This document shows positions 1 through 46,956 of a DNA stretch of 46,956 bases, piece after piece. Source of the stretch: Sphingomonadales bacterium. Its GTDB lineage: Bacteria > Pseudomonadota > Alphaproteobacteria > Sphingomonadales > Sphingomonadaceae. Made by a program: the position numbers and the translations under genes. The notes below the pieces were generated by a model. That model made no database searches and was not told the origin of the DNA. It worked only from the letters and a program-made list of their open reading frames with translations. Position 1 is the stretch's first letter. Every line of letters starts with the position of its first letter. Location: the NCBI GenBank assembly GCA_040255765.1, contig JBDZVP010000004.1, positions 1-46,956 on the forward strand, given 5' to 3'.

Positions 1-2
1 GG

Positions 3-443
3 AACATGATTCTCAGCCTCGTCATGCTGGCGCTCGAGGCCGGGCTGGCAGCGGGTCTGATCCTCTTCATGAAGGGGGAGGGCCTGCCGCAATCCTACCA
101 GGCCACCGGACCGGCGATCGGCCTCTGCATCGCGCTCGCCTTCGCTTCGGTCAGCAAGTCGTGGCTGCTTCGGCGGAAGGTTCGCGCGCCTGTCTCAGGC
201 TGGCGGTGGGACCTCGCCTGGGCGACCGCAGCGGGTGTCGCCGTTGGCGGCGCGGCTCACCTCTTTTTGCCCGAAGCGCTGGAGCTGATCCTGGGCGTGC
301 CGGCGACGATGGCTGCTTTCTTCGCAGTCTTGTGGACCAAGGGCTTCGGCCCCGAAGACCGCGAGCTGTTCCGCCTTCGAAAGCACGACGTCAGCAACCT
401 GAGAGCAGCCGAAGCCGCCCAGGGACGAGACGACATCGTCTAG
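3..443 (+). CDS. C-terminal part of a polytopic membrane protein, probably a polysaccharide flippase/LPS biosynthesis family protein (5' truncated by window edge)
   Basis: Frame open from the window edge, several TM segments, ends ...[11 protein letters not shown]; family assignment from resemblance only. Confidence 0.5.
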
Positions 444-449
444 CGCGCC

Positions 450-2042
450 TCAGTGGCGGAAGTGCCGCATCCCGGTGAACAGCATGGCGAGGCCAGCTTC
501 GTCGGCGGCGGCGATGACTTCCTCGTCGCGGATCGAGCCGCCGGGCTGGATGACCGCGGTCGCGCCCGCCTCGGCCGCTGAAAGCAGGCCATCGGCGAAC
601 GGGAAGAAGGCATCGGAGGCGACTGCTGAGCCGACGGTTCGAGGCTCGCTCCAGCCAGCGGCTTCGGCAGCTTCGCGGGCTCGCAGCGCGGCGATGCGGG
701 CGCTGTCGCGGCGGTTCATCTGCCCCGCGCCGACACCGGCGGTCACGCCGTCCTTCGCATAAACGATCGCGTTCGACTTCACGTGCTTGGCGACTGTCCA
801 GGCGAACAGGCAGTCCTTCAGTTCCTGCTCGCTCGGCTGGCGTTTCGTCACGCATTTGAGCTGGTCGCGGGTGATGCGGCCGTTGTCGCGGTCCTGGACG
901 AGAAGCCCACCGGTTATGACCGCCAGAGTCTGGCCCGGGCGCGCCGGATCGGGAAGCTCGCCGGTCAGGAGCAGGCGGAGATTCTTCTTCTTGGCAAAGA
1001 TGGCCTTCGCGTCCCCATCCGCATCGGGAGCGACAACGACCTCGGTGAAGATGTGCGCGATCGCTTCGGCGGTCGCGCCGTCGAGCGGCCGGTTGGCCGC
1101 AACGATCCCGCCGAAGGCCGAGACGCTGTCGCAGGCGAGGGCCTCGGTCCAGGCGTCGAGCAGCGAAGCTCGTGTCGCCACTCCGCACGGGTTGGCATGC
1201 TTGACGATGACGATCGTCGGTTCGGAATCGCGAAATTCTGAGACCAGTTCGAGCGCCGCATTGGCGTCGTTGAGATTGTTGTAGCTGAGTTCCTTGCCCT
1301 GGACCTGTTCTGCCTGGGCGATCCCGCGTGTGTGGGGACCAGCGGGAATGTACAGTGCGGCTTGCTGGTGCGGGTTCTCGCCGTATCGGAGCGGCATCTT
1401 GAGATTGGCCGACATGGTCCAGCTCGGCGGCCAGCGGAGGCCCTGGTCGGCATAAGCGAACCATTGCGAGATCATGGAATCGTAAGCGGCGGTGAGGGCG
1501 AAAGCCTTGGCCGCCATGCGCTTGCGGAAGGCTAGCGACGTCGATCCGCCGTTGGCATCGAGCTCGGCGATCAGCTCTTCGTAGTCGGCGGGATCGGTCA
1601 CTATCGTGACGAACGCGTGATTCTTGGCCGCCGAGCGGACCATCGAGGGGCCGCCGATGTCGATATTCTCAATGATCTCGTCGCGCGACGCGCCACGCAT
1701 GACGGTCGCCTCGAACGGGTAGAGATTGACCACGACGAGGTCGATTGGAGCGATGTCGTGCTCCTCCATCGCCGCCGTGTGCTCGGGATTGTCGCGGACG
1801 CCGAGAAGGCCGCCGTGGACCTTCGGGTGGAGGGTCTTCACGCGCCCGTCCATCATCTCCGGAAAGCCGGTCAGGTCGGATACGTCGCGCACGTTCGCGC
1901 CGGTTTCGCGAAGCTTCGCTGCGGTTCCGCCGGTGGAGACCAGCTCGACGCCGTGCTTCGCGAGCGCCTTCGCCAGCTCGTCGAGCTTTGCTTTGTCCGA
2001 AAGCGAAATCAGCGCCCGCCGAACGGGCACGAGATCAGTCAC
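450..2042 (-). CDS. purH: Bifunctional AICAR transformylase/IMP cyclohydrolase
   Basis: [61 protein letters not shown]; GTG start at 2042 with AAGGAG SD. Confidence 0.98.
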
Positions 2043-2055
2043 ATCATTCTCCTTT

Positions 2056-3702
2056 TCAGCTCGACCGGCGGAACTGCCAGTGCACTTCGGCGCCGGACGC
2101 CGCCGCCTCGCCATTGATCACCAATTGCATGGTCCGGTGCGGCACCCCCTGCCCGTCGACCATCAGGCTCTCCTCGACGCCGATCGCGGCGCCGCGCGAA
2201 CGGAAGTTCCACGGCGGCGCGCCCGGCGAGCGGAGAATCGCGCCCATCGCGTCGGCGGTTATGGTCGGCTCAATGCCCTGGGCAAGGTGGAATCGGATCG
2301 CGAATGGCGTTCCGTCCTTGCGCCGCTTCGACTTCGGCGCAAGCTCGTCGGTTCCGCGCAATTCCTTGCCGTCGTTGCCGAGCGTCAGGATTCGCCGGTG
2401 GGTCAAGCCGAAGCCGCGCGCGTAGCCGTCGTGACTGGCCTCGATCCGGCTGGAATCATTGTCCTCCGACCGGTCGACCATGACGTCGGTGACGCCTTTG
2501 CCGAGCGAGCCATCGGGAAGGATCGCCGTCGAATTGGCGTCGGCCACTGTGACCGTACTATGGGCCGCGGTGGTCCGGAGCGCGTTCACGAGATCGTCCG
2601 GCATTTCGCTTGGGAAAGGAGCCGGCCCGCCGCAGTTGACGACAATCCGCTGGCGTCCATCGGACATTTCGAAGGCAAGGGTCGAAGCGCAGCCGGACGG
2701 CGCGGCCTTCGGCGGCGGCGGCGGAGCGGCGTCCATCAGGACGACCGTCCCGAGCGCAGACAGGCGGTGAAAGCCCCAGCCGCGCGGCTGGCGAAGAGCG
2801 CGTGCGCGAAGGCCGCACCCCTCGACGATTGCAGTGAGTCGGGCGGGGTCTTCGCAATTACCGCCCTGCCAGCTGGAAAGGCCACCGTCGCCGAGGATGA
2901 TTCCGTGGAGTGCGGACAGAGCGGCTGCGGCCGCAGTCTCGAGGCTCTCGGGGGGACTATGCTTGGCGGCGAAATAGGCGGAGCGGAGGAGGCCGAGCCG
3001 GTCGACCAGCTGGACCTGCTCGTAAGGGGTGCGGCTGATGAGCCCGCCATCGTCGAATTGCGCGGAGGCAAGCGCCCGGGCGAGGCCGGATTCGCAGCGC
3101 GCGACACGGCCAACGCCGCCCTGGATGACAAGCGCCGCGGCGACTGCTCCCGCCCAGGCGGTGACCCGGTCGAGACCGGCGGGCGCCTTGTCGGCGCTCG
3201 CTTCGAGATGACGCGCTCCGCGAGCAAGCGTGTTAAGCAACGCGGAGCGGTACCCCATGTCGGTGCTCGACAGGATGTATGGCGCGTAGGCGGTCCAGTA
3301 GAGGATCCGCTCGCCCCACAACTCGGGCCGCCAGGCCGAGTCGACGCGGGTGCCGTGCGCCAGCAGCCAGCGCCCGACGATGGCTTCAGCGAGTTTCGAT
3401 CCGCGCTCGCGCGGCGCGGATGCGGCAAGGTCGCGCAGCCAGGAGAAGCCCTGGAGCTGCCCGGCGAGCGGTCCATCCGCGCCCACGGAGGCGAAGTCGA
3501 GGTCGGCAAGGGCAAGCTGCCCGGTCCCGCAGACGAAACGGCCGCCGAGCAGGGCGTCGCCTTTTGCGCGGTCCCCCTGGACGTGGTCGCGCGGGACGGC
3601 GGTCAGGCGGAGCGGTTGGCGGCGCGAGCCCGTAAGCCTGGACAGCAGCGATCCCTTGGCGAGTTTGCGGACGACGGCGCTTTGAGCCGCTTCGCTGGTC
3701 AT
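2056..3702 (-). CDS. Heparinase II/III family protein
   Basis: [33 protein letters not shown] motifs; usual rsmB-rpe-heparinase-purH context. Confidence 0.85.
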
Positions 3703-4361
3703 CCTTCTCCCCGAAGGGTGCGGATGTTTGCGGCATATTGGCCGGGCCCGCCGCGGAAAGTCGCGCTCCCGGCGACGAGGATTTTGGCACCTGCGCTGAC
3801 CGCCAGCGGTGCGGTTTCGGGATCGATCCCGCCGTCGACCTCGATATCGACAGACAGGCCGCGACCGGCGATCTTTTCCGCGATGACTTCGATTTTCCGA
3901 AGCTGGCTGGAAATGAACTTCTGCCCGCCAAAGCCGGGATTGACGCTCATCACCAGGACGAGGTCGATGGTGTCGAGAACATAATCGAGCGCGTCGGGAG
4001 GCGTGGCGGGGTTGAGCGAGACGCCTGCTTTTTTGCCGAGCGCCTTCACCCGCTGGACCGTTCGGTGAAGATGCGGGCCGGCCTCCGGATGGACAGTGAT
4101 GATGTCGGCTCCGGCAGAAGCGAAATCCTCGAGGAAGAGGTCGACAGGCGAGATCATCAGATGAACGTCGAACGGCTTCGTGGTGTGTGGCCGCAACGCC
4201 TTTACGACCCCTGGGCCGATGGTGAGATTGGGCACGAAATGCCCATCCATGACGTCAATGTGGATCCAGTCGGCGCCCGCTTCGTCGATCGCGCGGACTT
4301 CATCGCCGAGCCTGGCGAAGTCGGCGGAAAGGATGGATGGGGCGATCAGCGGTCCGGCCAT
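3699..4361 (-). CDS. rpe: Ribulose-phosphate 3-epimerase
   Basis: [37 protein letters not shown]. Confidence 0.98.
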
Positions 4362-4379
4362 TGGGCCGATTAGACGATA

Positions 4380-5627
4380 TTAAGCGGTGCGGACAAGGCG
4401 GGCAGTGAAGAAGCCGTCGAGCCCGCCTTCGGATTCGAGGAGGCCGGGAAGAATTCTCACCCAACCTTCGGCGGTCGGCATCGCCACTCCATCTTCGGGA
4501 GGATCGATTCGAAATTCCGGGTGGCCGCGAAGGAAGCCGGAGACGATGTCTTCGCCTTCCTGCGGTTCCAGCGAGCAAACCGAGTACACAAGCGCCCCGC
4601 CCGGCCCGAGCCAGCCAGCGGCGCGGTCGAGCATCTTCACCTGCAGTTCGGCCGATTCGGCGATAATGCGCGGCCGGGCCCGGTAGAGGACTTCGGGATG
4701 GCGGCGAAATGTGCCGGTCGCGGAGCAAGGTGCATCGAGCAGGATAGCGTCATATCTTCGCGTCGGCTGCCACTTCAGGACGTCGGCGGCGACGAGCTCG
4801 GCGGTGAGCCCGGTGCGATCGAGATTCTCGCGAAGCCGCTTGAGGCGCGGCTCGGAAAAATCGACCGCGGTGACGTCATGACCCGCAGCCGCAAGCTGCA
4901 TGGCCTTCCCTCCTGGCGCGGAGCAGAGGTCGAGCACCGTCTTCGCCTCGGCGGGAATGAGGCGGGCTGGAATCGACGAGGCGAGGTCCTGAACCCACCA
5001 GTCGCCTGAGCCGAAGCCGGGGAGGTCGCCGATCGGCCCGGAGCGGGCCAACCGCACGTGCGTCGGGGCGAGCGAGGCACCACCGGTTCTCGACGCGAAG
5101 GCCCTGGCCGCTTCGCCTGACCTGAAGCTGAGGTCCAGAGGCGGGCGGACCGCGATCTGCCGGCGGGCGGCTTCGACGACATGCTCGCCCCAGGCTTCGC
5201 TCCAGCGTTGCTCGACGCCAGGCGGAAGGCGCGGCGCTTCGATCCTTGGCAACCCTCGCCGGAGCAGGGTTCCGAGCACGCCGTGGACGAGCCGCCGCGG
5301 GCCGCCGTCCACTAACGGCAGGGCGGTTGCGACGACAGCGTGGTCGGGCGTTTCGAGGCCAATCTTTTGGGCGAGCGCAATCCGAAGCACCATCCGCGCC
5401 TTGCTGTCGCCCGGCAGCGGCTTCTTCGTCGCGCTGTCGATGAGGGCATCGAGATCGGGAAGGCGCCGGAGGACTTCGCCGGCGATCGCGATCGCCAGAG
5501 CGTGATCGTTGGGCGCGAGAGCGCGTTCCGACTGGGCAGCGGAATCGAGTGTGCGAGCCCGGCGCAGCACCGAGTCGAGCATCTGCAATGCAGCTCGCCG
5601 TGCCGCCAATCCCTCAACGCTTGGCAT
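4380..5627 (-). CDS. rsmB: RsmB/NOP family RNA m5C methyltransferase with NusB-like N-terminus
   Basis: VQD, LDLCSAPGGK, LLDAPCSATG..RRHP, YSVCSL..EGE, DGFF. Confidence 0.9.
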   Translation of the reverse strand: MPSVEGLAARRAALQMLDSVLRRARTLDSAAQSERALAPNDHALAIAIAGEVLRRLPDLDALIDSATKKPLPGDSKARMVLRIALAQKIGLETPDHAVVATALPLVDGGPRRLVHGVLGTLLRRGLPRIEAPRLPPGVEQRWSEAWGEHVVEAARRQIAVRPPLDLSFRSGEAARAFASRTGGASLAPTHVRLARSGPIGDLPGFGSGDWWVQDLASSIPARLIPAEAKTVLDLCSAPGGKAMQLAAAGHDVTAVDFSEPRLKRLRENLDRTGLTAELVAADVLKWQPTRRYDAILLDAPCSATGTFRRHPEVLYRARPRIIAESAELQVKMLDRAAGWLGPGGALVYSVCSLEPQEGEDIVSGFLRGHPEFRIDPPEDGVAMPTAEGWVRILPGLLESEGGLDGFFTARLVRTA

Positions 5628-5655
5628 CGGCTCTGCCAGGCCTCATCTTGCAGGC

Positions 5656-5835
5656 ATGAAGCGGCCCCAAAAACGACCGGCGCATCTCGACCCGCCGAAG
5701 TACCTTTCCAAATCGCCGCCGGTGCCCGAGCCGGAGCCGCTGACGAATACCGAAGCCCCTCCCGGCGAAGAAGAGAAGCCCGATCCCACGCGCTACGGGG
5801 ACTGGGAAAAGAACGGAATCGCGAGCGATTTCTAA
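5656..5835 (+). CDS. DUF1674 (SDHAF4-like) small protein
   Basis: C-terminal signature DPTRYGDWEKNGIASDF; ATG at 5656. Confidence 0.9.
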   Translation: MKRPQKRPAHLDPPKYLSKSPPVPEPEPLTNTEAPPGEEEKPDPTRYGDWEKNGIASDF

Positions 5836-6812
5836 ACGCCTTCGATTTTCGGCGGGCGGGCGAGCAACTCCTCGACTACCGAATCGATGGCGGCGCCCTT
5901 GAGCAGCCGGTCGACCGAATCGACGATCGGCATGTCGATTCCGCGCTCGCTCGCAATACGCGCAAGCACCGGAGCAGTGAACGCGCCTTCGGCGACCGTC
6001 CGGCGATCCGCCATCAGCTCCGATGCAGACCGCCCCTCGCCGATCCCCTTGCCAAGCGAATAATTGCGTGAACTGGTCGAGGAGCAGGTGAGGACGAGGT
6101 CGCCGAGCCCTGACAGGCCGGCCAGCGTTTCTGGGTTGGCGCCCATCGCGACTCCGAATCGAGTCATTTCGGCGAAGCCGCGGGCGATCAGCGCGGCGCG
6201 TGCGTTCTGGCCGAGGCCGCGGCCCTCCACCACGCCGCAGGCGATGGCGAGAACGTTCTTGACCGCGCCGCCGATCTCGGCCCCGGCGACATCGTCGCTG
6301 AGGTAAATCCGGAACGTCGGCTGGGCCAGCGCCTCGCGAAGCTGGCGGCCGACGGTTCTGTCTTCGGCGGCGAGCGTGACCGCGGTCGGCAGGCCGCGAG
6401 CGACTTCGTGGGCGAAGGTCGGGCCGGAAAGGACCGCGACCGGTGCACCGGGACAGGCCTGGCCAGCGACCTGGTGCAACAGCTGGCCGCTGCGTTCTTC
6501 GATGCCCTTGGAGCAGAGGACCCGCGGGACGTCGCAGCGGGGCGCGCGCTCCAGGACCGTGCGCATGTGCTGCGCCGGCGTAACCACGAGCCACGCGTCG
6601 CAGTCTCCGATCGAGTCGAGATCTCCAGTCGCGCGGATCGCCGTGTCGAGCTTAACCCCGGGAAGGAAGATGGGATTTTCACGGGTCGAATTGACGGCGT
6701 CGACGACCTCGCGTTCCATCGCCCAAAGCAGCACTTCGCGCCCCGCCTTGGCCGCGACTTGCGCCAAAGCGGTTCCCCAGGCCCCCCCGCCGATAACCGC
6801 GATCCGATTCAC
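5832..6812 (-). CDS. gpsA: NAD(P)H-dependent glycerol-3-phosphate dehydrogenase
   Basis: GGGAWGTALA, SKGIE, SGPTFA, GAVKNV, GLGDLVLTC, SSRN. Confidence 0.97.
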   Translation of the reverse strand: MNRIAVIGGGAWGTALAQVAAKAGREVLLWAMEREVVDAVNSTRENPIFLPGVKLDTAIRATGDLDSIGDCDAWLVVTPAQHMRTVLERAPRCDVPRVLCSKGIEERSGQLLHQVAGQACPGAPVAVLSGPTFAHEVARGLPTAVTLAAEDRTVGRQLREALAQPTFRIYLSDDVAGAEIGGAVKNVLAIACGVVEGRGLGQNARAALIARGFAEMTRFGVAMGANPETLAGLSGLGDLVLTCSSTSSRNYSLGKGIGEGRSASELMADRRTVAEGAFTAPVLARIASERGIDMPIVDSVDRLLKGAAIDSVVEELLARPPKIEGV

Positions 6813-7840
6813 GCCTTGACCCCCGCGCCCCGCACTTTTTCGGCATCCGGATCGAGCGGCCAGCGCGCCCGTGCGGGAGCCGATAGATCGTCGGTGAGTG
6901 CGAGGGTGAAGCGCTCTGCCCCCGCCCAGGCGATCATCGCCGCATTATCCGTGCAAAGCCACGCGGGCGGGACGCTGAACCGGCGGCCGTTTTCGATCGC
7001 GAGCTTCTGAAGAGCGGAGCGGATCGCGCCGTTCGCCGCGACTCCTCCGGCAACGACGAGCGACGGGGCATCGCTGTTTCCGAGCGCCAGCCGGGTCCGG
7101 TCTACGAGGCAGTCCACCACCGCCTGCTGGAAGCTCGCGGCGATATCGGCGGGCGAATGCTCGCCGGAGACGGCGGCCCGCTGGACCGCGCTCTTGAGGC
7201 CGGCGAAGGAGAAATGCGGCTCGCCCGAACCCACCAGCGGACGCGGCAATGGTACCGCGGCCGGATCGCCATCCTTCGCGAGCTGCTCGATTGCAGGGCC
7301 ACCCGGATAGGCAAGGCCGAGGAGTTTTGCGGCCTTGTCGAACGCCTCGCCGGCGGCATCGTCGATGGTGGTCGCGAGGCGCCGGTATTCTCCGACTCCG
7401 AGCACCTCCAGAAGCTGGCAATGGCCGCCCGAGACCAGGAGCAGCAAATAAGGAAATTCGAGGTCGGGATCGACGAGCCGGGGACTAAGCGCATGGCCCT
7501 CGAGATGGTTGACCGCGATCAGCGGCTTGCCGGCCGAAAGGGCGATCCCCTTTGCGGTGAGCAGAGCGACCATCACTCCGCCAATCAGGCCGGGCCCCGC
7601 GGTCGCGGCGATTGCGTCGACTTCGCCGATGTCCATCTTCGCCTCGCGCAGCACCTGCTCGACGAGTCCGGGGAGGATCTGGACGTGGGCCCGGGCCGCG
7701 ATCTCGGGGACGACTCCGCCGAACGGGCGATGAGCCTCATTCTGTCCCACCACCGCCTGCGCGAGGATTCGCCGGTCGGTCGTGACCAGCGCCGCGGCGG
7801 TGTCGTCGCACGAAGATTCGAGGCCAAGGAGAATTGCCAT
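6809..7840 (-). CDS. tsaD: tRNA t6A threonylcarbamoyltransferase
   Basis: GLESSCDDT, GGVVPEIAARAH, HLEGH, SGGH, DDAAGEAFDK, CTDNAAMI; true start ATG 7840. Confidence 0.97.
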   Translation of the reverse strand: MAILLGLESSCDDTAAALVTTDRRILAQAVVGQNEAHRPFGGVVPEIAARAHVQILPGLVEQVLREAKMDIGEVDAIAATAGPGLIGGVMVALLTAKGIALSAGKPLIAVNHLEGHALSPRLVDPDLEFPYLLLLVSGGHCQLLEVLGVGEYRRLATTIDDAAGEAFDKAAKLLGLAYPGGPAIEQLAKDGDPAAVPLPRPLVGSGEPHFSFAGLKSAVQRAAVSGEHSPADIAASFQQAVVDCLVDRTRLALGNSDAPSLVVAGGVAANGAIRSALQKLAIENGRRFSVPPAWLCTDNAAMIAWAGAERFTLALTDDLSAPARARWPLDPDAEKVRGAGVKA

Positions 7841-7888
7841 GCGTTGTTTCCTTTGCCCGAACGCCGGGCGATGCACTAGTGGAGGCCA

Positions 7889-8809
7889 ATGGCCGGAAAT
7901 CCGAGACTTGGGACGCGCGGGTCCCCGCTTGCACTGATTCAGGCGCGAAAGATCGCCTCCGCCCTGGAAGTGGCGGAGCGCTGGCCGGCCGGGCACGTCG
8001 AAATCATCACCGTCAAGACGAGCGGCGACCGGATCGCCGACCGGCCGCTCGCCGAACTCGGGGGGAAGGGCCTGTGGACGAAGGAGCTGGATTCGGCGCT
8101 CCTCAACGGCGACGTCGATTTCTGCGTCCATTCGGTGAAGGACATCGAAGTTGTCCGCCCCAAGGAAATCCGCCTCGCCGCGATCAGGCCTCGCGTTTAC
8201 GTCGAGGATAAATTGCTCGGCGCCAGCTCGGTCGACGAGTTGAAGCAGGGCGCGGTCGTCGGCACCTCCTCGCCGCGGCGGGCGGCGCAGCTTCTTTCCG
8301 TGCGGCCCGACCTCAAGATCGTCACCCTTCGAGGCAATGTCGATACCCGCCTCAAGAAACTCGACGCCGGCGAGGTGGACGCGACAATCCTTTCGGCGGC
8401 GGGGCTTCATCGCCTCGGCCTCGATCATGTCGGCTCGCCGATTCCGTTCGAGGTGATGCTTCCGGCGCCGGGGCAGGGCGCCCTGGGGATCGAATGCCGC
8501 GCCGATGACGGCGACTGCATCCAGTTGTTGAAGCTTCTCGACGACGCGGCGAGCCGGTCGGCGGTTCAGGCGGAACGAGCCTTCGCCCGGGCACTCGGCG
8601 CATCGTGCCATTCTCCGGTCGCGGCGCTGGCCACGCCCGCACATAACCAGGTGCATTTGGTCGCCGAAATCCTGTCCGCCGACGGCAAGGAAAAGATGCG
8701 CGAGGAGATCAGTTTTCCGGCGGGGCGCGAGGAGAGAGCTTCGGAGCTCGCGCGCCGGATGCTGGAGCGGGCGCCCGAATCGATACGGACGCTCTTCGCC
8801 GCCGCATGA
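7889..8809 (+). CDS. hemC: Hydroxymethylbilane synthase
   Basis: GTRGSPLAL.Q, GGKGLWTKE, VHS.KD, GTSSPRR, RGNVDTRL, PAPGQG, SCHSP. Confidence 0.97.
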   Translation: MAGNPRLGTRGSPLALIQARKIASALEVAERWPAGHVEIITVKTSGDRIADRPLAELGGKGLWTKELDSALLNGDVDFCVHSVKDIEVVRPKEIRLAAIRPRVYVEDKLLGASSVDELKQGAVVGTSSPRRAAQLLSVRPDLKIVTLRGNVDTRLKKLDAGEVDATILSAAGLHRLGLDHVGSPIPFEVMLPAPGQGALGIECRADDGDCIQLLKLLDDAASRSAVQAERAFARALGASCHSPVAALATPAHNQVHLVAEILSADGKEKMREEISFPAGREERASELARRMLERAPESIRTLFAAA

Positions 8810-9480
8810 AGCCGCTGGTAATCGTGCGCCCCGAGCCGGGCGCGGCCGCAACGGCCGAAGCCGCCCAAGTGCTCGGTCTCGAGACCATTGTTATCCCGCT
8901 GTTCACGATCCGGCCATTGCAATGGGAACCGCCGGATCCGAGCGCTTTCGACGCGCTCCTGTTCACCAGCGCGAACGCAGTCCGTCATGGCGGGGCCGCG
9001 CTCGATGCTTTCCGGCGCCTGCCCGCGCATTGCGTCGGCGAAGCAACCGCGGAGACGGTGCGCAAGTCCGGCTTCGAGATTGCAAAAGTCGGCGAGGGGC
9101 GCGTCGATGGCTTGCTGGGATCGCTTCCTGGCGACCTTCGGCTCCTTCACCTCTGCGGCCTCGACCGGCGCCAGCCGAAGGAGCCGCGCCAGGCGATTAC
9201 CGTGGTTCCGGTTTACCGGGCGGAAGAGATTCCGGCGCCCGCCGGCTTTGGCGAGATCGAAGGCACCGTGATTGCATTGCATTCTCCGCGTGCCGGCAGC
9301 CGGGTCGGCCGCATGGTCGATCAATTCGGCTTGCGCCGCGACCGAATCGCCCTTGCGGGGATAAGCCCGGAAGCCATCGAAGCGGCGGGGACTGGCTGGC
9401 TGGACGTCAAATCGGCACGTCAGCCAAACGATACGGACCTTCTCGCCATTGCCGAAGAGCTGTGCGAGAACCCGCGCTGA
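8806..9480 (+). CDS. hemD: Uroporphyrinogen-III synthase
   Basis: RPEPG, FTSANAV, VGEATA, VYRA, HSPR; ATGA overlap with hemC. Confidence 0.92.
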   Translation: MKPLVIVRPEPGAAATAEAAQVLGLETIVIPLFTIRPLQWEPPDPSAFDALLFTSANAVRHGGAALDAFRRLPAHCVGEATAETVRKSGFEIAKVGEGRVDGLLGSLPGDLRLLHLCGLDRRQPKEPRQAITVVPVYRAEEIPAPAGFGEIEGTVIALHSPRAGSRVGRMVDQFGLRRDRIALAGISPEAIEAAGTGWLDVKSARQPNDTDLLAIAEELCENPR

Positions 9481-9481
9481 C

Positions 9482-10285
9482 ATGGAGCGGGCGGGGATGA
9501 GAGACGGAATGGGATGGGGAGCGCGCGTCCTGATCGGGCTCGTTCTCCTGCTTGCCGGAGCGGCGGCGGCAACCTGGGCACTGGCGCACTACCAGCCGGC
9601 GGCCAAGCTGTTCGGAGTGAGCAACTCCGCGCCTGCGCCACAGCAGCAGCCAAGGCTTGTCGTCCAGGTTCCATCGCAGCCCGTCGGCCCGGGAACTTTA
9701 AATCCCGCCATCGCCGAGCAGATCGGCCAGTTGCAGGCGCGGATGCAGAGGATCGAGAGCGAGAGCCAGGAGGTGCGGGGATCGGCCGGACGCGCGGACG
9801 CCTTGCTCATCGCTTTCGCGGCACGGAGGGCGATCGAACGGGGGGTCGGGCTCGGTTATCTCCAGCCGCTGCTCGTCGACCGCTTCTCGGCCGATCATGC
9901 GCAGGCCGTGGCGACCATCGTTACCGGGTCCCGCTCGCCGGTGCGCCTGACAGGTCTTATCGCGCAATACCAGGACCTCGAGCCCGAACTCGTCGGGCCG
10001 CCGCCAAACGAAGGGGTCTGGGCCGGAATCAAGCGCGGGCTGTCATCGCTGGTGACCGTGCATCGGTCTGATCGGCCCTCCGACCAGCCCTCTGCCCGCT
10101 ACGACCGAGCGCTTTCGCACCTGATGGCTGGCGAAGTGGATTTCGCGCTTGCCGAGACGATGCGCCTGCCCGGGGCCCCCCGGGCGCAGGAATGGGTGGA
10201 TTCCGCTCGCCGCTACATCGCCGTCCATCGCGCCCTCGACGAGATCGAATCGGCGGCGATCATCGGGACCTCGCGCCCAAGCTGA
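9482..10285 (+). CDS. Mitofilin/Mic60-like inner membrane protein (COG4223-like)
   Basis: N-terminal TM, coiled coil, C-terminal ..AGEVDFALAE..LP..AQEWV..ARRY helix pattern; directly after hemD. Confidence 0.65.
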   Translation: MERAGMRDGMGWGARVLIGLVLLLAGAAAATWALAHYQPAAKLFGVSNSAPAPQQQPRLVVQVPSQPVGPGTLNPAIAEQIGQLQARMQRIESESQEVRGSAGRADALLIAFAARRAIERGVGLGYLQPLLVDRFSADHAQAVATIVTGSRSPVRLTGLIAQYQDLEPELVGPPPNEGVWAGIKRGLSSLVTVHRSDRPSDQPSARYDRALSHLMAGEVDFALAETMRLPGAPRAQEWVDSARRYIAVHRALDEIESAAIIGTSRPS

Positions 10286-10403
10286 AGGGCTTGGCAGGCC
10301 GAATCGACTGTGCGAGTCTCTGCCGTGGCGCACAGCGCAGGTTCAGGACCGCGGTGCTAAGCCATTGCAAGCAGCGGAATTTTCAGGGGGGAGAAGAGAA
10401 GGC

Positions 10404-11522
10404 ATGACGTCACTTTGGAAAGGTGCCGGACTCGCGCTCGCGCTTGCCGGACTGACCCAGGTCGGCGCGGCCGCAATCAAGTCGGCGGACTCCGCACGTC
10501 CCGCGAAAGTCGCGGCCAAAGCGGAAAAGAAGGCCTCCAGGCCAGCGGCGAAGCCCGTGCGGGCGGTTCCCGCGCCCAAATATCTGAGCAATCGCGTCGA
10601 TGAGCTTGGCAAGGCCTTCAATGGCCAGGTCGGGATCGCCGTGAAGTCCGTGGATTCGGGCTGGGAGACCGGCTGGAAGGACCACGCTCTCTATCCTCAG
10701 CAGAGCGTGTCGAAACTGTGGGTCGCGATTACCGCGCTGGATGCCGCGGACCGGGGCAAGGTGAGCATGGATGACAAGGTCACGCTGACCAAGGCCGACC
10801 TGACCGTATTCCACCAGCCGATCCGCGATGAAATCCTGAAGAACGGCAGCTATACGACGACCCTGGACGATCTGATGGTTCGCCAGATCACCACCAGTGA
10901 CAATACCGCCAACGACAAGCTCATGGAGGTGGTCGGGGGCTATAAGGCCGTCCGGGCGGTGATCGAACGCAAGAAGCTCGGCGCGATCCGCTTCTCCCAG
11001 GGCGAACGCGTGATGCAGAGCAAGATTGCCGGGTTGGAATGGTCGCCGCGCTTTTCAATCGGCGACGCTTTCTGGACCGCGCGTGAGAAGCTTCCCATCA
11101 AGAAGCGAAGTGCCGCCTTCGCTCAGTATATCGCCGACCCCTATGACGGCGCGGCCCCGAGCGCGATCGTCAACGCCCTCGCCAAGCTGAAAAAGGGCGA
11201 TCTCCTGTCGCCGAAATCCACGGCTCGATTGCTCGACATCATGGGCAACACCCGCACCGGACCGAACCGGCTCAAGGGCGGCCTGGCGCCGGGTTGGACG
11301 TTGAGCCACAAGACGGGCACCGGCCAGGTGCTCGGCGGTGTGCAGGCCGGCTATAACGATGTCGGCATCCTCACCGCGCCCGACGGCACCAGCTATACGG
11401 TCGCCGTGATGATTAAGAAGACGGCGACTCCGCTGAGCGTCCGGATGACCTTGATGAACAATGTCGTCGCGGCCGTGATCCGCCAGCACGACATGCTGAA
11501 GGACAAGAGCTACGCCCCCTGA
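10404..11522 (+). CDS. Secreted class A beta-lactamase-like serine hydrolase
   Basis: Signal peptide, SVSK (SxxK), SDN, HKTGT; GAAGG SD before ATG 10404. Confidence 0.85.
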   Translation: MTSLWKGAGLALALAGLTQVGAAAIKSADSARPAKVAAKAEKKASRPAAKPVRAVPAPKYLSNRVDELGKAFNGQVGIAVKSVDSGWETGWKDHALYPQQSVSKLWVAITALDAADRGKVSMDDKVTLTKADLTVFHQPIRDEILKNGSYTTTLDDLMVRQITTSDNTANDKLMEVVGGYKAVRAVIERKKLGAIRFSQGERVMQSKIAGLEWSPRFSIGDAFWTAREKLPIKKRSAAFAQYIADPYDGAAPSAIVNALAKLKKGDLLSPKSTARLLDIMGNTRTGPNRLKGGLAPGWTLSHKTGTGQVLGGVQAGYNDVGILTAPDGTSYTVAVMIKKTATPLSVRMTLMNNVVAAVIRQHDMLKDKSYAP

Positions 11523-11553
11523 CGCTGTAAGCCCGGCGCTTCGGCTCGCGAGC

Positions 11554-12144
11554 ATGGCCGGAGTGCAGAAGGTGCCGAGCGCGAAGCTGGACCTGTTCGT
11601 CCTCCGGGGTTTCCTGGATTCCACAACCTGCGTGGGCCTGATCGAGAGGATCGACGCCCGCCGCCGCCCGTCGGAGATCGCCGACGATATCGGGGTCGAG
11701 AATTATCGGACCAGCGAGACCTGCGATCTAGACTGGCGCGACCCGTTCGTCGCTGAGGTCGATCGGAAAATCGCCGCCTTGCTCGGCCTGGACCTCGCCG
11801 CGAGCGAACCTCTTCAGGGTCAGCGTTATGGTCCCGGCCAGGAGTTCAAGCCGCACACCGACACCTTCGAGCCAGGCGGCTACGATTACCATGTTCACAC
11901 CGCCGACCGCGGTCAGCGCACCTGGACGGCGATGGTGTACCTGAATGCGGTGGAGGACGGCGGAGCGACCCGGTTCAAGGCCGTCGGCAAGACGATCCAG
12001 CCGGAGGCCGGCAAGCTGGTTGCCTGGAACAACCTCGCACCCGACGGTCAACCCAATCCTGCCACCATGCACCAAGGAATGAAGGTCCGGCGGGGAGTCA
12101 AATATATCGTCACCAAGTGGTTCCGTGCGCGGTCAGGCAGCTGA
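11554..12144 (+). CDS. 2OG-Fe(II) oxygenase, prolyl-4-hydroxylase-like
   Basis: RTS, HTD (HxD), YLN..GGAT.F, H, K.I.TKW. Confidence 0.9.
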   Translation: MAGVQKVPSAKLDLFVLRGFLDSTTCVGLIERIDARRRPSEIADDIGVENYRTSETCDLDWRDPFVAEVDRKIAALLGLDLAASEPLQGQRYGPGQEFKPHTDTFEPGGYDYHVHTADRGQRTWTAMVYLNAVEDGGATRFKAVGKTIQPEAGKLVAWNNLAPDGQPNPATMHQGMKVRRGVKYIVTKWFRARSGS

Positions 12145-12165
12145 ACCGGGCAGCGGCCGCCTTCG

Positions 12166-12888
12166 CTAAAGGACGTGAACCTCAAGCTTTTCCTCGGCGG
12201 CCGGGGAATAGGGGTCGGGACCGCAGAACGCCTGAATTCTCTCGCGATCGCGAACGAGTATCTGGCGGCCTCGAACTACGAGCCCGTTGTCTGCGAGAAC
12301 CTGGAGGGTTCGGGACAGGGTTTCCGGGGTCATCCCGATTCGCGCCGCGAGGCTTCGCTTGCGCATCGGAAGCTCGGGGACGGGGCTGGAACTCCTGTCG
12401 ACGATCTTGAGGAGGAAGTTTGCAAGCCTTTGCGCGGCGTTGCGCGACTTCAGGTCGAGGACCTGCCGGATCGCGTCCCGGAACTGGCCCGCCATCGCCC
12501 GGCTGAGCTGAATCGCGAATTTCGCCGATCCGGCGGCTTCGGCTCGTACCCGCTCGGCGTCGAGCAGAAGCAGCCGGCAATAGCCGAGCGTTCGTGCCGA
12601 GATGGTGTAGCGTTCGTCGAACAGCACGGCCGCGGGAACGAATACGTCGCCCGAGTTCATCAGCATAACGCCCCATTCGCGTCCGCTTCCGTCGGAGAAA
12701 ATCTCTACGGTGCCGCTGAGGACCAGGTGGAGCTTGTCGGGCTGGTCGCCCTCGTGAAACAGGAGTGTGCCGGGCGGGTAACGCTGGACGCTCGAAAATT
12801 GCAGCAACCGCTCGATTTCGGCTCGACCCAGTCCTGAAAAGAGGGGCAGGCTCGCGATGAAATTCTTGTCTGCAACAACCACAGCCAT
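12166..12888 (-). CDS. Crp/Fnr family transcriptional regulator (FtrB/NnrR-like)
   Basis: cNMP-binding domain plus HTH GMTPETLSR; no FNR Cys cluster. Confidence 0.88.
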   Translation of the reverse strand: MAVVVADKNFIASLPLFSGLGRAEIERLLQFSSVQRYPPGTLLFHEGDQPDKLHLVLSGTVEIFSDGSGREWGVMLMNSGDVFVPAAVLFDERYTISARTLGYCRLLLLDAERVRAEAAGSAKFAIQLSRAMAGQFRDAIRQVLDLKSRNAAQRLANFLLKIVDRSSSPVPELPMRKRSLAARIGMTPETLSRTLQVLADNGLVVRGRQILVRDRERIQAFCGPDPYSPAAEEKLEVHVL

Positions 12889-13072
12889 GCTCTAAAATCC
12901 CGACTCAAACCCTTCGGTTTCACGGCGATACGCCGAACCCGGCAGCAGTGCCAATGCTGGCATAGCCGAGGGTAAGCCGAAGGTCGCGCCGACCGTCGCC
13001 ATGGTGCAGCCGGAGGCGGCAAGAGTCTCGAGGGTTCGTTACAGGCGACCCGGAACCTGCTAATCGCCGGTC

Positions 13073-13828
13073 ATGGCATCGAGGTTCGAGACTTTCGCGT
13101 CGCTTCACCGGCCGGGCGATCCGGTCATCCTCTACAACATCTGGGATCCCGGGAGCGCGAAGGCGGTCGCGGCGGCCGGAGCAAAGGCAATCGCGACTGG
13201 AAGCCACCCGGTCGGCGATGCCTCCGGCTTTGGCGACGGCCAGCAGGTCCCCATCGACTTCGTCATCGACAACGCAAAGCGGATCGTGGGCGCGGTCGAT
13301 CTTCCGGTGACGGTGGATTTCGAGAGCGCCTATTCCGTCGAGGCGGACGAAGCCGGCGCGAACGTCGCCCGCCTGAAAGCTGCGGGAGTCGTCGGCTGCA
13401 ACTTCGAGGACCAGGTGATTGGCGGCCAAGGCCTTCACCCGCTCGACCGCCAGTGCCGGCGAATCCGGGCAATCCGCGATGCCGTCGGCACCGAATTCTT
13501 CATCAACGCCCGGACCGACCTATTCCTGAAGAGCCAGGACTATGACGAGGCGTTGGTCGATGAGACGATCGAGCGCGGCAAGGCGTTCGCGGATTCGGGC
13601 GCAAGCGGATTCTTCGTTCCGCGCCTGTCGGACTTGAAGCAGGTGGAGCGGGTCGTCCGCGAAGTGCCGTTGCCGCTCAACCTCATCGCCTTCCCCGGTG
13701 CACCGTCCAACCGTGACTGGGCGAATGCCGGAGTGGCGCGGATCAGCTATGGGCCGTTTCCGCTCCGCGAGCTGATGAAACAGTTCGAAGAAGCGGCGCG
13801 GGCGGCTTTTGCCACGCTCCATGGCTGA
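13073..13828 (+). CDS. Isocitrate lyase/PEP mutase family protein
   Basis: NIWD.GSA, TVDFE, NFEDQ, INARTD, G.SGFFVP. Confidence 0.88.
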   Translation: MASRFETFASLHRPGDPVILYNIWDPGSAKAVAAAGAKAIATGSHPVGDASGFGDGQQVPIDFVIDNAKRIVGAVDLPVTVDFESAYSVEADEAGANVARLKAAGVVGCNFEDQVIGGQGLHPLDRQCRRIRAIRDAVGTEFFINARTDLFLKSQDYDEALVDETIERGKAFADSGASGFFVPRLSDLKQVERVVREVPLPLNLIAFPGAPSNRDWANAGVARISYGPFPLRELMKQFEEAARAAFATLHG

Positions 13829-14096
13829 ACCGGCGCGCCGGGTCCGGGTGACCGGGCGCGTGCAAGGCGTCTTCTTCCGTGCCTGGACCCAACAGCAAGC
13901 GCACGAGCTTGGCGTCAGCGGCTGGATCCGGAACGCCGACGACGGTTCCGTCGAGGCGCAGCTCGAAGGCGACGAAGCGGCCGTGAAGGCGCTGATCCAG
14001 CGAATGCACGAGGGGCCGCCGTCGGCGCGGGTAGATGGGGTGACAGTCGAAGAGGCCGGGGCGGAAGGCGTCGACGGCTTTGCCGTTCGGCACTAG
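13821..14096 (+). CDS. acyP: Acylphosphatase
   Basis: [26 protein letters not shown]. Confidence 0.93.
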
Positions 14097-15382
14097 CCGG
14101 CGAAGGGGTCCCTGACGAGGATCGTGTCGTCGCGTTCCGGCGACGTCGAAACCAGCGCTACCGGGCAGCGGATCAGCTCTTCGATTCGGCGGACGTACTT
14201 GATCGCGCGCGCGGGGAGGTCGACCCAGCTCCGGGCCCCCTGCGTCGATTCCTGCCAGCCCTTGATCTCCTCATAGACCGGCTCGACCCGCGCCTGGTCG
14301 GCGGGATGCGGCGGGAGATAATCGAGCTTCTTCCCATCGAGCCTGTAGCCGGTGCAGACCTTCACGGTTTCCAGGGTATCGAGAACGTCGAGCTTGGTGA
14401 GCGCGATTCCCGTAATCCCGCCGACCGCGACCGCCTGGCGGACGAGCACTGCGTCGAACCAGCCGCAGCGGCGCTGGCGGCCGGTCACGGTGCCGAACTC
14501 GCGGCCGCGCGTGCCCAGCTCCTGCCCGATTGCATTGTCCTGCTCGGTCGGGAAGGGACCGGAGCCGACGCGCGTCGTGTAGGCCTTGGTGATGCCAAGG
14601 ACGAAGCCGGCGGCGTGGGGGCCGGTGCCGCTTCCCGCCGCGATGGTTCCGGCGACCGTGTTCGACGAGGTGACGAACGGATAGGTACCGTGATCGACGT
14701 CGAGGAGCACGCCCTGAGCGCCTTCGAACAGGATCCTTTTGCCGCGACGGAGCGCCTTGTCGAGGTCGCGCCACACCGGCTTTGCGAAGGGAAGGACGAA
14801 ATCCGCGATCTCCGCGAGGTCGGCAAGCAGGCGCTTGCGATCGACCGGTGGCTCGCCAAAGCCCGCGCGCAGGGCGTCGTGGTGGGCGCAGAGGCGATCG
14901 AGCACCGGTTCCAGCTCATCGAGATGAGCAAGATCGCACAAGCGGATCGCGCGCCGGCCGACCTTGTCCTCATACGCCGGACCGATGCCGCGGCGGGTGG
15001 TGCCGATCTTGCCCGCGCCGCTCGCGTCCTCGCGGAGCGCGTCGAGGTCGCGGTGGATGGGGAGGATCAGCGGGCAGGTCTCGGCGATCATCAGCAGGTC
15101 CGGCGTGACTTTGACACCCTGCTCGCGGATTCGCTCGACTTCGGCTTTCAGTGCCCAGGGATCGAGAACGACTCCGTTGCCGATGACGGACGGAGTCCCC
15201 GTGACGATCCCGCTCGGAAGCAGCGACAGCTTATAAGTCGTGCCTTCGACGACGAGGGTGTGACCGGCGTTGTGCCCGCCCTGGAAGCGGACGACCATGT
15301 CGGCTCGGCTCGCCAGCCAGTCGACGATCTTTCCCTTGCCTTCGTCGCCCCACTGGGCGCCGATGACGGTGACGTTGGCCAC
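14093..15382 (-). CDS. purA: Adenylosuccinate synthetase
   Basis: [44 protein letters not shown]. Confidence 0.99.
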
Positions 15383-15484
15383 GAATAAGTCCTCTTTTCG
15401 GCTGTCCGCGAGCCTCTACGGGCAAGGGCGCTGCGCGTCCAGCGCCCGGCCGTTGAAACGAACCGGGCGAACTGCAGTTGAGGC

Positions 15485-16405
15485 GTGGTGGCCGAAGATA
15501 CCTCCCGAACCGCGATCATCGCGGCGCTCATCGGAAACCTGCTGATTGCTGTGACGAAGGGCATTGCCGCGCTGTTCACGGGAAGCTCGGCGATGACGAG
15601 CGAGGCGGTCCACTCTCTGGTCGATACGGGCAACGAAATCCTCCTCCTTTACGGCCAGCACCGCGCCGCCAAGCCGCCGGACGAGGAGCATCCGTTCGGG
15701 TACGGCCGCGAACTCTATTTCTGGTGCTTCGTCGTCGCGCTCCTGATCTTTGCCGTCGGCGCGGGCGTGTCGGTTTATGAGGGCATCATCCACATCCGCC
15801 ATCCCGAGCCGATCGAGCAGGTGTGGATCAACTTCGTCGTGCTGGGACTCGCTTTCGTCTTCGAAAGCGTTTCCTGGTGGTTCGGCTGGAAGACGTTTGC
15901 CCGCGTTCGCGAGTCGCGGCCGATCTGGGCGACGGTCGTGGCAAGCAAGGACCCGACGTCGTTCATCGTCCTGTTCGAAGATTCGGCAGCGCTGATCGGG
16001 ATCGTCATCGCGGCGATCGCGACCTTTCTGTCATGGAAGCTCGGGCTGCCCTGGATCGACGGAACGGGATCGATCCTGATCGGCGTGGTGCTTGCCATGG
16101 TTTCCGTGCTCCTCGCCCGCGAAAGCAAGGAATTGCTCATCGGCGAGCGGGCCTCCCCGAGGCTGACCGGCGACCTGCGCAAGACGGTGGAGGCCGATCC
16201 CTGCGTGCTCGCTGTGGTCGACATCACCACCACCCAGATGGCACCCGACCAGGTCATCGCCGCCCTGTCGGTGGAGATCGATCAGTCGCTTAAAGTGCCG
16301 CAGGTCGAAAGGCTGATCCGGCGGATCGAGAAGGGCATGCACGCCCGCTTCCCGCAACTGTTCCGGGTTTTCATCCGGCCCGTCTCGCCCAGGGAAAAGG
16401 CTTAG
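15485..16405 (+). CDS. Cation diffusion facilitator family transporter
   Basis: EAVHSLVD, PDEEHPFGYGR, ED in TM5, six TM segments plus C-terminal domain. Confidence 0.9.
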   Translation: MVAEDTSRTAIIAALIGNLLIAVTKGIAALFTGSSAMTSEAVHSLVDTGNEILLLYGQHRAAKPPDEEHPFGYGRELYFWCFVVALLIFAVGAGVSVYEGIIHIRHPEPIEQVWINFVVLGLAFVFESVSWWFGWKTFARVRESRPIWATVVASKDPTSFIVLFEDSAALIGIVIAAIATFLSWKLGLPWIDGTGSILIGVVLAMVSVLLARESKELLIGERASPRLTGDLRKTVEADPCVLAVVDITTTQMAPDQVIAALSVEIDQSLKVPQVERLIRRIEKGMHARFPQLFRVFIRPVSPREKA

Positions 16406-17055
16406 CGGCCTTTGCGCGCCGCTGCCCGAGCGTCGCCGATTTCTCCCTTCAGACCCGCATAATCGAAGGCTCCGTCGGCAAGCTTGTCGCCGACGATAAA
16501 CGCCGGAGTGCCGGAAATTCCGGCAGCCTCGGATAGCCGCACATTCATCTCGATCTGCGCGTCGATCTTCGCCTTGTTGGCAGCGAGGTCCTTTTGAAGG
16601 CGAGCCCAGTTCACGCCGGCCTTGTTCGCTGCTTCGCGGATCGCGGCGTCGGTGAGGCGGCCCTTCGTGCGCATCAACGCAAGGTGGAACGCCTCGTGCT
16701 TGCCCTGGAATTGCGAAGCGATCGCGAGCCGGGCGGCAGCCTCCGACTGCGCCCCGAAGATGGGTGTGTCGCGGTAGATGACCCGGACCTTCGGCTCTTC
16801 CGAAAACACCTTCGCATATTCGTCGGTGTGCGCCTTGCAGACCGGGCATTGGTAATCGACGAAATAAACGACGGTGACATCGTAGGCGCCCTTCGAGCGG
16901 ACCGGCGCCAGATGCGGTTTAAAAAAATCCGCCTTGGTAATCTCAGCGGCGGAGGCGGCGGCCGGGAAGACGACCGCACCGATCAGCGGAGCGGAAGCAA
17001 GGCCAAGCATCAGTGCTGCGAACCCGAATGCGCCTCGGCGTTTGTAACTGGAAAT
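16402..17055 (-). CDS. DsbA/thioredoxin-fold protein; proposed ATT start at 17055 (first ATG at 17010)
   Basis: DYQCPVC (CxxC), GTPAF; in-frame extension SYKRRGAF... behind an AGGAG SD. Confidence 0.85.
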   Translation of the reverse strand: MSSYKRRGAFGFAALMLGLASAPLIGAVVFPAAASAAEITKADFFKPHLAPVRSKGAYDVTVVYFVDYQCPVCKAHTDEYAKVFSEEPKVRVIYRDTPIFGAQSEAAARLAIASQFQGKHEAFHLALMRTKGRLTDAAIREAANKAGVNWARLQKDLAANKAKIDAQIEMNVRLSEAAGISGTPAFIVGDKLADGAFDYAGLKGEIGDARAAARKGR

Positions 17056-17144
17056 GATGAGCTCCTGAAACTGTTCTCTACCCAGCTATTGACGCGAGCC
17101 GGAGAGGTCAAAGGCGATCGTCGCCCAAAACAACCGTTCCGTCC

Positions 17145-18734
17145 TCAGAAACTCAATGGAACGACTTCACGCACCCCCGGAAGTTGCTTGAGCTCGGCCG
17201 CGATTTCCGGGGTGATCGGATCGTCGACCGACACCAGTGCAACGGCTTCCCCGCCTTCCTGGCGCCGGCCGAGGTTGAAGGTCGCAATATTGACCTTGTG
17301 CTTGCCGAGCGCGGTTCCGAGGGCGCCGATGAAGCCGGGCTCGTCGCTGTTGACGATGTGGATCATCTGTCCTGCAAGATCGGCCTCGACCCCGATTCCG
17401 AAGATGGAGACGAGGCGCGGCGCGCTCTTCCCGAACAAGGTGCCTTCGACACGCCTGGGGCCGTCGCCGGTGCCTACGGTTACGGCGACGAGCGTGTGAT
17501 AATCGCCCTCGCGCTCCGTCCGGATTTCGCGAACGTCGAGCCCGCGCTCTTTCGCAAGATAGGGCGCGTTGACCATGTTCACCGTGTCCGACCAGGTGCC
17601 CATTACGCCGGCAAGCACGGCGCCGCTGATCGGCTTGATGTTGAGGCCGGCAGCGGCGCCTTCGACCTCGATGTCGATCGAACGGATGTCGGGCCCCACG
17701 ACCTGCCCGACGAGGCGCCCGAGCTTTTCGGCAAGCGCCATGTAGGGGCGCAGGCGCGGCGCTTCCTCGGCCGACAGCGACGGCACGTTCACCGCGTTGG
17801 TGATCCCGCCTAGCAGAAGGAAGTCCGCCATCTGCTCGGCGACCTGGATGGCGACATTGACCTGTGCTTCGGTGGTCGAAGCCCCCAGATGCGGCGTGCA
17901 GATCAGGCCGGGGGTGCCGAACAGCGCATTCTCCTTCGCGGGTTCCTGGCTGAAGACGTCGAGTGCCGCGCCGGCGACGTGGCCGCTTTCGAGCCCCTCC
18001 TTCAGCGCCGCCTCGTCGATCAGGCCGCCACGCGCGCAATTGACGATGCGTACACCCGGCTTCGTCTTGGCAAGCGCTTCGCGGGAGAGGATTCCGCGGG
18101 TCTGGTCTGTGAGCGGCGTGTGGAGGGTGATGAAGTCGGCTCGGGCCAGGAGCTCGTCCAGCTCGACCTTGTCGACGCCAAGCTCGACCGATCGCTCGGG
18201 GGACAGGAAGGGATCGTAGGCGACGACCTTCATCTTCAGGCCATGGGCGCGGTCGGCGACGATCGAGCCGATGTTTCCGCAGCCGATCAGGCCGAGGGTC
18301 TTTCCGGCCAATTCGACGCCCATGAACCGGCTCTTCTCCCATTTGCCGGACTGGGTGGACTGGTCTGCCTGCGGGATTTCGCGGGCGAGGGCGAACAGCA
18401 TCGCGATGGCATGCTCGGCGGTGGTGATCGAATTTCCGAACGGCGTGTTCATGACGACGATTCCGCGCGCGGAGGCGGCGGGTACGTCGATCGTGTCGAC
18501 CCCGATCCCGGCACGTCCGATCACCTTCAGGCGCGGGCGGGCGGCGTCCATGATCGGCGCGGTGACTTTCGTCGAGCTTCGGACGGCGAGGCCGTCGTAA
18601 TTGCCGATGATCGCCTTCAATTCCTCGGGCGTGAGGCCGGGCTGCTCGTCGACGTGAATCCCGCGGTCGCGGAAGATGGCGGCGGCGCGGGGGTCCATCT
18701 TGTCGGCGATGAGGACCTTTATCTGCTCGGTCAT
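17145..18734 (-). CDS. serA: D-3-phosphoglycerate dehydrogenase
   Basis: GRAGIGVD, TAEHA, GCGNIG, NCARGG, TPHLGAST, C-terminal ACT domain; ATG 18734 overlaps the serC stop. Confidence 0.97.
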   Translation of the reverse strand: MTEQIKVLIADKMDPRAAAIFRDRGIHVDEQPGLTPEELKAIIGNYDGLAVRSSTKVTAPIMDAARPRLKVIGRAGIGVDTIDVPAASARGIVVMNTPFGNSITTAEHAIAMLFALAREIPQADQSTQSGKWEKSRFMGVELAGKTLGLIGCGNIGSIVADRAHGLKMKVVAYDPFLSPERSVELGVDKVELDELLARADFITLHTPLTDQTRGILSREALAKTKPGVRIVNCARGGLIDEAALKEGLESGHVAGAALDVFSQEPAKENALFGTPGLICTPHLGASTTEAQVNVAIQVAEQMADFLLLGGITNAVNVPSLSAEEAPRLRPYMALAEKLGRLVGQVVGPDIRSIDIEVEGAAAGLNIKPISGAVLAGVMGTWSDTVNMVNAPYLAKERGLDVREIRTEREGDYHTLVAVTVGTGDGPRRVEGTLFGKSAPRLVSIFGIGVEADLAGQMIHIVNSDEPGFIGALGTALGKHKVNIATFNLGRRQEGGEAVALVSVDDPITPEIAAELKQLPGVREVVPLSF

Positions 18735-19861
18735 TTTGTATTCTCCCACGCCCAGTCGAGCCACGGCGTGAGCGCCTCGATGTCGGCCGTTTCGACTGTC
18801 GCTCCGCACCAGATTCGCAAGCCCGGCGGCGCATCGCGGTAAGCGCCGAGATCGTAGGCCGCGTCCTCGTTCTCGAGCAGCTTCACCATCGCCTTCTGGC
18901 GCGCCTTGTTCGCCTCCTCATCGGAGCGATCGGCGAATTGCAGGCAGACGGAGGTGTTCGAGCGGATCGCCGGATCGGCGGCGAGATGCCCAACCCATGA
19001 GGATTGGGAGACCCAGCGATCGAGCGCGGCGGCATTGGCGTCGGCGCGCGCGACCAGCGCGGGCAGGCTGCCGACGCTTTCCGCCCAATCGAGGCAAAGA
19101 AGCCAATCCTCGACGGCGAGCATCGACGGCGTGTTGATCGTCTCGCCCCTGAAAATCCCTTCGATGAGCTTGCCGGCCTTGGTGAGGCGGAAAATTTTGG
19201 GGAGCGCGCGCGCCGGACCGGCTTCGAGCCGTTCGACGGCGCGGGGGGACAGCACCAGCATCCCGTGCGCCGCCTCTCCGCCGAGCGCTTTCTGCCAGCT
19301 GAAAGTGCCGACATCGACCTTCGCCCAATCGATATCCTGGGCGAACGCTGCCGACGTGGCGTCGCAGATGGAAAGTCCGGTCCGATCCGAAGCGATCCAG
19401 CTCGCGTCGGGAACGCGGACCCCACTGGTCGTTCCGTTCCAGGTGAAGACAATGTCGTTCGCCGGGTCGATTCCGGAGAGGTCCGCGATCTCGCCGTAAC
19501 CGGCGGTCCGGATGTCCGCGTCGAGCTTGAGCTGCTTTGCGACATCGGTGACCCAGCCGGCACCGAAGCTTTCCCAGGCGAGCATCGTCACTGGCCGCGT
19601 TCCGAGAAGCGACCAGATTGCCATCTCCATCGCGCCAGTGTCCGAGGCCGGGACGATCCCGAGCCGGTAATCGGAGGGCAGCCGAAGAAGGGCGTGAGTT
19701 CGCTCGATCGCCTCCTGCAACCGCGCTTTGCCGAGCGTCGAACGGTGCGACCGCCCAAGCGACCGGGTGTCGATCCTGTCGATCGACCAGCCGGGCGGCT
19801 TGGGGCAGGGGCCGGAGGAAAAGGAAGGGCGCGCGGGTTTGCGCGCTGGAACGTTCGTCAA
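18731..19861 (-). CDS. serC: Phosphoserine aminotransferase
   Basis: FSSGPC, SDTGA, NGTTSG, DATSA, SWQK, NTP, GLRIWCG; TTG start. Confidence 0.96.
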   Translation of the reverse strand: MTNVPARKPARPSFSSGPCPKPPGWSIDRIDTRSLGRSHRSTLGKARLQEAIERTHALLRLPSDYRLGIVPASDTGAMEMAIWSLLGTRPVTMLAWESFGAGWVTDVAKQLKLDADIRTAGYGEIADLSGIDPANDIVFTWNGTTSGVRVPDASWIASDRTGLSICDATSAAFAQDIDWAKVDVGTFSWQKALGGEAAHGMLVLSPRAVERLEAGPARALPKIFRLTKAGKLIEGIFRGETINTPSMLAVEDWLLCLDWAESVGSLPALVARADANAAALDRWVSQSSWVGHLAADPAIRSNTSVCLQFADRSDEEANKARQKAMVKLLENEDAAYDLGAYRDAPPGLRIWCGATVETADIEALTPWLDWAWENTK

Positions 19862-19863
19862 TG

Positions 19864-19912
19864 TAACTCTCCTCGCAGAGAGCGCGCGCCGCGTTGGGAC
19901 GGCGTGGCCCGC
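19864..19912 (-). ncRNA. serC leader cis-regulatory RNA (alphaproteobacterial serC motif)
   Basis: Minus strand GGGCCA-CGCCG-TCCCAACG-CGGCG...CTCTC-TGCGAG-GAGAG: two hairpins, the second covering the SD, immediately 5' of serC. Confidence 0.75.
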
Positions 19913-20066
19913 TCACCGGTGTAAGGATCGGAGGCGGCTTCGCAACCCCGGGCGAAGATTCGCTGTGGAAAGTTCCAGATTTCGTGGCCGCAACGAGCTG
20001 TTCAGAACGCTTCACCGCGCGTTACGGACGATTCGTCCCGCGACTGCCCGCTTGTAGTTGAATTTG

Positions 20067-20074
20067 TTAACCAT
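20067..20074. promoter_or_regulatory. Possible CtrA half-site TTAACCAT upstream of the M23 peptidase
   Basis: Exact TTAACCAT in an AT-rich intergenic patch. Confidence 0.4.
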
Positions 20075-20212
20075 CCGGAGTGAGTTTCGCCCCCGGCACG
20101 AGCGGGGGGTATTCCGCATGTGCCGTTGGGGCTGGGGAGCTCCTTCATCGACGGACTTTTTTCGACGCGCGGGCGACGTTCGCGCGTGCCGTAGAGATTT
20201 TGGAGCGGATTG

Positions 20213-21145
20213 ATGACGCAATTGCGAGCACTCTTCAGCGATCGCGAATTCTTCATTCATGACGGTCAGTGCCTGCGCCGCTTCCGTGTCTCCGCCCCCG
20301 TCCAGGCCTTCTTCTTCACGCTTTCGCTTCTGCTCGTCGGTTGGTCAGGCTATTCCGCCGCGCAGCTCGTTGCCGGGCCGGCAATGGAGCGGACGGCCGT
20401 CACGCCCTATGCCGCGCAGCTTCAGAAGCTCGCCGCCGAGACCGACCGCCGGGTCAAGCTCGTCGAAGCGCGCCAGTACGCGCTCGCAGCAGCGCTCGAG
20501 GACCAGGACGTCGATCCGGCGACCCTGAAGGAACTCGGTTTCTATCCCGCCGCGCCCGGGACCGGAGCAATGGGCGGGCCGTTCGATTCGGCCAACGCTG
20601 ACCCGACGTTCAAGCAGCTTTTCACAAGCTGGAAGAAGCTCGACAATATCGCTTCCGGAGCGATCGCGATTCCGTCGGACAAGCCGCTCAGGACCGCCGA
20701 GTTCACCAGCGGCTTCGGTTCGCGCAGCGATCCGTTCCGCCACGGCGCCGCCTTCCATCCAGGAATCGATCTCGCGGCGCCCGCGGGCACCCCGGTTTAT
20801 GCGACCGCCGACGGCACGGTTCTCCGCGCCGGCTGGAACAGCGGCGGCTACGGCAATCTGGTCGAGATCGACCATGGCCGCGGAATCATCACTCGCTACG
20901 GCCACATGTCCAAAATCCTCGTTTCCGAAGGGGAACGCGTGAAGCGCGGGCAGCAGGTCGGCGAAGTCGGGTCGACGGGCCGTTCGACCGGCAACCACCT
21001 CCATTACGAGGTGCGGATCGACAATAGCCCGGTGAACCCGATCCCGTTCATGCGCTCGACCGATTATCTGCTTGCGATGAAGCGGGCCGGAAGCAATGCG
21101 GCGATGGACCAGGTCGCGCTCGGCGGACCGGCCGGCGGCAAATAA
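20213..21145 (+). CDS. M23 family metallopeptidase with N-terminal TM segment
   Basis: HPGID (HxxxD), YGN, YGHM, GSTGRSTG.HLHYEV. Confidence 0.93.
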   Translation: MTQLRALFSDREFFIHDGQCLRRFRVSAPVQAFFFTLSLLLVGWSGYSAAQLVAGPAMERTAVTPYAAQLQKLAAETDRRVKLVEARQYALAAALEDQDVDPATLKELGFYPAAPGTGAMGGPFDSANADPTFKQLFTSWKKLDNIASGAIAIPSDKPLRTAEFTSGFGSRSDPFRHGAAFHPGIDLAAPAGTPVYATADGTVLRAGWNSGGYGNLVEIDHGRGIITRYGHMSKILVSEGERVKRGQQVGEVGSTGRSTGNHLHYEVRIDNSPVNPIPFMRSTDYLLAMKRAGSNAAMDQVALGGPAGGK

Positions 21146-21190
21146 GCGCCTGAGGTTGCCGCTCCCCAGCCGGCACCCTATTTCGCTCCT

Positions 21191-21523
21191 GTGAGCGAGC
21201 CGGATATCAGCCTGACCCAGAATGCGGCGCGAAAGGTCGCCGCGATCGCCGCGCGCAAGAATGCGCCGGCGATCCTTCGGCTGGCCGTCGACGGCGGCGG
21301 CTGCGCGGGCTTCACCTACAGTTTCGAACTCGCCGATGCGCCCGATGCCGACGACACGGTCGCGCAGACCGGCGAAGTAAAGCTGGTCGTCGATCCCGCC
21401 AGCCTGGAGCTGGTGCGTGGATCCTCGGTCGATTTCGTCGAGGACTTGGGCGGCGCCTCGTTCAAGGTGATGAACCCCAATGCGCAGTCGGGCTGCGGCT
21501 GCGGATCGAGCTTTTCGGTCTGA
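21191..21523 (+). CDS. erpA: Fe-S cluster insertion protein, ErpA/IscA family
   Basis: GGGCAG, NPNA..GCGCGSSF. Confidence 0.9.
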   Translation: MSEPDISLTQNAARKVAAIAARKNAPAILRLAVDGGGCAGFTYSFELADAPDADDTVAQTGEVKLVVDPASLELVRGSSVDFVEDLGGASFKVMNPNAQSGCGCGSSFSV

Positions 21524-21524
21524 T

Positions 21525-21600
21525 CGTCATTGCGAGGAGCGTAGCGACGCGGCAATCCACTGGCGCCATGCTGGATTGCTTCGCTCCGCTCGCAATGACG
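21525..21600. repeat. Intergenic palindromic REP/RPE-like element
   Basis: 12-bp terminal IR CGTCATTGCGAG...CTCGCAATGACG with inner IR GCAATCCA/TGGATTGC. Confidence 0.85.
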
Positions 21601-21614
21601 GCTAAGGCGCTGGC

Positions 21615-22388
21615 ATGAAAATCGCTTCCTACAATCTCAACGGAATTCGCGCGCGGCTGCCCCGGCTGATCGAATGGCTGGAGCGCGAGAGGCCGGGAGT
21701 AGTCTGCCTGCAGGAGCTGAAGTGCGCGGATGAATCGCTTCCGATCGGCGATATCGAGGCGGCGGGCTACGGCGCGGTATGGCACGGGCAGAAGGGCTTC
21801 AACGGAGTCGCGGTTCTGGCCCGCGGGGATACGCCGAAGCTCAGGCGAATGGGGCTTCCGGGCGACCCCGACGACACGCACAGCCGCTACATCGAGGCGG
21901 AGGTTGGCGACGTGATCGTCGCGTCGATCTACCTTCCCAACGGCAATCCGATCGGAACGGAGAAGTTCGACTACAAGATCCGCTGGTTCGAGCGGCTAGC
22001 TGCCCATTCCGACGGGCTTCTCGAAGAAGAGCGGCCGGTGGTGCTGGCTGGCGATTGGAACGTGGTCCCGGAGGACCGCGATGTCTTCTCGGTCCAGGCG
22101 ACGCAGCACGACGCGGTGATGCAACCTGAGGCGCGGGAGGTGTGGCGGCGCATGGTCAATGGCGGCTGGACCGACGCCCTTCGCGCGCTGCATCCCGACG
22201 AGCCGAAGCTGTACACGTTCTGGGACTACACCGCGGGCTGCTGGCAGCGCGATCTCGGTTTCCGCCTGGATCATCTTCTCTGCTCGCCCGAGGCCGCGGA
22301 CCGGCTTCAAGGTGCGGGCGTCGATCGCTGGGCGCGCGGGGAGGAGAAAGCGAGCGACCACGCGCCGACGTGGGTGGAGCTTACCTAA
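21615..22388 (+). CDS. xth: Exodeoxyribonuclease III
   Basis: N.NGIRAR, LQE.K, NGVA, YLPNG, GDWN, TFWDY, RLDH, SDHAP. Confidence 0.95.
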   Translation: MKIASYNLNGIRARLPRLIEWLERERPGVVCLQELKCADESLPIGDIEAAGYGAVWHGQKGFNGVAVLARGDTPKLRRMGLPGDPDDTHSRYIEAEVGDVIVASIYLPNGNPIGTEKFDYKIRWFERLAAHSDGLLEEERPVVLAGDWNVVPEDRDVFSVQATQHDAVMQPEAREVWRRMVNGGWTDALRALHPDEPKLYTFWDYTAGCWQRDLGFRLDHLLCSPEAADRLQGAGVDRWARGEEKASDHAPTWVELT

Positions 22389-22442
22389 GTCAAGGATCGG
22401 CTGCAGTTTTCGTGATTCCAGACTCGCGCTAGGGCACAAGCG

Positions 22443-22832
22443 ATGGAATTCGTGTTTGAGGTGCTTCTCCAGTTTTTTGGGGAGATACTGCTGCAACTCA
22501 TCGTCCAGGTGCTGGCGGAACTCGGCCTGCACAGCCTTGGCGATACCTTCCAAAGACGAAAGCACCCGATCTGGTCGATGATTGGGTTCACCCTTTGGGG
22601 TGCGGTAGCTGGCGGACTGAGCTTACTCATCTTCCCGCATTCGGCGATTGCGAAGCCCGCGTTGAGGACGCTGAACGTCTTCGTTACGCCCCTCGTCGTG
22701 GGTGCGGTCATGGCTCTAATCGGCCAGACCAGGCTTCGGCGAGGTCAGATTTTGGTTCGGATGGACCGCTTCGGCTACGCTTTCACTTTCGCCTTCTGGA
22801 TGGCGTTTGTCAGGTTTCTATGGGCGACATGA
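22443..22832 (+). CDS. Hypothetical membrane protein (about 4 TM segments)
   Basis: Hydrophobic ORF filling the gap; visibly more AT-rich codons than its neighbours. Confidence 0.6.
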   Translation: MEFVFEVLLQFFGEILLQLIVQVLAELGLHSLGDTFQRRKHPIWSMIGFTLWGAVAGGLSLLIFPHSAIAKPALRTLNVFVTPLVVGAVMALIGQTRLRRGQILVRMDRFGYAFTFAFWMAFVRFLWAT

Positions 22833-22860
22833 TAGCGGCACCAATCCGCGGCCAGCGCTC

Positions 22861-24000
22861 CTAAAGAGTCTTCTGATAGATCCTGTAGCGGTGGTTCACC
22901 CGCGCTCCGGGCAGTTCAGCGATCGACAGCATTCCCTTGTTGTCCTCGAGGATCCAGCCGAATTCGCCGATCTTCACGCCGAACTTGGCGACGACCTCGC
23001 GGCGCGTGAATTCTATCAGCATGAAGGCGAGCTGCGAGGCGAGGCGCGTGTGGTGAAGCCTCTTCGCGACACCCATCAGGGGTACGCGGGCGCGACGCGT
23101 CGTCGGCTTGCGCAAGCGCCACAGCAATTTCATCCAGTTGAAAGGGAAAAGCTCGCCATTGAGGTCCCTGATCAGCTCGTTGATGTCGGGAAGCGTGATC
23201 ATGAACGCGACCGGCTCGTCGTCGTAATAAGCGATCCACACGAGCTCATTGTAGATGATCGGTTTGAGTTTCTTGCCGGCGTAGGCGATCTCGGATTCGG
23301 TTAGCGGGACGAAGCCCCAATTGTCCGACCAGGCGTCGTTCAGGAGGTTGAGGATGAGCCGAGCCTCGGAGTCGAACTTCCTCTTGTCAACCTTGCGCAT
23401 GCGGATGCGCTTGTTCTTCTCGCCCAAAGCGATGAGACGGGCGATGCGCTCGTCCCACCAATTGGCGATATCGACTTCGTAGGTGAGCAGGTCCTTGGCC
23501 TTTTCGTAGCCGGCGGCTTCGATCCACTGCTGATATTCGGGCCTGTGATGACCCATCATCGCGGTCGGCGGCTGGTCGAAACCCTCGATCTCGAGCCCCG
23601 GCTCGTCCCAGATTGAAAGGCTGATCGGGCCCATCGCGGTGGTCATGCCCTGCTCGCGGAGCCAGGCCTCGGCGGTGGCGATCAGCGCGGCGGCCGCTTC
23701 GCCGTCGGTGGTTTCGAGCATTCCCCACTGGCCGGTGCCCTCGCCCATATGCTCCAGCACCAGCTCGTCGACCTGCGCGCTGATCCGGCCGACGACCTTG
23801 CCATCGCGCTCCGCCAGCCAGAATTTGGCCCTGGCGTGCTCGAACCACGGATTCTTGCCCGGTGTGATGAGGCCGTGGACCTCGTCCTTCAGCGGCGGGA
23901 CCCAGGCCGGATCGTCGCGATAGACATGCCAGGCGAGGTTCACGAATGCCTTTTTGTCGGCCTTGGTTTCGACCGGGCGGACGGTGATTGGAGCGCTCAT
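22861..24000 (-). CDS. GNAT-fold acyltransferase, bacterial ceramide synthase (bCerS)-like
   Basis: DPAWVPPL, GRISA, GP, NDAWSDNWGFVP, PDINE, WILEDN; located in the spt cluster. Confidence 0.8.
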   Translation of the reverse strand: MSAPITVRPVETKADKKAFVNLAWHVYRDDPAWVPPLKDEVHGLITPGKNPWFEHARAKFWLAERDGKVVGRISAQVDELVLEHMGEGTGQWGMLETTDGEAAAALIATAEAWLREQGMTTAMGPISLSIWDEPGLEIEGFDQPPTAMMGHHRPEYQQWIEAAGYEKAKDLLTYEVDIANWWDERIARLIALGEKNKRIRMRKVDKRKFDSEARLILNLLNDAWSDNWGFVPLTESEIAYAGKKLKPIIYNELVWIAYYDDEPVAFMITLPDINELIRDLNGELFPFNWMKLLWRLRKPTTRRARVPLMGVAKRLHHTRLASQLAFMLIEFTRREVVAKFGVKIGEFGWILEDNKGMLSIAELPGARVNHRYRIYQKTL

Positions 24001-24092
24001 TGCGGAGGGCTAACCCGCTACCGGCCCAAGGGCCAGCACATTCATTGTCTGGCCACGAAGCCGCCACTATCTCCATGCAGAGGCAAGGACTT

Positions 24093-25184
24093 GTGAGCAA
24101 TACGGCAACCCTGGAGCGGAAGACGGCCGCGCCCGCGACGGCGCGCGATGCCGCGCGCTCGAAAGACGACAAGGCGATGCTCAAGGCCGCCGCCGATCTC
24201 ACCCGCGACCTCAATTCGCCGAACGCTGCAATCTACTGGGGCGACCTGCTTCTGTCCGCGGTCCTCGGTTATGCCGGGCTCGGTGCGACGATCCTCCTGC
24301 CGATGCCGCTGGCGTTGCTGGCCGGGCTCGTCTCGGTGCTGGCACTGTACCGGGCGGGAAGCTTCATCCACGAGCTGACCCATCTGAAACCCCGCGCGGT
24401 GCCGGGTTTCCGCCTGGCCTGGAACCTCATCATCGGAATCCCGCTTCTGGTTCCCTCCTTCCTCTATGAAGGGGTCCACAACCAGCACCATGCAAAGCGC
24501 TATTACGGGACCGTGGACGATCCCGAATATCTACCGCTGGCGCTGATGAACCCGTGGACCCTCCCGGTATTTCTGGTGGTCGCGGCGCTTGCTCCGATCG
24601 GGATGCTGATCCGCTTTGGAGTGCTCGCGCCGCTTTCGCTGGTGTTCCCGGCGCTCCGGCGTGTCGTCGTCGAGAAATATTCCGGTCTTCAGATCAATCC
24701 GCGCTTTCGCCGCCCGGCGCCGCAAGGCGCGTTCGCGCGCGACTGGCGGCTACTGGAAATTGCGTGCAGCGTATGGGCGATCGCGCTCATCGCGCTGACC
24801 GCGACTGGCGTGATCCCGCTGCGCGCCTTCCTGATCTTTCTCGGGGTCGCGGCGGGCGTGATGTTCCTCAACCAGGTGCGGACTTTGGTCGCGCATCTGT
24901 GGGAGAATGAGGGCGAGCCGATGAGCGTCACCGCTCAATATCTCGACAGCGTCAATGTCCCGCCGCCCGGTTTCCTGCCGGCGTTGTGGGCGCCGGTGGG
25001 CCTTCGCTATCACGCGCTTCATCACCTTCTGCCCGGCGTGCCCTATCACGCGCTCGGCGCTGCTCACCGCCGCCTTTGCGCGGAACTCGACCAGGAATCG
25101 ATCTATCACGAGGCGAGCCACCGCGGCCTTGCCGGGCTGGTGATCAGGCTAACCCGAAGCAGCTGGCGCGGGCGGCCTTACTGA
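24093..25184 (+). CDS. Membrane fatty acid desaturase/hydroxylase family protein
   Basis: Three His boxes HELTH, HNQHH, HALHH plus TM segments; GTG start after AAGGAC. Confidence 0.88.
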   Translation: MSNTATLERKTAAPATARDAARSKDDKAMLKAAADLTRDLNSPNAAIYWGDLLLSAVLGYAGLGATILLPMPLALLAGLVSVLALYRAGSFIHELTHLKPRAVPGFRLAWNLIIGIPLLVPSFLYEGVHNQHHAKRYYGTVDDPEYLPLALMNPWTLPVFLVVAALAPIGMLIRFGVLAPLSLVFPALRRVVVEKYSGLQINPRFRRPAPQGAFARDWRLLEIACSVWAIALIALTATGVIPLRAFLIFLGVAAGVMFLNQVRTLVAHLWENEGEPMSVTAQYLDSVNVPPPGFLPALWAPVGLRYHALHHLLPGVPYHALGAAHRRLCAELDQESIYHEASHRGLAGLVIRLTRSSWRGRPY

Positions 25185-25369
25185 TTTTCCACGACGCGCA
25201 GTAGCAATCGCCGGCCTTGCTCGTCGGTGATTACGACCTCGCGCTTTGACTGCGGCGGCAGTTTCTCCCACTTGTCACGGCTCACTTTCACCGGCCGCTC
25301 GATCCGAACGGTGGCGGTTGCCTGCATCGTGGGCGATGGGGCGGCGGCGAGTAGAGCCAACAGAAGCAC
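25178..25369 (-). CDS. Small putative secreted protein
   Basis: Hydrophobic N-terminus LLLALLAAA and natural-looking composition. Confidence 0.5.
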   Translation of the reverse strand: MLLLALLAAAPSPTMQATATVRIERPVKVSRDKWEKLPPQSKREVVITDEQGRRLLLRVVENQ

Positions 25370-25472
25370 GCCCGGCCATTGCCGGGATACTCGCTAATCC
25401 GGCCTTGAACATCGCTCCACTACGGAGCCGATGACGGCTCGCGAGCACGGCCCGCAGGGCTCGCCGCGCGCG

Positions 25473-26570
25473 TTATTCTTCGCTCCGGATCAGGACGGTT
25501 TCTCCAACCAGCAGGAACAGGAAGAAGGGTGCCCAGGCGGCGAGCATGGGCGGGTAGGCACCGACATTGCCCATCGCGAGGCTGAAATTGTCGGCGACGA
25601 AATAGGCAAAGCCCAGTGCCATTCCGATGCTCGCGCGAACCAGCACCTGCCCCGATCGAGCGAGACCGAACGCGGCAACGGCGGCGAGCAGCGGCATCAG
25701 GACGATCGACAGCGGCCCGGAAATCTTGTGCCAAAGCCCGGCGCGCGCCTCGGCGGTGGGCTTACCGGCCGCCTCCATCTCCGAAATCTTGCTCATCAGT
25801 TCGAAGAAGGAGGTTTCGTCGGGTTCGACCTTGGCTAGCCGGAGCTGGTCCGGGGTGAGGCCGGCGAGGCCGGTCATCGTCGGCACCCGGCGAGTGACGT
25901 TCATCGTCGAATCGTAAATCCGCACGTCATCAAGCCGCCACTCGGCCCCTTGGGGGGTCGCTCGATCGGCGGTGACGATCCGCTGGATGGCGCCGTTTTC
26001 GCGCTCGTAGATCGTCACCCCGCGAGCAACGAAGCCTGGGCCCCGGCCAGCGGCGACCCGGGCACGGACAAGTTCGCCTCCGTGGGTCACCCAGACATTA
26101 CTGAGGATTCCGCTGTCCGGCGGGACCGGCTTGTAGTCGTTGTCGCTCCACGCATTCACCACCCGGGCGGAATGAACGACGACAGTCTCGTTGAAGATGA
26201 AGGCGAGCACCGAAAGGCCGAGACTGGCGATGATCAGGGGCGCAAGCATCTGATGCGCGGAAATGCCCGCGGCTTTCATCGCCACGACCTCGCTGTTCTG
26301 GTTGAGCCCGACAAAGGCGATCAAGGTCCCAAGCAGTACCGAAAACGGCAGGAAGCGGGCTGTCAGCAGCGGGAGTCGAAGGCCGACATAGCGCCAGATT
26401 TCCGAATCGCCGTTGCCGGGAACAGCGAGGATCTTGCCGGATTCGCCCAGGAGATCGAGCATCATCAGCACCAGCACCAGGCCGATCAGGACGGCAAGGC
26501 TGCGGGTCAGGAACAAGCGCACCGTGTAGAGCGCGAGCTGGCGCGAGGGGAAAAATTGCAGGTTGATCAC
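25473..26570 (-). CDS. lptG: LptG family permease
   Basis: SEVVAMKAAGIS motif, 3+3 TM layout, LAAWAP; GTG start overlaps the lptF stop. Confidence 0.92.
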   Translation of the reverse strand: MINLQFFPSRQLALYTVRLFLTRSLAVLIGLVLVLMMLDLLGESGKILAVPGNGDSEIWRYVGLRLPLLTARFLPFSVLLGTLIAFVGLNQNSEVVAMKAAGISAHQMLAPLIIASLGLSVLAFIFNETVVVHSARVVNAWSDNDYKPVPPDSGILSNVWVTHGGELVRARVAAGRGPGFVARGVTIYERENGAIQRIVTADRATPQGAEWRLDDVRIYDSTMNVTRRVPTMTGLAGLTPDQLRLAKVEPDETSFFELMSKISEMEAAGKPTAEARAGLWHKISGPLSIVLMPLLAAVAAFGLARSGQVLVRASIGMALGFAYFVADNFSLAMGNVGAYPPMLAAWAPFFLFLLVGETVLIRSEE

Positions 26571-27766
26571 GCGGCCCGCGCTTTCGGCATCAACGCCTTG
26601 ATCCGCCTGGCCATCTTTGCCGCCGCCCACTCGAGCGCGCCGATCGGCTGGCCGCCCGGCTTGTGCGAGATGACGTAGTACATCCAGCCAATCAGCGCGG
26701 CGAGGACCGCGAACGGCGCCCACATCGCCAGGATCGGGTTGATCCGCCCCTGCTCGCCCGCATAAGCGCCATACTGGTTGACCTTGTGGTAGGCGACGAC
26801 CATCACGATCCCGACGAAAATCCCGAGCGCCGACGTGCTTCGCTTGGGCGGGACTGCGAGAGCGACGGCGAGCATCGGGAGCATCGCCATCATCAGGATC
26901 TCGACGATCCGGAAGTTGAAGTTGGCCTGAGCGCCGAGCGCCTGCTCGTGGCTTGTCGCTCCGCCGCCATAGCCGAGCCGGTACAGCTCGTTGAAGAACA
27001 GCTCGTCGTAATCCGTGCCGCGGCCGCGGAACTGGTCGATCGGGGGAACGGTGATCGGAAGGTCGTAGCTCGCGAAGGTCAGCGTCCGGGGCGCCGGGAA
27101 TTTGGGCGATTGCTGGATCAGCCGGCCATTGTGGAGGCGGAAAAGTATGACTCGCGGATCGTCGGTCGAAAGGAAGCGGCCGGCCTCCGCGGTGGCAACG
27201 ACGCTCTGGCCCTTGGGATCGTCGACCTGGACGAAGATACCCTGGAGCTGGGTACCGTGGGATTCACTCTCGTCGATGCGCAGCGTCAGCCTTTTGCCGA
27301 GCCGGTTGAACTCGCCGACCTTGATCGATGCTCCAAGCGCGCCCGACCTCAGGTCGAAGCGAAGACCTTCATATTTGTAATGGGCGTAAGGCTCGATGTA
27401 GCCGACGATGACGATGTTGAGCAGCATCAGCCCGGCCGCGTACATGTAAGGCACCCGAAGCAGGCGTCCGAAGCCGACCCCGATGCCCCGCAGCGCATCC
27501 AGTTCCGAAGACAAGGCGAGTTTGCGGAACGCGAGCAGGATTCCCATCAGCAGGCCGATCGGGATCCCGAGCGAGAAATATTCCGGAAGCAGGTTGGCGA
27601 GCATTTGCCAGACGACGCTGACCGGGCCGCCGGTGTTGACCACGAAGTCGAACAACCGGAGCATCTTGTCCAGCACCAGAAGCATGGCGGCAAGGATGAG
27701 TGTTCCCAGCAGCGGGACCGCGATGGACCGCGCCAGGTAGCGATCGATTAGCGACAACTGGCGCAA
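26567..27766 (-). CDS. lptF: LptF family permease
   Basis: IDRYL, SELDALRGIG, paired with lptG; TTG start at 27766 after AGGGA. Confidence 0.9.
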   Translation of the reverse strand: MRQLSLIDRYLARSIAVPLLGTLILAAMLLVLDKMLRLFDFVVNTGGPVSVVWQMLANLLPEYFSLGIPIGLLMGILLAFRKLALSSELDALRGIGVGFGRLLRVPYMYAAGLMLLNIVIVGYIEPYAHYKYEGLRFDLRSGALGASIKVGEFNRLGKRLTLRIDESESHGTQLQGIFVQVDDPKGQSVVATAEAGRFLSTDDPRVILFRLHNGRLIQQSPKFPAPRTLTFASYDLPITVPPIDQFRGRGTDYDELFFNELYRLGYGGGATSHEQALGAQANFNFRIVEILMMAMLPMLAVALAVPPKRSTSALGIFVGIVMVVAYHKVNQYGAYAGEQGRINPILAMWAPFAVLAALIGWMYYVISHKPGGQPIGALEWAAAKMARRIKALMPKARAA

Positions 27767-27883
27767 CTTGGTCGTCCCTACACCATGATTTGGCCGCAAA
27801 GCGGGTTGAAACCGCAACTCGGGTCAGTCCCGTCTGCGCGGGGCCGGCCTGTCGCGACTCATAACGATCCGGTCGGGAATAGC

Positions 27884-28936
27884 ATGTCGAAAACGCAAGC
27901 GATGGCGAAAGGAGCTTCGGCGATGCCGGTGCAATGCGCCGCGCCCGCGTGCCGCCCGGTTCGCTCGCGCCCGCGCGTTGCTCTGCTGTCGAACCCCAGA
28001 TCGACCGGCAATATCGCTCAGCTTTCGCGAATCCGGAGCTATTGCGCCGAGCATCCCGACCTTTTCCATTACGAGGTCGAGCATGTCGACCAGATCGGAA
28101 GCGCACTCCGCTCGATCGCTCGGGTCCGGCCGAAGATGCTGGTCATCAACGGCGGCGACGGAACGGTCCAGGCGACCCTCACCGAAATTTACAACGGCGG
28201 CCATTTCGGCGAGGTGCCGCCGCCGATGGCGGTGCTTCCCAGCGGCAAGACCAACCTCATCGCGCTCGATCTCGGCGCCCACGGCGACCCGATCGCGGCC
28301 CTGGAGCGGCTGGTGAGCCTTGCCCAGGGCGACCTCGGCGAACACCTCGTCGCCCGCGAACTCATTGCTCTGCGCAAGGACGGATCGGAACGGCCCGTGA
28401 TAGGGATGTTCCTCGGAGGCGCGGGCCTTGCCGACACGATGCTCTATTGCCGCGACAAGATTTATCCGCTCGGGCTGCCGAACGGGGTCAGCCATGTGCT
28501 CACCGCGATGGCCGTCCTCGCGCGGCTGTTCCTGGGGGTGAAAGCGAGTTTTCTTCCGCCCAAGGCCGCCCCGCTGCAGGTGTCGACCGGTCACAACGAA
28601 TCCCTCACCGGCCGCTTCGCGCTGCTTGCCGTGACCACGCTCGACAAGTTGCTTCTCAACGGACATCTCCAAACCGCGAATGGGGAAGGCCGGCTGAAAT
28701 TGCTCGCGGTGGAGGAGCGCCCGGCCTCGGTCATTCGGATGGTGGTCGCGACCCTGCTCGGTAAGCTCGGCCGCAAGCCGCTTCAGGGCGTCCATCTGGA
28801 AGGTGCCGACGAAATCAGCATTGAGGGCGATCGCTCCAACGTTATCCTCGACGGCGAGATGTTTAGTGCCGAAACCGGCAAGCCCATTCGCCTGAGGCCA
28901 GCGCAGCCGCTGTCGTTCGTCCGCCTCGCGGCCTAA
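27884..28936 (+). CDS. Diacylglycerol/sphingosine kinase family protein, ceramide kinase (CpgB)-like
   Basis: NPRS, GGDGT, P.GKTN, LDGE; cluster context. Confidence 0.82.
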   Translation: MSKTQAMAKGASAMPVQCAAPACRPVRSRPRVALLSNPRSTGNIAQLSRIRSYCAEHPDLFHYEVEHVDQIGSALRSIARVRPKMLVINGGDGTVQATLTEIYNGGHFGEVPPPMAVLPSGKTNLIALDLGAHGDPIAALERLVSLAQGDLGEHLVARELIALRKDGSERPVIGMFLGGAGLADTMLYCRDKIYPLGLPNGVSHVLTAMAVLARLFLGVKASFLPPKAAPLQVSTGHNESLTGRFALLAVTTLDKLLLNGHLQTANGEGRLKLLAVEERPASVIRMVVATLLGKLGRKPLQGVHLEGADEISIEGDRSNVILDGEMFSAETGKPIRLRPAQPLSFVRLAA

Positions 28937-28949
28937 GCTCGCCCGCCCA

Positions 28950-29822
28950 ATGCCGGACCTGAAGCAACTCGTAGCAGACGAATTGTCGCTGCCCGCCGAC
29001 CCGCGGGTCGCCGCTATGGCGGCTGCAATTGCGGCGAAGCACGGCGATGCGTCGCGAGCGGTGCTCTTTTACGGGTCATGCCTGAGGCAGGACGAGCTCG
29101 AAGGGCTGATGCTCGATTTCTACCTGATCGTGTCCAACTATCCGGAAGCGTACGACAAGGCTTGGCTCGCGACCGCGAACCGGCTGATCCCGCCGAATGT
29201 CTTTTATTTCGAGCATGGCGGGCTGGTCGCCAAATATGCGGTGCTGAGCGAAGCGGACTTCGAGCGCGAGTGCGGGCCTCAAGCGCGGAGCACATCGGTG
29301 GTGGCTCGGTTTGCGCAACCGTCGCGGCTGGTCTGGAGCGCGGGAAAGCCGGCGCGGGAGCGGGTCGTCGATGCAATCAGCCGATGCGCGCCCACTTTGC
29401 TGGGTTGGGCGCGGCCGCTTGCTCCGCGCGACGCGAGCATCGAGGCACTTTGGAAGCGCGCATTCCAGCTCACGTTCGGCGCCGAGCTTCGGGCCGAGCG
29501 CACCGACCGGTCCGCTTCGATCGTCGACGCGGATCCCGGTCGCTACCGCCGCTTCGGAGAGGCGTCGATCACTGCTCTTTCACAAGAATGCGCCGAGACC
29601 GGCCGCTGGTGGAAGCGGATGCAGCGCAAGGGGAAGCTTCTTTCGCTGTTCCGGCTCGCCAAGGCCAGCTTCACCTTCGCGGGCGGGGCGGATTACATCG
29701 CTTGGAAAATCAACCGCCACGCCGGCACGAAAATCGAACTGAAACCCTGGCAACGGCGGCATCCGCTGCTCGCCGGGCTCACCTTGCTCCCGCGCCTGCT
29801 GAAGAGCGGGGCGGTTCGGTAG
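28950..29822 (+). CDS. Nucleotidyltransferase-fold protein (Tam41-like), CpgC-like
   Basis: FYGSC...LDFYLIV, PPNVF, KYAV, RFAQP, LRAE; follows the kinase. Confidence 0.65.
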   Translation: MPDLKQLVADELSLPADPRVAAMAAAIAAKHGDASRAVLFYGSCLRQDELEGLMLDFYLIVSNYPEAYDKAWLATANRLIPPNVFYFEHGGLVAKYAVLSEADFERECGPQARSTSVVARFAQPSRLVWSAGKPARERVVDAISRCAPTLLGWARPLAPRDASIEALWKRAFQLTFGAELRAERTDRSASIVDADPGRYRRFGEASITALSQECAETGRWWKRMQRKGKLLSLFRLAKASFTFAGGADYIAWKINRHAGTKIELKPWQRRHPLLAGLTLLPRLLKSGAVR

Positions 29823-31767
29823 GCTGGAGTGCGGTTGCGACCGCGGATGCCAGCGCACCGACGGTGAACGGCTTTCGAAGGAGCTCGTGTCCGACCAACG
29901 TGTCGGTTTCGCTGTCGCCGACATAGCCGGTGACGAACAGCACCGCGAAGTCGCTCCGCTTTTCCTTGAGCACCTTGATCAGCTCGGGCCCCGTCATCTC
30001 GGGCATGATCACGTCGCTGATGACGAGGTCGAAGGGCCGGCTGTCGAACATCCGGATCGCTTCCTCGCCATTTTCGCAGGCGACCGGTTCATAGTCGAGA
30101 TCCTGCAAAGCCTCGACCGTTGAGGACCGCACCCGGGGGTCGTCTTCGACGAGAAGGATTCGAGCGCCGGGCACCCGCTCTTCCTCGTTCACTCGCTGGG
30201 ACGCCGGGTGGAGCCGAACCGGGGCTTCGGCAACGGTTCGCGGAAGGTAGACGGATACGGTCGTGCCCTTGCCGACCTCGCTTTCGATCCCGACCTCACC
30301 GCCCGACTGGTGGGCAAAGCCGAAAATCTGGCTGAGTCCCAGGCCCGTGCCCTTGCCGACCGGTTTGGTCGTGAAGAACGGTTCAAAGGCGCGCTCCATC
30401 ACCTCCGGCGGCATTCCGCAACCGCTGTCGGTGACCGCGATTCGGACATAGTCGCCCGGACGAATGTCGCCGACTTCGTTTGCCGAAACCTTAACATTGG
30501 AACTGGTGATGGTCAGGCGGCCGGCACCCTCCATCGCGTCGCGTGCGTTGACCGCAAGGTTCACGATCGCATTTTCGAGCTGGTGAGGATCGACATAGAC
30601 CGGCCAGGTGTCGGGCGCGAGCTGAACCCGGACCCGCACCCGCTCGCCCAGCGTGCGGTCGAGGAGGTCCGACATGCCCTCGATGAGCCCAACCGGCTCG
30701 ACCCGTTCGGGCAGCAAGGGCTCCGACCGCGCGAAGGACAGCAGGCGCCGGGTCAAAGCGGCGGCTCGTGTTGCGCCCTCCATCGCGTTGTTGAGATGCG
30801 CGACGATTTCGCGGCGCGGCCCGTTCAGGCGGCGGCGAGCAAGGTCGATCCCGCCGACCACCACGGCGAGCATGTTATTGAAATCGTGCGCGATCCCGCC
30901 GGTCAATTGGCCAACGGCTTCCATCTTCTGGACCTGGCGAAGTTGGGCCTCCGCCGCCTCGCGCTCGGCGGCCTCGGCCTTCAATGCCTGGTTGGCTTCC
31001 CAAAGCTCCTGCGTGCGCTCGCGAACTGCGCTTTCGAGCGCCTCGGCCCGCTCCGATTCCGTTTCCGCTTCGCGGCGCGCGAAGGTGAATTGGCGGATCG
31101 CCTGAACCGCGACGAGGCCGAGGACGATCGCTCCGATCCCGACAAGGACTCCAAGCCAGCTGAGGTAATCGGTGAGCCGGTCGGCTCGCGCCGAGAAGAA
31201 TCGGGTCTGCTGCATTCGCTGCTGGAGGATGTCGCGCTCGCTGTCGGCAATCTCGCGAAGCTTTCTGTGGAGTTGCGCCTCGAGCGGCGGGTTCGCGTTC
31301 GGGCCGACAGCCGCATAATAATAGCTGATTCCGTAATCGCCCTGCCGCGCCGTAATGATCCGAGCGACCTGGTCGAAGCGGGCGCCGAGCTGGTCGTAGA
31401 GCTTCTGAAGCTCGTTGAGCCGCTGAGTCTGTTCCGGATTGGTTCCGGCAAGCCGCTTGAGCTGGGCGAGTTGCTGCCCGGCAAGGCGCCAATAGCTCAG
31501 ATAGATGTTGCCGCTGGTCTTGACGTCTTCGTCCAGGGCAAACCGCCCCAAAGCGGCCTCCGACCGCGAAATGCTGGCATCCACGGAACGCGTGAGCAGG
31601 GTGACATCATAAGCATGGCGCTCCAGCTGAAGCGCCTGGTCGCGGTCCTCGTTGGACATTGCGACGAGGAACACGAGGCCGAGCAACATCAGCACCGCCA
31701 TCAGCGCCCCGGCGGCTGCGGCAACCCGCCTCCAGTCGAACCGGATTTCCTCCACGCCCGCTGTCAT
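29779..31767 (-). CDS. Hybrid sensor histidine kinase (CHASE3-like periplasmic domain, HisKA, HATPase, REC)
   Basis: Two TM segments, GGIAHDFNN, NLAVNARDA, FFTTK..GKGTGLGL, receiver VEDD..SDVIMP..KP. Confidence 0.92.
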   Translation of the reverse strand: MTAGVEEIRFDWRRVAAAAGALMAVLMLLGLVFLVAMSNEDRDQALQLERHAYDVTLLTRSVDASISRSEAALGRFALDEDVKTSGNIYLSYWRLAGQQLAQLKRLAGTNPEQTQRLNELQKLYDQLGARFDQVARIITARQGDYGISYYYAAVGPNANPPLEAQLHRKLREIADSERDILQQRMQQTRFFSARADRLTDYLSWLGVLVGIGAIVLGLVAVQAIRQFTFARREAETESERAEALESAVRERTQELWEANQALKAEAAEREAAEAQLRQVQKMEAVGQLTGGIAHDFNNMLAVVVGGIDLARRRLNGPRREIVAHLNNAMEGATRAAALTRRLLSFARSEPLLPERVEPVGLIEGMSDLLDRTLGERVRVRVQLAPDTWPVYVDPHQLENAIVNLAVNARDAMEGAGRLTITSSNVKVSANEVGDIRPGDYVRIAVTDSGCGMPPEVMERAFEPFFTTKPVGKGTGLGLSQIFGFAHQSGGEVGIESEVGKGTTVSVYLPRTVAEAPVRLHPASQRVNEEERVPGARILLVEDDPRVRSSTVEALQDLDYEPVACENGEEAIRMFDSRPFDLVISDVIMPEMTGPELIKVLKEKRSDFAVLFVTGYVGDSETDTLVGHELLRKPFTVGALASAVATALQPTEPPRSSAGAGAR

Positions 31768-31816
31768 GACGTCACCCTAGCCGTCTCTTCGCGGCGGCGA
31801 AAGGCGCGCTGCTCGT

Positions 31817-33016
31817 TCAAATGCAGCCGGTCGCCCTCCCCGCGGCTCCGAACATCGCAAGAATCTCGTCGACCTGCTCGCTCGAGTGCGCGGCGCACAG
31901 GGAGCAGCGGAGCAGGGTCATCCCGGCCGGAGTCGCCGGCGGGCGGGCGAGATTGACGTAGAGCCCTTCCTTGAGGAGCGCTTCCCACATGGACCCTCCG
32001 GTCTCGAGGTCGGGCATGATCACCGCGATGATCGCCGACTGGGGCTCGTCGGTTCCAAGCGTGAAGCCGAGCGCCTTCAGGCCGGCGTGAAGCTTCTTCG
32101 AATTTTCCCACAGGTGAGCGCGCTTGTCGGCGCCTTTCATCAGCTTGCGGATCGAGGTTGCAGCGGTGGCAACGACGGAGGGCGGAAGCGAAGCGGTGAA
32201 GACGTAGGGGCGACAGACCAGCCGAAGAATTTCGAACTTCGGGTGGTTGGACACGCAGAAGCCGCCGACCGTGCCGACCGATTTCGAAAAGGTGCCGATG
32301 ATGAAGTCGACGTCGTCGATGACGCCCTGGGCTTCGGCGACTCCGCGGCCGTTCTCGCCGATGAAACCCATCGAATGGGCTTCGTCGACCAGCACCATCG
32401 CGCCGTTCGCCTTCGACACGGCGACCATCTCCTTCAGCGGGGCGATGTCGCCGAGCATCGAATAAACGCCCTCGAGGACAACCAGCTTGCCGGCGCCTTC
32501 GGGGATTCGCTTCAGCCGTTTTTCCAGAGCCTCGATGTCGTTGTGGCGGAACGGCACGATCTGTGCGTTGCCGAGCGCGCAGCCGTCGTAGATCGATGCA
32601 TGGCTGTCGATGTCGAGGACGATGTAATCGTCCTTGCCAGCGATCGTGGAAATGATCCCGAGATTGGCCTGGTAGCCCGTCGAGAAGACCATCGCATGGT
32701 CCATCGAGTAGAAGTCCTTCAGCGCGTCCTCGCAGGCCTTGTGGCCGGCATAAGTGCCGTTGAGGACCCGGCTCCCGGTGGTGCCGGAGCCGAACTCGTC
32801 GAGGGCCTTCTTTCCCGCGGCGATCACGTCCGGGTCGAAGGTCATTCCCATGTAGTTGTACGTGCCGAGAAGGATCGTCCGGCGGCCGTTGCAGATGGCG
32901 ACGGTGGGGCTCTCGACCCGCTCCATCACCAGATTGAACGGGTCGGTCAGCCCGGTCGAAAGCAGCTCCTCGCGCTGCTGGATCAGCGGGTCGAACTTGG
33001 AGAAGAGGTCGTTCAC
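31817..33016 (-). CDS. spt: Serine palmitoyltransferase
   Basis: GTYNYMG, GTTGSRVLNG, STGYQANLG, DEAHS, GTFSKS (PLP Lys); adjacent ACP. Confidence 0.95.
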   Translation of the reverse strand: MNDLFSKFDPLIQQREELLSTGLTDPFNLVMERVESPTVAICNGRRTILLGTYNYMGMTFDPDVIAAGKKALDEFGSGTTGSRVLNGTYAGHKACEDALKDFYSMDHAMVFSTGYQANLGIISTIAGKDDYIVLDIDSHASIYDGCALGNAQIVPFRHNDIEALEKRLKRIPEGAGKLVVLEGVYSMLGDIAPLKEMVAVSKANGAMVLVDEAHSMGFIGENGRGVAEAQGVIDDVDFIIGTFSKSVGTVGGFCVSNHPKFEILRLVCRPYVFTASLPPSVVATAATSIRKLMKGADKRAHLWENSKKLHAGLKALGFTLGTDEPQSAIIAVIMPDLETGGSMWEALLKEGLYVNLARPPATPAGMTLLRCSLCAAHSSEQVDEILAMFGAAGRATGCI

Positions 33017-33255
33017 GCCTGCATCTTCTTGAGCGCTTCGGCGAGCTGGCCGATGGTCTCGATTTCGGCCTGCATATTGACCGGGATCAGAACATCGAAC
33101 TCGTCTTCCACCTCCGCGACGAAGTTGAGGACGGTCAGGCTGTCCCATTCCAGGTCCTGCTGGAAGCGCGTTTCCGGAGTTACGGCCACACTTTTCGTAT
33201 TGAAGATATCGACCAGCGCCTTCACGCGCACGTAGGTTTCGTCGGTCTCGTCCAT
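33013..33255 (-). CDS. Dedicated sphingolipid acyl carrier protein
   Basis: DLEWDSL phosphopantetheine site; stop overlaps the spt start (GTGA). Confidence 0.9.
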   Translation of the reverse strand: MDETDETYVRVKALVDIFNTKSVAVTPETRFQQDLEWDSLTVLNFVAEVEDEFDVLIPVNMQAEIETIGQLAEALKKMQA

Positions 33256-33327
33256 CTGTCTCGCCCTATTCGCGGGGCCGCCGTTTCGCAATGCAATGGG
33301 GCGCGAATGCGGCGGCTTCGGGTCCGG

Positions 33328-35279
<1,952 letters not shown>

Positions 35280-35324
35280 TTAGAGTGGAGTGATGGGGAG
35301 CGCTACTTTTGCGGGACGGCGTGG

Positions 35325-35483
35325 CGTCACGAAGTAAATTCGTGACGTCGATCGGGTTCGGCTGCGCCGACCCGTCGGCCGGCTTTCGCGCTCTCTTCGC
35401 GCAGCTTGCGCTCGGGCGCTCAAGCGACTGCCCTCGCTGGCGCCGGGACGCCAGCGAGGGAGTCCACGCGCGGACCTGGGCCG
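35325..35483 (-). ncRNA. Candidate structured RNA element, copy 1 (uncharacterised)
   Basis: 12-bp stem CCCTCGCTGGCG/CGCCAGCGAGGG, core shared with 38277-38339, additional hairpins at 35325-35347 and ~35354-35373. Confidence 0.55.
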
Positions 35484-35618
35484 TGCGTGAAAACGCTTAA
35501 CGGTCGCGACTCGGCGCGAAAACAACGCCCCGGTTCGGCAACCAGCTACAGCAGTCCTTGACCTTCAACAATCGTTTACCGCGGCCCGCCGCGATGAAAT
35601 TCGACGAGCGGATGGTGC

Positions 35619-38228
35619 CTAGAAAGCCTTTCGTATCTCAAGCTCGATCGTTCGGCCCAGCGGATCGCGATAGGCTGGCTGGTACTGGCGCGGCGTACCG
35701 CCCTGGAAATCGCGCACGCGCTGCCGATCGTTCAGCAGGTTAACGACGTCGAGCGAAACGCGCACACCCTTTGCCCAGGCGGAGTTCGGAAGGAAGCGCC
35801 GCGCATTCGCGAACAGGCGCATGTTGACGAGCAAAAGCGACGAGAAGCGAAGTGTGTCACTAACTCCGCCGATGTTCGTGTCGAGCTTGCTCGCACCGCG
35901 CCACGTCACTCCGACGCGCGCTCCGAGACCTCCCGATGTCAGTGCGGCGGTCCCGTCGACCTGGTGACGAACGCGTCCGCCGCCTATCCCAAGCGCGCCG
36001 CCGCCAAGGAGGTCGACCGTGTCGAGGCCGGGGCGGATCAGCAATTTGTCGGAAAAGACGACCGTGTGGTTGGCGCTGAGCTGAAGATAGGTCGAAGGCG
36101 TCCGTCCGCGCGCAGGTGCGGCGGCCTCCCCCTCATCGCCCGAGTCCGAATCCGCAGCCGATCCACCCTTTGCGCCCGGCCCGAGAATATTGCCGCTGGC
36201 GAGCTTTGCCCGCATGCTGACTCCCCAGCGCAGCCTCTTCTCACGATGCGAATCGAAGTTGATCGGGCGGAGGTCGACCGTCGTCAGGTTCCCGTCGGCA
36301 TCCCGGATGAAGCGGTCGGGAAAGGCGAGCATGACCGGCACGCTCGCCGGCGGAAGCGCGGAGAGGTAATTGCGGGCGTCGGTGTCGGTATATTCGGCGG
36401 TGAGCTGGAGATTGTACCGGGGCAGCAGCTTGAATGTGCTCGAAACGCGTTTGATTTTCAGCTTCTCCGGGCGGAGCGCCGGGTTCCCGCCGGTGATCTG
36501 GCTGACGTCCACCGTTTCTCCCGTGAGCGGATCGAAGACCCGGACATCCGAGACTTCGACTACTGGGTCGCCAAGCACCTGCATCGAGGGCGCTGTCTGG
36601 CTGTCCTCGATCGATCCGCGCAGTTCGACGGGCGGAATCGGTTGCCACGTCAGTCCGAGCGCCCAGCTATCGAGGGCGCCGGCGTCCGAAACATGGGTGG
36701 TGCCATATTCCGCGTTTGCGGAGAGCATTCCGATGGCCCCGAGCAAGCCGACTCCGGGGGCGGCGATCGGGACGTCAAGCGCGCCGCGGATCGCTTGCTC
36801 GTGCCGGCGGAAATCCCGATTGCTGCTGGCGAAGAAGGAGCTTCGCGAGTGGAGCCGGTACCAAGACAGCCGCCCGTCAATCGTCGCCTGCAAAGGTCCG
36901 GCGGGGAGGTTGGCGATCGGTCCGACAAAGGAAAGCTCGGCGGTATCCGAGATATTCCGCGACCTGGCCCGGTCAGAGGTGATTCCGATCAGGCCGGAAA
37001 GATCGGTCGCGAACGGGTTGAGATCATCGTCGAGCCGGACAAATCCAAACGTCGACTGCCGGTCGGTGTCGATGACATCGCGCGATTCCAGATGGCCGGC
37101 GTTGAGATTCCCGACCCACTGACCGAAGCGGCCATTAAAGGCGATCCGTCCCTCGCCGTTATCACGTGCGTAGCGGGACCGAAGCGGGTCGCGGCCATAG
37201 TATAAGAGCGAGACGTCGGTCGAAAACGGCGAGGAGCTATTGTCCGCGGGCAGCTGAAACAGGCCGGAGGGCAAGCCGCGGAGCGCCCGGTTGACATTCC
37301 TGGTCAGCCGGACGCTCGCGTTCGTCGACAGCCACGGCGCGAGCCGGGTCGCAAACGTCCCGTTGAAATCGTAATTGCGCACTCTTGGGCGAAGGGTTCT
37401 GAACCGGCCGAGATCGGTCGAGTTGGGATCGTTGGCGACGCCCAAGAAATCGCCCAGCGCCGGCGTCGGAATAGCCAGGACCGGAACGGCCGTCACGACT
37501 TCCCCGGCGAGCGCACTCAGCAGCGGGTCGATTTCGCCGGACGTGTCCGGATATCCCGCGATGTTGCCTTCGAGGGCGTAGGGCCGGATGGGCGTGGGCT
37601 GGATAATTCCGCGCTCACTTTCCAGAAGCGAGGATTCGCCGCGTACGCGAAGGCCCAGGTTCGCGCGCGTGGCCCCGCGGATATAGGTCGCAAGGGCTTC
37701 GCCGCGGCCGGCGTGCCAATCGCCGTCGGTGGCCGTCTTCGCGGCGCCGGTGAGCGTACCGGCTCGCATCTTGCGCTGGAGGGTCAGGCTCAGCACCCGC
37801 TGGCCGGTCGAGCCGCCCAGACGGACGGCCGAGCCTCGCGGGAGCACCTGGAGGTTGCGGATCGCTTCGACCGGGAAGGCTCCGATGTCCTGGAGTCCGT
37901 TCACCCGCTCGCCATTGACGAGGATCATCGGCTCGACGTCGTCGCCAAAGTCGCCCTGGACCTCGTCGAGGAGTTCGTCGACCGTGCTCACGCCATAACT
38001 GTCGATGGCGTCGCGATCGAGGTTGGCTTCCGGCGATACGTCGCGGAACAGCGCCTGCCCGACGATCAGGATTTCCTGGTGCTGCTGGTCTGTAGGTGTC
38101 TGTGCGGCGGCGTCGGAAGAGTCTGCTGCCGAAGTGTTCGCCAAGAGCGGCGCTGCCGTGCCGGTCAGCAGGAGCGCAATGATCAGGCGCGATCCGCGCC
38201 GGCGCTGGTGGAGCGGCCCATTATTCAT
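35619..38228 (-). CDS. TonB-dependent receptor-like outer membrane barrel
   Basis: Signal peptide, EILIVG box, plug-like ILVNG..PVEAI...VL, GGNP.LRPE, C-terminal GRTIELEIRKAF. Confidence 0.8.
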   Translation of the reverse strand: MNNGPLHQRRRGSRLIIALLLTGTAAPLLANTSAADSSDAAAQTPTDQQHQEILIVGQALFRDVSPEANLDRDAIDSYGVSTVDELLDEVQGDFGDDVEPMILVNGERVNGLQDIGAFPVEAIRNLQVLPRGSAVRLGGSTGQRVLSLTLQRKMRAGTLTGAAKTATDGDWHAGRGEALATYIRGATRANLGLRVRGESSLLESERGIIQPTPIRPYALEGNIAGYPDTSGEIDPLLSALAGEVVTAVPVLAIPTPALGDFLGVANDPNSTDLGRFRTLRPRVRNYDFNGTFATRLAPWLSTNASVRLTRNVNRALRGLPSGLFQLPADNSSSPFSTDVSLLYYGRDPLRSRYARDNGEGRIAFNGRFGQWVGNLNAGHLESRDVIDTDRQSTFGFVRLDDDLNPFATDLSGLIGITSDRARSRNISDTAELSFVGPIANLPAGPLQATIDGRLSWYRLHSRSSFFASSNRDFRRHEQAIRGALDVPIAAPGVGLLGAIGMLSANAEYGTTHVSDAGALDSWALGLTWQPIPPVELRGSIEDSQTAPSMQVLGDPVVEVSDVRVFDPLTGETVDVSQITGGNPALRPEKLKIKRVSSTFKLLPRYNLQLTAEYTDTDARNYLSALPPASVPVMLAFPDRFIRDADGNLTTVDLRPINFDSHREKRLRWGVSMRAKLASGNILGPGAKGGSAADSDSGDEGEAAAPARGRTPSTYLQLSANHTVVFSDKLLIRPGLDTVDLLGGGALGIGGGRVRHQVDGTAALTSGGLGARVGVTWRGASKLDTNIGGVSDTLRFSSLLLVNMRLFANARRFLPNSAWAKGVRVSLDVVNLLNDRQRVRDFQGGTPRQYQPAYRDPLGRTIELEIRKAF

Positions 38229-38276
38229 TTTGCCTGTGCCCCCCAGAAAGGCTGCGCGAGGATAGGAGGTAGTGAG

Positions 38277-38339
38277 TGGCCCTGCGCGCTACCCTGCCTG
38301 GCTAGGCCAGGCAGGGAGTCCACGCGCGGTTCTGGGCCG
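38277..38339 (-). ncRNA. Candidate structured RNA element, copy 2 (uncharacterised)
   Basis: Minus strand GGCCC-AGAAC-CGCGC-GTGGACT-CCCTGCCTGGC-CTA-GCCAGGCAGGG-TA-GCGCG-CA-GGGCC nested stems. Confidence 0.6.
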
Positions 38340-38347
38340 CTAGTGAA

Positions 38348-39070
38348 TTAGATTTGCGGGATGTTTCCGCTCGGGATCGTTCCGCCCGCGGCCGCACTGG
38401 CGGCAGCACATTTGCTCGGATCGAATCCGTTCTTGCCGGTCCAGACGCCGCCCTTCTTGCCGGGGCTGATGCAGATCAGCGCATTCACTTCCTGGCCATA
38501 GAGGGTGATTGGACCATTGTTGGTGTCGAACCCGTTCGGGCCGGCAGTCTGGTCATGATCGACGGCGGTGTTGCCGGTGGTCTGCAGTCCGGGCGGCTCG
38601 ACCAGGTGGCCGCCACCGTTGATCTTCCAGACGTGGCAGCTGACCGTGATGGTCCGCTTCGTGTTCTGGATCGTGGTATATTCCTGCGTGCTGTTCGGAT
38701 AGGTCAGCGTGGCCTGGCCGTGACCCCAGACATTGGGGCTGCCGCCGTTCCTGAAGTAGCTGCCATCGGCGATGAAAAAGCTGCCGGTCGGGGTTCCGGT
38801 GACAACCGGATCGCCGACGTTCTGGTCGCGGACCGGAGCGCCGTCATTGACCCAGCCGCTGTCCTGGACGTCGGTCGGTTCGGTCTGGAAGCCCGATGCG
38901 GCGGCCGGCCGAAGAGCTTCGTCGCAGATCGCCTGCGCGTCATAATCGCCGTCGAGGGTGACGGGAGTCAGGACGGTACTATCGCCGTCGTCGGCATATG
39001 CCGGCGCCATGAAAACGGGAGTTAATGCGGATGTCAGGACGGCTGTCGCCGCCAATAGTGCGCGTTTCAT
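38348..39070 (-). CDS. Secreted protein of unknown function (240 aa, 4 Cys, G/T/N/D-rich)
   Basis: MKRALLAATAVL...PAYA signal peptide, GGGGA SD, GC3-rich codons. Confidence 0.8.
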   Translation of the reverse strand: MKRALLAATAVLTSALTPVFMAPAYADDGDSTVLTPVTLDGDYDAQAICDEALRPAAASGFQTEPTDVQDSGWVNDGAPVRDQNVGDPVVTGTPTGSFFIADGSYFRNGGSPNVWGHGQATLTYPNSTQEYTTIQNTKRTITVSCHVWKINGGGHLVEPPGLQTTGNTAVDHDQTAGPNGFDTNNGPITLYGQEVNALICISPGKKGGVWTGKNGFDPSKCAAASAAAGGTIPSGNIPQI

Positions 39071-39160
39071 TTGGATTCCCCAAATTACCCGGTTGAGTAT
39101 GTCAGCCGGCGGGTCACCCAGAACGACTCGCTGGTGAATTTGCATTTACCGGCGAGTAAA

Positions 39161-39203
39161 TAACGAATTAAGTTATCGTAAGTTAACCACTAACGATAGT
39201 TAG
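39161..39203. promoter_or_regulatory. AT-rich array of TAAC/GTTA boxes, putative response-regulator operator
   Basis: CTAAC-GATA-GTTAG palindrome, TATC-GTAA-GTTA variant, TAAGTTA repeated 10 bp apart. Confidence 0.55.
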
Positions 39204-39241
39204 CTCCGTTTGGTGTTTCGATTCGGGATTCACCGCCCGCA

Positions 39242-39856
39242 CTAGCTTCCAACCCATTCCGCGGCCCGGATCGCGAGCTCCGTGCGGTTGGCGACGCCGG
39301 TTTTCTCGAACACGCTGTGGAGATAGACTTTCACCGTCCCCTCGGTAATTCCGAGACGGTCGGCGATGTCCCGGTTGCGCAGGCCTTGCCGGACCAGCTG
39401 CACCAGTTCGGTTTCGCGTGGCGAAAGCAGCGACCTGTCGCGCGCCGCCGTGGGCCGCGCCGCCTCTTCCTGGATGTTGCGGTCGATCCATTCGTCTCCG
39501 GCTCGAACGGAATCGAGACAGTCGATGAGGAGCGCCGGGTCCGACGTCTTCAGAAGAACGCCATCGACCTTGAGGCTCAGGGCTTCGGAAAACCCGGTTT
39601 CGTCGAGCGAGGCGGTCAGGAGCACGACCTTGCGGTTGTCGCCGCTGGAGCGGAGCTGCCGAAGCACTTCAATGCCGCTCCCGTCCGGCATCTGGATGTC
39701 GAGAACGACGATCTCGGGATCGTGCTCGGCGATCTCCCGGAGCGCCTCGTTGCCGCTGCTCGCCTTGGCGACGAGCTTGTAATCGCTCCCGCGAAGCATC
39801 GCCTCGACGGCGGCCTGGATCATCGGGTGGTCATCGGCGAGCAGGATTTGAGTCAC
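39242..39856 (-). CDS. NarL/LuxR family response regulator
   Basis: ADDHP, LDIQMP, LSPRE..GLRNRDIA..LGITEGTVKVYL. Confidence 0.95.
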   Translation of the reverse strand: MTQILLADDHPMIQAAVEAMLRGSDYKLVAKASSGNEALREIAEHDPEIVVLDIQMPDGSGIEVLRQLRSSGDNRKVVLLTASLDETGFSEALSLKVDGVLLKTSDPALLIDCLDSVRAGDEWIDRNIQEEAARPTAARDRSLLSPRETELVQLVRQGLRNRDIADRLGITEGTVKVYLHSVFEKTGVANRTELAIRAAEWVGS

Positions 39857-41478
39857 GGCCGGGCCTCCGGTTTGAGTGGCAAGGTTATCGAAACGTCTGT
39901 TCCGGTTTCACGAGTGGTGAGCATCAGGGTTCCATTGGCCTCGTCGACTCGCTCGCGGAGGGACCAGGGAGTGCCCTCCTTTAGCCGCTCGTTGCCGCTT
40001 CCGTCATTGCCGATGTCGAGCCTAAGGTCGCCCTCGTCGGCGGTTAGCTGGACCGTGATGTGCTTCGCGCGGGCGTGGCGGACGGCATTCGCGACGGCTT
40101 CTCGGATGAGCTGGTGAGTATCGAGGTGAAGCCGCATCGGGACGCTGGTTTCGGGAACTTCGGCCGAGAACAGGCACTGGATGTCCCACTGCATCGCCAG
40201 CCGGGTGCACAGAGCGCGAAGGTCGGCAGCAAGTTTGGGGAGCGGGATGGTCTCGCTCTTGAGCGCACCGATCGCCGACCGAAGCTCCTGCTGCTCGTGC
40301 AAAAGCAGCCGCTTCAGGTCGTTCAGCTCGCGGTCGGGCTGGTCTCCCAACCGCAGGGCGCGGCTGATCGCCTCGATTCGGAAGGTTGCGCCGGCAAGGA
40401 ACTGGACGATGCTGTCGTGCAAATCCCGTGCGAGCGACAATCGCGCCCGGGCGATCGCGCCGTCTTCGACAGCCGCCAGAAGCGCGTGGCGCTGGATTTG
40501 CGCCGCGAGCGCGCTGCCCAACGTTTCGCCGAAATCGATATGGTCGGTGCACAGGCCGGAGATTCCGCCGAGGAGAAGGATACCCTCGCCCGCCGCGGTC
40601 TCGATTGGAACCCCAAGGCCCTCCTCGATGCCATGCTTGCGGGCGATTTCGGAATCAACCAGCGAGTCAGCCGTGGCGAAACGCATTCGCCGGTGCAGGC
40701 CCCTGCAGATCCCGCGATTGCGCCGGATATCGAAAAGGACCGGCCCCCGTTCGATCTTGACCGAACGGGATGGCAAGGCGGTGGTGCTGGTCTCGATGCC
40801 TTTCCTCGCGATCGCGAGCCAATGCTCGCTTCCGCGGCCGCGCCAAATCAGAAGCGCGCTCGAGGCTCCCGCGACCGCCGTCGCGCCTTCGATTGCGCTG
40901 TCGAGCGGCGACTCGCCTGGCGAAACGTCGCGAAGCAAGTCGTCTTTCAACGACCGAAGGCCCGAAAATCCGTGGTTCACCCCGAACCAGATCAGGACAA
41001 CGGAGAGGACGACGAGGTTGCCTGCCCTGATAATGAATCGCTGCAGGTCGAAATTGCCGCCGTGATCGGTTCCCGCAACCAGGCCCGCAGCGACATAGAG
41101 CAAGGTCACCGGGACCGCCGTCAACGTCGTCTCGCGCCATCCCCATCGGATCGCCGCCGACAGCACGAGGAACACGAAAAAGACGAAAAAGGGGCTGGTG
41201 TAACCGTCGCTTGTGAGCACCAGCAAGGTGAAGGCGAGTATATCCACGACCTGCATCGGCGCCGCGAGCCGGGCATCGAGCCACCAATTGTCCCAGGTCA
41301 GTACGGCGACGAGCGCGGCCGCGACGACGTAAGTTGCGAGGACTGCATAGGTTGCCACCGCGGCCGTTGCCGGCTGGCTCGGGTCGATCCAGATCGCGAA
41401 CAGGAAAACCGCGGCGAGAACTGCGCGAGCAAGCGCGATCACGCGGCCGGACCGATGTTTCAGTACGTCGTCGAACAC
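39853..41478 (-). CDS. Membrane sensor histidine kinase, HisKA_3 type
   Basis: About 6 TM segments, GAF-like linker, ARDLHD, EAVANAVRHA; stop overlaps the regulator start; start codon uncertain (41478 or 41499). Confidence 0.9.
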   Translation of the reverse strand: MFDDVLKHRSGRVIALARAVLAAVFLFAIWIDPSQPATAAVATYAVLATYVVAAALVAVLTWDNWWLDARLAAPMQVVDILAFTLLVLTSDGYTSPFFVFFVFLVLSAAIRWGWRETTLTAVPVTLLYVAAGLVAGTDHGGNFDLQRFIIRAGNLVVLSVVLIWFGVNHGFSGLRSLKDDLLRDVSPGESPLDSAIEGATAVAGASSALLIWRGRGSEHWLAIARKGIETSTTALPSRSVKIERGPVLFDIRRNRGICRGLHRRMRFATADSLVDSEIARKHGIEEGLGVPIETAAGEGILLLGGISGLCTDHIDFGETLGSALAAQIQRHALLAAVEDGAIARARLSLARDLHDSIVQFLAGATFRIEAISRALRLGDQPDRELNDLKRLLLHEQQELRSAIGALKSETIPLPKLAADLRALCTRLAMQWDIQCLFSAEVPETSVPMRLHLDTHQLIREAVANAVRHARAKHITVQLTADEGDLRLDIGNDGSGNERLKEGTPWSLRERVDEANGTLMLTTRETGTDVSITLPLKPEARP

Positions 41479-41563
41479 CGGCCCCGGACCCCCGAGCAAA
41501 CCTGCTGCTAACTTGCGATATAGCAGCCGCCACTAGGATACGGGAAGTCGGACAGTGAACAGT

Positions 41564-42124
41564 TCACGCCGCCAGTATCTCTACGGGCTCCACGGTCCTG
41601 CCGGCCTGCGCTGAGCAGAGCTGAAGCCGATACAGCCGGGCGGGGACCTGCTCGCCGCGCGCACAGCACAGCCGAGGGGCGACAATGCCGGTCGCACTGA
41701 AGCCGAGCTTTTCGAGCACCCGGCCGGATGCCGGATTGTCGATGAAGTGCGACGCTTCGAGCGCCGGCAGCCGCAGCGTTCGCGCGATGTCCACGAGAGC
41801 AGCGCAGGCCTCCGACGCGATCCCCCGGCCCCAATGCGCCCGCGCGATCCAGTAGCCGAGCTCCACCGCGCCCGACGGCCGGCGGCCGAGGCCGCAGGCG
41901 CCGACCAGCCGGGGCGAGCTTTCGGTACGCTCGAGGATGAGGAGCGAGGGGAGCACGGGATCGCGGGGTGCCGCGAGGAAAGCCTCCGCATCGCGCAGGC
42001 TGTACGGCCATGGGGCGGTCGCCAGGTTTCGTGCGATCGCCTGGTGGCCGATGGCCTGCGCGACCGCGGGCGCATCTTCCGGAAAGCCGGGCCTCAGCAA
42101 CAGGCGTTCGGTTCTCGCGAACAT
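41564..42124 (-). CDS. RimJ/RimL family GNAT acetyltransferase
   Basis: RTERLLLR, ELGYWI..HWGRG.ASEA, NPASGRVLEKLGF; usual position after rpmA. Confidence 0.9.
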   Translation of the reverse strand: MFARTERLLLRPGFPEDAPAVAQAIGHQAIARNLATAPWPYSLRDAEAFLAAPRDPVLPSLLILERTESSPRLVGACGLGRRPSGAVELGYWIARAHWGRGIASEACAALVDIARTLRLPALEASHFIDNPASGRVLEKLGFSATGIVAPRLCCARGEQVPARLYRLQLCSAQAGRTVEPVEILAA

Positions 42125-42181
42125 CGTCTGGCTCCTCCCGCGCGCCCTTACGGACGGCGCGTTACAGTTTCGGGAGAAGGC

Positions 42182-42219
42182 AAAAGAAAAGGGGACTGCC
42201 CCTTCCGGGGCGTCCCCTT
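42182..42219 (-). terminator. Rho-independent terminator after rplU-rpmA
   Basis: Minus strand GGGGACGCCCC-GGAA-GGGGCAGTCCCC followed by TTTTCTTTT. Confidence 0.85.
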
Positions 42220-42293
42220 CTCCCTTTGTGGATTTCGATCTTCGATCTCGTCCGGGCCGCCCCTTCAAGGGAACGGCCTGTCAGTGACCGTTC

Positions 42294-42560
42294 CTATTTG
42301 TCCTCGTTCGCCGGCATGACGTGCACATATTTGCGGCCGAGCTTGCCGTCTCGGAACGCGACCGTGCCGTCGGTAAGCGCAAAGAGGGTGTGATCCTTGC
42401 CGATTCCGACGTTGGTGCCCGGGTGCCACTTGGTCCCGCGCTGGCGCACGATAATGTTGCCGGCGCGAGCCGACTGGCTGCCGAACAGCTTCACGCCGAG
42501 GCGCTTGCTTTCACTGTCGCGGCCGTTGCGGGACGAACCGCCTGCTTTCTTATGTGCCAT
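42294..42560 (-). CDS. rpmA: 50S ribosomal protein L27
   Basis: [16 protein letters not shown]...RQRGT. Confidence 0.99.
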
Positions 42561-42578
42561 GACGAAATAGTGTCCTGA

Positions 42579-43115
42579 TTACTTGCCCTTGGGGGCCTTC
42601 TTGGAGCCGCCCTTAGCAGGTGCAGCATTTTTTGTCGACGGCGCTTTGGCCTTCGGGGCGGCAGCCTTTTCAGCCTTCGCCGGAGCAGCCTTCTGCTCGG
42701 CCTTCGGCTTCTCTGCCTTGGGCGCGGTCGTCGCGGCCTCGGTCTTTGCAGGAGCCGGAGCCTTTTCGGCCTTCGGCGCTTCAGCCTTGGCCGGCTTCGC
42801 CTTCTTCTCGGCCTTGTGGTCGCCGACGGCGGTGATCCTCAGGATCGTGTGCTGTTGGCGGTGGCCCTTCTTGCGGCGATAATTGTGGCGGCGGCGCTTC
42901 TTGAAGACGGTGACTTTCTCGCCCTTGGCCTGGGCAATGATTTCGGCCGAAACGGTCAGGCCATCGGTCTTCTTGAGCTCCGACCCCTCGCCGGCGAGGA
43001 GGACGTCGCCCAAGGTGACAGTGTCACCGGCGTTTCCGTCCAGCTTCTCGACGACGATCTTGTCTCCGGGGGCGACGCGGTACTGCTTGCCGCCCGTGCG
43101 CACGACTGCGAACAT
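42579..43115 (-). CDS. rplU: 50S ribosomal protein L21 with K/A/P-rich tail
   Basis: [28 protein letters not shown]. Confidence 0.98.
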
Positions 43116-43201
43116 TGGCTTCTCTTCTGTGCTTGTGGCGCGCGTCCAAACAGGGGTCGCGCGAAAGCGAGCCGCCTATGGCAGCGGTTCGCGGCTGTCA
43201 A

Positions 43202-43576
43202 CTAATGCCTGTGTTCCGGCCTCAAGCGGTACCGCTCGCCGTCGAAGCTATCGAACATGGCGTCGATGGCCGGGTGGTCGATCGGCTCATCGGTCTCGTC
43301 GTGGACCAGGTTCTGCTGGCTCACATAAGCGACGTAGCTCGCGTCCGAATTCTCGGCGAGAAGGTGATAGAAGGGCTGGTCCTTGGGCGGCCGCATCGGT
43401 TCGGGAATCGCCTCGTACCATTCTTCGCTGTTGGCGAACTCCGGGTCGACGTCGAAAATGACTCCGCGAAAGTCGAGCAGCCGATGCCGGACCACCTCGC
43501 CGATGGCGAAGCGAGCGAGGGGCATCGGAATGGAGCGACCGGTAGCCATGCCGGCTGAACGAAGAATGTCGGACAT
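43202..43576 (-). CDS. hspQ: Heat shock protein HspQ (YccV-like)
   Basis: F.IGEVVRH, RGVIFDVDP, QPFYHL, YVSQQNL; start codon uncertain. Confidence 0.9.
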   Translation of the reverse strand: MSDILRSAGMATGRSIPMPLARFAIGEVVRHRLLDFRGVIFDVDPEFANSEEWYEAIPEPMRPPKDQPFYHLLAENSDASYVAYVSQQNLVHDETDEPIDHPAIDAMFDSFDGERYRLRPEHRH

Positions 43577-43682
43577 CGGGTGCAATCTAGGGCGCCGGTC
43601 AGGCTAGGCAAGGGCACATCGCCTTGCTAGACGCGCGCACCGGCCAGCGCCCCAACCCTGGGCGCAGCACCATCTATCATGC

Positions 43683-43772
<90 letters not shown>

Positions 43773-43817
43773 CCATCCGGGAAACTTGCGAGGGCTCAGG
43801 GTCGTTACCGCTCCGTA

Positions 43818-45824
43818 ATGCCCGCCGCTCTTCCGCCCCCCGAACCGCCACGAGCCGAGATTGTCGTGACCGGCAAGGCGCTCCCCGACCCGGCGGCTGC
43901 GCGCGCCTATGACGTCGAGACGGTCGGCCGCGAGCGGCTCGCGAACGCTCCGGCGCACCAGATCGACGAAATCCTGAAGTCGGTTCCCGGGCTGCAGCTG
44001 TTCCGGCGGTCGGACTCGACCAGCGGCCATCCGACCAGCCAAGGCGTGACCCTCCGGGCGCTCGGCGGCAACGCCTCGAGCCGCGCCTTGCTCGTCCTCG
44101 ACGGCGTTCCGCAGTCGGATCCGTTCGGCGGCTGGGTGAACTGGCCCGCTTACGATCCGGCGGGGCTGTCGCAGGTGCGAATCACGCGCGGCGGCGGAAG
44201 CGTCGCCTTCGGTCCCGGAGCGCTGGCCGGGGTCATCGACATGAGCAGCCTCGCCGAGCCGGGGATGAACGCGTCCATCGAAGCCGGTAGCCGCGAGTCC
44301 GTCGACGGTCATGTCTACGCGGGTGTGGAAACCGGCGGCGGATTGCTCGCGCTCGACGCCCAGGGCGCGCGAAGCGACGGTTTCATTCCGCTCACCAAGG
44401 CGACGCGCGGGCCAGTCGATCGGGCATCGCCGTACAAGGAGGGCAGTTTCCGTGCGCGCTGGATCGCTCCGGTCGCGCAAGGCGTCGAATTGCAGGCGAG
44501 CGGGCTTGGCTTCGTCGATGTCCGCAATCGCGGAGTGCCGTTCACCGGGAACCGGACGCGGGGAGCCGATGCGTCCCTTCGGCTGGTCGGAAGCGGACGC
44601 TGGCAATGGGCGGCAACCGCTTACGGCCAGTGGCGCAACTTCCGAAGCAGCTTTGCGAGCGTCAACGACGAGCGAACCGAGGCGAACCGCGTCGCGCTTC
44701 AGGATTCGGTGCCATCGCGGGGGCTCGGCGGGAGCATCGAGGTGCGCCCGCCAGTCGGCGGCGGGTTCGAACTTCGCCTTGGCGGCGACGCGCGCTTCAC
44801 CAGCGGCGAGACTCGCGAGCTCGCAACCTATGTGGCGGGAGAGCCGACCAAGCGGCGGATCGCGGGGGGAGAAACCGCGACGCAGGGCCTGTTCGCCGAG
44901 GCCACCTGGACCGGCGGATCGCTAATTTTGAGTGGTGGCGCACGGCTCGACCATTGGAGCATCGCGGACGGCAAGCTCGTCGAGAGCGCGATCGCGACGG
45001 GCGCGGTTACCCGCGACGACCGGTTTGCGAGCCGGAGCGGCTGGCGCCCGACGGCCAGGGCCGGTGCGGTCTTCGATGCCGGAAACGGCCTCAGCCTTCG
45101 CTCCGCGGCCTATCTCGGTTGGCGCATGCCGACGCTCAACGAGCTGTTCCGTCCCTTCCGGGCTGGTGCGGATGCGACGGCCGCCAACCCGCTGCTCGAT
45201 CCCGAGCGATTGTCCGGAGCCGAAGCGGGCGTTCGCTACCATCGCGAAGGGCTGGAGCTGGAGCTGACCGGTTTCGTCAATCGCCTTTCGGGCGCGATTG
45301 CCAACGTGACGCTTGGCCACGGACCAGGCGTCTTTCCCGGCGTCGGCTTCGTCGCCGGCGGTTTCAGCCAGCGGCGGAACCTCGATGCGGTGAAGGTTCG
45401 CGGTGTCGAAGCCTCGGCCCAGTTCAACCGCGGTCCGTGGACCCTGCGCGCCGGCGCCAGCTTCAGTCACGCCCGGGTCGAGGCCAATAGCGAGGCGGCC
45501 GCTCTCGACGGCCTCCGACCGGCGCAGACGCCGAACCTTGTGCTGACAGGCGAAGTCGGCTGGCACGACGGTGGAAAGGCGGTCTCGCTGCTGCTGCGCC
45601 GGACCGGAGCGCAGTTCGAGGACGACCTCAACACGCAGCGGATTCGTCCCGCGACGACCATCGACGCGTTCGCCGCCTGGCCGCTGTCGCGCCGCCTGCA
45701 ACTTGTCGCGCGGGCGCAAAACCTACTCGACGAAACCGTGATCGCGACTCTCGGGAGCGACGGGACGATCGAGCGGGCGACGCCGCGAACGCTGTGGATC
45801 GGCCTTCGGTTCGGCGGCTTTTAA
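43818..45824 (+). CDS. TonB-dependent receptor (no visible signal peptide)
   Basis: EIVVTG TonB box, plug LRALGG..RALLVLDGVP, PTLNEL.RPF, NLLD, C-terminal F. Confidence 0.85.
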   Translation: MPAALPPPEPPRAEIVVTGKALPDPAAARAYDVETVGRERLANAPAHQIDEILKSVPGLQLFRRSDSTSGHPTSQGVTLRALGGNASSRALLVLDGVPQSDPFGGWVNWPAYDPAGLSQVRITRGGGSVAFGPGALAGVIDMSSLAEPGMNASIEAGSRESVDGHVYAGVETGGGLLALDAQGARSDGFIPLTKATRGPVDRASPYKEGSFRARWIAPVAQGVELQASGLGFVDVRNRGVPFTGNRTRGADASLRLVGSGRWQWAATAYGQWRNFRSSFASVNDERTEANRVALQDSVPSRGLGGSIEVRPPVGGGFELRLGGDARFTSGETRELATYVAGEPTKRRIAGGETATQGLFAEATWTGGSLILSGGARLDHWSIADGKLVESAIATGAVTRDDRFASRSGWRPTARAGAVFDAGNGLSLRSAAYLGWRMPTLNELFRPFRAGADATAANPLLDPERLSGAEAGVRYHREGLELELTGFVNRLSGAIANVTLGHGPGVFPGVGFVAGGFSQRRNLDAVKVRGVEASAQFNRGPWTLRAGASFSHARVEANSEAAALDGLRPAQTPNLVLTGEVGWHDGGKAVSLLLRRTGAQFEDDLNTQRIRPATTIDAFAAWPLSRRLQLVARAQNLLDETVIATLGSDGTIERATPRTLWIGLRFGGF

Positions 45825-45853
45825 GGCTGTTCGCCTAATTTGCATCAAGCTTG

Positions 45854-45878
45854 TGAACTGCAGTGGAGCCCAAGCGTT
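45854..45878 (+). promoter_or_regulatory. Putative EcfG (general stress sigma) promoter
   Basis: TGAAC-N16-CGTT versus consensus GGAAC-N16/17-CGTT, upstream of the KGG gene. Confidence 0.6.
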
Positions 45879-45933
45879 TGGGGGTCGGTTGGACAGCGGC
45901 GCCTTGCTGCTGGAACCGACGGAGGATGTGCAA

Positions 45934-46086
45934 ATGGCCAATAGCAAAAGCGGATCGTCGAAGCGCGGTTTTGCCGCGATGAGCCCGGAAAAGCAGCGCG
46001 AGATCGCCGCCAAGGGCGGACGCGCGAGCCACGGCGGCGGCCGCCGTCCGAACAGCGCCCGCACTGGCAATCGCTCGGGTCGGTAA
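45934..46086 (+). CDS. KGG-repeat general stress protein
   Basis: RGFAAMSPEKQREIAAKGG; GGAGG SD. Confidence 0.9.
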   Translation: MANSKSGSSKRGFAAMSPEKQREIAAKGGRASHGGGRRPNSARTGNRSGR

Positions 46087-46099
46087 GCAAGCGTAACGA

Positions 46100-46124
46100 G
46101 AAACCGCCGTCCGCCCGCCGCGTT
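46100..46124 (+). promoter_or_regulatory. Putative EcfG promoter of the TonB-like gene
   Basis: GAAAC-N16-CGTT, 11 nt before ATG 46136. Confidence 0.5.
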
Positions 46125-46135
46125 GACGGGCGGAC

Positions 46136-46882
46136 ATGTACCGGACGGACCTCCAGGCAAAAGACAAGGGCGGCGCCATCGCGGCGGTGGTCGCGGTGCA
46201 CGCCGCCCTTCTGGTCATGCTCCTCAGCCTGTCCGGAAAGATGGACGTCACGCGCCCGCAGGACGTGCTTCAAGTCTTCGACGTCAACGAAGTACCGCCG
46301 CCTCTCTCGCAGCCCATCACCAAGCCGGAGCCCCAGCCGCAAAAGCCGAAAGAAAGCGAGGGCTCGGCGAGCCCGGAGAACATCCAGAGCAAGGCGACGG
46401 ATGTCGTCGCGCCGCGACCGGAATTTTCGATGCCGGTGCCGGTGCCGATGACCGCAACGCAGACTCCGAACACAGGCGTCGAAGCGACTCAGGGGGCCTC
46501 GGACGTGGTCGGGCCCGGAACCGGCGCGGGCGGGACTGGCACGGGAACCGGAAGCGGCGGCTCGGGCTCCGGGGCGGGCGGCGGCGGAGGAGGTGGAGCG
46601 GTCAGCCCGCCGCATCTCGCAACGCCGGTGCTTCGGGGACGCGATTTTCCGAGGGAAATGCTCGACCGCTGGCCGCGCGGAGCGACGGTGTTTCTCCGCC
46701 TTAGGGTTGATCCGAGGGGTTTTGTCAGCGAGTGCAACGTCGACCGCGGAACGGGGATCGCTGCAATCGACTCGCAGGTCTGCAACGTGGCGCGCGACAG
46801 GCTTCGCTTCCGCCCAGCGTTGAACCGCGCCGGGGTGCCGGTGGCAGGATGGTTTGGATATGCGCAGCCCGCGCCGCGCTAG
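46136..46882 (+). CDS. Energy transducer TonB family protein
   Basis: TM segment with VH, Pro-rich region, Gly-rich linker, TonB C-terminal domain (F.PA). Confidence 0.85.
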   Translation: MYRTDLQAKDKGGAIAAVVAVHAALLVMLLSLSGKMDVTRPQDVLQVFDVNEVPPPLSQPITKPEPQPQKPKESEGSASPENIQSKATDVVAPRPEFSMPVPVPMTATQTPNTGVEATQGASDVVGPGTGAGGTGTGTGSGGSGSGAGGGGGGGAVSPPHLATPVLRGRDFPREMLDRWPRGATVFLRLRVDPRGFVSECNVDRGTGIAAIDSQVCNVARDRLRFRPALNRAGVPVAGWFGYAQPAPR

Positions 46883-46897
46883 CTCGGAAGGATAAAT

Positions 46898-46956
46898 ATG
46901 ATCGAAGCGGAATGGTGGGATTACGATTCGCCGGACGAGATGGCGGAGGCGGTGGC
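46898..46956 (+). CDS. pgl: N-terminus of probable 6-phosphogluconolactonase (truncated by window edge)
   Basis: AAGGA SD; MIEAEWWDYDSPDEMAEAV resembles sphingomonad Pgl starts; only 19 codons visible. Confidence 0.55.
   Translation, partial: MIEAEWWDYDSPDEMAEAV

Follow-up and report, generated by a model that had tools for sequence, protein, structure and literature searches.

Two copies of a two-hairpin element occur on the minus strand of the DNA analysed here, a stretch of 46,956 nt from a Sphingomonadales bacterium (the window), and belong to an RNA family without existing annotation that is limited to part of one sphingomonad genus. Although the initial annotation had treated them as equivalent motifs, they are not: copy 2 is a cis element located between orfX, a gene for a secreted protein, and the gene of an outer-membrane TonB receptor, while copy 1 is free-standing and preceded by promoter-like sequence. 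Copy 2 is predicted to cover the ribosome-binding site (RBS) of the receptor gene, and copy 1 is likely a separately transcribed small RNA. We give an even chance to the proposal that the element is a two-hairpin anti-RBS RNA originating from the orfX terminator, with copy 2 acting in cis and copy 1 in trans as a small RNA.

The two copies share 17 nt exactly (35457-35473 and 38313-38329) within a duplicated core of 25/27 identity (blastn E 0.001), as had been described. Each forms two adjacent hairpins, P1 and P2, with compensatory pairs. The repeat and P2 had been recognised correctly, but P1 (35463-35491; 38319-38347), which carries the supposed conserved core, had been missed. Pieces of 76-81 nt from both copies fold with z-scores of -4.6 to -6.0, a value equalled by none of 200 shuffles. 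In the family alignment 93% of cells are paired and seven pairs are changed on both sides, with a covariation of 0.221 as compared with 0.117 after shuffling and at most 0.045 after sliding. The CG-to-GC swap reported on both arms is real and recurrent, as pairs 49-75 and 50-74 are two-sidedly changed in 11/28 and 10/28 rows, respectively, and the suggested selection on RNA structure is thus corroborated. The functional strand is the minus (mRNA) strand, as judged by the G-U bias (18 G-U versus 2 A-C on this strand among 682 P2 cells) and by UUCG loops. The tetraloop cUUCGg is the commonest P2 loop of copy-2-type elements (5/33), and UUCG is possible in the variable P1 loop of the copy-1-type. 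A plus-strand RNA acting as an RsmW-like Csr/Rsm decoy was rejected, since its single GGA loop lies on the strand disfavoured by wobble pairs and UUCG; CsrA (PF02599) was not found in the incomplete genome of the window (G000).

The most conserved part of the element is the P1-P2 junction, which is common to both copy types and whose bases are invariant or almost invariant in each. This conservation is left unexplained by the anti-RBS model. The loops, previously regarded as unrelated, are type-specific, and each type has a single invariant one. A GANTC site, noted before in each core, occurs at the junction of 29/29 copy-1-type elements versus 8/33 other copies; in copy 1 these bases are constrained by pairing on both sides, and a role in both copies is unsupported, and GANTC conservation at the junction, as expected of a CcrM-methylated regulatory site, is not found across the family. 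P2 is a GC-rich hairpin of 11-17 bp as in terminators, yet only 1/62 copies has a U-tract (five or more T in the 8 nt past the hairpin) and a terminator scan did not call the element, in line with the earlier view that it is no ordinary terminator.

The family comprises 62 distinct copies from 26 genomes of the genus and from metagenome contigs, and is narrow even within the genus, for which 271 genomes were retrieved. The proposed wider search in Sphingomonadales thus succeeded at genus level only: model R1 gave no match in an order-level sample of 150 genomes and one borderline match (E 0.039, chance level) in a family-level sample of the same size. Phage and plasmid collections yielded no matches. 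An all-species collection contained at least 120 pattern matches, and among the matches listed 16 rows had the full fold; the next best of those listed (L091) is located within rnhA and was discarded, as were L279 and L283, two of 40 metagenome matches, as chance hits. Without filtering, 17 obg loci were searched and gave nothing below E 1; 16 came from genomes that have no copy 1 at this position, and one was the obg locus of G260. The unpublished genomes G020, G096, G120, G197 and G198 are counted in the tallies, and no claim is built on them. With two copies in G000, one or two in relatives and fixed neighbours, the element does not behave like the high-copy REP in random gene context against which the initial annotation had wished it checked; a third copy is absent from the window's genome (2.0 Mb, 85.5% complete) at up to two mismatches. 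Rfam 15 at gathering threshold placed nothing over either copy, in keeping with the earlier failure to match a known family. The best sub-threshold match of copy 1 was RsmW on the opposite strand (23.3 bits versus a gathering threshold of 52), while those of copy 2 were miRNA-type noise. No account of the element was found in the literature on small RNAs of the genus or on TonB-linked RNA motifs of Sphingomonadales, although subscription papers and supplementary motif tables might contain it.

All features described in the following are on the minus strand. Copy 2 begins immediately 3' of the stop codon of orfX with P1 (38319..38347), whose loop CCCAGAA (38330-38336) is the predicted anti-RBS, and continues with P2 (38292..38316), an 11-bp hairpin with variable loop that resembles the stem of the orfX terminator of relatives. 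The loop is complementary to TTCTGGG plus the G-run Shine-Dalgarno sequence (38239..38248) of the receptor gene (35619..38228), which encodes a TonB-dependent-receptor-like beta-barrel of 869 aa (PF00593, E 5.6e-11). By crude gene calls, TTCTGGG is found in one of 1898 initiation regions of the genome, namely that of the receptor. Receptor genes behind copy-2-type elements have TTCTGGG in 29/31 and TCTGGG in 30/31 cases (expected 0.002 per 45 nt), and TCTGGG is absent from all eight receptor orthologues and three distant paralogues without the element. Over the receptor tree the element is scattered, with seven changes, but this is a quick tree with 3/30 branches starred, and the starred branches require only two. 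The joint loss of element and RBS match could also reflect block replacement of the entire intergenic region. Both sides of the loop-RBS helix are nearly invariant with zero two-sided substitutions, G049 is mismatched, and two orphan copies retain CCCAGAA without a receptor behind them. Receptor RBSs without the element are likewise found in local hairpins, and the anti-RBS loop may therefore add little.

P1 of the copy-2-type is retained in 96.5% of cells and starts 0-2 nt past the upstream stop codon in 23/31 cases by script and in one more by reading. Its predicted competitors are helices formed with the GCGCG tail past P2 and the GGGCC outer strand (38276..38289), which in predicted folds rule out P1 and bury its loop. 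These GGCC and CGCGC outer helices had been assigned to both copies, but are conserved in the copy-2-type alone. Competing helices of at least 5 bp occur in 28/31 copy-2-type elements, as compared with 19% of shuffles and 1/29 of the copy-1-type, and those of at least 6 bp in 22/31, as compared with 38% of shuffles and 3/29. Their register is preserved despite changes in L038 and L080, with zero and two two-sidedly changed pairs by column count. The minimum-energy fold usually favours them over P1, the medians above minimum energy (n=30) being 5.8 kcal/mol for the P1 state, 5.3 for the loop-RBS state and 0.1 for the outer-helix state. In the window, a P3 hairpin downstream of copy 2 is weak, and the outer-helix sequences of copy 1 derive from an unrelated repeat inserted alongside. 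A position upstream of a gene combined with mutually exclusive helices reaching to its RBS, as in a riboswitch platform, is found in predicted folds of the copy-2-type only; a ligand-sensing riboswitch role is conceivable.

Copy 1 flanks the receptor gene on its other side, as had been stated for the window. This arrangement does not define the element, since copy 1 keeps its place next to obg where the receptor is missing, and is present in 9/16 genomes in which neither orfX nor the receptor orthologue was found (clade membership of copy 1 genomes being taken from similarity ranking only). It consists of P1 (35463..35491), with a UUCAC/GUGGA base including a U-G wobble, and a 17-bp P2 (35426..35464) with one bulged pyrimidine, whose loop UCCCGG (35443-35448) is identical in 29/29 copy-1-type elements. 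Competing helices are missing and P1 and P2 are reinforced. A predicted promoter (35543..35578) contains TTGTTG-N17-TAGC (35571-35543) and overlaps a CtrA-like box (35578-35564, a sequence match), the position of which was compared with PMC4287350. Transcription is predicted to start near 35536-35539 and would give an RNA of about 115 nt. The TTGTTG-N17-TAGC sequence accompanies 22/29 copy-1-type elements, behind four different upstream genes, and has a single occurrence in the whole genome. Between promoter and P1 lies CGAGTCG (35507..35513), 13-19 nt before P1 and with a varying middle base; such a GANTCG motif occurs up to 45 nt before P1 in 27/29 elements. It fits the GcrA-preferred YGAKTCK, and may be the mark of a proximal promoter or else of a small 5' hairpin. 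The block upstream of copy 1 has no consensus RNA fold, and its reading as RNA structure was dropped, as variants with GATTC and GAATC disrupt the pairing of GAGUC with GACUC. Upstream of orfX, a LuxR-family response regulator and a HisKA_3 histidine kinase are encoded (39242..41499); their control of copy 1 was rejected, and CtrA is preferred as the candidate regulator, because G274 keeps the box and the kinase was not found there. This regulator/kinase pair is not always linked to the element.

One candidate target of copy 1 would be the leader of orfX, which with its promoter spans 39088..39171, includes a GANTC and carries a CtrA-like box as a sequence match (39157-39171). A CCGGG adjoins the Shine-Dalgarno sequence (39088-39092), and the UCCCGG loop is complementary to CCGGG(A) of the leader in 7/7 cases. 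CCGGG is found no more than 30 nt from where orfX starts in 7/7 genomes or contigs with copy 1 versus 1/15 without, an association confounded by kinship. Since copy 1 survives without orfX, the latter cannot be its sole target; a genome-wide search of initiation regions, by crude gene calls, showed no enrichment of seed matches, with 33 against an expectation of 47. The leader also contains GTTCTGGG (39117-39124), the complement of the copy 2 loop. Long-range pairing of leader and element is mentioned as a side remark only: 16/33 have a perfect complement of 8 nt or more versus 14% of shuffled sequences, but these complements fall mostly in two lineages, with duplex energies not consistently better than those of shuffles.

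From sequence, conserved fold, strand, gene context and complementarities, we infer the following for transcription, processing, pairing in vivo, ribosome action and origin. In relatives and three other genera, orfX is followed by a terminator with hairpin and U-tract and a stem of the type CC(C/U)(C/U)GCC; in relatives this ordinary terminator, with its P2-like stem, occupies the place of copy 2, from which the element was likely derived. In copy 2, the orfX message would be capped by P2 at its 3' end. P1 would fold first, so that the exposed C-rich CCCAGAA pairs with the G-rich sequence of the receptor RBS and represses translation (off), until refolding into the longer competing helices buries the loop (on). 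A ribosome terminating at the orfX stop codon would open five basal P1 pairs and probably aid this refolding, which could keep receptor output low and coupled to orfX. Such a trigger would not be general, as 7/31 copy-2-type elements lie 19-158 nt from the stop codon, and four of these follow an intact terminator. In repY-repZ of IncI plasmids, a pseudoknot has an activating role and is blocked by an antisense RNA. There, too, a ribosome ending an upstream frame remodels the structure that governs the next start; by contrast, the loop-RBS pairing of the element is predicted to be repressive, and its ribosome trigger is putative. Copy 1, as a duplicate, would have gained a CtrA/sigma70-type promoter and lost the competing helices, and could act, possibly after processing, as a small RNA of 75-115 nt with the invariant UCCCGG loop as seed.

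Tentatively, this might be extended to a scenario in which the terminator lost its U-tract and gained a hairpin to become a ribosome-tripped switch between orfX and the barrel, while the duplicate acquired a new seed loop, became a CtrA-driven cell-cycle small RNA acting in trans on the same operon and finally outlived it. Relatives display a terminator alone, a terminator with the element, the element alone, an orphan element and a promoter-driven copy, and the copy pair may show a transcription terminator becoming a regulator. The origin of small RNAs and cis switches is hard to study, as intermediates are seldom preserved. Here, one genus, and in the window a span of 3 kb, offers terminator, intercistronic element and free-standing copy of one fold for comparison. 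The system would also offer a first handle on the dosing of an uncharacterised pair of secreted protein and TonB barrel, for which CtrA control is predicted.

A simpler, though in our estimation unlikely, explanation is that the element passively stabilises a 3' end or is a degenerate internal terminator, in which case P2 and a stacked P1 would shield upstream RNA against 3' exonucleases or mark a processing or Rho-termination point, orfX RNA exceeds receptor RNA and the complementarities are incidental. The true terminator that relatives have in place of P2 would suit this, as would the frequent position of copy 1, too, behind a gene end, and U-poor long GC stems are reported to fix transcript ratios in other operons (PMC9045158). 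Yet neither the invariant loops and conserved competing helices nor the disappearance of the RBS match together with the element would be accounted for, and the same applies to the fixed 17-nt promoter spacing and the copies behind intact terminators. If it were true, the element would be a modest new Rfam entry. Slightly less probable again is a sensor with decoy, in which a protein or small ligand bound to the junction would keep copy 2 in its P1 state, with riboswitch-like control of the receptor, and would be titrated by copy 1, itself locked in that state. The nearly invariant junction, the restriction of competing helices to copy 2 and the CtrA-like boxes on both transcription units are consistent with such a hypothetical factor, but many genomes carry copy 1 or copy 2 alone, and the invariant UCCCGG is confined to copy 1. 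For a metabolite aptamer, moreover, conserved unpaired bases are few and the distribution is narrow.

Quite improbable is a DNA-level function as REP/MITE-like unit, recombination site or methylation-dependent operator. Palindromic direct repeats on either side of one gene, with a junction GANTC in the window and in all copy-1-type elements, might suggest it; against this stand the low copy number in fixed contexts, the missing phage and plasmid matches, the RNA-type UUCG loops with wobble bias on one strand and the lack of GANTC in 25/33 other copies. In genomes without receptor, the sequence upstream of copy 1 is its own and no hybrid from a crossover between the copies, and a Y1 (RAYT) transposase (PF01797) was not found in G000 (85.5% complete). 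Hardly any weight, finally, is given to copy 1 as a cis-acting leader (attenuator) of the GTPase gene obgE (34230..35270) downstream of it. Indeed, obg is no more than about 430 nt away from 27/29 copy-1-type elements, and 26 share its strand. Nevertheless, an apparent leaderless promoter of its own precedes obg with or without the element, the spacer ranges from about 40 to more than 300 nt and accepts repeats or a small gene, no conserved helix joins copy 1 to obg, and copy 1 is inverted in G189 and located away from obg in G260.

Returning to the anti-RBS proposal, the closest known systems are as follows. Internal terminators and the stem-loops of selective RNA processing and stabilisation likewise place a long GC-rich, U-poor stem between the gene of an abundant exported protein and that of its transporter, but are single hairpins with a reduced U-tract (PMC9045158, PMC4423207), while the element is distinguished by its additional hairpin, by conserved loops and competing helices, by the missing U-tract and by the free-standing copy. 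ChvR of Caulobacter base-pairs with the transcript for ChvT, a TonB-dependent receptor, under control of ChvI-ChvG, and thus resembles the proposed system in small RNA pairing control of such a receptor and in response-regulator-driven transcription; it differs in being trans-acting with two pairing sites and without an intercistronic cis copy (PMC6237742). In AbnZ of Caulobacter crescentus, a GC-rich RNA from a 3' end, C-rich loops act on a G-run to repress tamAB (PMC11724286). Both it and the element are alphaproteobacterial, with very GC-rich, stable hairpins at the 3' end of a gene and C-rich loops that face a G-rich stretch close to the beginning of a gene for envelope translocation. The hairpins of AbnZ number three, with homopolymer loops of C7 and C16, and this RNA is processed and trans-acting (PMC11724286), while the element consists of two hairpins with CCCAGAA or UCCCGG loops; its predicted cis target is 85 nt downstream, and the other copy comes with promoter-like sequence. 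This comparison is by description, the sequence level being covered by the Rfam scan alone. As in AbnZ, the hairpins present conserved C-rich loops complementary to RBS-proximal G-rich sequence, with which they are predicted to pair.

Downstream of its leader, orfX (38348..39070) encodes 240 aa with a signal-peptide-like N-terminus and four invariant cysteines, and matches no Pfam or NCBIfam family. Foldseek gave nothing at E 0.001 for the predicted fold, matches of an orfX homologue in the Atlas stayed under 0.9 and the gene was not found in viral contigs. The predicted fold is elongated beta without a clear structural match, Rib domains scoring best (Z 4.2, rmsd 3.3 across 69 residues).

The element consists of two adjoining minus-strand hairpins, P1 (UUCAC...GUGGA) and P2 (CCCU...AGGG-Y-AG), and occurs as copy 1 (35426-35491) near obgE and copy 2 (38292-38347) between orfX, a secreted-protein gene (38348-39070, minus), and the gene for a TonB-receptor-like barrel (35619-38228, minus). 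The gene order, all on the minus strand, is kinase, LuxR regulator, orfX, copy 2, receptor, copy 1, a separate repeat and obgE. The repeated stretches are as the initial annotation described them (17 nt exact, 25/27 identity), only these two copies are found in the 2.0 Mb genome at ≤2 mismatches, and both have folding energies far below those of shuffles. An Rfam scan of both copies gave no match at the gathering score and only noise beneath it; the element belongs to no Rfam family, in keeping with the initial annotation, which could place it in no known family, and literature searches found no published work on it. Elsewhere in the window, a serC leader (RF00517, 19862-19914) and a tRNA gene (43683-43769) pass the Rfam threshold.

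In a 28-row MAFFT alignment, 93.3% of cells pair, dropping to ~40% in slid controls, and 7/23 pairs show two-sided change, which upholds the earlier suggestion of selection on RNA structure; since the copies are kin, counts across them are not independent events. One-sided pair changes are G-U. Over 62 copies, the P2 cells comprise 659 Watson-Crick, 18 G-U, 2 A-C and 3 other combinations, and the commonest P2 loop in copies resembling copy 2 (copy-2-type) is cUUCGg. The G-U changes and cUUCGg loops point to an RNA that is sense to the genes, and a conserved RNA structure on the minus strand is very probable. Neither an ordinary terminator, already discounted in the initial annotation, nor a high-copy REP fits here: a U-tract follows the element in just 1/62 copies, and the element fails the terminator and REP tests alike. 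Distinct from it is a palindromic multi-hairpin repeat (35319-35425) that separates copy 1 from the promoter of obg and appears REP/MITE-like: it has several matches per genome in most genus genomes (the bulk of 110/151 hits), gives 3 blast hits in the window's own genome and is swapped for a 39-nt spacer in close-strain contigs.

Within the genus sampled, Sphingomicrobium, a DNA search of 271 genomes turned up 19 besides the window's own at E < 1e-7 for copy 1, together with weaker copy-2-type hits. A covariance model built from 28 copies matched 18/150 genus genomes, one of 150 family genomes (a chance-level hit) and none of 150 order genomes, while a metagenome pattern scan yielded true elements at 38/40 loci. 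After duplicate removal, 26 genomes and metagenome contigs supplied 62 distinct copies. These were sorted by loop and their position was checked afterwards, and the two criteria agree. Thirty-one copies, all with a CCAGAA loop in P1, have an orfX-like gene on one side and the receptor on the other; a UCCCGG P2 loop marks 29 others (copy-1-type), of which 27 neighbour obg, one is on a truncated contig and one is located elsewhere. Since copies were sorted by this UCCCGG loop, its constancy carries meaning only because position agrees. Two orphan copies carry CCAGAA at a locus that, relative to G237, lacks orfX and receptor. These orphans (L078:625-709 and L079:33-115) have an EAL-domain gene on one side and convergent lepA on the other, the interval that houses orfX and receptor in G237; an obg-type -10 hexamer stands 7 nt upstream of P1 in L078.

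The fold of copy 1 comprises P1 and a P2 of 17 bp, without rival helices. TTGTTG-N17-TAGC, its 17-nt spacing exact, lies ahead of P1 in 22/29 copy-1-type elements and occurs once in the genome; GANTCG lies within 45 nt upstream in 27/29. This signature is independent of the upstream gene (receptor, regulator, GNAT gene or another), and the block has no consensus RNA fold. A CtrA-like box overlaps the -35 (≤1 mismatch in 17/29, two in the window), its 5' base ~39-42 nt ahead of the predicted start; CtrA-activated Caulobacter promoters have the box at -39 (PMC4287350). CGAGTCG near copy 1 matches the YGAKTCK preference of GcrA (PMC4647560), and GcrA is encoded in the genome. Copy 1 is inverted beside obg in G189, located away from obg in G260, and retained in 9/16 genomes (89-99% complete) in which neither an orfX nor a receptor orthologue was found; obg itself seems to be served by a separate, leaderless promoter. 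Judged by sequence, copy 1 has the traits of a free-standing small RNA and is probably transcribed separately. CCGGG beside the orfX SD matches the copy 1 loop in 7/7 genomes or contigs that carry copy 1 and in 1/15 that lack it, a comparison confounded by kinship; genome-wide, the seed match showed no enrichment. Across the genus, obgE appears leaderless (window 35270-35310; L330-L359), with a -10-like hexamer 6-8 nt before ATG, and the genes upstream of it are highly variable. The same small ORF (about 'MSIIGRR...') forms an insertion between copy 1 and obg at three unrelated loci (L036, L069, L282).

In copy-2-type elements, P1 is conserved (96.5% paired) and starts 0-2 nt past the upstream stop in 23/31 cases by script. 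In 29/31, TTCTGGG, the complement of the P1 loop, immediately precedes the receptor's G-run SD and extends into it; of the genome's 1898 initiation regions, as crudely called, only the receptor's own contains this heptamer, and TCTGGG is found in 0/8 orthologues and 0/3 paralogues among element-less receptors. Presence is scattered on the weakly supported receptor tree, requiring 7 changes (27/500 shuffles are as low), 2 of them forced by starred branches. At equilibrium P1 usually gives way to two other helices: one pairs its 3' strand with the tail that follows P2, and an outer one hides the CCC of the loop. These competing helices form in 28/31 and 22/31 copies versus 19% and 38% of shuffles, and in 1/29 and 3/29 copy-1-type elements; they are retained despite changed bases at L038 and L080, though counting by column finds just 2 and 0 pairs with two-sided change. 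The three mutually exclusive states, one covering the RBS, spread over ~6 kcal/mol and, as modelled, are built like a translational switch.

A terminating ribosome, through its helicase, opens ~5 bases beyond the stop. A ribosome terminating at the upstream stop would thereby open the P1 basal helix, which is those ~5 bases. However, 7/31 copies lie 19-158 nt from the stop, four of them behind an intact terminator, so this trigger is not general. Also against the anti-RBS model, no compensatory change was seen in the loop-RBS helix, and element-less orthologues bury the SD in local hairpins anyway. The full predicted anti-RBS mechanism is evenly poised between right and wrong.

P2 probably descends from the orfX terminator. 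Downstream of orfX in element-less relatives, and likewise in three other genera, stands a hairpin and U-tract; in G168, G121, G009 and G077 this stem is P2-like, starting CCCTG and ending CAGGG, with partial forms in G187 and G212. Some of these terminators could instead be degenerate elements. Four genomes carry both terminator and element, which suggests tandem duplication. Among working analogues, AbnZ of Caulobacter comes nearest: it has C-rich hairpin loops and a 3'-end origin and represses tamAB via a G-run (PMC11724286); ChvR (PMC6237742) and U-poor internal terminators (PMC9045158) rank after it.

The orfX family (26/271 genus genomes) comprises exported proteins of 240-350 aa with four invariant cysteines and matches no family in Pfam or NCBIfam. 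Its predicted model is elongated beta and confident (pLDDT 92.4), without a clear structural match; it weakly resembles Rib/cadherin-type domains (Z 4.2). The proteins diverge strongly (24-58% identity), their genes always immediately precede the gene for a member of this receptor subfamily, and the product could be a surface protein that is secreted and has a barrel of its own. In L069 (G268) the receptor gene (about 5593-8032) carries a frameshift near residue 600 with both RNA copies intact, and in G121 the receptor is split too. A CtrA box (≤1 mismatch) occurs in 25/32 orfX promoters against a background of 0.024 per kb; in most members it is near-fixed 22-23 nt before GANTC (window 39088-39200), accompanied by repeated TAAC/GTTA half-sites. 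The orfX leader closes with a stem, GAGUC/GACUC or GACUCGCCUC/GAGGCGAG, and contains an 8-10 nt perfect complement to the element past the gene's own stop codon (window 39117-39124; L242, L082, L083). Two lineages achieve this complementarity with two different sequences, one each, making 5'-3' pairing of the orfX message possible.
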